From NCBI GenBank assembly GCA_040437565.1, contig JBDOQK010000087.1, forward strand, positions 1-64,000: a stretch of 64,000 bases of DNA. Reading direction: 5' to 3'. This document shows, in pieces, positions 1-64,000 of the stretch. The translations under genes and the position numbers were made by a program. Positions within the stretch are counted from its first letter, which is position 1, and every line of letters begins with the position of its first letter. The DNA is from Albugo candida. Its lineage: Eukaryota. The notes beneath the pieces were generated by a model. The model was not told where the DNA came from. It made no database searches and saw only the letters and a program-made list of their open reading frames with translations.

Positions 1-835
1 GATAGCCTAGGCAACTAGAGAAGTCAGTTAGTCTAATTCTAGTAATATAGACACCTTCAACTGAGAGGGATAGGCTAGACTCTTGTGCCTCCCTCGTTCT
101 GTATAAATCTGGCGCAAATCAATTCTTCAATCCGATCATAAACAAACAGCCAGAACGAGCACGAGTTGCTAGCTGACCTGCATGATGCCACTACTGTGAT
201 CCGATCGTGTCTACCCAGCTTTTGTTATGCTAGCAAGAGCGACGTTAGGGCCATATCTCGACGGCAAGGTTTTATATTGGAGAAGAACATCACTATTCGA
301 CTTTGCATTTGATGCCAACGATTTTTTGACTTAAATTTGTATTCTGTTCGTCTTCTACATACATTTGTGATTCTCGATGCGGTAATCAAGGAAGACGCTC
401 GGCTACCGGATTTCTTATCGTACAGCGTACGTGCATATCGCACATCATGAAATAAGCCACCTCAAGTGTAAGTGTTCGATCTTAAAATGTACATACGACC
501 TTGTAAAGTCTCTAGTACCGAATATTTCGAATCAACATATCCCGGCGTACCAATGGTGAACTGAGTAGGAGCGGCTGATCTTGACTGTGCCGAGACAGCC
601 GCATGTTAGTAGTCCACCTGAAAACTAGGTGGTACTATGACGCAATGGCACGGTACAGGGATAAATGTGCTTTCGTTAAGGATGTTGGTACGTTATGTTC
701 AGTTGCAGTGATTTGTATCAGCAGCAACAAACTCAATAAAGTCGAAAAGTATCTCTATCGCTTGTTTTTGAACCCAAAACTTTTCTTGGTCGCGTCATTG
801 TACTTGAAAGGCGTGATAGCTTATACTATAAAGTA

Positions 836-3800
836 CTATAGAAAACCCTTCGATCCGTGGCCTGTTGCAGCGCATCCTGAAACGCCTGCTCTGCTCCTCT
901 CTGCTGCTTTCTTGACACGTATTTGCTTTTCCCGACTACGTCTGGTTCGAATAAGATGCTTGAGGCGACTAATGTCAGTCACGGCCAACGAAATAAGAAC
1001 ACTTGAAAAATCTAATGGTTGCGGAAGCAAGCCCATTTTCATGCTTTTGTAAAAGATAACTCTGATCTCACCACGTAAATAACAAAAGGCTTCCAAGTGA
1101 GAATATTTGAAGCGACTCGTAAGGATGTATGATGACACAGACGAGACAACGTATGCATTACTTACTGCTGCAATGCAAAATGCCAAGTCTCGGAATGTTC
1201 CACCGTTTCCATGTTCGAAGTGCAAAAGCCATGCAACGTCCTTAGATGCATCAATATTATCAAGATGTTTGATTGCTTGTTGAAGATTTCTCATCTTATA
1301 GGCTTGATCAGATGGAGGAATAAAATAATGAGTTGACGCCGACAGTAGGTCCTCTTGAGAAGTTGGATGATTTGTCCGAAAAAATACCGATCCCATATTC
1401 TTTTGATTCGACGGTATTGAAGATGTGGAACGCGTTCCGACTAAATTAATCTCGGGCATTCTTACTTTTGGGGTCATGCTTTTCAGATCAGAGCACATGG
1501 ATTCGGATAAACCTGACACCCATGCACACTTCTCGGTACACTTGATTGCTGCTTCTTGCACATGCAGTTCCTGCGTGAAAAATACGAGACTACTCGTTAG
1601 CGAAGTAGGTTGGATTGAATGTGTGAAGAACTTCGAGCTAGGTACACGTTCAAAGCTATCAAATTCGGTCAACATACAAGCCAAACAATCTGGAATAATG
1701 GCGCGATCTCTGCTTTCTTTCTTTTCCGCGTCAATCGGGTATCTGTATGTATCTCTTCCACCATTCAGAGGCGCGTTCAAGTGCATACATGGAAAGGAAG
1801 GTGTCCATTTCTTCCCAATATTAATCGGGTGAGATTCTTTTGCTTTGTTTTTAGACGATCCCAATGTCTTCCAATCGAAAATGTTAAATTCTTTGAGCAA
1901 CTTTCCATAAAGTCTTTTGCAGATGTCTTCCAGCAAACATTTTTCCTTGAAGTCTGACAGATCATTAGTTCCACTGGTAAAGCCAATAAAGTACTTTTCT
2001 CGTTCATTATTGCGATCAACGAACGGGATGATGTTGGACCGAGCACATGATAAACATTCTTGCATTTTCGTTTCATCGTAAGCCACATTGATTAACATGT
2101 AGGAATAAGGTACAAATACTTGGGATTTCCGTATGGAACGGTCGTGTACCATACTGTAGAGACGCGCCACAGGACAATCAATCTCAGACCCTAGCATGAT
2201 AATACCACAAGCACCTTCACATTCTAGCAATTCGTCTTCAGTGGCAGTAGAAAGAAACGCCCATCGATAACTTCCAGGTGATGATCTTCCAATGAAAAAC
2301 CTGTCCACTTTACGTATAAAGGTCAAGCATCGAGCGCAGTTTNNNNNNNNNNNNNNNNNNNNNNNNNNNNNNNNNNNNNNNNNNNNNNNNNNNNNNNNNN
2401 NNNNNNNNNNNNNNNNNNNNNNNNNNNNNNNNNNNNNNNNNNAAGCCAAACAATCTGGAATAATGGCGCGATCTCTGCTTTCTTTCTTTTCCACGTCAAT
2501 CGGGTATCTGTATGTATCTCTTCCACCATTCAGAGGCGCGGTCAAGTGCATACATGGAAAGGAAGGTGTCCATTTCTTCCCAATATTAATCTGGTGAGAT
2601 TCTTTTGCTTCGTTTTTAGACGATCCCACTGTCTTCCAATCGAAAATGTTAAATTCTTTGTGCAACTCTCCAGAAAGTCTTTTGCAGATGTCTTTCAGCA
2701 AACATTTTTCCTTGAAGTCTGACAGATCATTAGTTCCACTGGTCAAGCCAATAAAGTACTTTTCTCGTTCATTATTGCGATCAACGAAAGGGATGATGTT
2801 GGACCGAGCACATGATAAACATTCTTGCATTTTCGTTTCATCGTAAGCCACATTGAATAACATGTAGGAATAAGGTACAAATGCTTGGGATTTCCGTATG
2901 GAACGGTCGTGTACCATATTGTAGAGACGCGCCGCAGGACAATCAATCTCAGACCCTAGCATGATAATACCACAAGCACCTTCACATTCTAGCAAGTCGT
3001 CTTCAGTGGCAGTAGAAAGAAACGCCCATCGATAATTTCCTGGTGATGATCTTCCAATGAAAAACCTGTCCACTTTACGTATAAAGGTCAAGCATCGAGC
3101 GCAGTTTTGAATCCATAATTCAGGAAGATTTGGTTCCAAGAGTATGCAAGATATTGTTCTGAGTTTTTGCACTCCAGTGCGAGGCTTTTTTGACTCGCGA
3201 TCGCTAATATCCTTGCTACTTTTACCCTCGAGATGTACATTCAGATCTGCTCCGTCTTCAAATGCACCGTTGGTACTGAATTTCTTTTCTCTTTCATTCG
3301 AATTAGCGGCGAAAGCTAGGAGGTTTTTTGTAGCGTCTGCATTTTTTTCGCGTTTCGATAGATTATCTGAAGTACCGCTGACAAATTGGTATCCTTCGGA
3401 TACATCGTTACTGTCGGCGCTACTTTGTTCGATTTGTGGAGTCATAACAACGCCAAATAGTCGAAATTGATTCGACCCATGATTCTGGCAACTGCTTTGG
3501 CCTTTGTACATAGCGTTCGCGCCCGGGATCTCATTGGACACAGAGTTACGCTCCTCACGCAGATTTGGAATCTCCCCAGCAATTTTTTTCGGATGGTGGT
3601 GTGTTTCCCGCTCAAACTTATTTTGTTGGATTTTGAAGCTATGGCAGCAATATTCATCAATTACTTCGATTAAAATATCATCAGCAATGTCTGCAAACAT
3701 CTCCAAGCTATCAACTACCGCGTTTTTTCCCCCAGAGCCCATTACTGCCAATCCGTATGTAAAGTTTGCATACGGCACAAAAGGCTGAATGCACCTGTGT

Positions 3801-3913
3801 AAGTCTACATAGTATGTGGCTCCATATGGCACAGTTATTTGTACCTCATATGCGAAACTTTGTTGTCCTCGCCAAAGATGAATCAGAAGTTGAAGAGCGA
3901 TTTTTTGTTTCAT
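836..3913 (-). CDS. Secreted multi-module Cys-rich protein, candidate CHxC/CCG-like effector, paralogue 1 (about 770 aa once the 765-bp gap/overlap is removed)
   Basis: Long intronless ORF with a signal-peptide-like N-terminus (MKQKIALQLLIHLWRGQQSFA). Repeated modules LHRC, CARC..CEGAC, CLSC..CLLKDIC, CLAC..CTEKC and LAFC..FC. Clear paralogy to 20017-22053 and 26370-28689. Bases 1678-2342 and 2443-3107 are two versions of the same segment either side of an N gap. Confidence 0.85.
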   Translation of the reverse strand: MKQKIALQLLIHLWRGQQSFAYEVQITVPYGATYYVDLHRCIQPFVPYANFTYGLAVMGSGGKNAVVDSLEMFADIADDILIEVIDEYCCHSFKIQQNKFERETHHHPKKIAGEIPNLREERNSVSNEIPGANAMYKGQSSCQNHGSNQFRLFGVVMTPQIEQSSADSNDVSEGYQFVSGTSDNLSKREKNADATKNLLAFAANSNEREKKFSTNGAFEDGADLNVHLEGKSSKDISDRESKKPRTGVQKLRTISCILLEPNLPELWIQNCARCLTFIRKVDRFFIGRSSPGNYRWAFLSTATEDDLLECEGACGIIMLGSEIDCPAARLYNMVHDRSIRKSQAFVPYSYMLFNVAYDETKMQECLSCARSNIIPFVDRNNEREKYFIGLTSGTNDLSDFKEKCLLKDICKRLSGELHKEFNIFDWKTVGSSKNEAKESHQINIGKKWTPSFPCMHLTAPLNGGRDTYRYPIDVEKKESRDRAIIPDCLAXXXXXXXXXXXXXXXXXXXXXXXXXXXXXXXXXXNCARCLTFIRKVDRFFIGRSSPGSYRWAFLSTATEDELLECEGACGIIMLGSEIDCPVARLYSMVHDRSIRKSQVFVPYSYMLINVAYDETKMQECLSCARSNIIPFVDRNNEREKYFIGFTSGTNDLSDFKEKCLLEDICKRLYGKLLKEFNIFDWKTLGSSKNKAKESHPINIGKKWTPSFPCMHLNAPLNGGRDTYRYPIDAEKKESRDRAIIPDCLACMLTEFDSFERVPSSKFFTHSIQPTSLTSSLVFFTQELHVQEAAIKCTEKCAWVSGLSESMCSDLKSMTPKVRMPEINLVGTRSTSSIPSNQKNMGSVFFRTNHPTSQEDLLSASTHYFIPPSDQAYKMRNLQQAIKHLDNIDASKDVAWLLHFEHGNGGTFRDLAFCIAAVSNAYVVSSVSSYILTSRFKYSHLEAFCYLRGEIRVIFYKSMKMGLLPQPLDFSSVLISLAVTDISRLKHLIRTRRSREKQIRVKKAAERSRAGVSGCAATGHGSKGFL

Positions 3914-5796
3914 CTTATAGCAGAGTATTTGTTTGCCTTCCCAGTACGTTTCTTGTGGACATCGAAGTCTTTCTATTTTTCTCTCCGCTCTTCGCTATAC
4001 GTTCAGACGATCAACAGGGTCCGTCCGATCCATCCTGGTATACATCTAAGATACATGAGAATAATGAACAGACACGTGTATGTTCCACTACTCTATTTTG
4101 GCCAATAGGTGTATAATGCGATCGGAAACCGATGCCACTCATGCGCCATCCGCAAGGTTGTGAGATTTTATAGCGGTGTGTTAGTAGTGCTAGGAACTTC
4201 TAATTGATTCTGATCGTTTCTCGGCTGGCTCTGACTCGTACGTGTGTACGTATTGCTAGTGAAATGACTATTACGACGGCAGCGTCTTGCGATGTCTCCA
4301 AAGTGTAATAAAAGAGATCATGTTCGTATTGAAAGACGACAAGACATTAGTCGCCGGGATGTTCAGCTTGTGCGTCAACGCAATGATACCAGTAGGGATG
4401 TGAAACAGCTCAGTAGCAATTGCCAATATGTACTGTAGTTAAATAATAAGCTTACACGTGACTTAAAATCCCAATATGTATTCTCTCAGCTTCTTTCTCG
4501 GCGGCGGCAAATAGGCAGTGGTGGGGCCCATCGGCGAAGGCAAGTCCTCCTCCAGATATAAACTCACTCAATGAAGGAAATACACTCTGGCTTGGATGCG
4601 TCAATATGACCAAGTGAATTTTTCTCATCAACTTCAGACGAGTATCAAATCAGTATATGGTATCTTCCAAAAAAGCGTTGTTGTTAAATCCCCGGAGCTG
4701 TTACGATAGACATGACACAGGGAAGCGAACTAGAACACGTTCTTTAGTTTACAATAGAAAAGTGGTATATAGTGCGAGACACCTTTATTTATTTATTATT
4801 ATTCCTCAGCTAAATACGAAACGCCTCGCTACAATGCAACAATGTTATGTAGTCCACGCATTTCCATATGTCTTCGTCATCATTTCTTCAACATGTTCCA
4901 CTTTCAAGAAATGTTACTACTCATTGTCGTACTTGATCATGCTACTCAATCGAGAAAACCATTTTTTTGGAGCTTGGAATCCACTTGATAAATACTTCTC
5001 TTGGATTGAAGAAAACGAAGCGTTGATATGATCAGTTCACCATTAACTAATCGAAGCCTTTCACTTTATTCCTCTGTCGGAACCACTTAACTCGTTACTT
5101 GAACTGTGAAGATCAGGTACTTCACTAGGGTGACTATGACGCCCTGAGCTGACCTGCACTGAGTACACGAAATAGCTCGCAGAAATGCGGCATGCAAAAG
5201 GTATTTGGTGCCACGAAACGTCCCATCTTTGCCGATACACAAGAAAGCTCACGTATTCGAGCAAATCGCTACTCCTTGTGAGCAGAATTCTGATCCGAAG
5301 TTACATTCGATAGCAAGTTGTCACAAACGGAATGTCAAATGTTCTCGATAGAGCTGAATATAGCCACTCATTACAATGACGATCTTTAATTGAGCTCTGA
5401 TTAAAAATGGCGTTTTCACGAAATGTTAATCAAATTAAGTGGTATAAGGTTTGATTTTATGTCAATCCTAGATGCTAGTGTGTCTTCGATTTATAGATCT
5501 TGATTTGTAGGCCGAGAGAATCGCTTCCTGCCCATGGCAAAAATTCGGCGCTTTTGGATGACAGGTTAGACACTGTGTCAGTCTAGGTCATGAACTGGCC
5601 AAGCTGCAATACTACGTTTTTGCTTTTGCCTCCTCGCTTGCCTTCTAGACGTAGGAACGTGTGCACGATACTCATGGCTGATTTCGTCTACGTGAACACC
5701 TTTTTCGACCAACATTATGATCATGCAGGTCAGAGGCATGCGGACTATATTATCCTTAGCAATAATATGCGCTAGTGCATTACTCTCTACCACGAT

Positions 5797-6039
5797 TGTC
5801 GTTTGTCAGAGCACAGTGGTGAACTTTCTTGAACGGGAGATGTCAAATGCAGAAGTAAGTATATTATGCATAACCGTCAGTCTTCAAGGCCTTCTTTGCC
5901 TTTTTGTATTATTATGTGACGTAACAACCGCATCGGGACAGTCCATTGTGGAAGGTAAAGCGAAACGATTATTTAGCTCATTGGAACGTTTTACCAATAC
6001 GTCCGACGAACAGATAGTTGGAGTCGCTACTTTTCAACA
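5797..6039 (-). repeat. 3' LTR of Copia-1
   Basis: TG...CA termini. Colinear with 10906-11179 (30 of the first 41 plus-strand bases identical; shared CTTGAACGGGAGATGTCAAA and CAGTCCATTG). Confidence 0.85.
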
Positions 6040-9000
6040 ATTCATCCTCACGGCGCCATTTATTTTTTATCTCAATTCACGTCTCGATCCTTGATTGTTT
6101 TGCGTATCAGCGAACATAATCCCATCGATTGTTGTACTCGAACAGCATTAAATTCCTTCGTAAGCAAATCAGCCGCCTACTCTTTGGTGTGCACATAACA
6201 GGGTTCGACGATGCCCCGTTTAGCCCAAACTTTGATAAACTTGAGCTCAATGTCGATGTGCCTGGCTCGCGTCGAAGTTTCTTCGTTCTACATCTGTAGG
6301 ATAGGCGCTTGATTGCCTATTTCCATCTGCATAGGTAATTCACGTTTATCCCCACTTCAACAATTAGCTCACGAAATCCGAGGATAGCTTGACCATCATG
6401 TGTGAACTCCGCTTTCATAGTTGACAGCTATACTGATAATTTATCATGGCATGTCCAGCCCATTATCATGCCATCCACACGAAAAATCTCTCCGCTTTCC
6501 GACTTGCGGCTAATCTTGTCACGTGCAAAGTCTGCATCGCTTGCGCTTGAAAGTTGCACACTGATCTGCTTATGCCCAAGCTGAAACTTGACGTTCTTAG
6601 TTGCTTTCAAATACCTGATAATTCTTTTGCTCAATTGTCAGTCGCTCTACATAGGCGCATGGCCTCCGACACGTAGCTCGGTGCACCGCATAAGCAATGT
6701 CCGGTCGTGTACAGTACATCGAGCCAACTAGAACAGCGTTCACACGATCGACTGAAAGTGTCAGTAATGCTAATCCGACTAGCCCATCCGCGGGTAGAAT
6801 CGGCTCAGCTTCCTGTATGTCGGTTCGTGATCGATCTCTATGGGTGTCATCACGTGGTGTGCTTCTTTTAGGCCGAACTTCGTTAGAGACTCATCTATCA
6901 TTGGTCCTTGGTCAATCTATAACCAAATTCCGGAAAATGAGTATGTCGCATCACCAGAAACGTGCTAATGATGCTCAGGTCCTTGATCTGCAGCGTTACC
7001 AATTGTTTAAACACATCATCCTCGAAATTTCGATGTCTCGGTCACCAGCAAATGGTCAACATATACTCCGACGACAGTCTTTCCATCGTGATCCATTTTG
7101 TAGTTGAGATATGAGTTTGTAACACATTGTACAAACCGACACGAATAGCTCTGAATGTAGAACTTGCGCCCGGGTCGTCCAGAATTTTCAAATAAAAGCT
7201 GCGCTGAAGTCGAAGAACCACTTGTTTTGTGTGCTGAGCACCGCAACGCTGTCCATTTCATTCCTTGTAGACCGTATAGGTAAATGTCGAGGTCCGGTTC
7301 AGTAGAGGCCTTGATATATTCAGTAGGCACGTCCCATGACGCGCCAGCACATCCCATATCTCTGATAGTGCAATAATAACCTTCCGAGTCGTCATGTCCA
7401 TAACGGTGGCGAACCATAGTGTATAGCTTCTACAATGAGAATGCTCATTCACGCACGCTACCAAGCGTGCGTTGTAGCGCTCGACGTTTCGGGCAGCATC
7501 CGGTTTTTTTTTAATAACCACTTTGTCTGCATAGGGCGCCTTTCATCCGTGCACGATACCATCTCCCAAGTGTCATTGGACCTTAGTAAATATATCTCTG
7601 ACTCAGCAGCGCGCTCCCACTCCACAACTTGTCACTATTCATGCTTTTCTCCAACTCTTCGGGTCCACACGATAAACAGCTCCAATAATCTCGGGTGATG
7701 GGATCTTTGTTCCATCATCTCTCGTCCTCATGTTCATTGCTGGTTGATTGACTGGAGCTCTAATCAGATTAATTCTTCTTCCGCCACGCTTGCCGCGCTT
7801 CTTGAAGGCTCTTGTTATCACTCGCAGCTCCTCCCGATGTGCAACATCGGGGCTTGTTTCTGTCCGTATGTCACATAGAGCGTCCATCTCAGATGCTGAT
7901 TCGACGCTCATGTCAATGGAATAAGCGGTCTTCTTATTGTTAGCGTCTTCCGGATAATTTACAAGTTGGGCGATCGCATCCTCGCCGAGGGTCTGAATAC
8001 TTCTGACATGTTTTTTTGTTCGCACCACACGTTTCTTTGTAAAAAGCACCTTGTCCCTTTTATTTCGTCGCTCTTGCTAATGATAAGTCTTTTTCCTCCA
8101 NNNNNNNNNNNNNNNNNNNNNNNNNNNNNNNNNNNNNNNNNNNNNNNNNNNNNNNNNNNNNNNNNNNNNNNNNNNNNNNNNNNNNNNNNNNNNNNNNNNN
8201 GTGCAACATCGGGGCTTGTTTCTGTCCGTATGTCACATAGAGCGTCCATCTCAGATGCTGATTCGACGCTCATGTCAATGGAATAAGCGGTCTTCTTATT
8301 GTTAGCGTCTTCCGGATAATTTACAAGTTGGGCGATCGCATCCTCGCCGAGGGTCTGAATACTTCTGACATGTTTTTTTGTTCGCACCACACGTTTCTTT
8401 GTAAAAAGCACCTTGTCCCTTTTATTTCGTCGCTCTTGCTAATGATAAGTCTTTTTCCTCCACGCCGGTCGAGAGTCCGATGTTTCGGGGTCCGGATTGC
8501 GGTGCACGGGGAGCCAAAAATAACACTATCCGTTAGCTTTGGGCTGCAGCTTGTCAGAACTTCTATCGGCGAAGCAGGATTTCATTTTCTCGCGTTGGGA
8601 TGCGGTTGAGAATGTAGGACGCATATTCTGCAGCGTCAGCCCAAGTGCTTATTGACAGCCCCGATCCAAATGGAGCTCAGCATTTTCATTACTGTTTGGT
8701 GATGAAGCTCCGCCTTTCCGTTTGACGCTTGATTACCCGCTTCCGATAACTGACATCGCCCACCGGAATTTTCGCAAAACAGGTCGACGACTCTGTACTC
8801 GCTTCCACCATCGGTTCGTAGGTAGTGAATCTTAGAGTCAAACCGGTTCTCAGAGTACACGAGAAATTTCTCGAATGACTCGGTCGCCTTGTCCTCCGTT
8901 TTTGCCAGAAACACACGGCAATACTTTTCTTTTGTGATCCACGAAATTAGTAAGGTACCTATTATGAAACCTGTCGATTGGAGTGATTGAGCCCTTGATA

Positions 9001-10905
9001 ACGCGACCGATAACGCACCTACTCGATCGATAGGATCATATATTACAGTGTCTTTGGGTGACTGATTATTGCGAGTCTGCTTTCCCTGCGCGCATGTTAT
9101 GCACGCTGGACGTTTTTTGTACGTAAGAATTACCTGGTACGTTTGCCCTCCTCTCGAAGGTGTCATAAACTAGATGTGCAAATTGCAAGTGAAAATCCAG
9201 TAGACTTCCCTCTTGTGCATCGGGGATAGTTGAGTTGACAGCTGAAGTGAGAGCTGCAAACACACACTCTTCAGCTTTCCTGGCATGAAGTCCGACTACA
9301 TCTTCGGTCACAACACGTACCACCAATACTTATTGGTGTCCTTGCAACTTAGAAGATCTTCAAACCATGGCTATGTCGGAAAATTGAGCACGTTTGTTCA
9401 TCTAACGAAGTCATAACTTTTTTTCTTCAATCCTTCCATACGAAAAGAAAGTATATTCCACGTAAGATCTGCCGAGTATTAGAAGTCTCTTAGCTTGATT
9501 GGACAAAGATCACTATCCACGCGTACTACAAAATCGGCGTTTCCCTTGAGCTTCATGTTTAATTTCTCTCCATTTGGAAGCAGGCACTCTTCATCACATT
9601 TCTTTGTATTGTAAAGTTGAGATGGTGTCGTCACCTGATGACGACGGGATTCGCTATCCAAGATTTGTTGGCTTGTGGCGTCGATATTGTCTGTGACTTC
9701 CAGCGCAAACCCCTTCTTTATTTCTTGATTGCAGTCGCGTTCGTTGTGACCTCACTTGAATCGGGCACCTGATTTCTCCTTTGGCGCTCTTCACTGTTTC
9801 TAAGTCGACCAACATTAATGCTCCTAACAGTGGTCACCGTCGTCTTGCTTTACAGGAAAATGCTTGGATCATTTAGCTGCGTAAAGTGAACCATCTCTTC
9901 CGCTTGTCGTAGTTAGTCTTCACGTTGAGGATTTAGTCGTGGTAGTAGCACGTTCTGGAGCGCACTCGAAGGACTAGCAAACTTGGTGATGTTTTTTCCA
10001 GAACTTGATCGTGAGTCTGGCCAATAGCATCACTTAACGTCATCGGGTAAAGAGTGTGTTCATTCCAAGAAACATTCGGCCGTTTCATCGATGCAAAGAG
10101 CTTCATAGCCTGCGACTTCGAAATTCGTGGACCAAATTTCGTGTTCATTCGATCCATCGAATACCAAACTTGGGCATTCTATACGTACCAAACTGTCACC
10201 TGGCTGTGTAAGTGCTGTCCATCTTTGTCGATCAAGCGTCGATCTAGGAGATTTAGCTCGGTCTCTTCTGTCGACATAAACCCACTATTGTCTTCGGCGA
10301 TTTTGGTTTGCCGCAAGAACCATTTCCCCAAGGGTCCAAATGCTGACCCGAGGCATGGGTACAGTTCCTTACCATAGAAGTTCTCGATGGAAAGCTTCAA
10401 GTCCTTGATCTGCAGTATCCGTTACGGTGCAAAGTACGACGGTTTTGGCACTAGCCTATACGACAGATCCGTTGGTGGCTGCACGGATGCTTCTTGCCCG
10501 CTACCTTCCTTACGCAATCGATGATGCCCCTGTCCTGCAGCGTGAAATCGCGCTGAACTCGGTATCACCTCGTCTTCAAGCGACGGCATCGTCATATTCC
10601 GGTCATTTCCCGCGCGTATCTCCGCATAAGCATGAAAAGTGCTGCTGCCGGCGGACACGACCGAAGCTTGGTCATTCTCGAATGTACTAACTTCAAGACT
10701 AGCTAGTCAATCTCCAATGTCACCTTTATATTCAGTGATCAGATGCAGCAGCCTTGCCATATCCTCTCTCGCACTTGAAGCTGTACTGGCTCCATCGAAT
10801 ACTTCGTTCGGTAAGATCTTCAGCTGATCGTTGTTGGTGTGAGTCGCAGTTGTCTCTAGGGATTGATCTTGGTAGCTTGTTTCCATAGGTACTGGGCTCA
10901 TAAAC

Positions 10906-11179
10906 TGGCTTTCGTCGGAACGAAGTGATGAGGTTGCTTGAACGGGAGATGTCAAAAATAGAAGTAATCATATTATTCGCGACCGTTGGTTTCTCTTCCT
11001 ACGGCATTACTTGCTCTTTTCTATTATATTTCGTATGTCGGTTGCTTATTTGTTATAGTCACGAAACCACCGCGTCAGGTCAGTCCATTGCGGAAGGTAT
11101 ACGAAACCACAATTAGGCTCCTTGGATCGCTTACCAAAATGTCTGACGGATAGCAGTGTGGGGTCGTTACCTTTTAGCA
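10906..11179 (-). repeat. 5' LTR of Copia-1
   Basis: Direct repeat of 5797-6039, immediately followed on the minus strand by the PBS-like motif and flanked by the ACGAT TSD. Confidence 0.85.
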
Positions 11180-12639
11180 ACGATGAGTTGTGAAACAGAA
11201 GAAATGACCGTCGAGAAGTATGACACATTGTCTTGATTATCAGGCTTATGCGGGCTCTGCTCTATTGCAGGATTCACATCTTCAATGTTAGATTGAATAT
11301 AAATTTCGAGGTAGTAATTGAGGAAGAGAACGTGCGCATTATACACAACAATCATATTTGCTAAAGATAAGTTTATTGAGTATATGAACCTCTAAACGAA
11401 CGTCTGAAAGCGGTAGCAATTACTTTGCGAAAAACGTGAACTACCGTCCTCGCTTTTGTGTAGCGCGGAACCACTGAAATTATACTAAATCTTAGTGCAG
11501 TAGGGCAAAAATCGCTCCAATTTTTTCACATATGAACAATAATACTATTGGTAGCCTTTTTACTACTCTTTGGCAGTCTTTCGGCGGCACCGGGTGAAAA
11601 TATTACTGAATTTGCAGCGATAAAAGCCAAATTTCAATTATTCGATGCAGCACGTGTAAGGCGGGATGAAGAAAGCGCAAATGCTGAAGAAGTTCGTCTC
11701 TTTGGCATCATGTAGGACGGGCTTTTCACCTTTAAATGAGGAATGCGTAGTATGACTACAGCTGACGACGATATGAAGCTTCAACTTGTTCCATTTCTTA
11801 TGCATTCAACGCCTGCGTATTAGAACAAGCCAGATTAGTATTTCTTGATAAACACACGCTCTTGCGGATCAAAAGTTCTTAGACCACCGACCGATACGTT
11901 TTATGCTCTTTGGTAGAATGTCTATGAAGGCGAGCTCTTTTAACTTTGCCGAAAGGCGAGATTGTATGGATAGCTTTACCGTTGAAGTGTCTGGCCGACG
12001 AGTTGAATAAACATCATAGATCGCGAAGTCCTTCGAACAGGCTTCTAACGGACTCATTCGACTAAGATAAGAACAGGCTTGACTGATATAAAAGGAGCCG
12101 GTTCATGGTCTAAATACCTTTCGCCTGCATTTCTCGAAAAATGGATCGGACGTAGTAGCGAGAACCTGATAACTCTTTCTTCATGCTGTGCATTTTTGGG
12201 TAGGGAAGACCATGAATTCTTTCTCAGGCTCTTGATATCTTTTATACCAGCAGTATACACGATCTTCGAGTTGGGTTCTCTCCAAACATCCTGATACTGA
12301 CGAGAACACGATTGTCTTTGAAATAATCGGTTTTTCTCAACACCAAAAGCCAACCTCTACTGTTTCGCTGGATCAAAATATATCAGCGCGAAAGCATAAT
12401 TTTGATGCGGCGTCTTATCCATGTTTCGTCACTACATGCATAACTTTATCGCATACGACATCTGCGCACGACGACACGATCACCTTTTTATGTAACTTCA
12501 GCTATACAAGTCGCTGCTTTCATCCTATTGGGTCGTCAAAGCGGAAAATGATAATTTCGATTGTATTATTAGATTTTGTTCTTGAACTACTGCTAGAAGC
12601 TGCAACCCCAGGGTAGCGCACTTACGCCAATATGGCTCT

Positions 12640-12796
12640 TGCTGGAAGGTGGGGTGTATGATCGAGTGGGATTTTGCCAGGTCTAGGCTAGGAGAAGGAG
12701 AGTCTATTACGTAGGTTACTGGTAGGTACGCCGATAATTTGGTAATATACAGGCTGCAAAAATACTTCCTTAAGACCACCCTGTCTCGAATCAATA
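12640..12796 (+). repeat. 5' LTR of Copia-2 (5' part diverged or deleted)
   Basis: About 90 bp of strong similarity to 17642-17732, followed by the PBS-like motif. Confidence 0.75.
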
Positions 12797-15700
12797 GGTT
12801 CTGAGCCCAATAGACGGTCAAGAGGAGGTCAGACCATCCACTCCAGCTTACACAGCGTATGCCTGCAAGGAGGAGGAACAGTTGGATGCTCGCGGGGTAA
12901 GGCTAAGTCTTTTGGAGTTCTTACAAGGAAGCGAAGTTGCGGTGGGGTTGGCGAGGATATCTGTACTCCTGGAGGCGATGTAAAGAGATCGCAAAGGCTC
13001 TGTCGAGTGGAAACCTGTCGACCAGGAACCGCCACCTCTCGACCGGTTATCAGGCGGTGGATTGGGTTTGATGGGGCATATCCCAATGTCAGATGCAGCA
13101 GCTGAACTCTGAACTGAAGGACACACTTCGAGCTTCTTTGCAAATCACAGTGCAGTACATGGTCCGGCTGCCCGCGCGTGGAAAGAGCAGGTGCAGGCGA
13201 ATTATCAGCATTAAGCCACAAATGAAAGGCTACGCATGCAGAATCAGTATCGACATAAGTTGCATCACGGGGCTGCAGAATTTCACCAAGAGGCAGCGGA
13301 GCTTAAAGATAAATTTCAACCCCAAAACTGAGACTTCAAGAGCAGCTGAACTTCCGTGTTAAAAATGAACCCATGGGACCACATGAAATGGACGAGCTGA
13401 ACCCGCACTCTTCCGCTGAAGGGGGAATTAGTATCGATCCTTTTGAGGGATCCGAAAACTCATAAGGGGAGTTGGTGGTGGCTTTGTTCAATGGGGATAG
13501 CCGTTGGTGGTAAAATTGATTTGGCTGAAAGGGCGTTTGGTTTTTGCTGACCGGAGGAGTACAAGGTATCACATCTAGAGAATTCCTGCGTAGAAAGGCT
13601 GCAAGATACTTCAATCAGCGCGTCCACACTTGGTGTAGGATGACACCGACTCTTGGATTTGTTATGGATACGATGGTGGACTCGTATCGAATTATTTTTT
13701 CCAAGCAACAGACTATCAAGCTGTTTGCTGAACGAAAGGACACGGGCCGGTCGTGGAGCGACCATTTTGCTTCATCTGGTGGCTCTTAGGAGGGGACGAA
13801 TTCGGGCGAGGAGTTGATTCTGGAAAATATTGTGGAGTATGCCCAGCCCGAGTGTCAAGCCTTGAGAATCCGGCAATACGACAGGTTTCGCACGGATTAA
13901 TTGGCCCACATGGAGGATATTATCTCATTTATTCCAGTACTGTAAGATGAAAGAGTTATTGATACAAAGACCTGTCGTGCATTCGTGAAGTTGGTAAACG
14001 AAACGAGAATATGCCACAAGTGCGGTCAAGTCGGTCATATCGCGCGTTATTGCCGCAATAAAGCTACCGCGCAAGATTCGGAGAGAATGAAAAGCTCCAG
14101 GGAAAGTGTGAAATCTAAATGGGCATTTGTTGCTAATGCAAGCGACGATTTAGATGAAGATGATTGGAGTTTTGACACTGGCGCAAGTTGTCACTTGGTT
14201 CGTGATGTATGTATGCTGTTCAAGGCTGGAGATTGTGCAACAGGTGACGTGTTACGTCAGCCGGATGGTACCTCATTGTGAGCGATGAGATGCGGTAATG
14301 TGTGCTTAAACAACTCCGTTGATAGTGTATACACTGGAGTTGAACTATCAAGTTGTTACTACTCGCCACAATTGACAAGGAATCTGGTTTCATATGGTCG
14401 CCTGAACGACCATGCGTGTTTACTGGGCCGTTTTCAAGGACGACATCTGTGTAAAATAACGGGAATGTGGTATTTTACGTGACGATTAAAGCTCCCGTGG
14501 TGTTTGTAGACCGTGCTGCTGCCAAAAAGGCAATCTTGCGATTGGAGAGATTGTAATGAGCGTTTTGGGTAATATTCGTTCTGGTGAAACTGGGTAGTAG
14601 GGTTTGCTTATGCAGCTTCACGAGCGCTTTGGTCATCTGACTCACGACACAATTGAGCATCTGGAGAGTATGCCCGGATTAGTGACTAAATTAAATGACC
14701 ATATCCAAAAAGAGTTGCTTGGCGTGTGCAGACGGGAAACAAACACGTGCTATCCAGCCCAAACAAGACACTGGTAAGAGTACACCCACCGATTGCGTCG
14801 AGGGAGTGATATGTGGTGACCTCAAGGCTCTAATTACGTCGCGAGATCGTAGATGCAACATATATCTGCTAAATATCTTCGCCCACAGGACCAATTATTG
14901 TCCTCGCCCACAAGACCAATTATTGTCCTATCTTTGCCAAGACAAAGGATCAAGCAGCGAATATGTTTGAGCGTTTATTAGTTGATTTCAAGAAACGGTA
15001 CAATTGCCGCGTGATTGTGCTTCGCACTGATGGTGGTGGCGGATACAAAAACTTTGACTTATTTTGTCGTGATTCTGGAGTTGCTCGCCAATTCATGGAG
15101 GCTGGCAACAAGGCTGGAAATGGAAAAGCTGAGCGTATGCACCTCAATATGGTTCGCTGCATGATTTTTTTCGTGTGATTTGCCTCTTTCGTTTTGGAAT
15201 GATGCAGCGGAATATTCAGCTTACGTTCTGAATCGTATGCCTAAACGTGCTAATCTTAAAAGAGCGTCTCCGATAGCCATATTGACTGGACGTCCCCCAA
15301 GTCTCGTTGATATTGTTTTTGGGTCTCCATCATGACACCTATCGTGGTCCGCCGAAGAACTTGTTAAAGCAACGCTCCTCGCAAGGGAATATTGCCGGAT
15401 TTCGTGTTTGGCTTCCGGGTGATCGTGTTGTAATTACAACACGGCATATTCCTTAAGTTCTATCGGCCAATGACACGGCGAATGCGCAGCTGAGAGACGT
15501 ACTGCAGAATGGGGCAGAAATGAATTGGAAGAGCTTGCGCACGCGCGTCAAGATGGACATTTTGCTACGGAGCCCTCTGGGGAAATAGTCAAGTGCAACT
15601 TGCGACTTTAAATGGGAAATCAACTGCTGTGAATCCCTCAATTTCACAGATTGGAAGTATTTGTACAACAGCGACGTTCCCAGAGAAACAAGAAAACGTC

Positions 15701-17507
15701 GTTGCGAAAAGCTGAAGCGGATATGGATACCTTGACTGCTACAAAGTCATCACGTAATCTTGTCATGCAGTTACAACTGCCATCACGGTGGACACATCGC
15801 CGGTACCCACTGATGTTGTACACGCTGTCGTTTCTGCCGTGTTACAAGTATTTCAAGCTGTATTCGCGCATCTACCAGATCCGAGGACTTTTATAGTCTA
15901 TGAGGAGTCCGATAAAGTACTATGGCTTCGGGCCCACCGTGAGGAGCTAGCATCATTGCATGCGAATCACACGTGGTGGGCTGTCCAAGCAGAACCCAAT
16001 GTTACCCGGTTGAATACTGAACGGGGGTATAGAAAGAAACGGTCCAGGGGTGGAGCAACTGAACGATACAAAGCAAGACTATTAGCCTGTGGAAATGAAC
16101 AGGTGCTCTATGTCAAGATCCCTTTCAACCTTTTCTACGGTGTTTGATGTGACAAGCGCAAAAACTATTTTCGCTAGCGCATGGACTTGGCGTCTTCCAG
16201 CCAGGCATTTTCACGTTCCAAATGCGTAACGCGCAGCTAAAGAAGGTAACGTAGACATAAATGTCTTTATTCCTGATAGCATGCATCCCACATCGGCGGA
16301 GATGTCTGGTGTGGTGTGCGTACGTCCAAGTATCTGTCACTAAGTTTGTAGTGAAGCTTGAATGGACTGAAACAGGCAGGTCACCTATGGCATCAGCTCC
16401 TCCATGCGACCTTAACGAACACTGGTTATGTGCAATGCATCACCGATACTTTTCTGTATTACAAATCTGACACGGACGGCACAATGCTGTTCGGAATTTA
16501 TGTTGATGATCTTTTGGTGACTGGTACGAACAACCAGCGTGTTGATGATTTCTTCTCGCGAATGGCATTTCTAAAGTCAAAGGACCTTAGCCTTGCCGAG
16601 AAGTTTCTTGGGATGAGTTACCATTTTGATGAAACTTTTGGATACCAGGTTGATCAAGAAGTTACTATTCGTGAGTTATTACACAAGCATGGGCTCGACA
16701 AAGCTGAACCAGTGCTATGCCCGATAGGAGGAGAGTATCTGGGTGAGTATCAACCTCGAGGAGGCGTGTAACTGTCACCAAATGGGCCTGGTACATCTGA
16801 ACACCCAAGCACTAAGACATTTCAGTAGCTACTCGTAAGATTACTGCGGATTGCTCGCTGTACGCGACCGGATATCTCTTTTGCTGTGCACCGCGCATAC
16901 GGACGTGCCCATTAGCCCACTATTGGCGAGTAGAAATTGTCAAAACGGATCACTTGCTACTCGGCCGGAAGTGCTGGTCTAAAACTAGCGATAAAATGCA
17001 ACGGTAAACCCGGTCTTCCGCTGCGACTAGAATGTTTTACCGATGCCGATTTTGCTAGGGACAAACAAGAAGTAAATTCTGTCAGCGGTGGCATTGTTCG
17101 CATTAACGAAATGGTCGTGGGTAAGCATTGCAAGAAGAAAAACGTAAGTGGCTTTATCGACTGCTGAGGTGGAATATCTTACTGCATCTATTGGCGGCAG
17201 AGAGCTTCTTGGATTGAAATAATTGACTAGTGGGCTTGGACTTCCAGTTACACTCCCGATGCGAATGAATATGGACAGCCAGGCTGCTATCAAACAAGTG
17301 GACAACGAAGCCAGCTCAATCCAGGCCAAGCATGTGAATATGCGCCTAATTTATTGGTGATTACACCGTAAAGATGCTATTCAACCGACCTATGTGACCA
17401 CGCAAAATATGCTGGATGACATCCTGACTAAGCCAATTTCAGCGCCTCAGATTCAAGCTCTACGTGCTGCTGTTGGTATCGAGAAGGCACAAGCCCTGTG
17501 GAGGAGC

Positions 17508-17732
17508 TGCCAGGTCTCTGGCCACCTCGGTGGAACTGTCTGTCAGGTTCTTCTGGTTTCAGTACATCTGGTGACAGACGAGACTTCAAGGGCGTGAAAC
17601 GACGGAGCTACCCATATTGGGTAAGGGAAGGAGTGGCTACAACGTAGGTTACTGGTAGGTACGCCGATAATTTTATAAATATACAGACTCTGCAAAAATA
17701 CTTCTTTTGGACCACGCTGTCTCGAATCAATA
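17508..17732 (+). repeat. 3' LTR of Copia-2
   Basis: Starts TG right after the polypurine tract and ends ...GAATCAATA like the 5' LTR. Confidence 0.8.
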
Positions 17733-20016
17733 GCTCTGACTTTCGATTTGTCCTGCATGGCATCTGTGTCCTACATCGTTATCGAGAAGCTGTACTGCCA
17801 GAACGATAAAATATTTCATGTGTGGTTTATTGCGCATGTATCTGCATTTATGTATCTCGTGCTAGTAACCTTCTATGTATCGCTCCCCATTAGGACAGCA
17901 AACTAGCAAGTTTAAGTCTGACGTGTGTTTACTTCAATCTACCAACTCCCCAATCTTTGTACACAAAGCGACAATTTTTTCTCGAGATATTTCACTGCTG
18001 ACAGAAAATGATTTAATCGTTCCCTATCGTCGGAAAACTTTGGATTGATGAAGTTTTTTGAGAACTTCGACTCGCTTTAGCAAATGCAGTTACAAGCAGA
18101 AGCATATTTGTCATGCGATTTGACATAGTCTCTGCAAAGTGTGTTCAATAAGTAGAAAGATTTGAAGTAGCTGAGTTGCACAGCGTACGAAAGCTAGTGT
18201 ACATGCTGCAGCTAAAATTGTGCTGGAGCTTTGTCTAGCCGTGTCGATCCACACAATCCAGACCTGCATGCTCGTAACTAGACTATTATCATTTCAATGG
18301 TTTTCTAGCTGCTCACCGCTAAAGGTGATGATGATTTCTCACACAAAAGCTAGGACATATGCAAACTTTGCAATTGATGCGAACGCTGCAGCGAGTTCGA
18401 TACAATGCCTAAACCTTGTTCTGAACGAAATAATCGACCATCTGGTGCCTTTCGAGCGACCCCATCATTATAAGTGACTTTCGCGATCGCGCAAAGGCGG
18501 TGCATTTAGAGATGCTGAGCAATACAGGATTGCCAATGGCCAAACCAGCGCAGTTCAAATTTCTTGTAGTGAGTGAAGGTGCTTCAGGTATATTTGGGTG
18601 CTTGCTTGCATGTACCCAATGCGATGTGATCTTACGTGGCTTGATGGTCGTCTGAAGTGTTCTCGTACAACGGGTCAATATTCGAAGTCAAAAAGGGTCA
18701 GCCTCTACCACCGACTTTTGCACAATCAGCATTCAACTATTAGAGAATGGCTGAGAGGAGAATAAAAGGCGCCATCCATGGAACCTTGGTGGTAGTTTAC
18801 CATGCTTTGGGTAGGAGGAAGGAAGTTGCTTGAGAGAGTTGAGCTAGGCTCTCGTTATCCATATGCAACGCACACCCTATAGCTAATATTAAAATCAAAA
18901 TGCATATAATAAGCAAGAAGAAAGGCTTCGCCTTTCTCCAAAGATAAACCGATCAGAAATACTAGAGTGAAGATGTCCTGTAGGATTATGGTGCCAAGCT
19001 TGCTCTTCATTATGATTACATGCACGCCAGCTACCATTTTGTTACCGCATACGACGTTAGGTTCACATCTCGACTGCAGGTTCTAGTATCAAAATGCAGC
19101 GCGATTTCCAACTTTTGTGGTGCGTTGGATATGTACGATTGCAGAATGATCGGTACTTGAACTTTTATCGCAAGAATCGAACATCGCGCAACGTTTTGTC
19201 CCACTTCTACACATATTTCATGCGGTGATCAGCGAATGTGAACAGCCGTCAGCCTTTGGTCCTCGTACATACCAAATCCAAGCTGGTCCATCAATCAAAA
19301 CTATTCCGATGTAATCATCGTGCGTACCTTCTGCGTTGGATGAGTGTCCCGGATTTGATTGAAGCTACCAGTTTCAATATCTGCAATGACCTGTAAATAA
19401 TATACCAGCTATTGATCCGATTACGCATGACTTATAAGGGTTCCCACACATAAATTCGGTGACAGCACACACCTATCCGGACATTGCATGCGTCAAATAC
19501 ACTGCGGCAATGGGATTACCTAGAGTAATTGCAAGCATGTCTCCTAATAGCGAGTCAGTCGTCTTCTGATTCCGAAGATATCGCTTCAATGTAAGGTATT
19601 GATGTATTCGGAAAGATCGCCTGCCGAGTAAAAGTCGCGGCAGCCTCATTACAAGTTTTTGGACTTGGAATCATATTCACGTCACGGAAGAAGCTACAAC
19701 AGCATCGGATATTTTCAAGCATGTTATCGCCAAGGTAGCAAGCATGAACTGGTTGGAGTGGCTGATTCTGACTGCATCGATCTTGATGCTTTGATCGCGA
19801 TATAGTAGGAAAGGAGGTAGTGCTATGAAAAAATTGCACGATTCAGGGAAATGTCTCTTCTCGTACAGGATCTTGGAAGCTATGATCAGTTGCACTGACT
19901 GATGATTCGTGTCAACAAGAAAGCTCACTAAAGATAAAAAAGTAGTTTATTTGCTTGACGCTTTACCCGCAAAATACTCTAGGTCTGCTTGCTATACTTT
20001 AACGTCCGTATACCCC

Positions 20017-22053
20017 TCAATGCTTTCCCGTTGCAAGTATCTGTTGCAGCCGACCGCTGTAATTTCGAACAAGAGGCTGGTTGGGGTGTTGTGTACCAAA
20101 ATCCAACGAACGAAGAATACTTGCGAAATTTGATGGCTGTGATCGAACACCCATTTTTATGATTTTGTATGCGGTGACTTTTATATCGCAACGTAAATTG
20201 CAAAATATGTTCAAGTGCGTATATTTGAAACGGCTCGTAAGGATGTACGATGACGCAGTCGACACAACGTATGAATTACTTATTGCTGCGATGCAAAATG
20301 CCAAGTGTCGGAATGCTTCTTTATGTTTATCCGTTCCTTGTTCAAACTGCAGAAACCATGCAGCGTCCTCGGATGAATCATGACTCAGATGCCTGACCAC
20401 ATCTCGGAGGTTTCTATTTTGTTCAGATGGAGGAATAGAAAATTGAATGGATGCTGACATTTGCTCTTCCCGAGACATTGCATCTGAGCCGAGGCCCAGC
20501 AAGCTTATTCTCAAAAATGTACACATGCTTTCGAATAGACCCGACACCCATGTGCATTTCTTGGTACACCTAACTGCAGCTTCTTGCACATGTAGTTCCT
20601 GCTTGAAAAATACGAGGCTACTACTTCTTGAGGTCGGTTGGATCGATTCCACCAAGTCTTCCCAGCTACGCTTATGACTATCGCTACTGGATTCGCCCAA
20701 GATACACTTCAAACAAGGCGGAATTGTAGCACCACCTCTACTTTCTATGTTTTTTACGTCAATTGGATGTGGATATGCATCCCGTGCAAGAGCACTCGTT
20801 GAAAAATGCATACATTGATAAGATTTTGTCCATTTTGTGCCAAGATATTTAGCTTCGTTTTGAGATGATCCTAATATTTCAAAATTGGATAAAAGATCGT
20901 CCATTTTTCTGTTCGACTCCTTAGAAACCTTTTTGCAGATGTGTGGCACCAAACATTCCTTTTTGAATTTTGAGAGATCATAATCGTAGCCAGTCAAGCC
21001 GACAAAGTATCCTTCTCGTTCGTTATTGTGCTGAATGAGAGGGCTGATGTTGTGTGAAGCACATGATAAGCAATTATTCATGTGCAGTTGACCGTAAGCC
21101 ACATTGAACACGAAATAGAAAAAAGGAACCGCGTCTTTTGAGCCTTTATGAGCGAAGTGTTCTTGTACCATATTGTACAGACACGCCACAGGACAATCGA
21201 TTGCAGATCCTACCATGATAGTACCACAGGTACTTTGGCAGTCTAGCATTTCTGTTTTAGTGGCACTAGATAGAAACGCCCATTGATATATTCCAAGGTC
21301 TGTTTTTCGGACAAAGAACCTTTCATTTCTTTTATCAATGGCTAAGCATCGAACGCAGTCTTGGATCCACAATTCAGGCAGACCAAGTTGCAAAACTAAG
21401 CAAGATTCTGTTCTTCCTGCTTGTGTAATGGTGGGTGAAGTCCGAGGCTTTTTCGATTGGTGATTGCGATTCACATTTTTCTCTCCTCCGAATGCATCGT
21501 AACCTTTAATCTCGCTGTTTTCTGGTACTTTATCCGAAGTATCACTGTGAAAAAGCACTTCTCTGGGTGCGTCATCTGTTTGTGTAGTCACAATAGCGCC
21601 AAATAGTAAAAACTGCTTCAACCTATGATTCTGTTTACTAAGCTCTCCTTTGTACGCAGCACCTACAACTTGAGGTTGATTCGTCGCATGATTGCGTTTG
21701 TCACTCGGACTTGATTTCTTCGCTGCAAATTCTTCTGGTTGGATGTCTCTGTCCCGCTTCTTGTTCTGTTGGATACTGGCAAATGTATTGCAGTATTTAC
21801 GAATGACCTCGAATGGAATATCATCAGAAATATCTGCAACCATCTCCAAGCTGATCGCTGCAGGCTTTCTTACAGCGTCAATTTTTCTCAAATCGTATGT
21901 GAAGTTTGCATACGGGACAAATGGTTGGATGCACTGGTGCAAGTCTGCATAGCTAAAAAGTCCATATGGCACAGTCATTTGGATCTCATATGTGTGACTA
22001 GGTCGTCCTTGCCAAAAATGAACAAGAACTTGAAGAGCGATGCTTAGTTTCAT
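20017..22053 (-). CDS. Secreted multi-module Cys-rich protein, candidate CHxC/CCG-like effector, paralogue 2 (678 aa)
   Basis: Intact ORF. The start MKLSIALQVLVHFWQG at 22053 aligns with the starts of paralogues 1 and 3 (an upstream in-frame ATG exists at 22119). Modules LHQC, CVRC..CQSTC, CLSC..CLVPHIC, CLKC..CTKKC and LAFC..FC. Confidence 0.88.
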   Translation of the reverse strand: MKLSIALQVLVHFWQGRPSHTYEIQMTVPYGLFSYADLHQCIQPFVPYANFTYDLRKIDAVRKPAAISLEMVADISDDIPFEVIRKYCNTFASIQQNKKRDRDIQPEEFAAKKSSPSDKRNHATNQPQVVGAAYKGELSKQNHRLKQFLLFGAIVTTQTDDAPREVLFHSDTSDKVPENSEIKGYDAFGGEKNVNRNHQSKKPRTSPTITQAGRTESCLVLQLGLPELWIQDCVRCLAIDKRNERFFVRKTDLGIYQWAFLSSATKTEMLDCQSTCGTIMVGSAIDCPVACLYNMVQEHFAHKGSKDAVPFFYFVFNVAYGQLHMNNCLSCASHNISPLIQHNNEREGYFVGLTGYDYDLSKFKKECLVPHICKKVSKESNRKMDDLLSNFEILGSSQNEAKYLGTKWTKSYQCMHFSTSALARDAYPHPIDVKNIESRGGATIPPCLKCILGESSSDSHKRSWEDLVESIQPTSRSSSLVFFKQELHVQEAAVRCTKKCTWVSGLFESMCTFLRISLLGLGSDAMSREEQMSASIQFSIPPSEQNRNLRDVVRHLSHDSSEDAAWFLQFEQGTDKHKEAFRHLAFCIAAISNSYVVSTASSYILTSRFKYTHLNIFCNLRCDIKVTAYKIIKMGVRSQPSNFASILRSLDFGTQHPNQPLVRNYSGRLQQILATGKH

Positions 22054-22259
22054 CGTATACTGTAGCAGATGATATGTTTGTTTCCTAGTGCGTCTCGTAC
22101 GGACGTCCACGTACTTCATTTATTGGGTATACACGCAGAAGAACAATACTGACCGTCCANNNNNNNNNNNNNNNNNNNNNNNNNNNNNNNNNNNNNNNNN
22201 NNNNNNNNNNNNNNNNNNNNNNNNNNNNNNNNNNNNNNNNNNNNNNNNNNNNNNNNNNN

Positions 22260-22978
22260 TCCGAGGCTTTTTCGATTGGTGATTGCGATTCACATTTTTC
22301 TCTCCTCCGAATGCATCGTAACCTTTAATCTCGCTGTTTTCTGGTACTTTATCCGAAGTATCACTGTGAAAAAGCACTTCTCTGGGTGCGTCATCTGTTT
22401 GTGTAGTCACAATAGCGCCAAATAGTAAAAACTGCTTCAACCTATGATTCTGTTTACTAAGCTCTCCTTTGTACGCAGCACCTACAACTTGAGGTTGATT
22501 CGTCGCATGATTGCGTTTGTCACTCGGACTTGATTTCTTCGCTGCAAATTCTTCTGGTTGGATGTCTCTGTCCCGCTTCTTGTTCTGTTGGATACTGGCA
22601 AATGTATTGCAGTATTTACGAATGACCTCGAATGGAATATCATCAGAAATATCTGCAACCATCTCCAAGCTGATCGCTGCAGGCTTTCTTACAGCGTCAA
22701 TTTTTCTCAAATCGTATGTGAAGTTTGCATACGGGACAAATGGTTGGATGCACTGGTGCAAGTCTGCATAGCTAAAAAGTCCATATGGCACAGTCATTTG
22801 GATCTCATATGTGTGACTAGGTCGTCCTTGCCAAAAATGAACAAGAACTTGAAGAGCGATGCTTAGTTTCATCGTATACTGTAGCAGATGATATGTTTGT
22901 TTCCTAGTGCGTCTCGTACGGACGTCCACGTACTTCATTTATTGGGTATACACGCAGAAGAACAATACTGACCGTCCA
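22260..22978. other. Assembly overlap: second copy of 21441-22159 (5' part of paralogue 2) across a 100-N gap
   Basis: Identical translation on both sides; the duplication ends exactly at the gap edges. Confidence 0.85.
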
Positions 22979-24419
22979 CCATGTCGGTATACGTGAAACA
23001 TGTATAAGGTCATCTACCCGGCTCATGTGTGTATAATGTGAGCACCTCTATACATTACTGCACTTTGACTGATAAAGATGTAATACGATCGGTACGAGTC
23101 AGATATCCCTCATGCGCCATCCTGTCTAAACTGTAAATGAGTAGTCAATCTGTCAAGTGCTCGATCATTTAACTATGTGATGCCTTGGGCTGAGCAATGA
23201 GTGTACATGAAATAGTTCGCAAAGATACCCCACAATGGCCTTCGTACTCGAGCAAATTGCTAATGCTTGTGAGCAGAATTTTTGATACGGTGCTTGGAGG
23301 TTGCTCTGCAATTCTTCTTCAAAGCACATAATCAAACACTAAATGCCGAGTGCTTTAGAACAAAACCAAATTAGCCACTTAGCGCAATAACTGATCATTG
23401 AATCGAATTCTTATTCCCATTGGTGATCTTCACAAAATGATGTATCAAATTGGTGTTATGAGCATTGCATTTCATGCAATCTACGATGATCGTGCATCTT
23501 CAAGCCATAGAATGAAATTATCAAGTACATTCTGACCGCTGCAAATGTGATGGTATGGTACGACTCCTAACTTGCCTTATTTTTACACACGAAGGACGCT
23601 TAAATCAGAACATATGGCTCTTCAACCAAGTCACGGCAGAAGATATTCATCAAGTCGAATGGACCGAAGAAGATGATGTGCACAACGTACAAATGCTAGC
23701 GCGCATGGTCCAGTTACTCAAATCGAACTGCAGCATGTTTGATCCGAGCAAGACTGTCTGAATTTGTCGATGCGCGCAATCCAAAAAACCAGCATTTTCA
23801 TTAGCCTATTACCCTTCAACTCTCCACTTGCTGCTCATCGCCCAGCATTATATATTCTTTCTCACACAAGAGCTAGTATACACGCGACCTTTGCAGGCGA
23901 TGCGAAAGCTGCAGTTTGCTCGATACAATGAATTTGGAATCGCATGCTTCTCCTGACTCTTGATCTGGCCAAGTTCGTCGAGTCATGTAGCTGCCTACCG
24001 AGCTCCTTTCGCGATTAACGATCGAGAGTGATGCTACACAATATCGCAATTAGAATGAGTAAAGGATTAAGCACTGACAAAGTGCTTGACATGGCCAGAC
24101 GTCGACACAACGATCATGCTTCTCTTGAACATTTCATAATAAAATTTTAATTTCTTTCAGTGAGCGGAGGGATTTCGGGCACATTTGGATGCTCAATCGA
24201 ACGTAACAATACAGTTTGCTCTTCACGTAACTTCGTAGTCATCCGATATTGTCCTTTATGGTCCAGTGCGTCACTAAATGCTCAAAGATATTGCCTCAAA
24301 AGTGTCGGAAACTATCATCAAATTTCGCAGAATCAGCATCAAATCGTCGATGAGTGGCTGAGACCGGAAGGTAGGCACCCTTTATGGAAAGCTGGCAAGG
24401 CTCAAGCACGTATTGACTA

Positions 24420-25431
24420 TATTAGAAACCGTACAAAAGATAACACACAAAGACTTGTTGTTTAAAAGGTATATTGGGAACTCCCTTAGCAACTATCTTA
24501 TGTCTCTCTGCGACCTTTCACTGCATACGACTATTCAGGAGATGGTGACCTTCCACCAGTGGAGGTCTTCCACTTACCGTCGCTGCAATCAGTAGATCCG
24601 GTTTCCAACACGCCCTCCTCCAAAGTTAGTCCATCACTTTGGAAAGGTGTAGTTTGGTCATACCGATCATTGAGCTCAATCTTTCGAGTCTTTCACTGGC
24701 AAGAGGCTTTATCATGATTTCTGATGGATTTAAGNNNNNNNNNNNNNNNNNNNNNNNNNNNNNNNNNNNNNNNNNNNNNNNNNNNNNNNNNNNNNNNNNN
24801 NNNNNNNNNNNNNNNNNNNNNNNNNNNNNNNNNNTTATCTGGTTTTTTAACTGCCTTCCTTATCTTATCATGAGTCCCTGACCGTGTGAATATCACTTAA
24901 GTCTGACTTCAAACCTAGGGAGGCAGATATTTTCCAAGCTTATTGCTTGGGTGGGCTCAACCGCTGCCCACACTGCCGGGAATCGGGCTAACGACCTCCG
25001 GCAGGGGGTCCGTGCGCTCAAGTGCTTAACCGACTGAGCTGGGTGCGGACCCCCATGGCATGTTTGTAGAATGTCCAGTCGTCTGCATTCCAGTGTATGG
25101 GAGTCCCCGCATGCCCAATCGTGAATTCGTTGCGTTCTTCTCCGACGCTGTCGGAGTCTGACAATGAAGATAAGTTCTATCTTTTGTGTCGCGTCGGTCG
25201 CGTAGCACCGCGTAGTCTCTGGGTGCTTGGGCTCATAAGCCCATTAGAAACCGTACAAAAGATAACACACAAAGACTTGCTGTTTGGAAGTATATTGGGA
25301 AATCCCTTAGCAACTATCTTATGTCTCTCTGCGACCTTGCACTGCCTACGACTATTCAGGATATGGTGACCTTCCACCAGTGGAGGTCTTCAACTTACCG
25401 TCGCTGCAATCAGTAGATCCGGTTTCCAACA
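24420..25431 (-). mobile_element. Ty1/Copia LTR retrotransposon (Copia-3), internal region mostly lost in an N gap
   Basis: LTRs of about 190 bp at 24420-24610 and 25242-25431 (about 9 substitutions and 1 indel). TSD GACTA at 24415-24419 and 25432-25436. PBS-like GCTTATGAGCCCA next to the 5' LTR and PPT GGAGGAGGG before the 3' LTR. RNase H C-terminal remnant (IMIKPLASERLERLSSMIG) at about 24660-24717. Confidence 0.88.
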
Positions 25432-26369
25432 GACTAATTGAAGTAATCTCAAGAATCAGAGTTCGATCAATGGCTTCAGCGTCTTCTATGTGTATTTTCT
25501 TTCTGGTGCCACATGCAAGCCTATATAATGTATCAATGCGGTAAGCAATGAATGATAGGCTTCGGCCATTTTGAATCACGCATCACACGTTGGAAAACCA
25601 CCCGCTCCACTGAAAAAATTGCTCTAATCTCGTATAAAAGCTCATCGGAAGTAAACTAGGGCGTCAAAGAAGTATCCCGACTTGGATAAAATCACCTCTG
25701 CGATGATCTGTGAGATGATATCCCAAATACTGATGCGCATACGCCTAACGTGTCAGAGCCATCACAAGTAAACTCAGTGATGACACGTACCTCTTCAGAT
25801 ATCGCATACGTCGTACACAGTACAGCAATAGGTATGTTGAGACTATAACTTTTAATTTTGCGAAATGTCAGATAATTTGATTGTGAACAATTTCGCTTAG
25901 CTGTTGTTGCATGGGGCTCCGATGTATTTGGGAAAAATTGCCTGTTGAATAACATCCGCGGTGGCCAGATTACAAATGTTTGGCTCCGGGATATTTTTTG
26001 AGATCGTCGTCTTCTATCTTTGTCGAATTGGTGCTGCATTCTTCCATCACTTTGGCTCGGTGTTTTGCACGTGTATTGTATATGATTTCCAAGTGTTTTG
26101 AGGATGCAAGTTTTTTCTTTAACGTATTAAAACCATTATAGGCCATGGTAGTCATAAACTGGGGAACGAAAATATTGCTATGACACAATTAGACTATTCA
26201 AGGAGGAAATGTGTTCTTGGGATGTTGGTACGTTATGATCAGTTGCATCGATTTGTTGCAAAGAAAACTCAATAAAAAGCGGAAGATATTTATTTTCTTG
26301 ATTCTCAACCACAAAGATACTCCTAGCCGACTTTTACTACACGAGCTATTTGCTTCGTTTGACAAGCGC

Positions 26370-28689
26370 TTACCGGATCGCTCGATTCCTGGGTTGTTGC
26401 TGTGCATTTGAAAGCATCTGTATCTCCCCTTGTGGTGCTTCTCTCGTACTGAACCAATGTATGCGACTTTTTTCACCTCGAACAATACCCATAGGGCTTT
26501 GTTGTACAATATCCGCATTGCTTTGTTGTACAATATCCGCATTGCTTTGTTCATCAATACGCTGATGGTTTTTATCCTGGGAGCTTCGTTCAAAGTCCAA
26601 CGATATTATAACACTTGTAAAATCCGATGGTTGTAGTGGCATGGCGTTTTGTATGTTTTTGTATACTTTGACCTCGATCTTACTAGGTAACTTGCAAAAT
26701 GCGTCCAAAAGCATATATTCGAAAGGACTCGTAAGGATGTACAAAGATGCAGACGATACAACGTATGAATTACTCATTGATGCGATGCAAAATGCCACCG
26801 ATTGGAACTTTTCTCTCTGATCAAACTGAAGAAACCATACAGCATCATTGGATGCTTCAAGACTGAGCGTTTTGATCGCATTGTGAAGCTTTGTTTTTAT
26901 GCTGGCTTTTTCATTTGACGGAATAAATGAGTGAGTGGATGCTGACATGAGCGCATACGTTACCATTGGATCATTCTCGCCAATTGTTACCTCATTTGCC
27001 TTACGTTTGGGCGGTCTAGCAGCTGTGGAGTGCGTTCCGACAGAGTCAATTTGCGATCTCTTTTTTTCAATAATAGCCATGTCTCCAAGAAATGCACACA
27101 CTTTTTTGGATAGACCTGTCACCCATTTGCATTTCTCGGTACACCTGATTGCGGCTTCTTGCACATGTAGTTCCTGCTTGAAAAATACGAGACTACTCCT
27201 ACTTGAGGTCGGTTGGATCGATTCCACCAAGTCTTCCAAGCTAGGTACATGATCAACTCTACCGAGTTCCTTCAACATACAGCTGTAACATGACGGAAAT
27301 TGAGTGTGGGGTTTGCTTGCTGGGTAATTCATCATAATTGGGTACATGTACGCATTCCCTGCAGCATATACACTAGTTGAAAAGTGCATGCATGTAGAGG
27401 AGGAAGTTGTATCTTCTTTGTCAGGATTTCTAGGTTCGTCTTTAGATGATCCTAATGCCTTGAAATTGGCCAAAAGATCGTCCACTTTTTTGCTCAAAAG
27501 CGTTTTAGGAGCTTTGCACATGCTTGTCGTCACACAATTCAGTTTGAATAGTCTCAACTCAAAACCAGGATCAGTATAGGCGACAAAGTTCATTTCTCCT
27601 TCATTATTGTTCATAATGAAAGGGAGGATATTATTCTGCGCACATGAGATGCACTTTTCCATCGTCTCTTTGGTGTAAGGCACAAGGTGTTGTTCGTAAG
27701 AAAAATCTGTCAAGTCTTTGGGTCTCTAAGGGAGAGCTATTGCTAACGTTTGATAAAGACGCGCCGCATAACAATCGGTTTCGGATACTAGCGTAACAGT
27801 ACCACAGGTACTTTGGCAATGCAGTATCTTTTTCTCCGCAAAAGTATAAAGAAAGGCCCATTGGTAGCTTCCGAGGTCTTTTCGTGTGACGAAAAACCTT
27901 TCATATTGCTTCTCAAATGCCAAGCATCGAGTGCAGTCNNNNNNNNNNNNNNNNNNNNNNNNNNNNNNNNNNNNNNNNNNNNNNNNNNNNNNNNNNNNNN
28001 NNNNNNNNNNNNNNNNNNNNNNNNNNNNNNNNNNNNNNTAACGTTTGATAAAGACGCGCCGCATAACAATCGGTTTCGGATACTAGCGTAACAGTACCAC
28101 AGGTACTTTGGCAATGCAGTATCTTTTTCTCCGCAAAAGTATAAAGAAAGGCCCATTGGTAGCTTCCGAGGTCTTTTCGTGTGACGAAAAACCTTTCATA
28201 TTGCTTCTCAAATGCCAAGCATCGAGTGCAGTCTTGAATCCATAATTCAGGCAGATTTGGTTGCAGGATTAAGCAAGATCTTGTTGTCACTCCTTGTGGA
28301 TTACTACTCTCGCCTTTATAGGAGTACACCGAGATCTCATCCGACGCAGGGTTATGTCCATCACCCATACTTGATTTCTCCCCTACAAACTCTTTCGATT
28401 GTTCGTATGTGTCCTGTACGTTTGTTTTCCTGTTGATTGTGGCATATTGTTCGCAATATTTAGTAATGATTGATTCGGAAATGTCATCAGCAATATCTGC
28501 AACCATATTCAAGCTTTCCGTAGCAGAATTGATCACCAATTCGTATTTGAAGTTTGCAGACCGCACAAAAGGTTGGATGCACTTGTGTAAACGTGCATAG
28601 GTTGCAGATTTACACGGCACAGTCATTTCAATCTCATATGTGTAGCCGTGGTAAAGATAAAACAGGACTAATGCTATGTTTGGTTTCAT
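26370..28689 (-). pseudogene. Secreted multi-module Cys-rich protein, paralogue 3, with an in-frame TAG (222-aa truncated product; about 674 aa if read through)
   Basis: Signal-peptide-like MKPNIALVLFYLYHGYT and the same five modules, including an exact CxxCxxxxxG (CYSCMLKELG). TAG at 27726-27728 lies between YQTLAIALP and RPKDLTDF in the same frame. Bases 27744-27938 are repeated at 28039-28233 across the gap. Confidence 0.8.
26497..26551. repeat. 24-bp in-frame tandem repeat (about 2.3 copies) encoding QSNADIVQ in the tail of paralogue 3
   Basis: CTTTGTTGTACAATATCCGCATTG twice, plus a partial CTTTGTT. Confidence 0.9.
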
Positions 28690-29425
28690 TGTTCACCGTA
28701 CGAGGTACTTGTTATCTGAGGCGTTCGGAGAGCACATCGATACTTATAAGAATTATACAGTCCGTGCAAACCGTGTCCGTATCCATACAAAAATAGAAGA
28801 TTCTGTAGCCGGTTCACATGTATAATTTGATAAATAAACTGCTTTTAATAGGTTCTGAGGTCATTGATTCGTCATCCTGCAGACCTCCTTATCATAATAC
28901 ACTGCCGCGAACAATATCCGCTTTATGGCGATATGTATATTGGTGACATGTGAATTCAGTTATTTTTTAGAAACCACCGCGACGATGGCATACGTGTCAA
29001 GAACACGCCCATTCTTACAGTAAACTAATACTGTCATACATTCTCTGCCAATAGCAGGTTTACTTGTTCAATGCCTTTAATTGAACGACCGAAAATGGAG
29101 GAATGATAATATTATGAAAAGCGTTCTTTCCCATACATCAAGCACAATCATGAGATTTATCAGAGTAGAAAGCGTCTTATAACGGGTGCAAGGAGCAACT
29201 ATTTAACTCTGCGTTCTTAAGGTAAAGGAGTAAGGGACAACAACTAGAGCAGGCATACAATGCTGCTCAGCTCAACCTTTTCAATAATAAAACAAGAGAA
29301 GCCAGCAAAGGCAGTGACTGACTTGGTAGAAGCGCTCTATAGCGATGTATTTTCTGACCTCTCCAAATTTATAGAAGAATTCCGTCAAGTGTTCGCGAAA
29401 CGAATCACTTTTCCAGACTATATCT

Positions 29426-30724
29426 ATGACGGCTGAAGATTTAGCGCGTTCAAGACACGATCAATTGTCATGTACGCCCTCACTGAATCTCACTCCTGAC
29501 GGTGAATGCGCTCTTCGATCTCTGGCGAACGATCTCGTTGATGATGCAGTCAGCTCTTTTGAGAGTGTAATGTACGATCAAAATGGAATACTCGATACAA
29601 AGAATTTCCAATTGCTCAAGCAAGAATTCTGTGTGGTTGTGTATCGGGAACGGTCAAAGTACCATGCCTTACAAAGGTCAAAATTGCGTGATCAAATACA
29701 AAACTCGCGCAGTACGTTGACATCAGATATCGAGTCAAAAGATGTAGGAACAGAGAGGCTTACGCCCAAGGGTTTAGGAGAGATCGTTGGGCCAATGGCT
29801 CACTTTCTTGCAGAGTCAAAAGTACCGACACTGATTGCAATTGGTTCGGTACCAGGAACACTGGAAGAAGCAATGCTAGGTCTATCACTTCGAGACACTG
29901 TGGCATTTAGCGCGCTTATGAGTTCCTCTGTGAAGAAAGTGCTGAATGCTCAAGTTCTCGCAACTGTTTCGGATCCTTTGCAGAAAGATACCTTTGATTA
30001 CTTGGGAGTTCATTGGACTTTGTGTGCTGGATTCGGTGGAGTATGCAGGCAAATGAGTCCAAGACTGGATCAGTTACAACTAGTACATTCAAGGATAACT
30101 GCGACATCGCGAGGAAATCGTATTGGAGTTTGTATTCTTCATGCAATCAAGCATCCAGATGTACCCGAGATGAAGTCTTCCCCGACCCGAATCTACACAA
30201 CGCTTGCGCTATGCTTTCGAGAAAAGCAGGATGGCTCTCTGGACTTTATGGCCATTACTAGCGCTCAATCAGCGCCTCCATTTTTGTATCCAATTCTGCT
30301 GAGGCGTGTCACTGCAATGTTGTGCAGCATACCTCATTGCGTAGACTTTGCGAATTCTAGAAAATTGCTTGCGATGATGCTTTCCAACAAAGTAACTGGC
30401 GGCTTCAAAAGTCTGAAGGAAGCTGGATTGGTATCATCAGCAAGACAACGTTTAGCTAGACGGCTATTGCCCGGTCAGTGCTCTGGGTGTTACAAGATTT
30501 CGTATGGTATCTCTCGATCATTCAACAGCTCCTGCAGAATTTGTAAAGCCCGCGTCTGTTCTCGCTGTTGTGTGACTAAAAAGATCACACTGAGTGGTGA
30601 ACAGCGATCGAAAATTGCAAGCGTGCTTGCTACGATAAAGGTCATGCGATTCTGTCTTCCGTGCATCCATGCAGCCAGGCAACTAGATTGCAGTCAAACA
30701 AAGCTGCATCATGATCTTGAGTAG
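29426..30724 (+). CDS. START-like domain plus C-terminal FYVE-like zinc finger protein (oomycete-expanded family), 432 aa
   Basis: IGSVPGTLEEAMLGL and DTFDYLGVHW motifs; C-terminal CSGC..CRIC..VCSRC..FCLPC. Confidence 0.8.
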   Translation: MTAEDLARSRHDQLSCTPSLNLTPDGECALRSLANDLVDDAVSSFESVMYDQNGILDTKNFQLLKQEFCVVVYRERSKYHALQRSKLRDQIQNSRSTLTSDIESKDVGTERLTPKGLGEIVGPMAHFLAESKVPTLIAIGSVPGTLEEAMLGLSLRDTVAFSALMSSSVKKVLNAQVLATVSDPLQKDTFDYLGVHWTLCAGFGGVCRQMSPRLDQLQLVHSRITATSRGNRIGVCILHAIKHPDVPEMKSSPTRIYTTLALCFREKQDGSLDFMAITSAQSAPPFLYPILLRRVTAMLCSIPHCVDFANSRKLLAMMLSNKVTGGFKSLKEAGLVSSARQRLARRLLPGQCSGCYKISYGISRSFNSSCRICKARVCSRCCVTKKITLSGEQRSKIASVLATIKVMRFCLPCIHAARQLDCSQTKLHHDLE

Positions 30725-30833
30725 CTTGTAATCTATTAGTAAGGTGACAATACATAATGTTGCACATGTCGTTGTATCCTCGATTTTTTTCCAACAAATT
30801 CCGGCTCATTCTCAACATAAGCGATCATTGCGA

Positions 30834-31731
30834 CTACAGAATACAGTAAGCCACGAGTCCGCCTATGATTGCCGTCGTCAACGCGGATAGAAAATTGACA
30901 GCTTCATTAGAGCAAATATTCCGCCCAGAGATATGTCGATGTGCCTTCTGCGAGGATACCGCACAGATTTGTCTCAATTCTTGATTGTAATACGTTGTCT
31001 GTATCGTAGCACCCAAAAACGAGTCGACGAGAGAGCCAAATAGTCCCATCAGCATGGAAAATGGTATCCAAACTGCCTGAGGATGAGACGTGAAGTAGGT
31101 AAAGAGGTAGTAAATCATACCAATGAATCCACCTCCAGAGATTGAAGCGATAATTCCTAAAAGAGTAATACCACCGTTGGTTCCCGCTGGAACTCTCTTT
31201 AGTGTTGTGATGAGAATTGGGTCGCTTTTGCTCAAAACACCAAGTTCTGAAGCCCACGTATCGGCAGTACAGCATGCATAATTTCCCAAATAAGTCGCTA
31301 GGAGAAACCTCGTCATTCGATCTTCCCCAATGATTACAGAAGACTGTTGCTCGAGTTCCCTTACAAGCCAAACAAGCGCCAATACTGTGCCGATAAAGCT
31401 AGAAGCAAGTACCTGCGATGCATCTCTTCTTCCTCCAGGCTTGTAATTTTCATCCAAGCTCTTTTTCACCTTTTCTTTCAGCTTTGTGAGTTTGCTTCCC
31501 GAAAAATAAAACGCGAGTAAAACTCCGCCTGTACAAAACGTACGATGAGATCGAAAAGCGTCTGCAAATACATCGATACATACCAAAAGAATAGCCGGAT
31601 GACATGGTGAGCCACCCGACAAAAAACGCTGCAACTGACCCACTCGTACTCAAAGAATGTTTTCTGTATCCACGGATGCTCAAGGCTAATGCCACGGCGA
31701 GCGAAATTCCCACACGAACGAGTAAGCTCAT
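30834..31731 (-). CDS. DUF92/TMEM19-family membrane protein, 2 exons (intron 31529-31583), 280 aa
   Basis: SLSTSG, GGRRDASQVLA, ADTWASELG, VPAGTNGGIT, GSLVDSFLGATIQ and NEAVNF motifs. A 55-bp GT-AG intron joins the two ORFs in frame. Confidence 0.92.
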
Positions 31732-32013
31732 TTAAGGGAATTTTGTGTATTGATAGTTGGCGAGCGAAAGGCTCTCATCTCGTCAGGAAATTGAGCTAGT
31801 CTACCAATATGTACAAAGATTATGATTCCTAATTAGTATGCAAATTCTTCGCTGACGATTCCGTGCATCATGTCTCTCCAGCCGGAGCAGTAGTGCGCTT
31901 ATTATTGAGCTCTGTTGGATCATACAATGAAGCGCCTAATTGCTCGTCCTGGCTGTGCAATTCAACATTTATTCGATTCCGATACGGATATAGGTACAAG
32001 CATGCGCTTCAGC

Positions 32014-33732
32014 TCATTTAGTAACCGAGCATCCTTTGCCTCCAGCAAAGGACAGACAGCTTGTTTGCGGTAATACTGAGAGTACATTCACTACGAGTGC
32101 CCACAAAATCGCAAAGACGAGGTACGTAGCTGTAAAAAGACCCATCCACCAGCTCGAGCCTCCAGTCTTCTTCAATCTCTGCGCATCAGCTTTCTGTTTG
32201 GGAAGAAGTGGAATCCATGCTAGTCCAAGAATGTTCATAGAGTATCGTATCACATACACATAAGTCGCTTGCTGACGCACGTGTAAGGTATCGGACTGAA
32301 TGTCTTCGTTTGTGACGTCAAAATGAGAGTCCACTGCTTTTGCTAATGTGCTTGCAAAAGGAGAACCAATGTTTGCAGAAGATGTGAGTAGCCCATACAT
32401 TGCGCTTTCACTTCCCTCTTCTGCGAGTTCCACGACGACATAGGAGGCGATAATGGTCCCTATCGCCTGTGGAAGATACTCGGCAAGTGGTATTCCCAGC
32501 CAAAACCACTGACTTCGAACCACATCCCATACCGTTAACAGTGATGTGAGACAATCCAGCATCACGACTGTCAAAACGGTGACGATTTGCATCGTACGCC
32601 AATTCCAAGCGAGACCGAACTTCCCGGTTACCCACAACGTAGTCGAGTACAAGATGTTGCCAATAACCATGAAAAACTTTTCGTTAATCGGTTCTGTGCG
32701 CGCCCAATTTCGCTCGACAATGTCATTACATGTGACCATAAAGCTGTTGAAAATTCCACCAAAGAATTTATTTGCAATGACCTGATACACGACCCGAGTT
32801 TGCAGAATCCTCCAAAAGTTTTTAAGGTATGGCTTCATTTTGTGCCCGGGATGCTTTTCTTCCTTGATAAAGAACCACGTGATGGGGATAGCTGGTGAAC
32901 ACATTATGCCAACAATGAGCATGATCTTGTTAAACGAAAGTGAAAAGTTGAATGTGCCGCCATAATGCTCGCTATTAAGCGTAAATCCGACAAGAACATT
33001 GGAAAACGTGACAAAAATCGTTCGAACGAGATACGATATGGTTTGAGTTCGTCCTCGAACTTCCTGTGGCTCGCGTTGCGCCAAGCTGACCATGATCCCG
33101 TCTGTCGCGACAACTGCACATAGATATCCAAATGCAGCTGTCATCATTAAAATGATATAAGTGCTTCCAACTGCACGTGCGTGAGTATTAAATGTGGCTC
33201 GTATTTCAGGTGTCCATTCAGTCGTCGACATGTGACCATACTTGGCGTGGGGAAAGTATGGAGGCCCAGCATCCATCGAACCCATATAAAGACAAACAGA
33301 CACCGCGATCGTCCACCCAAAGACAATGTATGGACGTCTCCGATATCCACCGATGGCGATACAATCGGTTAAAATCCCGTAGAACGCTTTCAGCGACCAA
33401 GGAAGCATCAGCATCATTTTCGCTGATGTTATTTGTGTTCCTTCCATGTTGAGATAATTGGTCAGGAAGGGGTACACCGTTGCTGGAAGAGCTCCATAAA
33501 TGATCCCAACAGATGCGTACTGCACGATCAATCCGCAATAATCTCGACTCCACAAGTTGACAGCACCACCAGGTCGTAAAGCATTGCCTTCAGAAGCATC
33601 ATATGCTGTATATCCACCGTCTTCGAGACGTCGTCGGCCACTCACGGATGCTGTATTTCTCGGAAAGCTCGCAGTAGGCTTTCTGGCCGAGGAAGAGGAC
33701 AAGCTTGGAAGCTCAATCCTTTGTCGACTCAT
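32014..33732 (-). CDS. Folate-biopterin transporter (FBT/BT1, MFS) family protein, 572 aa
   Basis: LPWSLKAFYGILTDC..GGYRRRPY, AQREP..RGRTQ and ESAMYGLLTS motifs with many TM helices. The 5' end is repeated at 33878-34233 across a gap. Confidence 0.9.
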   Translation of the reverse strand: MSRQRIELPSLSSSSARKPTASFPRNTASVSGRRRLEDGGYTAYDASEGNALRPGGAVNLWSRDYCGLIVQYASVGIIYGALPATVYPFLTNYLNMEGTQITSAKMMLMLPWSLKAFYGILTDCIAIGGYRRRPYIVFGWTIAVSVCLYMGSMDAGPPYFPHAKYGHMSTTEWTPEIRATFNTHARAVGSTYIILMMTAAFGYLCAVVATDGIMVSLAQREPQEVRGRTQTISYLVRTIFVTFSNVLVGFTLNSEHYGGTFNFSLSFNKIMLIVGIMCSPAIPITWFFIKEEKHPGHKMKPYLKNFWRILQTRVVYQVIANKFFGGIFNSFMVTCNDIVERNWARTEPINEKFFMVIGNILYSTTLWVTGKFGLAWNWRTMQIVTVLTVVMLDCLTSLLTVWDVVRSQWFWLGIPLAEYLPQAIGTIIASYVVVELAEEGSESAMYGLLTSSANIGSPFASTLAKAVDSHFDVTNEDIQSDTLHVRQQATYVYVIRYSMNILGLAWIPLLPKQKADAQRLKKTGGSSWWMGLFTATYLVFAILWALVVNVLSVLPQTSCLSFAGGKGCSVTK

Positions 33733-34743
33733 CTGCCTGGGGAATTGCTACTTTCTTATGAATATCCTGCTCTACAANNNNNNNNNNNNNNNNNNNNNNN
33801 NNNNNNNNNNNNNNNNNNNNNNNNNNNNNNNNNNNNNNNNNNNNNNNNNNNNNNNNNNNNNNNNNNNNNNNNNNNNNGCTGATGTTATTTGTGTTCCTTC
33901 CATGTTGAGATAATTGGTCAGGAAGGGGTACACCGTTGCTGGAAGAGCTCCATAAATGATCCCAACAGATGCGTACTGCACGATCAATCCGCAATAATCT
34001 CGACTCCACAAGTTGACAGCACCACCAGGTCGTAAAGCATTGCCTTCAGAAGCATCATATGCTGTATATCCACCGTCTTCGAGACGTCGTCGGCCACTCA
34101 CGGATGCTGTATTTCTCGGAAAGCTCGCAGTAGGCTTTCTGGCCGAGGAAGAGGACAAGCTTGGAAGCTCAATCCTTTGTCGACTCATCTGCCTGGGGAA
34201 TTGCTACTTTCTTATGAATATCCTGCTCTACAATCTCTAAAACAGAAGTGATGATCATGCTTGCAGTGATACGATCAGGTAGGAAAATCGACTTGATTCC
34301 ACGGTCGACGTGACAATCGATGGAATTTTCCCTCGACATTTTATATAAATTCATTCTATGTATTGTATGAATGTGTAATGTATCACATAAAACCCCAATA
34401 CTTTATATTCTNNNNNNNNNNNNNNNNNNNNNNNNNNNNNNNNNNNNNNNNNNNNNNNNNNNNNNNNNNNNNNNNNNNNNNNNNNNNNNNNNNNNNNNNN
34501 NNNNNNNNNNNAATGTATCACATAAAACCCCAATACTTTATATTCTAGTAATGATGATATCACGACAGATCGTAAGTCAGGAACCAATTGACAAGCGGAA
34601 GTGCATCTTGTCATTGTAACAACACTCGCAATCAATCTTTATAGGTTCCAACGTATACGTAGATATTAACAGCGTAAATAGCTCCACGATATAATCAAAC
34701 AAAAAGAAGACACTAATCTTATTATGTCACATTAACAACCAAA

Positions 34744-35130
34744 TTAAGAAGCGCTTTGCTGTGGGTGCGTGTCTTCGCTTGTGTTGACTGGATTTGGTCG
34801 CAATGTAGCCAATCGCGCTCGATGAGACGTGAAATGCTCTGCATCTTTTTCTTGCTCGCGATCGATAACCGGAGTCTCCCGACGTTCCTTATTGAGGCTC
34901 AAATCGGGATTATACATAATCGCATGAGCGCTATACACCGCCAGTAATCCAAATCCAAGCGTGACACAGCAAAGTAAAGGATAAATCTCAGGATCACGCA
35001 CAGGAATCAATGTAAATCGTCGTTTTTCATGGTGTCCAGGCTTCACATTATCCGCCAATGTCGGGATTTTAGCTTGCACTTCATTTGGGCGTAATACCTT
35101 TGCGCGTAGAAATCGGAACCAGCGCGCCAT
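34744..35130 (-). CDS. B12D/NDUFA4 (MLRQ)-like small mitochondrial membrane protein, 128 aa
   Basis: DPEIYPL, one TM helix, then NPDLSLNKERR; basic N-terminal presequence-like segment. Confidence 0.75.
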   Translation of the reverse strand: MARWFRFLRAKVLRPNEVQAKIPTLADNVKPGHHEKRRFTLIPVRDPEIYPLLCCVTLGFGLLAVYSAHAIMYNPDLSLNKERRETPVIDREQEKDAEHFTSHRARLATLRPNPVNTSEDTHPQQSAS

Positions 35131-35843
35131 CAGAATATCGAGAAAGTTTGTTCGCGACTATCGGATCGGACTATGCGACATGATCTGGACGTATCGCAGA
35201 GCTTAAAGATTGCTGGAATGAACACGGAGATTTGTATGTCATTGGGCCCAAATTGGGATTTCGGATGAAATGCGTGACTTAATTCTATTTCACGGATGAG
35301 TAAAGTCGTTTGTGATGTTTAGTGATTGCATAAAGGTCGCACATCCATCTCAGCTGACATTTTGATATTAATTGCTGCCATTGTTACGTAAACTCGATGG
35401 TAATACTAAATTCTTGGCTCTACAGTGCACCACGATAAAGTCTATAGAGTTCGGAACAGTTTTTCTACGCAATGCGATTGTAAATCGGACTGTCAGGTAG
35501 AGAGCTGTATGCTACATCAGGTGTCCTGTCGACCCTGTCACGTGTCTGCATTCATTTTGTCAGGCTTCTAATCAATTTGTGCATCATTATTACACCTTTC
35601 TTTGGTTCATGCGATCATAAAAGAGCCAAAATCATCAGCCAATACTCGCCAAAACAATTGGTGATCGTTCTCCTATTACGACTTTGTGTAAGGACTTGCA
35701 TTTCTGCAGACTGCACATTTAGTGATCGGCCTCACGTCTATGTACCGAGGGAGCATGAGATTACATGCTCACATTTTTGTATTTGACTCGGAACATTGAC
35801 TTTGTATAGGATCGTAGTTGACGACCGCATTCGGATCAATTCG

Positions 35844-37309
35844 ATGGTCTGGGCTTCACGTAGCACGCATTCGAGCTTGATTGACACACATATGGATGCA
35901 GTATCGTCCAGTACGTTCCAACATGCTCAGAAACTTCGCTTCCCTTTACCGGACGATTATTTTCCCAAAATCAAATTCACACCTCAGGAGCATCAGATGT
36001 ATGCGAATCGCATGCAAACAGTGTTGGGCGATGCGCTGGAAGAGGAATACTGGTACCATAAGACCGCGTATCAGTCTGTTGATGAGACACAGTGGAGGCT
36101 TATGAAAAAACGAAAAGATTTGCGCGTGTACAAGTTCACCGGAACGAATGTTCGAGATCAGAATACGAATATATTGGCCGTTGGGTCCATACGCGGTACC
36201 ATAGAAGACGTCATGAATGGAGTTCATAATAACTCGACCGAAGAGCTGCAAGCAACAGCGCGATTCCACGAGGGAAGGGCCTTAGATGCTGCAATGTTGG
36301 CGATTTTAGAGCGCGGAACGTATCAAGATCCCTTCCACTTTCTCGGAGTCAAGTGGAGAATCACCAAGACTCCAGGTACCAACTTTATTCGAAATCGGGA
36401 TGCTTGCGGGATGGAGGTACATTTCTGCTTTGCATCGTGCTTGGAAACTCACGTTTTCTCATTCAGTATCTAGGCTTGGCCCGAGACGCGAAAGGTGAGC
36501 GGTATGGGTTCCATGTCATCGAGCCTTTCATTCATCCATTATGGCCGGCATTTCCTCGTAAATATTCAGTTCGTTGTCTCGCACGCGTGCGGTGCATTTA
36601 CCGTCAGATTCATCCGGAAATCGTTGGTGTTTTTATGGAGGGCAATTTTGAATTCCACGGTTTGATTCCACACTTTTTGGTGCGGAAAACTATGGCGGAT
36701 GTGTTCTTGGCGATCGAATCGAGCATTCCATGTGCTGAGGCCAAACGACTCACTTTGTTGGCATCACAATCGACAGAGATTTCCACAGACAAATCCACTC
36801 ATTCCAATTCAACTCGAAGTTTGCATTGCAGCACAGCTTCGTCTGTAACACGCGCATCCGTGTGCCCAGAGTGTTTGTATGGTAAGCGACTTCGACAATG
36901 TCAAATTTGCTGGACACAATGCTGCACACAATGCTGCAAGCAGAAGTATCTGCTCGCTCGACGGAGCCGCGTTCGTATTTTTTGTTGTGTGCATTGTATC
37001 AAAGAGGCCAACAAATACCGCTCCGATCCAAACAAACGGCTGATTTTTGGTCAACGCGTTGGATGCTTACCCAGTGAGAGCTCTTATACTTCGACACCCT
37101 GTAACAGAAGAAACGATTCACCACTGTCGATTGAAAATGTATCGATATGGTCACAGCAGGAAGGATTGCTGTCTGAATGCTCGACGGAATCGATTCCGGA
37201 ACTCGCTTCACCGTTGTCTTCTATAAGCTCTTCCGAGTATCCTCTGGCTAAAGCGAACATATCCGACATCAGCGGCTTCTTTCGGCTTAATTTTCAGATG
37301 AGCAGATAG
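35844..37309 (+). CDS. START-like plus FYVE-like zinc finger protein, second family member, 2 exons (intron 36417-36466)
   Basis: KLRFPLP, VGSIRGTIEDVMNG and DPFHFLGVKW motifs. A 50-bp GT-AG intron joins the two ORFs. CPEC..CQIC..CTQC..CVHC. Start at 35844 or 35892. Confidence 0.82.
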
Positions 37310-37879
37310 TAAAACAGAGATTTTTGTAAAGGCAGAGCATTGTAAATTAATGAAAAAGAGTTTAAGTTTGCTATGCTGCCACTCCCGCGATGCGTTTTGT
37401 GTGGGAAGTACTATCGAATTTTCGCGCTTTGGCTTGAGCATCATTCGCATTCGGCGCATCCAATCTCCCGTTGTGGCTCGAGTCGACTTGAGCTGCTTTA
37501 TCGTTGGAGGAGTTGGACTGCGCTTTCTCTTTATACTTTTGCATCATTTCTTTGGTCACAAACACTTTGTTCTGATCAAAAACACCAATCGCATTTTCGA
37601 TCTCCTGCAATTTCTGCTCCAAATCGATTTTACGCTGCTTTTGTCCCATCGTTTCCAATCGAAGCGGTAACAGATTCATCTTTTTCTGATAAGTAGCCTG
37701 ACGTGACGAAGAGAAAAAGATTAAGCAAACTATCAAAAAGTGAAAATGGAGCAAGACAGCACGATAGCGTTGCTAGAAANNNNNNNNNNNNNNNNNNNNN
37801 NNNNNNNNNNNNNNNNNNNNNNNNNNNNNNNNNNNNNNNNNNNNNNNNNNNNNNNNNNNNNNNNNNNNNNNNNNNNNNN

Positions 37880-38430
37880 TCTTCCGAGTATCCTCTGGCT
37901 AAAGCGAACATATCCGACATCAGCGGCTTCTTTCGGCTTAATTTTCAGGTGAGCAGATAGTAAAACAGAGATTTTTGTGAAGGCAGAGCATTGTAAATTA
38001 ATGAAAAAGAGTTTAAGTTTGCTATGCTGCCACTCCCGCGATGCGTTTTGTGTGGGAAGTACTATCGAATTTTCGCGCTTTGGCTTGAGCATCATTCGCA
38101 TTCGGCGCATCCAATCTCCCGTTGTGGCTCGAGTCGACTTGAGCTGCTTTATCGTTGGAGGAGTTGGACTGCGCTTTCTCTTTATACTTTTGCATCATTT
38201 CTTTGGTCACAAACACTTTGTTCTGATCAAAAACACCAATCGCATTTTCGATCTCCTGCAATTTCTGCTCCAAATCGATTTTACGCTGCTTTTGTCCCAT
38301 CGTTTCCAATCGAAGCGGTAACAGATTCATCTTTTTCTGATAAGTAGCCTGACGTGACGAAGAGAAAAAGATTAAGCAAACTATCAAAAAGTGAAAATGG
38401 AGCAAGACAGCACGATAGCGTTGCTAGAAA
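37880..38430. other. Assembly overlap of 37229-37779 across a gap, with 2 SNPs (probable heterozygous haplotypes)
   Basis: Offset 651 bp; A/G differences at 37298/37949 and 37328/37979. Confidence 0.8.
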
Positions 38431-39210
38431 GGATATCATTTCTCAGCAATTGTAGCGTTCGAAGTCGCTCAGCTTCTTCCAAACGAATCATTCCAGGTGG
38501 ACATTCAGGGTCTTTCTGATTCTTCTTTCGTTCGTTCTCTTCTCGAGCCCACTCGAGCCTTCTTCGCACAAGGTATGCAGGTATTTTGCCAAAGGTTTTG
38601 GACACGTGCGGCTTGAACTCTAACGATCCTTTCCCGTCAGCATCACATTGTACAAACTCATCAATTCCTCGTCCCTGAAACCCAAAAATGTGAAAAGTGA
38701 CCTCAACAATAACTCTCAAGACCTTTGCAATCGCTCCTTCCTTTAGTGGAGAAATAACTCTATCGACTTTCACGTCATCTATTCGTCCCATGGACTGTAT
38801 TCTATCGCTCTCTTTGCAGTTTCCACCACATATATGAAGATCTCTTCTTCTTGTACCCTTAGCATCCTTCATACAGAATGAAGCTTTTTGTATGTAATTA
38901 ATCAAAAGTGAGAATACATACCGCTGTATGAACACGTGATGGAATGGATTTGAATCGGTTCGATTTCTTTTGCGCGAGTATTTGATTGTGAATTTCTTTC
39001 TCTTTGTTGATTTGGAGTTCACGTTGATGCTGCTTCTGCATCTCTTTAATGCGTTGTCTATTTCTCAATTGGTAATCGATCGGTGGGGCACCACGCAGTT
39101 GTGATTTGGTACTGATACAATTCACAATATGATGAAAATTGTGTGTGAGCATTCACTTCTTTCAACATACGTAATGGTGTAGTCTGGATGCAAGAGCGCT
39201 GCCATTGCAT
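38022..39210 (-). CDS. Enkurin-domain protein (ENKD1-like), multi-exon; exon borders approximate
   Basis: FGKIPAYLVRRR..DPECPPGMIRLEEAERLRTL..LPLRLET..KIDLEQKLQEIENAIGVF..KVFV matches the enkurin calmodulin-binding domain pattern. The last exon is repeated at 37371-37779 by the assembly overlap. Confidence 0.8.
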
Positions 39211-39340
39211 CCGATGAATTGTGGTATCCGCCGCGCATCCCTGAAGCCTTTTAGACTCGAGACTTTTGCAATAGATCGATGCTATTGGTTTAAATAAGTG
39301 GATTACTCGTATCTTATTGGCTAAATGAGATTTTATCCAA

Positions 39341-40618
39341 TCATTCGCTTTTAAAAACTGCTTCAATTTCTCGTGGTTTTAGCTGCAGGAAGGCTTGCTC
39401 AGAGATTGTATCCCGCTTTTTCGCCTTGATCTTCAGATTATAACGATGCCAATCACATCTGAAATGCTGTCGATATTCAGATACGTCTGGGAAGGTCCCC
39501 CCACACGTCGTGCATGAATGATGACTTGAGGCAGTCTCTTTTGCTGGTGACAAATCTTGAGCTTTTGCTTTGACATTGATTGGAGGAGGAGGTGGTAGCT
39601 CTTTTGGTTGGCTCAAGTTGATGCGTTCCGTCTTCATCGCAATCTCATCTTCGATGTTTTGAGATCCTTGTTCCTGGGCGCAGAGATCAAGAACTTCCAA
39701 ATTGATGCGACCTAGAAGAAATTGATGATGAGAATTTTCGGAAAATACATGCGGATTAAGCACAGTGAACGATTAAACCTTTTCCAATTGTATGAACTAG
39801 TTCATCCACAATGCGAAAATTGCCAGGATGAATCAGGAAGACTGCACGCTGTTTCACTTTTTGCGAATCCTTATTAAGAAGATAGTTTCCTTCATGCTTC
39901 AATATTGCGTCGGTAATGAGCTGTACATCCGATTGTGTGTCGCTTTCTGCATCATCATCAGTGATTTGGATCTTCATTTTGGCACGCTCGATGGAAATCT
40001 GCTTCTTTTGCATCTTCTTGATGACATCTAATGCCTGTTGCTTTGCACTTCGGTTAAGCACTACACCCACATGAATTTCTTTCATTAATCGCTCCACGAC
40101 ACTGTACTGCATATAAACCTTCAGCAAGTGTGATATCAACTGTAGAGTAAGAAATGTACGGGATATGGTCGATTGGAAGCTGGATTGACGCACTTTTCTG
40201 CAATAATCGTAGCAACATCACGGTACATACTTCAAAAAGGCATGTAATGAAATGGATCTCGAATAAGTGGCCAAAACACGTTCGCATCTTACTTTTCGAT
40301 CTGAGCTTTACGTTCTCCCTCAGAAACTTGAAGCTCTCCGTGATCTAAAATGATCCTGCACGCTTCTTCGTCTTGATTGACGTTGAAAGCTTCGACCCAG
40401 TCACATTTTCGGGCGAATTTACCCTTTGATACATTTTCGTACACTTTGGTCGTTTGTAGCACTTCACTCAAATCTTTTTCAACTCCATTACGCCAATTTA
40501 AAACCTTGTTCTTATAGCAGGCTACTTCGAATCGCTTTCCGTTGCGTTTATACCTCACAACGGCGACATTTGTCATCAATATTTGGCCTACAGGTTGGCC
40601 GATTCGTCGGTTGCTCAT
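39341..40618 (-). CDS. SBDS: Ribosome maturation factor SBDS/Sdo1 with C-terminal C2H2 zinc finger, about 4 exons
   Basis: [52 protein letters not shown]. Tail [23 protein letters not shown] introns link the ORFs. Confidence 0.95.
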
Positions 40619-41396
40619 GACGATCGATCGAACACAACTTAAGTACGTATGATGCAACAGTAGGTTCGTCTAAGGAAGGAAATGCCGACATTTTTGGATT
40701 ACTGCATACAGCGGGCCGGCGAATATTTGGTGCACAGTTGCGTGTGTTTAGTATCCAAATGATGATGTTGTGATTCAGTTGTAGGCTTCCTGGTTACTAG
40801 CGGCACGATTCGTTGACAAACTTACCCGCTTCTCTCAGTGGTACCACGTAAGCTTACGCGAATTTGCCAGCGAGCTTCTAGAAGATGGAGACAATAGATC
40901 AGTAGCGTAGATTAATATAGAGCGCAGAAATTAGCGCTAATCTCGTTCATATATTTTCATTCAAATCGAAGAATGAATTACGTCAAGATTATCCCGCTCT
41001 GGAGAAGCTTCTTGGCTCTTTTATGGTTCCATTAGGCGATGCACACGGGGCCTCGTCAGCGTTTTCTTGTAATTTGAAACGTGTGCCTACAGCTACAAAC
41101 CGATATTGGTGTGAAACAGATCTTATGTGGGGCTTGTGCATCACTAGGATAATTTGTCGAGCGCATGTATTAGTCCCCGCATTAGAGAGCCCGCGCAGAA
41201 CGCTAACATGCTGAGTGAAATACATTCGAGTTATGAGATATTTGATTATTTACTTCGTGGGTAAGAAGACGAATTGCGGAGATGATTGTAGCGTCTTCGT
41301 TCATCAGACAAAATGTTATATATTTCATACAATATCTATTATCTATCGAATCATGACACATGTGCTACGGGCCAAAGAGCCAATAGGCTCAGTCGA

Positions 41397-41643
41397 TTAA
41401 TAGCAATTGGTGCAACCAGCTCCAGCAATTGTGTTTGACGCTGTAGATTGAATGTTCGCTGAAGAAGGGCTTTGACTGTTTACCACTTGAGATTGGTCAT
41501 AAGTTGTGGATCCGTCTGAGGAGAGATGATCAGATCAAATGAGTCAAGTAACAAACGTTATGCTTACCATGCAAGTCTCTGTTCCTGATATGTCCGGTAA
41601 CTTGGGCGACAAAGGCGGCGAAAATCACGAAGAATGTGTTCAT
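41397..41643 (-). CDS. Small secreted peptide precursor, 64 aa, 2 exons (41568-41643 and 41397-41515)
   Basis: Manual translation: MNTFFVIFAAFVAQVTG-HIRNRDLHDGSTTYDQSQVVNSQSPSSANIQSTASNTIAGAGCTNCY*. The 52-bp intron is GTAAGC...CTGAT...CTCAG. An Inr/FPR-like promoter lies about 30 bp upstream. Confidence 0.7.
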
Positions 41644-41672
41644 TGTATTAGGCAAAAGTAGGCGACTTTATT

Positions 41673-41689
41673 GCAATTTGAAAAATGAG
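41673..41689 (-). promoter_or_regulatory. Oomycete Inr+FPR-like core promoter element
   Basis: Minus-strand CTCATTTTTCAAATTGC just upstream of the 41643 ATG resembles the oomycete YCATTYY + AWTTY consensus. Confidence 0.55.
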
Positions 41690-42169
41690 ATACAATCGGA
41701 TTTTTATCTGCAATGTGCCAGCGCAACTCTGATGGTGTCATAAAGACTCCCTATTCGTTAAAAATATACTTTCCACCTTCTTAGTGAGCTTTCAGAGTGG
41801 TACAAATGATTCCATATATATTCCTATATAAGAAAACATCCCAGAAGAAAGCGCAATCAAGTCGATTGAATACTCGATATCCCTCTGAGAATTGATAATC
41901 ATATTTGAGTCATCCACTAGTTTTTACATCAACTCATTATGCAACAACTAATTCCCAATGATTAAGCGAGAAACCTGACATCTGTTTGCGTCACCTGCAG
42001 GGGTCATACCCGATACACCTTGCTGCACGTCAGCTTACTGGAGTATATAGTCATATGGATTCCCTACGTGCAGGGGGAATAGATCCTCCTCCTTCGTCAA
42101 AATCAACGATTTACATCATCGCATGCATTCCCGAGCCTTTTAACATAAACCTTACTGTAGTGTTGATAC

Positions 42170-44574
42170 TTATTCGACCAAAAATGGTCGAGCGTGAGCG
42201 GGATTGACTTTGATCTCTTTCTCGTAGTTTGGATTCACTTTAACGTGAATGGTGCTTCCTTCATGAATTGTCCCGGCTAACAATTGGAGCGCCAGAGGAT
42301 TCAGAACATCGTGCTGTATGAGGCGTTTTAAAGGCCTGGCTCCATACAGCGGGCTATACCCGTCTTCAGCAAGGCGTTGTCTCGCGCTTTCTTCCACATG
42401 CATGGTCATTTCCTTCTCCGCAAGCATCTTCTGTACATGATTCAGCTGTAAATCGACAATTGCACGCAAATCCTGACGTTTTAGTCGATTAAATAGAACC
42501 AGTTCATCGATTCGATTCAGAAATTCTGGAGAATAGTGACTTCGAACGACCGAGAGAACGTCCGATTCAGCGACACTGCTGGGAAGGCCTTCTGGCAACG
42601 ACGCGAGGATCTCGGAACCCAAATTACTCGTCAGTATGATGACAGTATTTCGAAAATCAACCAATCGACCTTGCGAATCGGTAAGACGACCTTCATCCAA
42701 GACTTGGAGCAGAATATTGGAAACATCTCGATGGGCTTTTTCAAACTCGTCAAATAAAACGACTTGATACGGACGTCGACGCACGGCTTCAGTCAGTGTT
42801 CCACCCTCTTCATAACCCACATACCCTGGAGGTGCACCGACAAGACGACTGACGCTGAACTTTTCCATGTATTCTGACATGTCAATTCGAGTCAACGCGT
42901 GAGGTGTTTGAAACAGGAATTCGGACAGAGCCTTTGTGAGCTCTGTTTTCCCCACTCCGGTTGGACCCAAAAACATAAATGCTCCAAGGGGACGATTGTG
43001 CGCGTGTAAGCCAGCCCGAGCCAGACGAATGCAATTGCTCACTGCAACCACAGCTTCGTTTTGCCCGATTACATGGCGACCGAGATGTTCTTCCATTTTG
43101 AGTAAACGCTCTTTCTCACCAGACATTAGCGTGGACGCGGGAATTCCTGTTGCTTGAGCTACCACTTCAGCAACGTGATCCGGAGTAACAGCGTCACCGA
43201 GCACAAGTTTCTTCTTCAATGCCTTGACATCGAAATCATTTTTTTCATCAGCAGAAACTGATTTGGATGGCGCGTCATCGCTTGCGGCCATATCCTCCTC
43301 ATCGACTTGCTTCTCAAGACGAGGAATCACTGCATGCAGTAATTCTCCGGCCCGAGCGTAATCACCACGATTTTGGGCATTTACAAGCTCGCGCCGTGCT
43401 TCTTCCAATTTACGTTTCCCTTCCTGCAACTCTTCCAACCGCTTCTTCTCTGCTTGCCACTGCTCCATCAAGTATTGTAATTCCTCATTGGCATGCGCTA
43501 CTTCTTTTTCCAATTGTTGCATTCGCTTCTTGGACGCATTGTCTTTCTCCTTACGGAGAGCCTCAATCTCAATTCGTCTCAAAATAATTTCACGGTCGAG
43601 TCGTTCAATCGGCTCGGGTTTGCTTTCCTGTTGTAAGCGCAGCCTCGAGGCTGCTTCGTCCATCAAATCAATCGCTTTGTCCGGCATCTTACGCTCAGAG
43701 AGATATCGATGGGCCAATACTGCAGCCGAGACAAGCGCTCCGTCCGATATGCGAACACCATGATGAACCTCATATTTTTCCTTCAGGCCACGCAATATAG
43801 TAATAGTATCCTCGACACTCGGTTCTGGAACCAAAACGGACTGAAATCTTCGCGCTAGCGCTGCATCTTTTTCGATATACTTCCCTACAAACCAAAAGGA
43901 AGAATCATAAGTCGTCATTCTCAAAAACCAACTCGCAAGAACTTACGATATTCGTCCAGCGTCGTTGCCCCCATACAATGCAACGAGCCTCGAGCTAAGG
44001 CAGGCTTCAGCATATTTGCAGCATCAACGGATCCTTCACCTCCTCCACCGGCACCAACCAATGTATGTAGCTCATCAATGAACAAAATGACTTGACCATG
44101 ATATTCTTCAACGTCTTTAAGTACGGATTTTAATCGCTCTTCGAATTCTCCGCGGAATTTCGCTCCGGCTATCAAAGCAGCAAGATCCAATGCGACAACT
44201 CTTTTTTCTTTCAGGCTTTCAGGAACCTCTCCAGCTGCAATTCGTTGGGCTAATCCTTCTGCAATTGCTGTTTTTCCCACTCCCGGTTCTCCGATCAGCA
44301 CTGGATTGTTCTTTGTACGACGCGATAGAATCTGAATGGAGCGTCGAATTTGTTCTTCTCGGCCAATGACCGGATCCAATTGTCCTGCGTGGGCCATTTT
44401 GGTTAGATCTCGCCCAAATTTCACCAAGCTCTCTCCACGCGGCACGTTTTCAGGGTTCACCCAATGTGAGCTTTGACCGCTTCCAGGGCCTGAAGAGCCG
44501 TAAGAAGCAAACGTGCGGACGAGAGGCCATTGTCTACGATATATGATTGACGTATACGACAGTTGACGGAGCAT
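42170..44574 (-). CDS. clpB: Mitochondrial-type ClpB/Hsp78 disaggregase, 2 exons (intron 43885-43946), 780 aa
   Basis: Presequence-like MLRQLSY..RTFAS and no N-domain. NBD1 [15 protein letters not shown], coiled-coil middle domain, NBD2 [20 protein letters not shown]. Splicing restores DEYRKYIEKD. Confidence 0.95.
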
Positions 44575-47086
44575 AATGCACTGAATTTGTAGATTGGTAG
44601 ATGAGAAGCACTCATTATTCGAGATTTTTCTAGTGAACAATGTGCTTATGTCCGTTACGCACTTGATAAAGTTCGGTATGCACGAGCAAGCAAAATGTTG
44701 ATCACATTCGCTAGTGATTGAAGTCGTTCTGTTGCACACGATAGGCAAACCGGGAAAAAGTTTGATAGTAACATACGTGTTTCCATTGTTTGAGACATTT
44801 AATTCAGTGTTTATGGGAGCCTTTGCGAGGTTCAACAGGTGAGACTCGAAAGGCTGATTGCTCTCCCCGATCTTCTCGTTGCTTGCCGATGTGTCCTTGG
44901 CGATACCATTCGGNNNNNNNNNNNNNNNNNNNNNNNNNNNNNNNNNNNNNNNNNNNNNNNNNNNNNNNNNNNNNNNNNNNNNNNNNNNNNNNNNNNNNNN
45001 NNNNNNNNNNNNNGTGAGCTTTGACCGCTTCCAGGGCCTGAAGAGCCGTAAGAAGCAAACGTGCGGACGAGAGGCCATTGTCTACGATATATGATTGACG
45101 TATACGACAGTTGACGGAGCATAATGCACTGAATTTGTAGATTGGTAGATGAGAAGCACTCATTATTCGAGATTTTTCTAGTGAACAATGTGCTTATGTC
45201 CGTTACGCACTTGATAAAGTTCGGTATGCACGAGCAAGCAAAATGTTGATCACATTCGCTAGTGATTGAAGTCGTTCTGTTGCACACGATAGGCAAACCG
45301 GGAAAAAGTTTGATAGTAACATACGTGTTTCCATTGTTTGAGACATTTAATTCAGTGTTTATGGGAGCCTTTGCGAGGTTCAACAGGTGAGACTCGAAAG
45401 GCTGATTGCTCTCCCCGATCTTCTCGTTGCTTGCCGATGTGTCCTTGGCGATACCATTCGGTAGAATGTGATTAGTCGTACATGGTTCTGATCTGATCCG
45501 GCAGGTCAGAAGTTGGGTGCTCTTGTTGAGATACAGCGTAGGAGATTTCGCAATGTAGTGCTCCCCACACATATCCTTGGTTGGAAGTATCGGTGTAGTG
45601 ATAGGCTATCTATCGCTGAATCAACTGCTCTGATTCATAAAATACTCCACAGAATCAGTGATTGAGTGGTAGCTGATGGTCAACTAAGTTCGACTTGCCG
45701 ATCGTCGCGTTTAAGCGTGTCGATAGGCATCGAGGCGCCATCACGTCCATTTTAAACCTTGATGATAGGTAAGGACGATTCCTCGCTCGTGCTAGTCGAT
45801 ATAAATATTCTTCTGGGGTCTACGGCATCAAGCAGAAGCATTTTTTTGCCCGTGCGTCGTACTTCGATCAGATATAGTTGGTCATGGTGGATAATCTGAT
45901 CTTGTGCGAATACACACAGCTGCAGAGCAAAATTGAGGCGTTATTCTGAATTAAAATCACAATTCGCGTGCTTTCTTGCTTGAAAAAATCCATTCTTGTC
46001 GAGGCACAGGTCACATTTCTCTTCCTACTCTCTTTTTAATGCAGAAAGTGGTTAGCCATTGTGGAATCCCACGCACGTGTCGCGTTTCTTGCCTTACCGT
46101 CTCTGCAGTCAACTCAGTCTGTCGCATGTTGCAATGAGCACGCGTTACTCATAATTCGCTGCCTTCTGTGATGGTATCTCTAACTAATCCAAATATGGTG
46201 GCTAAATAAGTAGTACATTAACTCTCTCCATGTTCTATACAGTGACATATCAACTGCTAAAGTCATCGACAATATCTAAACAAATCGACGCAGAGCACTG
46301 ATTTGATCATTTTCTTCATTGACTTTATCAGCTTTAACCGCTTATTTTCCACACTCGCCTTTGGCACTTCGCATAGATGCTGTTTGTCCGTGTTCTAATT
46401 CTGCGCAGTGCTAATCTCTAAACACATTCTGCTTTTTCTCGCCTATAAGCGTGCGTCATTGATTTTGATCCGAACAAAATACAGCCATAATACTGTGTTT
46501 ATAGTATAATTATCCTATCGTTCTGTGAGCACATCACCTGCTCAACAAGCAACTATGCGTGGCAGGCCCAACTCGATGAATCGTTCGTATGCTCACGTAG
46601 CCTGTTTGGCAGTATTCGCCAAGATTCGTGCGTAGACGACCGAATTAAGCATCGACAAATCCTTCCGCTAGTTGAAATCCTGCCAAGCTTACAGCATCAT
46701 ATCACATTTCACGGTAAGGCACGTCTATCGTCAGGTGCTTATATNNNNNNNNNNNNNNNNNNNNNNNNNNNNNNNNNNNNNNNNNNNNNNNNNNNNNNNN
46801 NNNNNNNNNNNNNNNNNNNNNNNNNNNNNNNNNNNNNNNNNNNNTATATCATAAGAAAAAGAGCGGCGGAACACAAAAAAAGAAAGTGAGATTTGTATAT
46901 TTACGTCGTAAGAAGATGATCTCACGCTCAGCCATTCCCAATAAAGAATGCGTCTCAATGTCCCCGCACGCAAAACTCTTCAATTCGCGATACATAAATG
47001 GCTTTGTGTGTTGAGTACATTGACAACTGCCGCAGTATCTCTTCCAAATGAAATCACAACTCATGTCATACTTTGTGCACTTTTAA

Positions 47087-48987
47087 TCAGTGGACGTGTT
47101 TGCATACTTTACACTCTTTATTCCAAACCTGACGAGTGTGTGCGACAAACGATGGACAATTGCATAGTCGACACGCTCCCATGATGCTTGCGCGACGGAG
47201 GACTTGTTCTCGATGAGTCGTGATACTTTGTGTGGCCTTGTTGAGCGCTTCATACAGGGGAGCTGCTGCGGTCGGTTGTTCCACATAACCGCTAAGAATC
47301 TGTTGAGGCTGTAATTCCTGTCCGTAAAACTTGCGATTGATATCGGTACGACTTGCGATGACAGCTCCTTGTAACGAGATTCCAGCATACAACCCTTTGC
47401 TCATTGAATAGCTGTAATTTGCGTTCAGACCGCTTTTACTTGCGGAAGCTACGGCTTCTGCAGATCGACCAAAAGGACCTACCGCCAAATCCAAACCACC
47501 TCCAAGATTGATTTGAGGCTTATGGAATACTTTGACAGCACTTTCCGATCCCAATATGATCATAACTTCAACAATTTCGCCGCCAATCTCTAAACCACCT
47601 CCTAATCCGATGGTCCCGATCGCAGAAGGCGCGGACCAGGATCCGTTAGGTAGCTTGGCAATCACTAAACCTGTTCCAATTTTGCCAGTGACGAGAAATC
47701 CTGCCTTGATGATGGTCATAAGCGCTATTCCATGAGCTTTTTCTAGAAAAGTGATTGGTATCGATCGATCTGCTGAGCTTCCCCACTCATTTCGAAAAAA
47801 GTTGCCAATGATATCAGCTGCATTTTGACATTCTTTCACAAGACTATTGCTGTAGGGAGCATGAAAGCGACCTCGGGCTTCATGCAGGTTTTCGGTGTTG
47901 GAAACGGCATACTTCCGGATGAGTTCTTCCTGGAGAGGTTGCAGTTCTGCGGTACATTGGATGCATGTACGTTGTGGTACCGCAGGATCGTACCCTTTGG
48001 CATTTTCAAATTGTTTACCTGGTGGAATGAGAAAGCGCACAGGAGAGCAATTATTACAAACAAATTGTCCACAATATCGACTACAGGAATTGATGTCAGC
48101 GTCGTTAAACGGTATGGTATGCTTGATTACGTACCACTGATGTCTTCTCTTTGTCACATCGAATCCAATTTTGCATATATCACAATTTGGGTGATCGGCG
48201 TATCGATTCTTAAGCACTCCTTTGGATGGTCTACCACAAATCGCTAAGGAACGAGCTATACGAGGCTTATTACGCATACGTACCCCGTTTGGCCTGACAC
48301 AACCATCGTACGCTCTGAGGCAGCTGGAGCTGGAAATGCTGGAGCCGAATTGGAACCAAATGCATCAAATTGTGTCATCTCGCCTTGATCTACCATTTGA
48401 TCATTGAATTGCACCAACTCCCGACGTCGTGTCTCATCAGGAACTAATCGTGCCAGTAAGGGAATAAACTCGATCGTTTTGTGAGGCCCTAACTCTTGTA
48501 CGATACTTGAATGGAAATCAGATACATTCATAAGCCCTGAACCATAGTTTTTGCAGTTTTTCTTAAACAATCGAACTCCATTTTCATTATTATGCTGTGC
48601 GTTAGCCTGTCGTATGGTATTAACACATTCCTCGTAGCATCGTTGTGCCTCAACACCGGTCGCGGCCGATGGAATTGCACTCGGAATGTAAGACTTTGCG
48701 TGTTTTTTCTCTTGTGAAGGCGCATTGGCGTTCACAAAGCTCGAATGAATTGCTTTGGCCATTGGAATCGCTGCTCCATTGGGTCCATTTGTTGCTTGCT
48801 TGATAAATGCGCTTGTCATTGCGTCTTTATGTCCTTTGTATTTTGGCGCAGTAAATGCGCTTTGCGCTTGGGAAGCTGCCATTTGAATTGTCGATGTAGA
48901 ATTCTGTTCATCATATTTCGTGCCACAATGCGAGCAAAACTTGCCTCCAGTGGCTGGTTCGCCGCAGTTGGAGCAGAATTTCGCCAT
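47087..48987 (-). CDS. Zinc-ribbon + FYVE + Ysc84/SYLF (DUF500) domain protein, about 3 exons
   Basis: N-terminal FCSNCG..FCSHCG. FYVE CDIC..RRHQC..CGQFVC..QRTC split by an intron. SYLF motifs GTGLVIAKLPNGSWSAPS, YSYSMSKGLYAGISLQG and NRKFYG. Confidence 0.9.
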
Positions 48988-50013
48988 TACTTTGGGTGTG
49001 ACACAAAAATTTGCGAATTTCGAATGTCTTGATATTTAGCCAATCGGTTTTATAGTCGAATGATTGTAAAGGAATAGAATTCCAGACTTTCTTCGCGAAA
49101 AAACAAATATTAACTGGAAAATGAGAAAAGTAGCACTTTCGATTGTCTTATTCGATCACACATCAATGGGTTACTGTTGTAGTCACAAAAAAGCCTATCG
49201 CAAATCCCATTGATGCGACTATCGTGACAGTATATTTACAAACCCGATTGGAGGCACTGATGCAGCTTCACGCTGGGTGGAAGCAACACGCAGCAGGATA
49301 GAGAGTTGGAACAAATATATACAATGAGGGTGATGAAGAAATTGATAGACTGATGCTGTTGAGACCATATATGCCAAGCGTGCTACAACATGTGGCATTG
49401 AGATGGTGAAGATCATACTTTAACGTGTACTCTTCCAAGATAAACTCTGAAAAAAAGAAAGGAACGGATACTGTCATCGAAACGGGCTGCACTGATCGTT
49501 GACGCTCAGAACAGTGAGATATAGCGCAGATGCATCGATCTTGTTTTGTTGCAAAAAGCATCTTCTTCTGCGCCTTCCCCGCTCTAAGAACTGGCGTCTT
49601 CATCATATGGTCAAGTCCTCACGCTTGCCATCACGTCTCCACTATCTTGCCGTTCTTCGAGCCTAGCTCACTTGGGTCCTTACCTTTCCACTTCCGGATC
49701 CAAGAGAACATCTTCCTGGCTTTTTAGTATTCAATAATGCAGGACTCTTCTCTTATCCGCATGCACTTGACGAGGCAAGATCATAAGATCAACACACTCT
49801 ACACGCAAGTCTGAATAGAGCCACAATGGCCCTACAGAAACGCCACGAAATGTGACATAAATGGGCAATACATAGCCTGTCACTGTCCATAGTTCTCACG
49901 TCAGCGGTGTCTATTGCTTCGATTTGTCCCATTTGTGTCACCGACAATCTCAGCCAATCACACTATTATGAACCAAAATTCTATACAGACGAAGCACTGA
50001 TACTGTTATCGTC

Positions 50014-51795
50014 ATGAAGCGTGGTAATCAGAAAAAAGCACAAAATGACAGAAAAGAGAATAAATATGAGGCATCAAACAAGCACAAGTATGCTGATAAA
50101 GCTATGGAAGAACTCGTCGCCACATCCACACGATTGGATCATGACAATTATAACTTTTTTCGGACCGCCAGGGCGCAAACCGAATTAGACGATTCATTGT
50201 TATTTCATGAGCAGCCACGTCAACTTCTCTTCCTCGTTTTGGTCGTTTTGGTGATTTCATATTACACGTTCACGCATGACAGTGATGTAGGCCCTTCATA
50301 CTGCTGGATTTAATTTGATCATGCGCTTTACATGAGCTTGTAGGATGTGTCTCAAAATATTCATGCAGGAATTATATCGGGTGCGTTCATTTTCCTGGTT
50401 TACTGTTTCTTGCAGACGCGAGACGGACTTCTTGTAAGTTGATATTCATCATAATGCGGTCGGTGTTGATTCGAGCGTGTGCTGTTCAGGTTCGTCCACA
50501 TCCGGGACTTTGGCGATTGGTACACGGCTGCTCAGTAATGTACTTGCTCCTTCTGGCTGTGCTGTCGGTACAAGGACGATCGAGTGCACCAGTACTGCTG
50601 CAATTTTTGTTCCCTCGGATTGGTAGCTCCAAGCAGACAAACTCTGTGAATTTGAATTGCGAGATCAACTCTACTGTTCGTTAGTGCATGGTAATTGACA
50701 CTACTTGCTGACAAGGAATGTTTGTAGAACATCTACAACGGCATTTCGAGTATTTGGTTCTTTGCACATGTTACGGGATGGTGGGGGAAAATGTGTATGT
50801 TTCGTGACTGGCGATTTTGCTTGGTGCTGAGCATATCTTTCGAAATCTTGGAGTTATCGTTGCAATTCATGATTCCCGATTTCAAAGAATGCTGGTAGAC
50901 GCTCTTTATCGTTCGATGTCTTATCTTTTCACAAATGTCTTAGGTGGGACTCCTTATTTATGGACACATTTGGTGCCAATTTGCTCGGAATGGTGTTGGG
51001 CCGTTTAACGCTCCAGTATTACGAGTCGAAAGAGTACGATTGGTCTGGGAAACGGGAAAGAAAGAAGGGCTATTTTTTCTTAATTTTGAAACAATTTACA
51101 CCGCTCAGCTGGTCGCAATATCACTGGGAAGTGTTCTCCAGCTTTCGCCGCTTCTTGCAGGTGAATTGTATCGAAGGCTCTTTTCTTTCATCCGCTGATG
51201 TGTTTTCTATTCCAGATTATATTTGCACTCGCGATGTGTCTGATGGTGGAGTTAAACGCATTCATTCTTTTAGAAACCTTCCACATTCCGAAAGAAAGCA
51301 AATTCAACTCGATGCGCTTAGTGTTAATGTTTTTATGTGGAATTCCGGCAGCGGCAGAGGTAAAAAAAAGCATTTTATCGTCTACAATTCCTACCTGACT
51401 ATGATCTGCAGTACTATGAGTTTCTATCGAATCCGAAATGCTGGCGTTTGGGTCAAAACGCATGGATGATTCTATCCATCGCAGTCTTTGAAAATCTCGT
51501 GTGTGTAAAGTTCGCATCGAGTGAAACTCTATTCAGAAACAGCCCACCGCCAGCAGTATCTTACTCTATACTCGCGTTTCTGGTTATGTTTATCATTTGG
51601 GTGGTGCTCTTTTTCAAAATTCCACGTGGAGCGGTATACGTATCGCACGATGCAACATTACGAATCAGCAAACGTGTGCGTGCCAAAGGACATTCTAAAC
51701 AAATGTCCGAAGTGTCGCAATGGGAAGCGCTAGATATTTTATTTTGGATATCCTTTACACCATTACTACTGCTCACAACGCAATGGGCGTACTGA
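50014..51795 (+). CDS. Phosphatidylserine synthase (base-exchange, PTDSS-type), multi-exon
   Basis: VRPHPGLWR, FAHVTGWWGK, PDFKECW/WD..MDTFGAN, KQFTPLSW, ELNAF and LGQNAW motifs spread over GT-AG-bounded exons. Confidence 0.9.
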
Positions 51796-52255
51796 ACTCA
51801 CCAGTTTGTCACTTCCGCGCAAAGTACGGTAAGTTCTTAATCCGATTACTTTAAACGCACTGATCTAATGACTGAATAGTCAGTACTTCGTGACTGAGTC
51901 CAGCACCTGTTAAAACACATTCAAAACCAGATGATTTGATCGTCGGACACAGATGTTTCGTATAGAGTTTAGAGCCTACAATATTCAGATAGTTTCTCTG
52001 CGTATAGCTTCCGACTCTTGCCTAGCCCTGGGTCATCCGTGCATAGATTCGAACGGGTAGGGGACTAGGAGCTCCAGTTGGAATTGTATGCAGAAATTCC
52101 ATAGCTTACAAATTCATATATGTCTCGCCCATCTCACTTTTTCTTATCACTTCGCCGACCAGTTTAAAATCAGAGTGGGAATAACTTTTGTTCTCTTCAT
52201 TTATTCCATTTGTCATTTCAGACACAAACGCTTTGAATACCACATTTGATTAAAT

Positions 52256-55200
52256 ATGTCCCAACCAACGCACTACCGCGAAAGTTCGCGACGTCGCGCG
52301 AGCTCCAATTACTTTGAATTGGATGCTGATCGCAGACGTACGAAATCGGGACGTAAAGATCGTCTGAGTCATCGAGTGATGAGTCTGGAAGCAGCTGAAA
52401 CCATCCCCGGAGATAAATTCAGCACTGCCCCGCAAAATATCGTCAATTCAACTGCTGTCTTGGATNNNNNNNNNNNNNNNNNNNNNNNNNNNNNNNNNNN
52501 NNNNNNNNNNNNNNNNNNNNNNNNNNNNNNNNNNNNNNNNNNNNNNNNNNNNNNNNNNNNNNNNNCTCCAATTACTTTGAATTGGATGCTGATCGCAGAC
52601 GTACGAAATCGGGACGTAAAGATCGTCTGAGTCATCGAGTGATGAGTCTGGAAGCAGCTGAAACCATCCCCGGAGATAAATTCAGCACTGCCCCGCAAAA
52701 TATCGTCAATTCAACTGCTGTCTTGGATGATGATGAAATCTCTATCGATTATTGCTGTGACTTTCTATACGCGAAATTCGGGTTCCAAGAAGGCTCTGTC
52801 GCCAATCAGCGCGAGCATGTGCTATTACTTCTTGCGAATGGCAAAGCCCGTCACCACCCATCACAACCTTCTCATCACCACATAACACAACTGCACGCAA
52901 AATTAGTTTCCAACTATAAAAGTTGGTGCGAATTCCTAAAAACGAATCCCATTCATTACCAGGGAGTTATCAGTGGGAATTTACGGCATCCCTTACATAT
53001 GGAAATCATGTTGTTTTTCCTCATTTGGGGTGAAAGTAGTAACTTGCGTCACATGCCTGAATGTATATGTTACATATTCCATCAGCTTATGAAGCATCTA
53101 AATCAAGACATTCAAGGACAAGACGGGAAGAAGGAAGGCTGGTTTCTTGAAAATGTCGTTCAGCCGATCTGGGAGGAATGCAGCAATATGAAGCGACGAA
53201 ATCATCTCAATAAACCGCTGGAACATGTCAAAGTACGAAATTATGACGATATTAACGAGTATTTTTGGAAGCCATATTGTCTGAAAATAGAGGTCACGCA
53301 AGTGGGTCACGAACTTGCACAAAAACATGGAAAGACATTTTATGAACATCGAAGCATTTTCACGCTTATCCTCAACTACTATCGAATCTTCCAAGCCAAT
53401 ATTTTATTTCTCACCATTTTAGTTGTTTTAGCATTTGCAGTTTCCATTTCACCGAATGGCGGCCGAAGTGGATTTTCACAATTTCAAGCTTTGGGCAAAA
53501 CCATCGAACCGTTTGAAAAACGTGATTTGAAAATTGGATTTGTTGTTCTTCCATTTGTGATGTCACTTCTCGGAATTTGTAAATGTGTGTTGGAATTCGC
53601 CCATTCATTTCATATTATCTTCTCTTCCGAGTCATCACTGACCTCATCACGATCTTGGCCGTACACTTTGGCACTTGCTGCACGTACATTGTGGCACACG
53701 GGCTTTATGGCGTTATTCGCGTTCATGATTTATATCCCACTACGCGATCAGAGCGACACAACGTTGCTGCAGAATGCGTATGCAGTTATGGCTGTCTATA
53801 TCATCCCCGGGGTCGCCATCCTTGCTGCTCAAACGTTTTATCCGAATCTGATTCGAAAGACATTTGCACTCAAGTTTGTTCGTGAAGGTTCCTCGTCGTA
53901 TGTCGGTCGAGAAATGGCTCCACCATGGAAGTATAAAGTTCAATACGTTCTGTTTTGGATTGTCCTTTGGATCTGTAAGAGTGTTGTCTCGTACACGATT
54001 TTGGTGAGGCCATTGATGCTTCCTTCGTTGGCTGTGTACGAGATGAGATTGACATATCAATCATCCGTGGCCTCGTTCCACAATATCTTGGTTTTGGTAT
54101 CGTATTGGGCGCCAACTGTGTTGATTTTTAACTACGACACACAGATTTATTTCACCATTCTTCAGTCGATTATTGGAGGGTACATGGGCTGGCGGATGAA
54201 GACGGGCGAAATCAGAGGATCGAAAGAATTGACACGAGCTTTTCGTGTGGCACCTCAGCTGTTTGATCAGAAAATTGTGACGAATTTAGCACGCTCCAGC
54301 GATTTGGCTCAATCACTTAATCCCAAAGACAGTAAGACATCCGTAAATGCCGCTACATACGAAAGTCAAATGATGCTGAGATTTGTGGTCGTATGGAATG
54401 AAATTGTCAATTCGTTCCGTGAAGGCGATTTACTTGACGATAAAGAAGCCGCTATTCTCCAATACGATATTCGAAGCAATGGAGAAGTGTTTGAACCCGT
54501 CTTCCTGTCCGCTGGAAAATTAGGAGAAGCTATCACGAAAACAATTCGCAATAGTAAAGATGGAAAAAGCGAGTCACAATTACAAGTGAGTTTGGTGGAA
54601 GGCGATTGCGTCTCAGCAATTAAAAGTTTTTTCACAGCTTGTATGTATGTGATGGAAGCTCTATTCGGAATGGAAGATGGAAATGTCATTGATGGTCTCC
54701 GAATGATGGAAGAAGTTGTGGAGAATCGAGCGTCCATGCGCTCCTTCCAGTTTCAAGAACTCGCTCGCTTACGTCTAGCAGCGTTAGACATTTTGGAAGA
54801 AATTCTCGACTTACCGGACCCAAGCACAGTCTCTGCGCATTTGCCAGACACTTTTATCCACACACTTGGGATCATTCGAAACTTTGTCAATAAAATGGAA
54901 GTACTGTTAAATTCTCTGCAGGCTTTTTCAGAAGCCCCGGAATTAAAGGGAAAATTTGTCAATACCAAGTTTTGCTCCAGTCCAAATGGATACATGTACG
55001 CCGCACAAGGTCTCGTAAATCTGTATCGAAGCGATGTAGCAATGGGTGCCGCTACTCGAGCGTGTTTACTACTGTCGTTGGACCGATCGGAAGCAATGCC
55101 GAGATGCATGGAAGCTCAGCGTCGTTTAGGATTCTTTATGCGCTCACTGGTGATGGAAATCCCTCAATTGAATGCGATTAAAGAGATGCGATCGTTTTCC

Positions 55201-58200
55201 GTTGTCACTCCGTTTTACGCCGAAACAGTTCTTTTTTCGCTAAAGGAATTAAATGATCCGCTGGTGAACCATCCGATTTTCCAAAAGGTCGAAGAAGGTG
55301 GGAAGAATTTGACTATTCTCAAGTATTTGAACAAGATCCATCCCGAAGAATGGGAGAATTTTCTGGAGCGTGTGGACGTTGCGAGCGCTGAGGAAGCACA
55401 AGAGCGATACCCACAAGAGATTCGATTATGGGCTTCGTATCGTGGTCAAACTCTGGCTCGTACGGTGCAAGGTATGATGCTGTACGAAGACGCTATTAAA
55501 ATCCTTCACTGGCTGGAAATCGGGTCGAATTCAGCGCGTACAGCGGAAGAGAAGCAAACACAATTACAGGATATGGTTCGTCTCAAGTTTTCGTACATTT
55601 GTGCGTGTCAAGTGTACGGGAAACATCGACGGGAAAACAAGCAACAAGCCGATGATATCGATTATCTCTTGCAAGAGTATCCGAATCTCCGTGTCGCCTA
55701 CGTCGATACGATCGAATCAGGCGAGAATCAGTACATGTACGACACCGTGTTGATCAAAAGCGAGCAGAATGAGATCGTCGAAGTGTATCGATATCAACTA
55801 CCCGGCGATCCGATTATCGGCGAAGGAAAACCTGAGAATCAGAACAATGCAATGCAATTCACACGCGGGGAATTCGTGCAGACGATCGATATGAATCAGC
55901 AACACTACTTTGAAGAGTGTTTGAAAATGCCCCAGTTACTTCGAACAGCCGAATTGCATTCATCTGGAAAACCTGTTTCTATCATCGGAATGCGAGAGCA
56001 TATTTTCACTGGAAATGCTTCATCATTAGCCAAGTTCAAAACGTGGCAAGAGCTCGTGTTTGTGACGCTATCACAGCGAGTTTTGGCTGACCCGCTTTAC
56101 GTTCGAATGCATTATGGCCATCCAGATATCTTTGACAAGGTATTGGCACTCACACGAGGTGGTGTATCGAAATCAAGCAAAGGGATCAATTTATCGGAAG
56201 ATGTATTCGCTGGATTTAATGCTACATTGCGTGGAGGCGTCGTGACGCATGTGGAGTTTATGCAATGCGGTAAAGGACGTGATGTCGCTCTATCTCAGAT
56301 CTCTATGTTTGAAGGCAAGTTGGCGAATGGAGCCGGTGAGACTTCTTTGGCGCGTGAGGCTCATCGCATGGGTCAATTTATGGATTTTTTCCGGCTCAAT
56401 TCGATGTATTACTCGCATACGGGCTTCTTCTTTGCGACTTGGATGACTGTGGTCACTACGTTTGTGTATATGTACTGCAAAGTTTACATCGCGTTAGTGG
56501 GTGTCCAAGATCAAATCATTTATAAAATGAACGAGACTTCGATTCTCTCACAGAATGAGCGGTACGGCATTCCAAGTCGCGCGTATTACGACACGAATGC
56601 GATTGTGAATACTCAGTATTACATCCAAGCCGGATTGTTTCTTTCACTTCCGCTCGTAGTTGTCTATTTTAGCGAAATGGGATTATATCGTGGTTTTTTC
56701 CGTCTCATTGAAATGGTGATCACGGGTGGGCCTTTTTTCTTCATTTTCCAAGTCGGAACTACGATGCATTACTTTGACAATAATTTGGTCCATGGAGAAG
56801 CACAATACAAAGCTACTGGTCGTGGGTTCAAAATCACAAGAGAGTTGTTTGTGTTACTGTACAAGGCGTACGCGAGCTCACATTATCGAAAAGCATTCGA
56901 ATTGACGGGATTGTGTTTGATCTATCTGACGTATGGAGACTTTAATATTTGCGGGCCGCCTCCGACTGCCGATGGCAATTCGTTCTCATTCGATTTTTGC
57001 ACCACTGCTCAGAGCTTTTGGGTGCAAACGTTTGCCATTTGGTTCATCGCAATCACGTGGTTTATCGCTCCATACATTTTCAATACCGATGGCTTGGATT
57101 TTCAGAAGACGAAAGCCGATATTCAAGCGTGGGCAACCTGGATGTACGCTGATGAGAAGTATGAAGATGAAGATTCCACAATGAATGGAGGATGGATTGG
57201 CTGGTGGAAAAGTGAGCTTAAACTGTTTCACAACTCGAAACCGATCGCTCGTTTGACAATTGTTCTCCGCGAAAGTCGTCATTTTGTACTGATGTGGTAT
57301 GTGGTGACGCTAAAGTGGGATTTACTGACCATTGCGTATGTGCTTGGCGCTGGTGTGCTATCCGTTCTGCTTCTCAATGTGATGTGTCTATTACGACTGG
57401 CGTTCCGACGGTGTCGTCCGATCCCACGCGCTTTGATTTACGTCACAACAGTTTGTCTTGCGATTGCAGCATACTTTGCCATTACCAAATATCTTTTCAG
57501 TACGGATTTCCAGGAAGCTGCGTCTTTATTTTACGGCTATATCGCCGTGCTGTATGGGATCAATGAGATGGCTCGTATGTACAGCTTTCAGTCGACTTCT
57601 ATCGCAAACACCACCATTTTCCAGGAATTAGCCTTCTTTTTCGACTTTATGATTTGTTTCATTATGATCGTCCCGCTATTCATCATGTCTGGAATTCCGT
57701 TTCTGAATATCGTGCAAACGCGGATGATGTACAACAAAGGCTTTTCACAAATTGTTTCAGCGTCTTCTCAGTATGCGTTCTCCTTGGCGGCATTTCTCGG
57801 TGTTGTTGGTGGAAGTGGCTGTGGATGGATCCTTTATGTGATGTCAGTTCTGGAAAGCAGTCCAGGCTTCATCAGCTACGCGACGAATTATGATCTCTTG
57901 GACAATAAAGCTGGAGATGGGACAACGACCTACTATTTCTATTTTGCAGCTGTTATGGCTGCTGTCTTGGGCGGATTTTTCAACTTTTTCTTTGGAAGAA
58001 GACTAACGGTTGTTTGTGGGGGGATGTTATCTGCCCTTGCGATGGTATTGATCAGCGCGGTGACCACGCAAGGAGAGAGTTTGTTGTTCCCTGGAACAGC
58101 GTTATTGGGTGCTTCGATTGGAATTCTACTTCCGAGTATTGCCATTTATATCTACGAAATATCGACACGGGAACTTCGAGCTAAATCGATGCTGTTACTC

Positions 58201-59235
58201 GGCACTGGTTTTATTATTGGCACTATGTTGGGCTCTATCTTTATGTCTCCCGAGCAAGAAATCGGCTGGATTTGGCAGCTGTTTATCGCCAATATTTTGC
58301 TGTCGGTGGTGACACCGGTTGTGTTTTTATTCCCTGAAAGTGCTTATTGGATTTACATGCGGGAAGGAGCGGATTCTTGTGAGCGATGTCTCACTGTTCT
58401 CCGACGTAAAGAAGGCGTTCAGGACGAATTACAGCTTATTCGCGAAGAATCGACTTCAGCAAACAAAAGTACCGGCAATATTTTCAAGTTTGGGCTTGGT
58501 CTGTGCCTGATGATCGTCTCTAGTCTCGCAAATGGAGCGTTAGTTATCTACCTGACAACAGCTTTGGCTACCTCTGGCTCTTCCGCATCAAATTTCACCA
58601 ACTGCGTGATTCTGCAGCTTGTGGGTGCTCTACTTTCCTTCTTTGTTATCGATCGAGTGGATTTACGTCGAGTTTTGCTGGGAACACTTCTACCCATCAC
58701 GTTCTTTGTGGCGATGTTGGGCTTTAATGCCAACACAAACACTTGGACAGGCGATGCGAATAACGTATTTCTACAGCTGGTTGGATGTTTACTATACTTT
58801 TTCCTCGGGCTTGGAACGTCGACGGCATTGTGGGCATCTGCAGTTGGCTTATTCCCGACCAAACAGCGAGCTTTGTACACAACCTTTTACTTTATGATCT
58901 TTTTCCTCATTCCCATCGTGGCGCTGTACATCCGCTCCTCGCCGTCTTTGTATCGATCAGCAGAATATGTGTATTTGTACACATTGGCTGGCGTGTGTAT
59001 CCTTTCGACCATCTTTTTATTCGTGGCCGGGCACTTATCGAATGGTCTCATTGGCACCCGGCAAGAGCAGGAAGTCGAGGAAGCTCAAGTCCGACGTGCC
59101 CGGGCTTCACGTCAGAGCTCAAGACTGACACCTGGCGGACGTATGCGTCATATAAATCGATCACGTGATAAGTCGTACAACAGCAGCGGGTACCAGTTGT
59201 ACGAGTCACCGGCCGCTGGAGGCCGTCTTCCCTAA
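52256..59235 (+). CDS. 1,3-beta-glucan/callose synthase (GT48, FKS-type) fused to a C-terminal MFS sugar-porter domain, about 2238 aa
   Basis: FGFQEGSVANQREH, IWGESSNLRHMPEC, RLWASYRGQTLART, GEGKPENQN, QTIDMNQ, RMHYGHPD, INLSEDVFAG and YKATGRGF. The same ORF continues from about 57770 to 59040 with GRR, YIYEIS..LRA, FPESAYW, IDRVDLR and LFPTKQRA motifs. The true ATG is 52256; 52303-52465 is repeated at 52566-52728 across the gap. Confidence 0.95.
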
Positions 59236-59296
59236 GAAAATTCTAATAAATCAAATGTGAGTGGTATTTCTATGCATTAGAGCCGTTTTTATGCAT

Positions 59297-61039
59297 CTAA
59301 ACAAACGTCGCAAAATCCAAAATCTGATCAAATTGCTGCTCGGATTCCTGACGGATTTTCAAATTCCAATGTCGTTTTGTGTTGTGATGCAAACTCTCAG
59401 ATAGTAGTGCGTAAATGTCACGCCGCGTGCTTACGAATCGGTACAGCACAAACTGAGATTTTGAGAATGCCAATGCTTCCAAAGCGGTCTCCACATGCAT
59501 ACTTTTCATACATTCGGCTACGCGAGCAAACAGCTGGAAGATGAGATCTCTGCGAGCTATTTTAATTCCATTCGTCGAGCTTAACAGCTGTATACTCGTC
59601 ATCATTAAGCGTGCAATCATCTGAATCGCAACGACTTGCATGGATGGAAACTGAGTGGGCCAACGGTGGAGGAGTTGGCTGAGGAAGTAAGTCGTAGCGG
59701 CTGGAACGTGGGCAACGAGTTGACTCGCACATGTGAGTAATTCCGCTTCATCTGTTGCAGTCGGGTCCATCCAGTGAGTTTTCCACAGATTTAAGAATGT
59801 GCGGATGCAATTTCTTGCAACCACAGTCAAATGTTGCTCCCGATTTTTGCTGAATTGCTCGGTAGAATGATTTTCAATTCCGTGCTCAATCATGTACCTT
59901 AGTAACTCGAGCATTCCATGACCGTGATCGAAAGGATACTCTTTTGACATCGATTCACTGCTTGTACAGCTTTCTAACTCGAAATCGAATTTGTTTGCAT
60001 CGATCGCCTGGACATACTGTAGACGTAATGCGCTACTCTCTGCAAGTGCGATGGCAATGTGACGACGTAAATTCACATTACAGTGTTTATGAATGGCACG
60101 TAAAATATCGAGTCGAGGGCTCGCCAGTCGATAATCTTCAAACCGTAGAGCACTGACAAGAGTTTGTATCAAACGCTCGGAAATAAAGTGTTCGATCACA
60201 TTCGGCTTCTTCACATCGCTTGTCTCAGAAATGTGAGGAAGTAGCCATTGGACAAGGCTTTGTCGTATACTTGCTTCCGTCGATTCTTGATCTGTATCGG
60301 TCCCTGTATTCTCACTGTCGTCCAAAATAGCCGATGCTTGCCCACGCGAGCTCTTGGTGCCTGCTAGACCAACTGCACCTGCGCTGAGCTTGCTACGTGA
60401 TTTCTTGGCGAACAGCGTATCATAAATTGTATCAATTACGACCTCACGATCCCCATGTTTAGGGACATGCTTTTGAACACTCAGCAGTGAGAAGCGAGTA
60501 GGAAAAGCGCTAGAACTTTTTTCCTGGGCAGCAAAAGGCTTTGGGAAGAGTTCATCATCACGAGTTGTAGGAGCGTTATCTCGCTTGCCAATTTTACATT
60601 CCCCTGAAATGATTCTTTGCTTCGATCTGTTCGTTATTGACGTTCGATCATTACGCGGGACTGGTTGTGGCCTTCGACTCGTCAACATTTGCTGATTTCT
60701 TGTGAATGAACGAGGCTTTTCTTCCTTGGGCTTTGGCTTTTCTTTCAGCGTTTTTGATTTTGAAAATCCTTTTGTTCCGATTCGTTTTGTTTGCGAGGAA
60801 TCACATTGCTTTGTTGAGCTTAGTCGCTGATTGTACTGCCTTGGAGGTGGAATTTGTGATGGTTTTCGTCGATCCTGAGCTAGAGTGAGATGTCGGAGCA
60901 TCCCGTCAACCGGATTGTCTTCATCGGTATCTTCGGTACAGTCCGTATGGTGGCGATGATGACGAGAATGTGTATGCTTCCCCGAAGTCGCTGACTTTTT
61001 GCGGTTCTGCAAACGGATTCGCGAATTTCGCACACTCAT
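59297..61039 (-). CDS. Divergent PP2A B56 (B')-like protein with a long basic low-complexity N-terminus; start uncertain
   Basis: C-terminal half recalls B56: EDYR..ILRAIH, HGMLELL, LLHRWP, LFARVAECMKSMHVETALEAL and NTKRHWN. Confidence 0.7.
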   Translation of the reverse strand: MSVRNSRIRLQNRKKSATSGKHTHSRHHRHHTDCTEDTDEDNPVDGMLRHLTLAQDRRKPSQIPPPRQYNQRLSSTKQCDSSQTKRIGTKGFSKSKTLKEKPKPKEEKPRSFTRNQQMLTSRRPQPVPRNDRTSITNRSKQRIISGECKIGKRDNAPTTRDDELFPKPFAAQEKSSSAFPTRFSLLSVQKHVPKHGDREVVIDTIYDTLFAKKSRSKLSAGAVGLAGTKSSRGQASAILDDSENTGTDTDQESTEASIRQSLVQWLLPHISETSDVKKPNVIEHFISERLIQTLVSALRFEDYRLASPRLDILRAIHKHCNVNLRRHIAIALAESSALRLQYVQAIDANKFDFELESCTSSESMSKEYPFDHGHGMLELLRYMIEHGIENHSTEQFSKNREQHLTVVARNCIRTFLNLWKTHWMDPTATDEAELLTCASQLVAHVPAATTYFLSQLLHRWPTQFPSMQVVAIQMIARLMMTSIQLLSSTNGIKIARRDLIFQLFARVAECMKSMHVETALEALAFSKSQFVLYRFVSTRRDIYALLSESLHHNTKRHWNLKIRQESEQQFDQILDFATFV

Positions 61040-61229
61040 TTCATTATGGGCACATAAAGTACCGTTTAATTCATTGGATGACACGTCAAATTTGTCGTCA
61101 AGTTGCGACCGAAATACCAAGTCTTTTGTATTGACAAGAGACTCCGAAATGTATTATTAAGGTCGAGTGTCCTATAAGCAAAGCAATCCGAGCGCTTTTA
61201 GAACATTGTTCCGATATATTTTGGATTTC

Positions 61230-62600
61230 TGGCATATCTCTGTTGGAGAGTAACATTACTTGAGGTCGGGAATGCAAAGACTGGAAGGAACAACTTTTCT
61301 CGCTTTTGAAAGTTCTTTTGAGCTCTTTTTTGATGAGATGGGGCAGACAAAGGGTGGAAAAGCAACAAAGTACCGACTCGGAGAGTCGAGAATCGTTAAA
61401 CCTGGTAAAGCGGAACGAAATTTTCGTATCTTTTATCAAATACCGCCAGGACTCTTCGTTCACAAAGAAGCCTCATGAAATGGATTGCTTGAACATCAGG
61501 GAGTGCTATGGCATAGACGGCATTGATGATGAAAAGGACTTTGATGGTGCTACGGAGGCCATGTGGGCGACATGAAGAAGAGGCGAATTGAATGATTAAT
61601 CCAATATGTGTTGCCATCCTACGTTTGGGTAACGTTGACTCTTGGGCTGGAACCATACATGATGCTGAAGGCTCTACTATCAATTCCGCTGACGTAGTGA
61701 TCACAAGCTATAGATAATTGGGAGTCAGTTCCGATGAGTGTTGGATCAATTTCTCCTTCAAATATCTAAAACAATGGCTCGCCGTAGCAAGAGAGGTATC
61801 AAGTACCACAAAATCCCAGCCAAGCAAGTGCTCAACGTGACTCTCTTGGAAAATTTATGCATGACAGAACTTGAGATTTGTTGACTGAGCATATAAACCA
61901 CGCATTGGACTTGCAATGTGGAGTAGATGAACAGAAACCAACAAATTTTTCCCATCGTACGCTTAACATGGATGAGATGCCTAAAACTGGTACTGTAGAT
62001 GTTTATGGATTCGAAGTATTTGATCAAAATGGTTCCGAGTAATTTTACCTTCCATACCACACGTGAACGAAAAATTGCAGCAATCGTGTATCTAGTCAAA
62101 ATAAGAGTCTGGAGCTGTATTCGATGGTGCAAAAAGTAAGAACTAAGTGATCCGATAATTTTTTTCAATTGAATACAGAGGGGAAAAAAGAAGGTCACCA
62201 TCCAATCGACGGACACAAATGGCTTCTCCTACCGCTGGTCCAAGTTTCGAACGCAGTATGAAGCTTTAATACCAAGCTTGATGGAGTGATTGCCTATCAA
62301 ATGATCAAAAGCAAGCCAATCGTTTTGACGACGGCGTGTCTTCCGCGAAATATAATACCTAGGTTGATTGATGATTTACAGGTTAGACCGGGCTGGTTTT
62401 GCTTATCACGGAGAGTATGGACGATTCCTTAATCGCTTACGTATTCTGTCACAAACATATCCTGAGCATGTGTTCACCGGCAGCGATATGAAAGGGACTC
62501 AACTGATATTGCGAAATGCAGAAGAGGGTATATCAACACTGAAAGAAGAGGCACAATTTGGTAGACAGTGGTAATCACTCAAGCATCGAAGACATTGTTT
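61230..62600 (+). pseudogene. Decayed myosin motor-domain pseudogene (class I-like)
   Basis: Colinear but frameshifted and stop-ridden motifs: GNAKTGRNNFSRF, KYRLGESRIV..ERNFRIFYQ, IDGIDDEKDF..AM, VAILRLGNV, GTVDVYGFEVFDQNG, RAGFAY..YGRFLNR and AQFG. Confidence 0.85.
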
Positions 62601-64000
62601 GCTATCAAGAAGTTACGGGAGGAAGTTATTGGAAGGTATGTCCGAAGAGTCTAGCACATTTGGAGATCATGAATCGGACAGCGGTAATTTTTGAAACTGT
62701 GTTCATGGCATTTCAGATTTCTATAAAACAAACGGAAAATTTGATTAACGTGTGCGTATTTGTCGATCATATCATGGAGAGTATCTGCTCGAAAAACACG
62801 GATGAAATACATTTGAGGATCTGGAAATAGTACGCTTCTATGGTGACTATGATGAATTCGAATATGTTAATTATGTAATAGAACAAACAATCCCACCATC
62901 ATTAGAGGTGGCGTTTCCAGGATTGCGAAAACCCAGAAGTTCTCGCTTCGTAGTCTGAGACAATGAGCACATATCACAATGACAATGACATACTTCTCAA
63001 CACATACGCTTATATGCTTTATTCTACAGATCCGACCAGAGCCTCAATTCAAAGGAGTTCAACTGGAACAATCGGCTCGAAGACCGAAGCGTCTGAAACT
63101 GCTGAATACTGGAGAAAATTTGAACTTTTTGATTTCTAGCATCGTTGTCGATTCAGTGGCAATAATTCGGACGAAGCATGTAAACGAGTGAAACAAAGCG
63201 TCAACATTCTGAGGCAAAAAGAAATAAAGAACGCGCAAAACGTGCTCGACGCCGGGCACGACTAAAGCAAGAACGAGAACACATTCGTATTGAACGAGTA
63301 AAAATACGGATGCTAAAAAGCAAGCTGACAATGAGGCCAGGACGCAGATTGCTCGAACGTCCGATCCGACCGCGTCCTCTTTGGTACAATTGAAGTGTGT
63401 TTTAGTGAAGTCAAGGCAAAATGCGTGACAACGACGTCAAGGCTTTGTACAGCAACACTCGGGGGAATGGAATGGGTAGTGAGCTTAATGCGGTTCTGGC
63501 ACGACGTCGTGGAAACGCAAGGTAGACGCACTCAGCTTTCCGAGGATTGGAAGATATGCTTGGATCAATACCGGAGAATGGTATAAATTCAGCGTTGACC
63601 TGGTTCTAAGGCTATAATACCTTTGGTCTTCTCAAGCGTGATTACCTTGCCATTTGTTATTGGAGCACCAGAGAGGCCTTTCGTGGAAGGAAAAGCGGTC
63701 ATGTCGCTTGATTTTGTAGACAACATGATTACGTCAGCTCCACATACTTCGATAATGTTTAAATTCTCACTCTGTCCTTTATGTAAACCAAACCGCACTG
63801 CAAAAAATGGAAAATAGAATGCTCTCGGCCGTATACAAAAGCAAGATGGAAGCATTCCATATCGCAATCGGCGGGTGTTTTGCTCACCTCTATCTTGCTT
63901 TGCGCAACGTTAAAGCAACTGACTCTTTCTTCTTTGTGGCGAATGTTCCTCGGCCATTCATTTCTGACTAGCTACAATCACAATTGTGTCATTCAGTTGC

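Follow-up and report, generated by a model that had tools for sequence, protein, structure and literature searches.

A beta-1,3-glucan synthase of family GT48 was predicted to run in frame into an MFS sugar-porter domain in the 64,000-nt stretch of Albugo candida DNA analysed here (the window). The questions raised by this locus are whether the two parts are made as one protein, and what a sugar porter might do at the end of a wall polysaccharide synthase. Much of the oomycete wall is the product of beta-1,3-glucan synthases, enzymes whose fungal counterparts have been proven as drug targets.

The architecture itself is already known, having been in print since at least 2018, and the window adds no new kind of system. 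Glucan_synthase-Sugar_tr was listed by Leonard 2018 for oomycetes, with the list of Seidl 2011, as cited there, as the source, and for Hyphochytrium catenoides (Hypho2016_00001204). The combination is thus neither confined to annotations, as the original prediction had it, nor strictly oomycete-specific, as it had suggested. A 2024 proteomics paper on Saprolegnia (PMC11302233) describes the fusion, names Albugo among the carriers and gives the domain as absent from fungal glucan synthases. Full-text literature searches found no functional characterisation of the fused MFS domain, in keeping with the original prediction. What is added here is the clade-wide distribution, the single old origin, the position of the junction and a comparison of which motifs have been kept and which lost.

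The frame carrying both parts contains no stop across 6.65 kb, and the gene model at this locus is as follows:

52256..52302, + strand: real beginning of the coding sequence (MSQPTHYRE...), lying 5' of an assembly artefact; read from the sequence, with record P0002 starting with the same residues
52466..52565, no strand: assembly gap of 100 N, flanked by a duplicated 163 nt (52303-52465 equals 52566-52728)
52582..59235, + strand: GT48-MFS frame as it stands in the window, uninterrupted, with the stop codon at 59233-59235

The ORF only looks truncated at its 5' end because of the 100-N gap with its flanking 163-nt duplication. Contigs of runs X1 and X4 join 52302 directly to 52566 (263 nt skipped, both repeat copies being 163 nt), and the gap is an artefact and not an intron. 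ORF 52256..52630 holds the true 5' end, the real start being the ATG at 52256, which gives a full protein of 2238 aa; the Albugo candida record P0002 is also 2238 aa, and the C-terminal region of the GT48-MFS ORF is 100% identical to it. Residue numbers used here are counted from the ATG at 52642 and refer to a 2197-aa protein. The span first given for the fused region, 57770-59235, was right apart from a start one base out of frame (57769 and 57772 being in frame), and all the strings quoted from it are present in the frame 52582..59235.

Along this frame the following parts were recognised:

53002..53289, + strand: FKS1_dom1 (residues 121-216; PF14288, E 5e-27, 94.8 bits, cut-off 27)
55393..57177, + strand: GT48 Glucan_synthase domain, stretch with the best Pfam match (residues 918-1512; PF02364, E 2.4e-185, 618.6 bits, cut-off 37.2)
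57715..57750, + strand: terminal conserved GT48 motif QTRMMYNKGFSQ (residues 1692-1703; sequence comparison)
57763..58329, + strand: N-half of the MFS domain, TM1-TM6 (residues 1708-1896; AF2 helices, motif positions, conservation)
58336..58458, + strand: PESAYW (1898-1903) and three intracellular helices (1901-1939) with L1917, L1920, R1921 and E1929 (AF2 model helices 215-253)
58477..59025, + strand: C-half of the MFS domain, TM7-TM12 (residues 1946-2128; AF2 helices, alignment)
59026..59232, + strand: basic Ser/Arg-rich tail, starting with a predicted helix (2140-2159) and ending in ...YESPAAGGRLP

Glucan_synthase and FKS1_dom1, which the protein has in common with fungal FKS1 and plant callose synthases, both exceeded the Pfam gathering scores and place it in GT48. 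Its best-conserved part was residues 501-1245, with a mean identity of 73.5% and 259 of 745 columns invariant over 33 rows, figures that describe overall conservation. Sugar_tr lies C-terminal of GT48 in the same frame, and the protein is in this respect a member of the published fusions.

The Sugar_tr profile (PF00083) matched residues 1718-2128 (nt 57793-59025) at E 1.1e-18 when the whole protein was searched, and at E 2.6e-20 with 73.2 bits (cut-off 22.3) on the last 487 aa; MFS_1 gave 52.3 bits on the C-terminal domain against a cut-off of 33.4. Judged by these profile scores, the Sugar_tr match is far beyond chance. An AF2 model of the last 511 aa (pLDDT 77.9, pTM 0.79) contained 6+6 TM helices, with three more helices separating TM6 from TM7 and another at the C-terminus, and the best Foldseek matches were STP6, STP10 and GLUT3, with TM-scores of 0.62-0.76. 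A family profile matched GlcP (E 1.4e-24), STP10 (6.6e-20) and GLUT1 (1.1e-19). SLC22A11, the sole phmmer match in PDB sequences (E 0.004), was rejected as a relative, the family profile having corrected this assignment to sugar porters. As modelled, the C-terminal domain is a 12-helix sugar-porter fold, and the agreement of Pfam, AF2 and Foldseek bore out the predicted single-ORF fusion of GT48 with an MFS sugar porter.

The distribution of the fusion proved to be wide. Among the 120 best GT48 matches the domain was present in 100, belonging to two clades, A and B, and the 20 without it comprised 15 members of clade C, 3 plant callose synthases, which lack it as had been predicted, and 2 truncated models. 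Every full-length member of the oomycete GT48 clades A and B among these 120 best matches carries the MFS domain, and both domains were found in all 19 of the matches to the C-terminal region. A single branch of the MFS tree parts the 100 fused from the 39 free rows with SH-like support of 100 (SH-aLRT likewise 100 in a 38-row IQ-TREE MFS tree under LG+C20), and in the GT48 tree one change between fused and unfused suffices. The window copy lies inside clade A in both trees with starred support. Separate fusions for clades A and B were rejected because both domain trees need only a single change, and on the evidence of these trees the fusion arose once, before the split of the two oomycete GT48 clades.

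A near-length search for a close free-standing MFS relative returned one match, P0021, itself a fused fragment, and the best free proteins were only 23-27% identical to the MFS domain. The whole-library search gave 310 matches at E<=0.001, with 24 at E<=1e-10. GT48 was found in none of six proteins scanned from among these, five long or multi-domain matches (P0040, P0136, P0098, P0117 and P0134) and P0068 (763 aa); they proved to be sugar porters in tandem or extended form, a kinase fusion and a retroelement chimera. The ESM Atlas yielded ordinary Sugar_tr clusters only. The Saprolegnia parasitica enzymes SPRG_15364, SPRG_09073 and SPRG_20212 and the hyphochytrid fusions have the same domain order and length as the window copy; SPRG_09073 (P0193) is 73% identical to it in the catalytic region and also belongs to clade A, and SPRG_20212 (P0252) belongs to clade B. 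Nothing essential sets the window copy apart from these known oomycete and hyphochytrid fusions, of which it is a member.

The position of the junction could be read against unfused enzymes. A QxRxMFNxAF motif is common to plant and unfused oomycete GT48, both of which stop 25-35 residues past it. Within the terminal motif QTRMMYNKGFSQ of the window copy, Q1692, T1693, R1694, M1695, M1696, N1698, F1701 and S1702 were invariant over 33 clade A rows, and MFS helix 1 begins about 16 residues further on, where the unfused enzymes end. By this comparison GT48 is fused to the MFS domain without a linker, and the protein differs from plant and unfused oomycete GT48 in its 12 extra helices and tail. 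A 953-aa AF2 model of the synthase membrane region together with the MFS domain (residues 1245-2197) had a pTM of 0.54, with the domains themselves confident and the junction residues 1693-1709 at a pLDDT below 50, and it showed no packing of the MFS domain onto the synthase. Complex prediction of residues 1245-1704 against 1705-2140 scored 0.00 in two runs, which were made without controls and left our own alignment unused.

Two separate proteins could in principle still be made, through cleavage, an internal start or a different transcript end, the long ORF then being no more than a gene-model view, and Leonard 2018 held that an operon-like arrangement could not be ruled out without proteomics. 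Seven GT..AG introns, of 49-57 nt, are missing from the contigs of X1 and X4 over the upstream gene, and these contigs were therefore taken as spliced RNA, a status guessed from this absence alone for what is one study with no RNA label on record. Two of them, X4 contig 9 (56265-59196) and X1 contig 3 (56265-58531), span the junction without a joint. Transcript ends are not visible from these contigs, with which extra shorter transcripts are compatible, and this leaves some room for two proteins; no junction-spanning piece was present in X5 or X6, where X6 pieces reach at most 377 nt and the longest X5 piece is of 743 nt (54119-54861). PMC11302233 reports that three of the fused enzymes were detected in Saprolegnia parasitica, in detergent-resistant fractions of the plasma membrane, with a sequence coverage of 10.6-32.8%, taken here at the level of the whole protein. 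Against two proteins stand the lack of any stop or spacer before MFS helix 1, a GT48-MFS frame that is continuous in 100 homologues of two clades, the RNA-like contigs that cross the junction unbroken, and the fact that P0021, the sole near-length MFS-only protein, is a fragment still bearing the end of GT48. We consider it very unlikely indeed that two proteins are made.

The motifs of the protein begin at residues 1692 (QTRMMYNKGFSQ), 1784 (FGRR), 1836 (YIYEIS), 1898 (PESAYW), 2004 (DRVDLRR) and 2070 (LFPTKQRA). The domain has the 6+6 helices of the MFS and its motif A (G-x-x-x-D/N-x-x-G-R-R) between TM2 and TM3, where FGRR (1784-1787) sits, with G1785 conserved at 100% in clade A and 95% in clade B, R1786 at 90% and 100%, and R1787 at 97% in both. 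The N-half also has Y1836 and E1839...R1846, and the sugar-porter motifs kept in it are E1839, R1846 and P1898-E-S. Clades A and B have kept the PESPxW residues, L1917, L1920, R1921 and E1929, as have free sugar porters, and GRR, E1839, PESPxW and R1921 stand at 93-100% in both clades. Identity was 50% in the N-half, with 10.7% of columns invariant, and 39% in the C-half, with 3.2% invariant, the latter being the least conserved half of the MFS domain. The intracellular helical bundle of the AF2 model consists of model helices 215-253 and 454-473. In the tail, model confidence was below 50 at residues 2160-2197; R2167 and P2190 are invariant in clade A, and an RSR...ESP pattern is also found in the consensus of clades A and B.

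The degenerate motifs noted in the original prediction held up on comparison with free sugar porters, DRxGRR being altered to DRVDLRR. The QQxxGxN signature of TM7 is absent, the QQFIGIN of GlcP aligning with 'sslftg' in the profile: its QQ (67% and 74% in free rows, with the G at 100%) is S/S without a conserved G in clade A and F/A in clade B, and the PETKG columns, 77-100% conserved in free rows, are replaced in both fused clades, although the alignment of TM7 and TM12 to free sugar porters may be imprecise and only the change from QQ to SS is backed by two methods. Replacements also affect Y1971, the TM11 Trp, the TM4 Arg, which stands at 92% in free rows, and the G and N of QQxxGxN. At position 2069, where 97% of free rows have E, clade A has G (95% of rows) and clade B has E (100%). 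Kept in clade A are W2064 of TM10, N1987 and a TM8 Gln aligning with an Asn of GlcP. The fused domain thus has the fold, profile, GRR, E-x6-R, PESPxW, intracellular helices and TM10 Trp in common with GlcP, STP10, STP6, GLUT1, GLUT3, PfHT1 and XylE. In contrast, it is only 13-19% identical to solved sugar porters, its 73 bits in Pfam compare with 309 and 322 bits for the free relatives P0038 and P0041, and it is without QQxxGxN, the TM4 Arg, PETKG and the C-half Glu (the Glu being lost in clade A).

Since the N-half and the switch are kept, the sugar site and the C-half are degenerate, a linker is lacking and the origin appears to be single and ancient, we would place a regulatory or accessory role before sugar uptake or glucan extrusion. 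The reading we prefer, to which we give a probability of roughly 45%, is that the Albugo copy is the known fusion, made as one polypeptide of 2238 aa, in which the MFS domain would be an accessory or regulatory module and not a canonical hexose carrier or a glucan pore. The complete and highly conserved GT48 part ends in its usual terminal motif and, about 16 residues on, the chain enters the 12-helix MFS domain and then the basic tail. The motifs by which sugar porters switch conformation, in the N-half and on the cytoplasmic face, are retained (GRR, E-x6-R, PESPxW, intracellular helices), and most C-half hallmarks for sugar binding or salt bridges (QQxxGxN of TM7, PETKG and, in clade A, the Glu of ELFP) are gone. 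Built into the synthase in this way, with its cytoplasmic face and tail beside the catalytic domain, the module could tune synthase activity, stability or membrane placement. The unfused GT48 enzymes of oomycetes, plants and fungi work without an MFS domain.

It is possible, if on balance rather unlikely, that the domain is instead an active carrier, a proton symporter or facilitator whose substrate would be glucose, a beta-glucan oligosaccharide or some other small solute, which would place nutrient uptake or the recovery of wall fragments beside synthesis; substrate transport coupled to enzymatic processing was an idea of Leonard 2018 and was shared by the original prediction, in which the domain, as a transporter or a sugar sensor, would link wall glucan synthesis with the supply of sugar. 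The complete 12-TM sugar-porter fold, the retention of motif A (GRR), E1839...R1846, PESPxW and the intracellular helices in both clades, W2064 and the TM8 Gln, the C-half Glu kept by clade B, and purifying selection on the domain since before the clades split all speak for such a carrier. Retention of the switch motifs would be equally expected of a working carrier, and counts to that extent against the accessory reading, and loss of the canonical sugar ligands may still be compatible with another substrate. Against a carrier, however, the TM7 QQ has given way to S/S or F/A, and there are replacements at Y1971, the TM4 Arg, the TM11 Trp, the G and N of that signature and PETKG, which stands at 90-100% in free rows. 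In solved sugar porters it is the C-half that contributes most of the sugar ligands, and here this half is the least conserved part, with its 3.2% of invariant columns. Direct channelling to the active site would not be possible because several cytosolic steps lie between imported glucose and UDP-glucose.

The role put forward speculatively in PMC11302233, that the domain helps to move the growing beta-1,3-glucan through the membrane or away from it, would suit its linker-free attachment to the last synthase helices. As described in a review (PMC12715860), though, FKS1 has a translocation channel of its own, which TM5-TM12 form below the active site. The MFS domain comes after the last synthase helix and not after these channel helices, and clade C of the oomycetes, as well as plants and fungi, export glucan without such a domain. 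MFS cavities accept small solutes, and we know of no polymer-conducting MFS protein; a part in moving glucan is improbable. A passive membrane scaffold, serving microdomain or hyphal-tip sorting, oligomerisation or stability with its motifs as relics, would fit the weakly conserved C-half and the enrichment of all three fused Saprolegnia enzymes in detergent-resistant membranes given in PMC11302233. Two Saprolegnia synthases that are unfused, with 16 predicted TM helices, are however listed in that paper's table of detergent-resistant membranes as well, and a passive anchor should not need GRR, E1839, PESPxW and R1921 to be preserved at 93-100% in both clades for so very long. A scaffold role, too, has in our judgement little chance of being correct.

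The regulatory reading can be put in a sharper form, which we offer as a speculation that is itself doubtful: the MFS domain would be a pseudo-transporter acting as a built-in allosteric switch of the synthase, with the alternating-access machinery of its N-half and intracellular helices kept and no sugar carried. Its state would be set by a small extracellular or membrane ligand, the proton gradient or phosphorylation of the conserved Ser/Arg tail, and passed via the linker-free junction to the GT48 terminal motif and the catalytic domain, with clade A (C-half Glu lost) and clade B (Glu kept) differently biased. If true, a processive synthase of a wall polysaccharide would be regulated here on a principle without counterpart in fungi or plants, and the switch would be a target that only oomycetes and hyphochytrids offer. 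Since most oomycete GT48 enzymes have the domain and the plant ones seen lack it, it offers an obvious point of attack for controlling white rusts, downy mildews, Phytophthora and Saprolegnia selectively. The yeast sensors Snf3 and Rgt2 likewise combine a sugar-porter fold with a cytoplasmic C-terminal tail, and non-transporting signalling is possible for both them and the fused domain; they are free-standing, keep the sugar-binding residues and have much longer tails with a repeat of their own.

In Albugo candida, clade A is represented by at least three copies (P0002, P0003 and P0183), and the copy in the window reads PESA where the clade consensus has PESP.

On the + strand of the window a single frame stays open from 52582 until its stop codon (59233-59235), and residues are numbered here from its first ATG (52642; 2197 aa). 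The Albugo candida protein P0002 (2238 aa) is 100% identical to the window protein's C-terminal region and carries 41 residues ahead of this ATG. The sequence at 52466-52565 consists of 100 N, 163 nt are duplicated on the two sides of this gap (52303-52465 and 52566-52728), and contigs of the sequencing runs X1 and X4 connect 52302 straight to 52566. This combination of gap, duplication and joint gives a true coding sequence of 52256..52302 + 52566..59235, intron-free and starting at ATG 52256. Thus the missing 5' residues, and the apparent start of the frame at 52582 or 52642, are consequences of an assembly artefact at the scaffold gap.

The original prediction was of a GT48 glucan synthase fused in frame to a C-terminal MFS sugar-porter domain. 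All the motif strings that it quoted were found in the frame, and the open frame and Pfam confirmed the fusion far beyond chance, although the start that it gave for the fused region, 57770, is one base out of frame.

Pfam domains of the window protein (all + strand)
Residues 121-216: FKS1_dom1
Residues 918-1512: Glucan_synthase, best stretch, E 2.4e-185
Residues 1718-2128: Sugar_tr, E 1.1e-18 on the whole protein
C-terminal part: MFS_1

Searched alone, the last 487 aa scored 73.2 bits for Sugar_tr (cut-off 22.3) and 52.3 bits for MFS_1 (cut-off 33.4). A structure model of the last 511 aa, built on an alignment of 19 homologues (mean pLDDT 77.9, pTM 0.79), has 12 long helices arranged 6+6, three short ones from TM6 to TM7 and one past TM12. 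Its top Foldseek matches in the PDB (TM-scores 0.62-0.76, identity 13-19%) were the plant sugar/H+ symporters STP6 and STP10, human GLUT3, GLUT7 and GLUT1, PfHT1, GlcP and XylE. A family profile of nine MFS-only fragments of the fused family matched GlcP (E 1.4e-24), STP10 (6.6e-20) and GLUT1 (1.1e-19). Model, Foldseek and profile together show that the C-terminus adopts an MFS sugar-porter fold, as had been proposed. A single-sequence PDB search with the domain returned SLC22A11 alone (E 0.004); this SLC22-type identity was overturned by the profile, in which SLC22 members reached E 1e-7 or worse.

The architecture itself is already known, and the window gene is an ordinary Albugo candida member. 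Leonard et al. (Open Biol 2018, PMC5795050) took the 53 architectures listed as oomycete-specific by Seidl et al. 2011, looked for them in Hyphochytrium catenoides and described Glucan_synthase-Sugar_tr as a fusion common to Pseudofungi. A 2024 study of the Saprolegnia parasitica plasma-membrane proteome (PMC11302233) describes oomycete glucan synthases that form a group carrying an MFS sugar-transporter domain at the C-terminus, names Albugo among the carriers and reports the detection of three fused proteins, with a coverage of 10.6-32.8%, in detergent-resistant membranes. There the domain is called unique to oomycetes, whereas Leonard et al. add the hyphochytrids. Our full-text literature search found no functional study of the MFS domain.

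Leonard et al. also cautioned that an operon-like arrangement is possible in the absence of proteomics, and the making of two separate proteins has to be weighed against the X1 and X4 contigs. The database-side label of these runs, 'RNA?', is a guess only. However, one contig of each omits seven GT..AG segments (49-57 nt) in the upstream gene at 50286-51879, and they thus behave as spliced RNA. X4 contig 9 (56265-59196) and X1 contig 3 (56265-58531) span the GT48/MFS boundary near 57715-57763, jointless and with zero differing letters. No joint was found inside the glucan synthase frame among the X1 and X4 contigs, which come from one study, lack transcript ends and may include DNA carry-over. 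We regard two separate proteins as barely credible. Contigs of both runs stop exactly at 56265, within the catalytic region, possibly by collapse against the close paralogue P0003, which is 83% identical in the catalytic query region (residues 900-1560).

Distribution was assessed in the top 120 protein matches to the catalytic region. A precomputed PF00083 match was present in 93 of these, and an HMM of the alignment's MFS columns detected the domain in 100. The 20 without it were 15 unfused oomycete proteins of clade C (about 1600-2050 aa), three plant callose synthases and two truncated models (P0179, P0202). All fused proteins with a named source among these 120 are from oomycetes, and they form two clades.

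Fused GT48 clades (catalytic identity to the window protein; MFS HMM score; members)
Clade A: 65-83%; above 300; P0002, P0003 and P0183 (three Albugo candida copies), SPRG_09073
Clade B: 48-52%; 71-193; two Albugo laibachii proteins, SPRG_20212

A FastTree of the MFS domain was built from 139 rows (39 clade A, 60 clade B, 40 'free'), fused rows being dropped at <=1400 aa or <=420 HMM positions covered, and free rows outside 420-600 aa, at coverage <=330 or at score >=120. P0034, a row listed as free, exactly matches a stretch of the fused P0172; the tree sets the 100 fused rows against 39 free sugar porters on one branch with SH-like support of 100. The same split was recovered (SH-aLRT 100) by IQ-TREE under LG+C20 with 38 rows (10 clade A, 10 clade B and 18 free at random), where the clade A stem is long (1.28). 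The GT48 tree comprised 109 rows (35 clade A, 57 clade B, 14 clade C, three plants), after removal of proteins of <=1800 aa and of fused rows whose MFS match did not begin at the HMM start; every group formed one clade, and fused and unfused proteins were separated by one change. Since the MFS and GT48 trees agree, a single fusion preceded the split of clades A and B, with the caveat that the trees are unrooted and have long branches.

The domain is without a close free-standing relative. A search for MFS relatives near the same length returned a single match, a fragment still carrying the GT48 end. Scanning 1.84 billion representatives gave 310 matches at E<=0.001, only 24 of them at E<=1e-10, and the best free proteins are 23-27% identical to the domain. 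GT48 was found in none of five long or multi-domain matches (P0040, P0136, P0098, P0117, P0134) nor in P0068 (763 aa). One distant match, the unnamed P0098 (1188 aa), is another transporter-enzyme fusion, with an N-terminal sugar-porter and a C-terminal protein kinase domain.

Conservation by region (mean identity of 32 clade A homologues to the window protein; invariant columns over all 33 rows)
Cytosolic/GT region: 73.5%; 34.8%
Synthase C-terminal membrane region: 59.2%; 22.2%
MFS N-half: 50.3%; 10.7%
Intracellular helices: 42.2%; 12.5%
MFS C-half: 39.1%; 3.2%
Tail: 37.0%; 3.2%

The comparison then turned to columns with a residue common to 60% or more of the 39 free relatives. Both fused clades keep the TM1 Gly, G1785-R1786-R1787, Y1836, E1839, R1846 (Lys or Arg in clade B), G1860, W1876, P1898-E-S-P-x-W1903, L1917, L1920, R1921, E1929, D2004 and W2064. 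Replaced in the fused clades are the TM4 Arg (92% of free rows), the TM7 QQ pair (67% and 74%; S/S in clade A, F/A in clade B), the G (100%) and N (72%) of the TM7 signature, Y1971, the Gly of DRxGRR, the TM11 Trp and P-E-T-x-K-G after TM12 (77-100%). The Glu of E-L-F-P (97% of free rows) is Gly in 95% of clade A and Glu in 100% of clade B. Independently, HMMER aligned GlcP QQFIGIN with 'sslftg' of the family profile, and GlcP VLWVMLPELFPMRARG with 'vlWlsaielFptkqRa'. The motif degeneracy noticed originally is thus borne out, and extends to the TM4 Arg, PETKG and TM11 Trp. Structures of GLUT, XylE and STP proteins place most sugar ligands, the TM7 glutamines included, in the C-half, and the Glu/Arg motifs of the cytoplasmic face stabilise the outward-facing state. 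Read against these roles, the N-half switch apparatus is kept, and the sugar site and C-half clamp are degenerate. The basic Ser/Arg tail is conserved.

In clade C and in plants, the chain stops 25-35 residues past a conserved motif (FQQRVMFNNAFTSGLEVSKLF..., FQTRLMFNQAFSRGLEISLILAG...). Fused proteins carry the same terminal GT48 motif (IVQTRMMYNKGFSQIVSASSQYAFS...), invariant in the 33 clade A rows, and MFS helix 1 begins about 16 residues past its start; the junction has no linker. The basic stretches GRR, LRRKEG, DRVDLRR, TKQR and the Arg-rich tail all lie on the membrane side where helix 1 starts, which by the positive-inside rule would be cytosolic. PMC11302233 predicts 16 helices in unfused and 27-29 in fused Saprolegnia enzymes, and a review (PMC12715860) gives 17 for yeast FKS1. 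A single-chain model of the synthase membrane region plus MFS (953 aa) reached pTM 0.54, with low confidence at the junction.

The synthase is complete and strongly constrained, the MFS domain is covalently and closely attached to it, and the domain has been retained long-term under an asymmetric pattern of constraint. We favour, at a probability of about 0.45, an accessory or regulatory module that is neither pore nor canonical hexose carrier, and whose cytoplasmic face and tail would adjoin the catalytic domain. A working carrier for some solute is less likely; the switch residues are present, and the TM7 glutamines are replaced. PMC11302233 speculated that the domain aids glucan extrusion. 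GT48 enzymes have a glucan channel of their own, formed by TM5-TM12 according to PMC12715860, and glucan is exported by enzymes without an MFS domain; a role in glucan exit is improbable. We give equally little credence to a passive scaffold or sorting signal, a reading to be set beside the long-term retention of the domain and its conserved N-half motifs. The original interpretation is partly supported: the fusion, the fold and the degenerate motifs are borne out, and a transporter or sugar sensor coupling glucan synthesis to sugar supply, perhaps non-transporting and regulatory, is a conjecture. For an accessory or regulatory module or any other function of the domain, the motif pattern, linker-free junction and single ancient origin leave fewer experiments worth doing.

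Neighbouring loci in the window
50286-51879, + strand: upstream gene with seven very short introns, each omitted in X1 and X4 contigs; its exon ORF 50960-51466 matches phosphatidylserine synthase (PF03034, E 6e-15)
59297-61039, - strand: convergent neighbour, weak B56 (PP2A regulatory subunit) match, E 1.8e-11
42170-45078, - strand: abutting ORFs 42170-43918 and 43921-45078, resembling one ClpB/Hsp104-type double AAA+ protein split by frame
47087-48277, - strand: Ysc84 actin-regulator ORF (domain E 4e-38), also weakly FYVE-like

In contrast to the upstream gene with its seven introns, the 6.7-kb glucan synthase gene has none. The frame split of the AAA+ protein could be due to a short intron, a frameshift or a sequencing error. 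The stop of the B56-like neighbour lies about 60 nt from that of the glucan synthase, and since X1 contig 4 (58502-61069) spans both convergent gene ends, their 3' ends may overlap.
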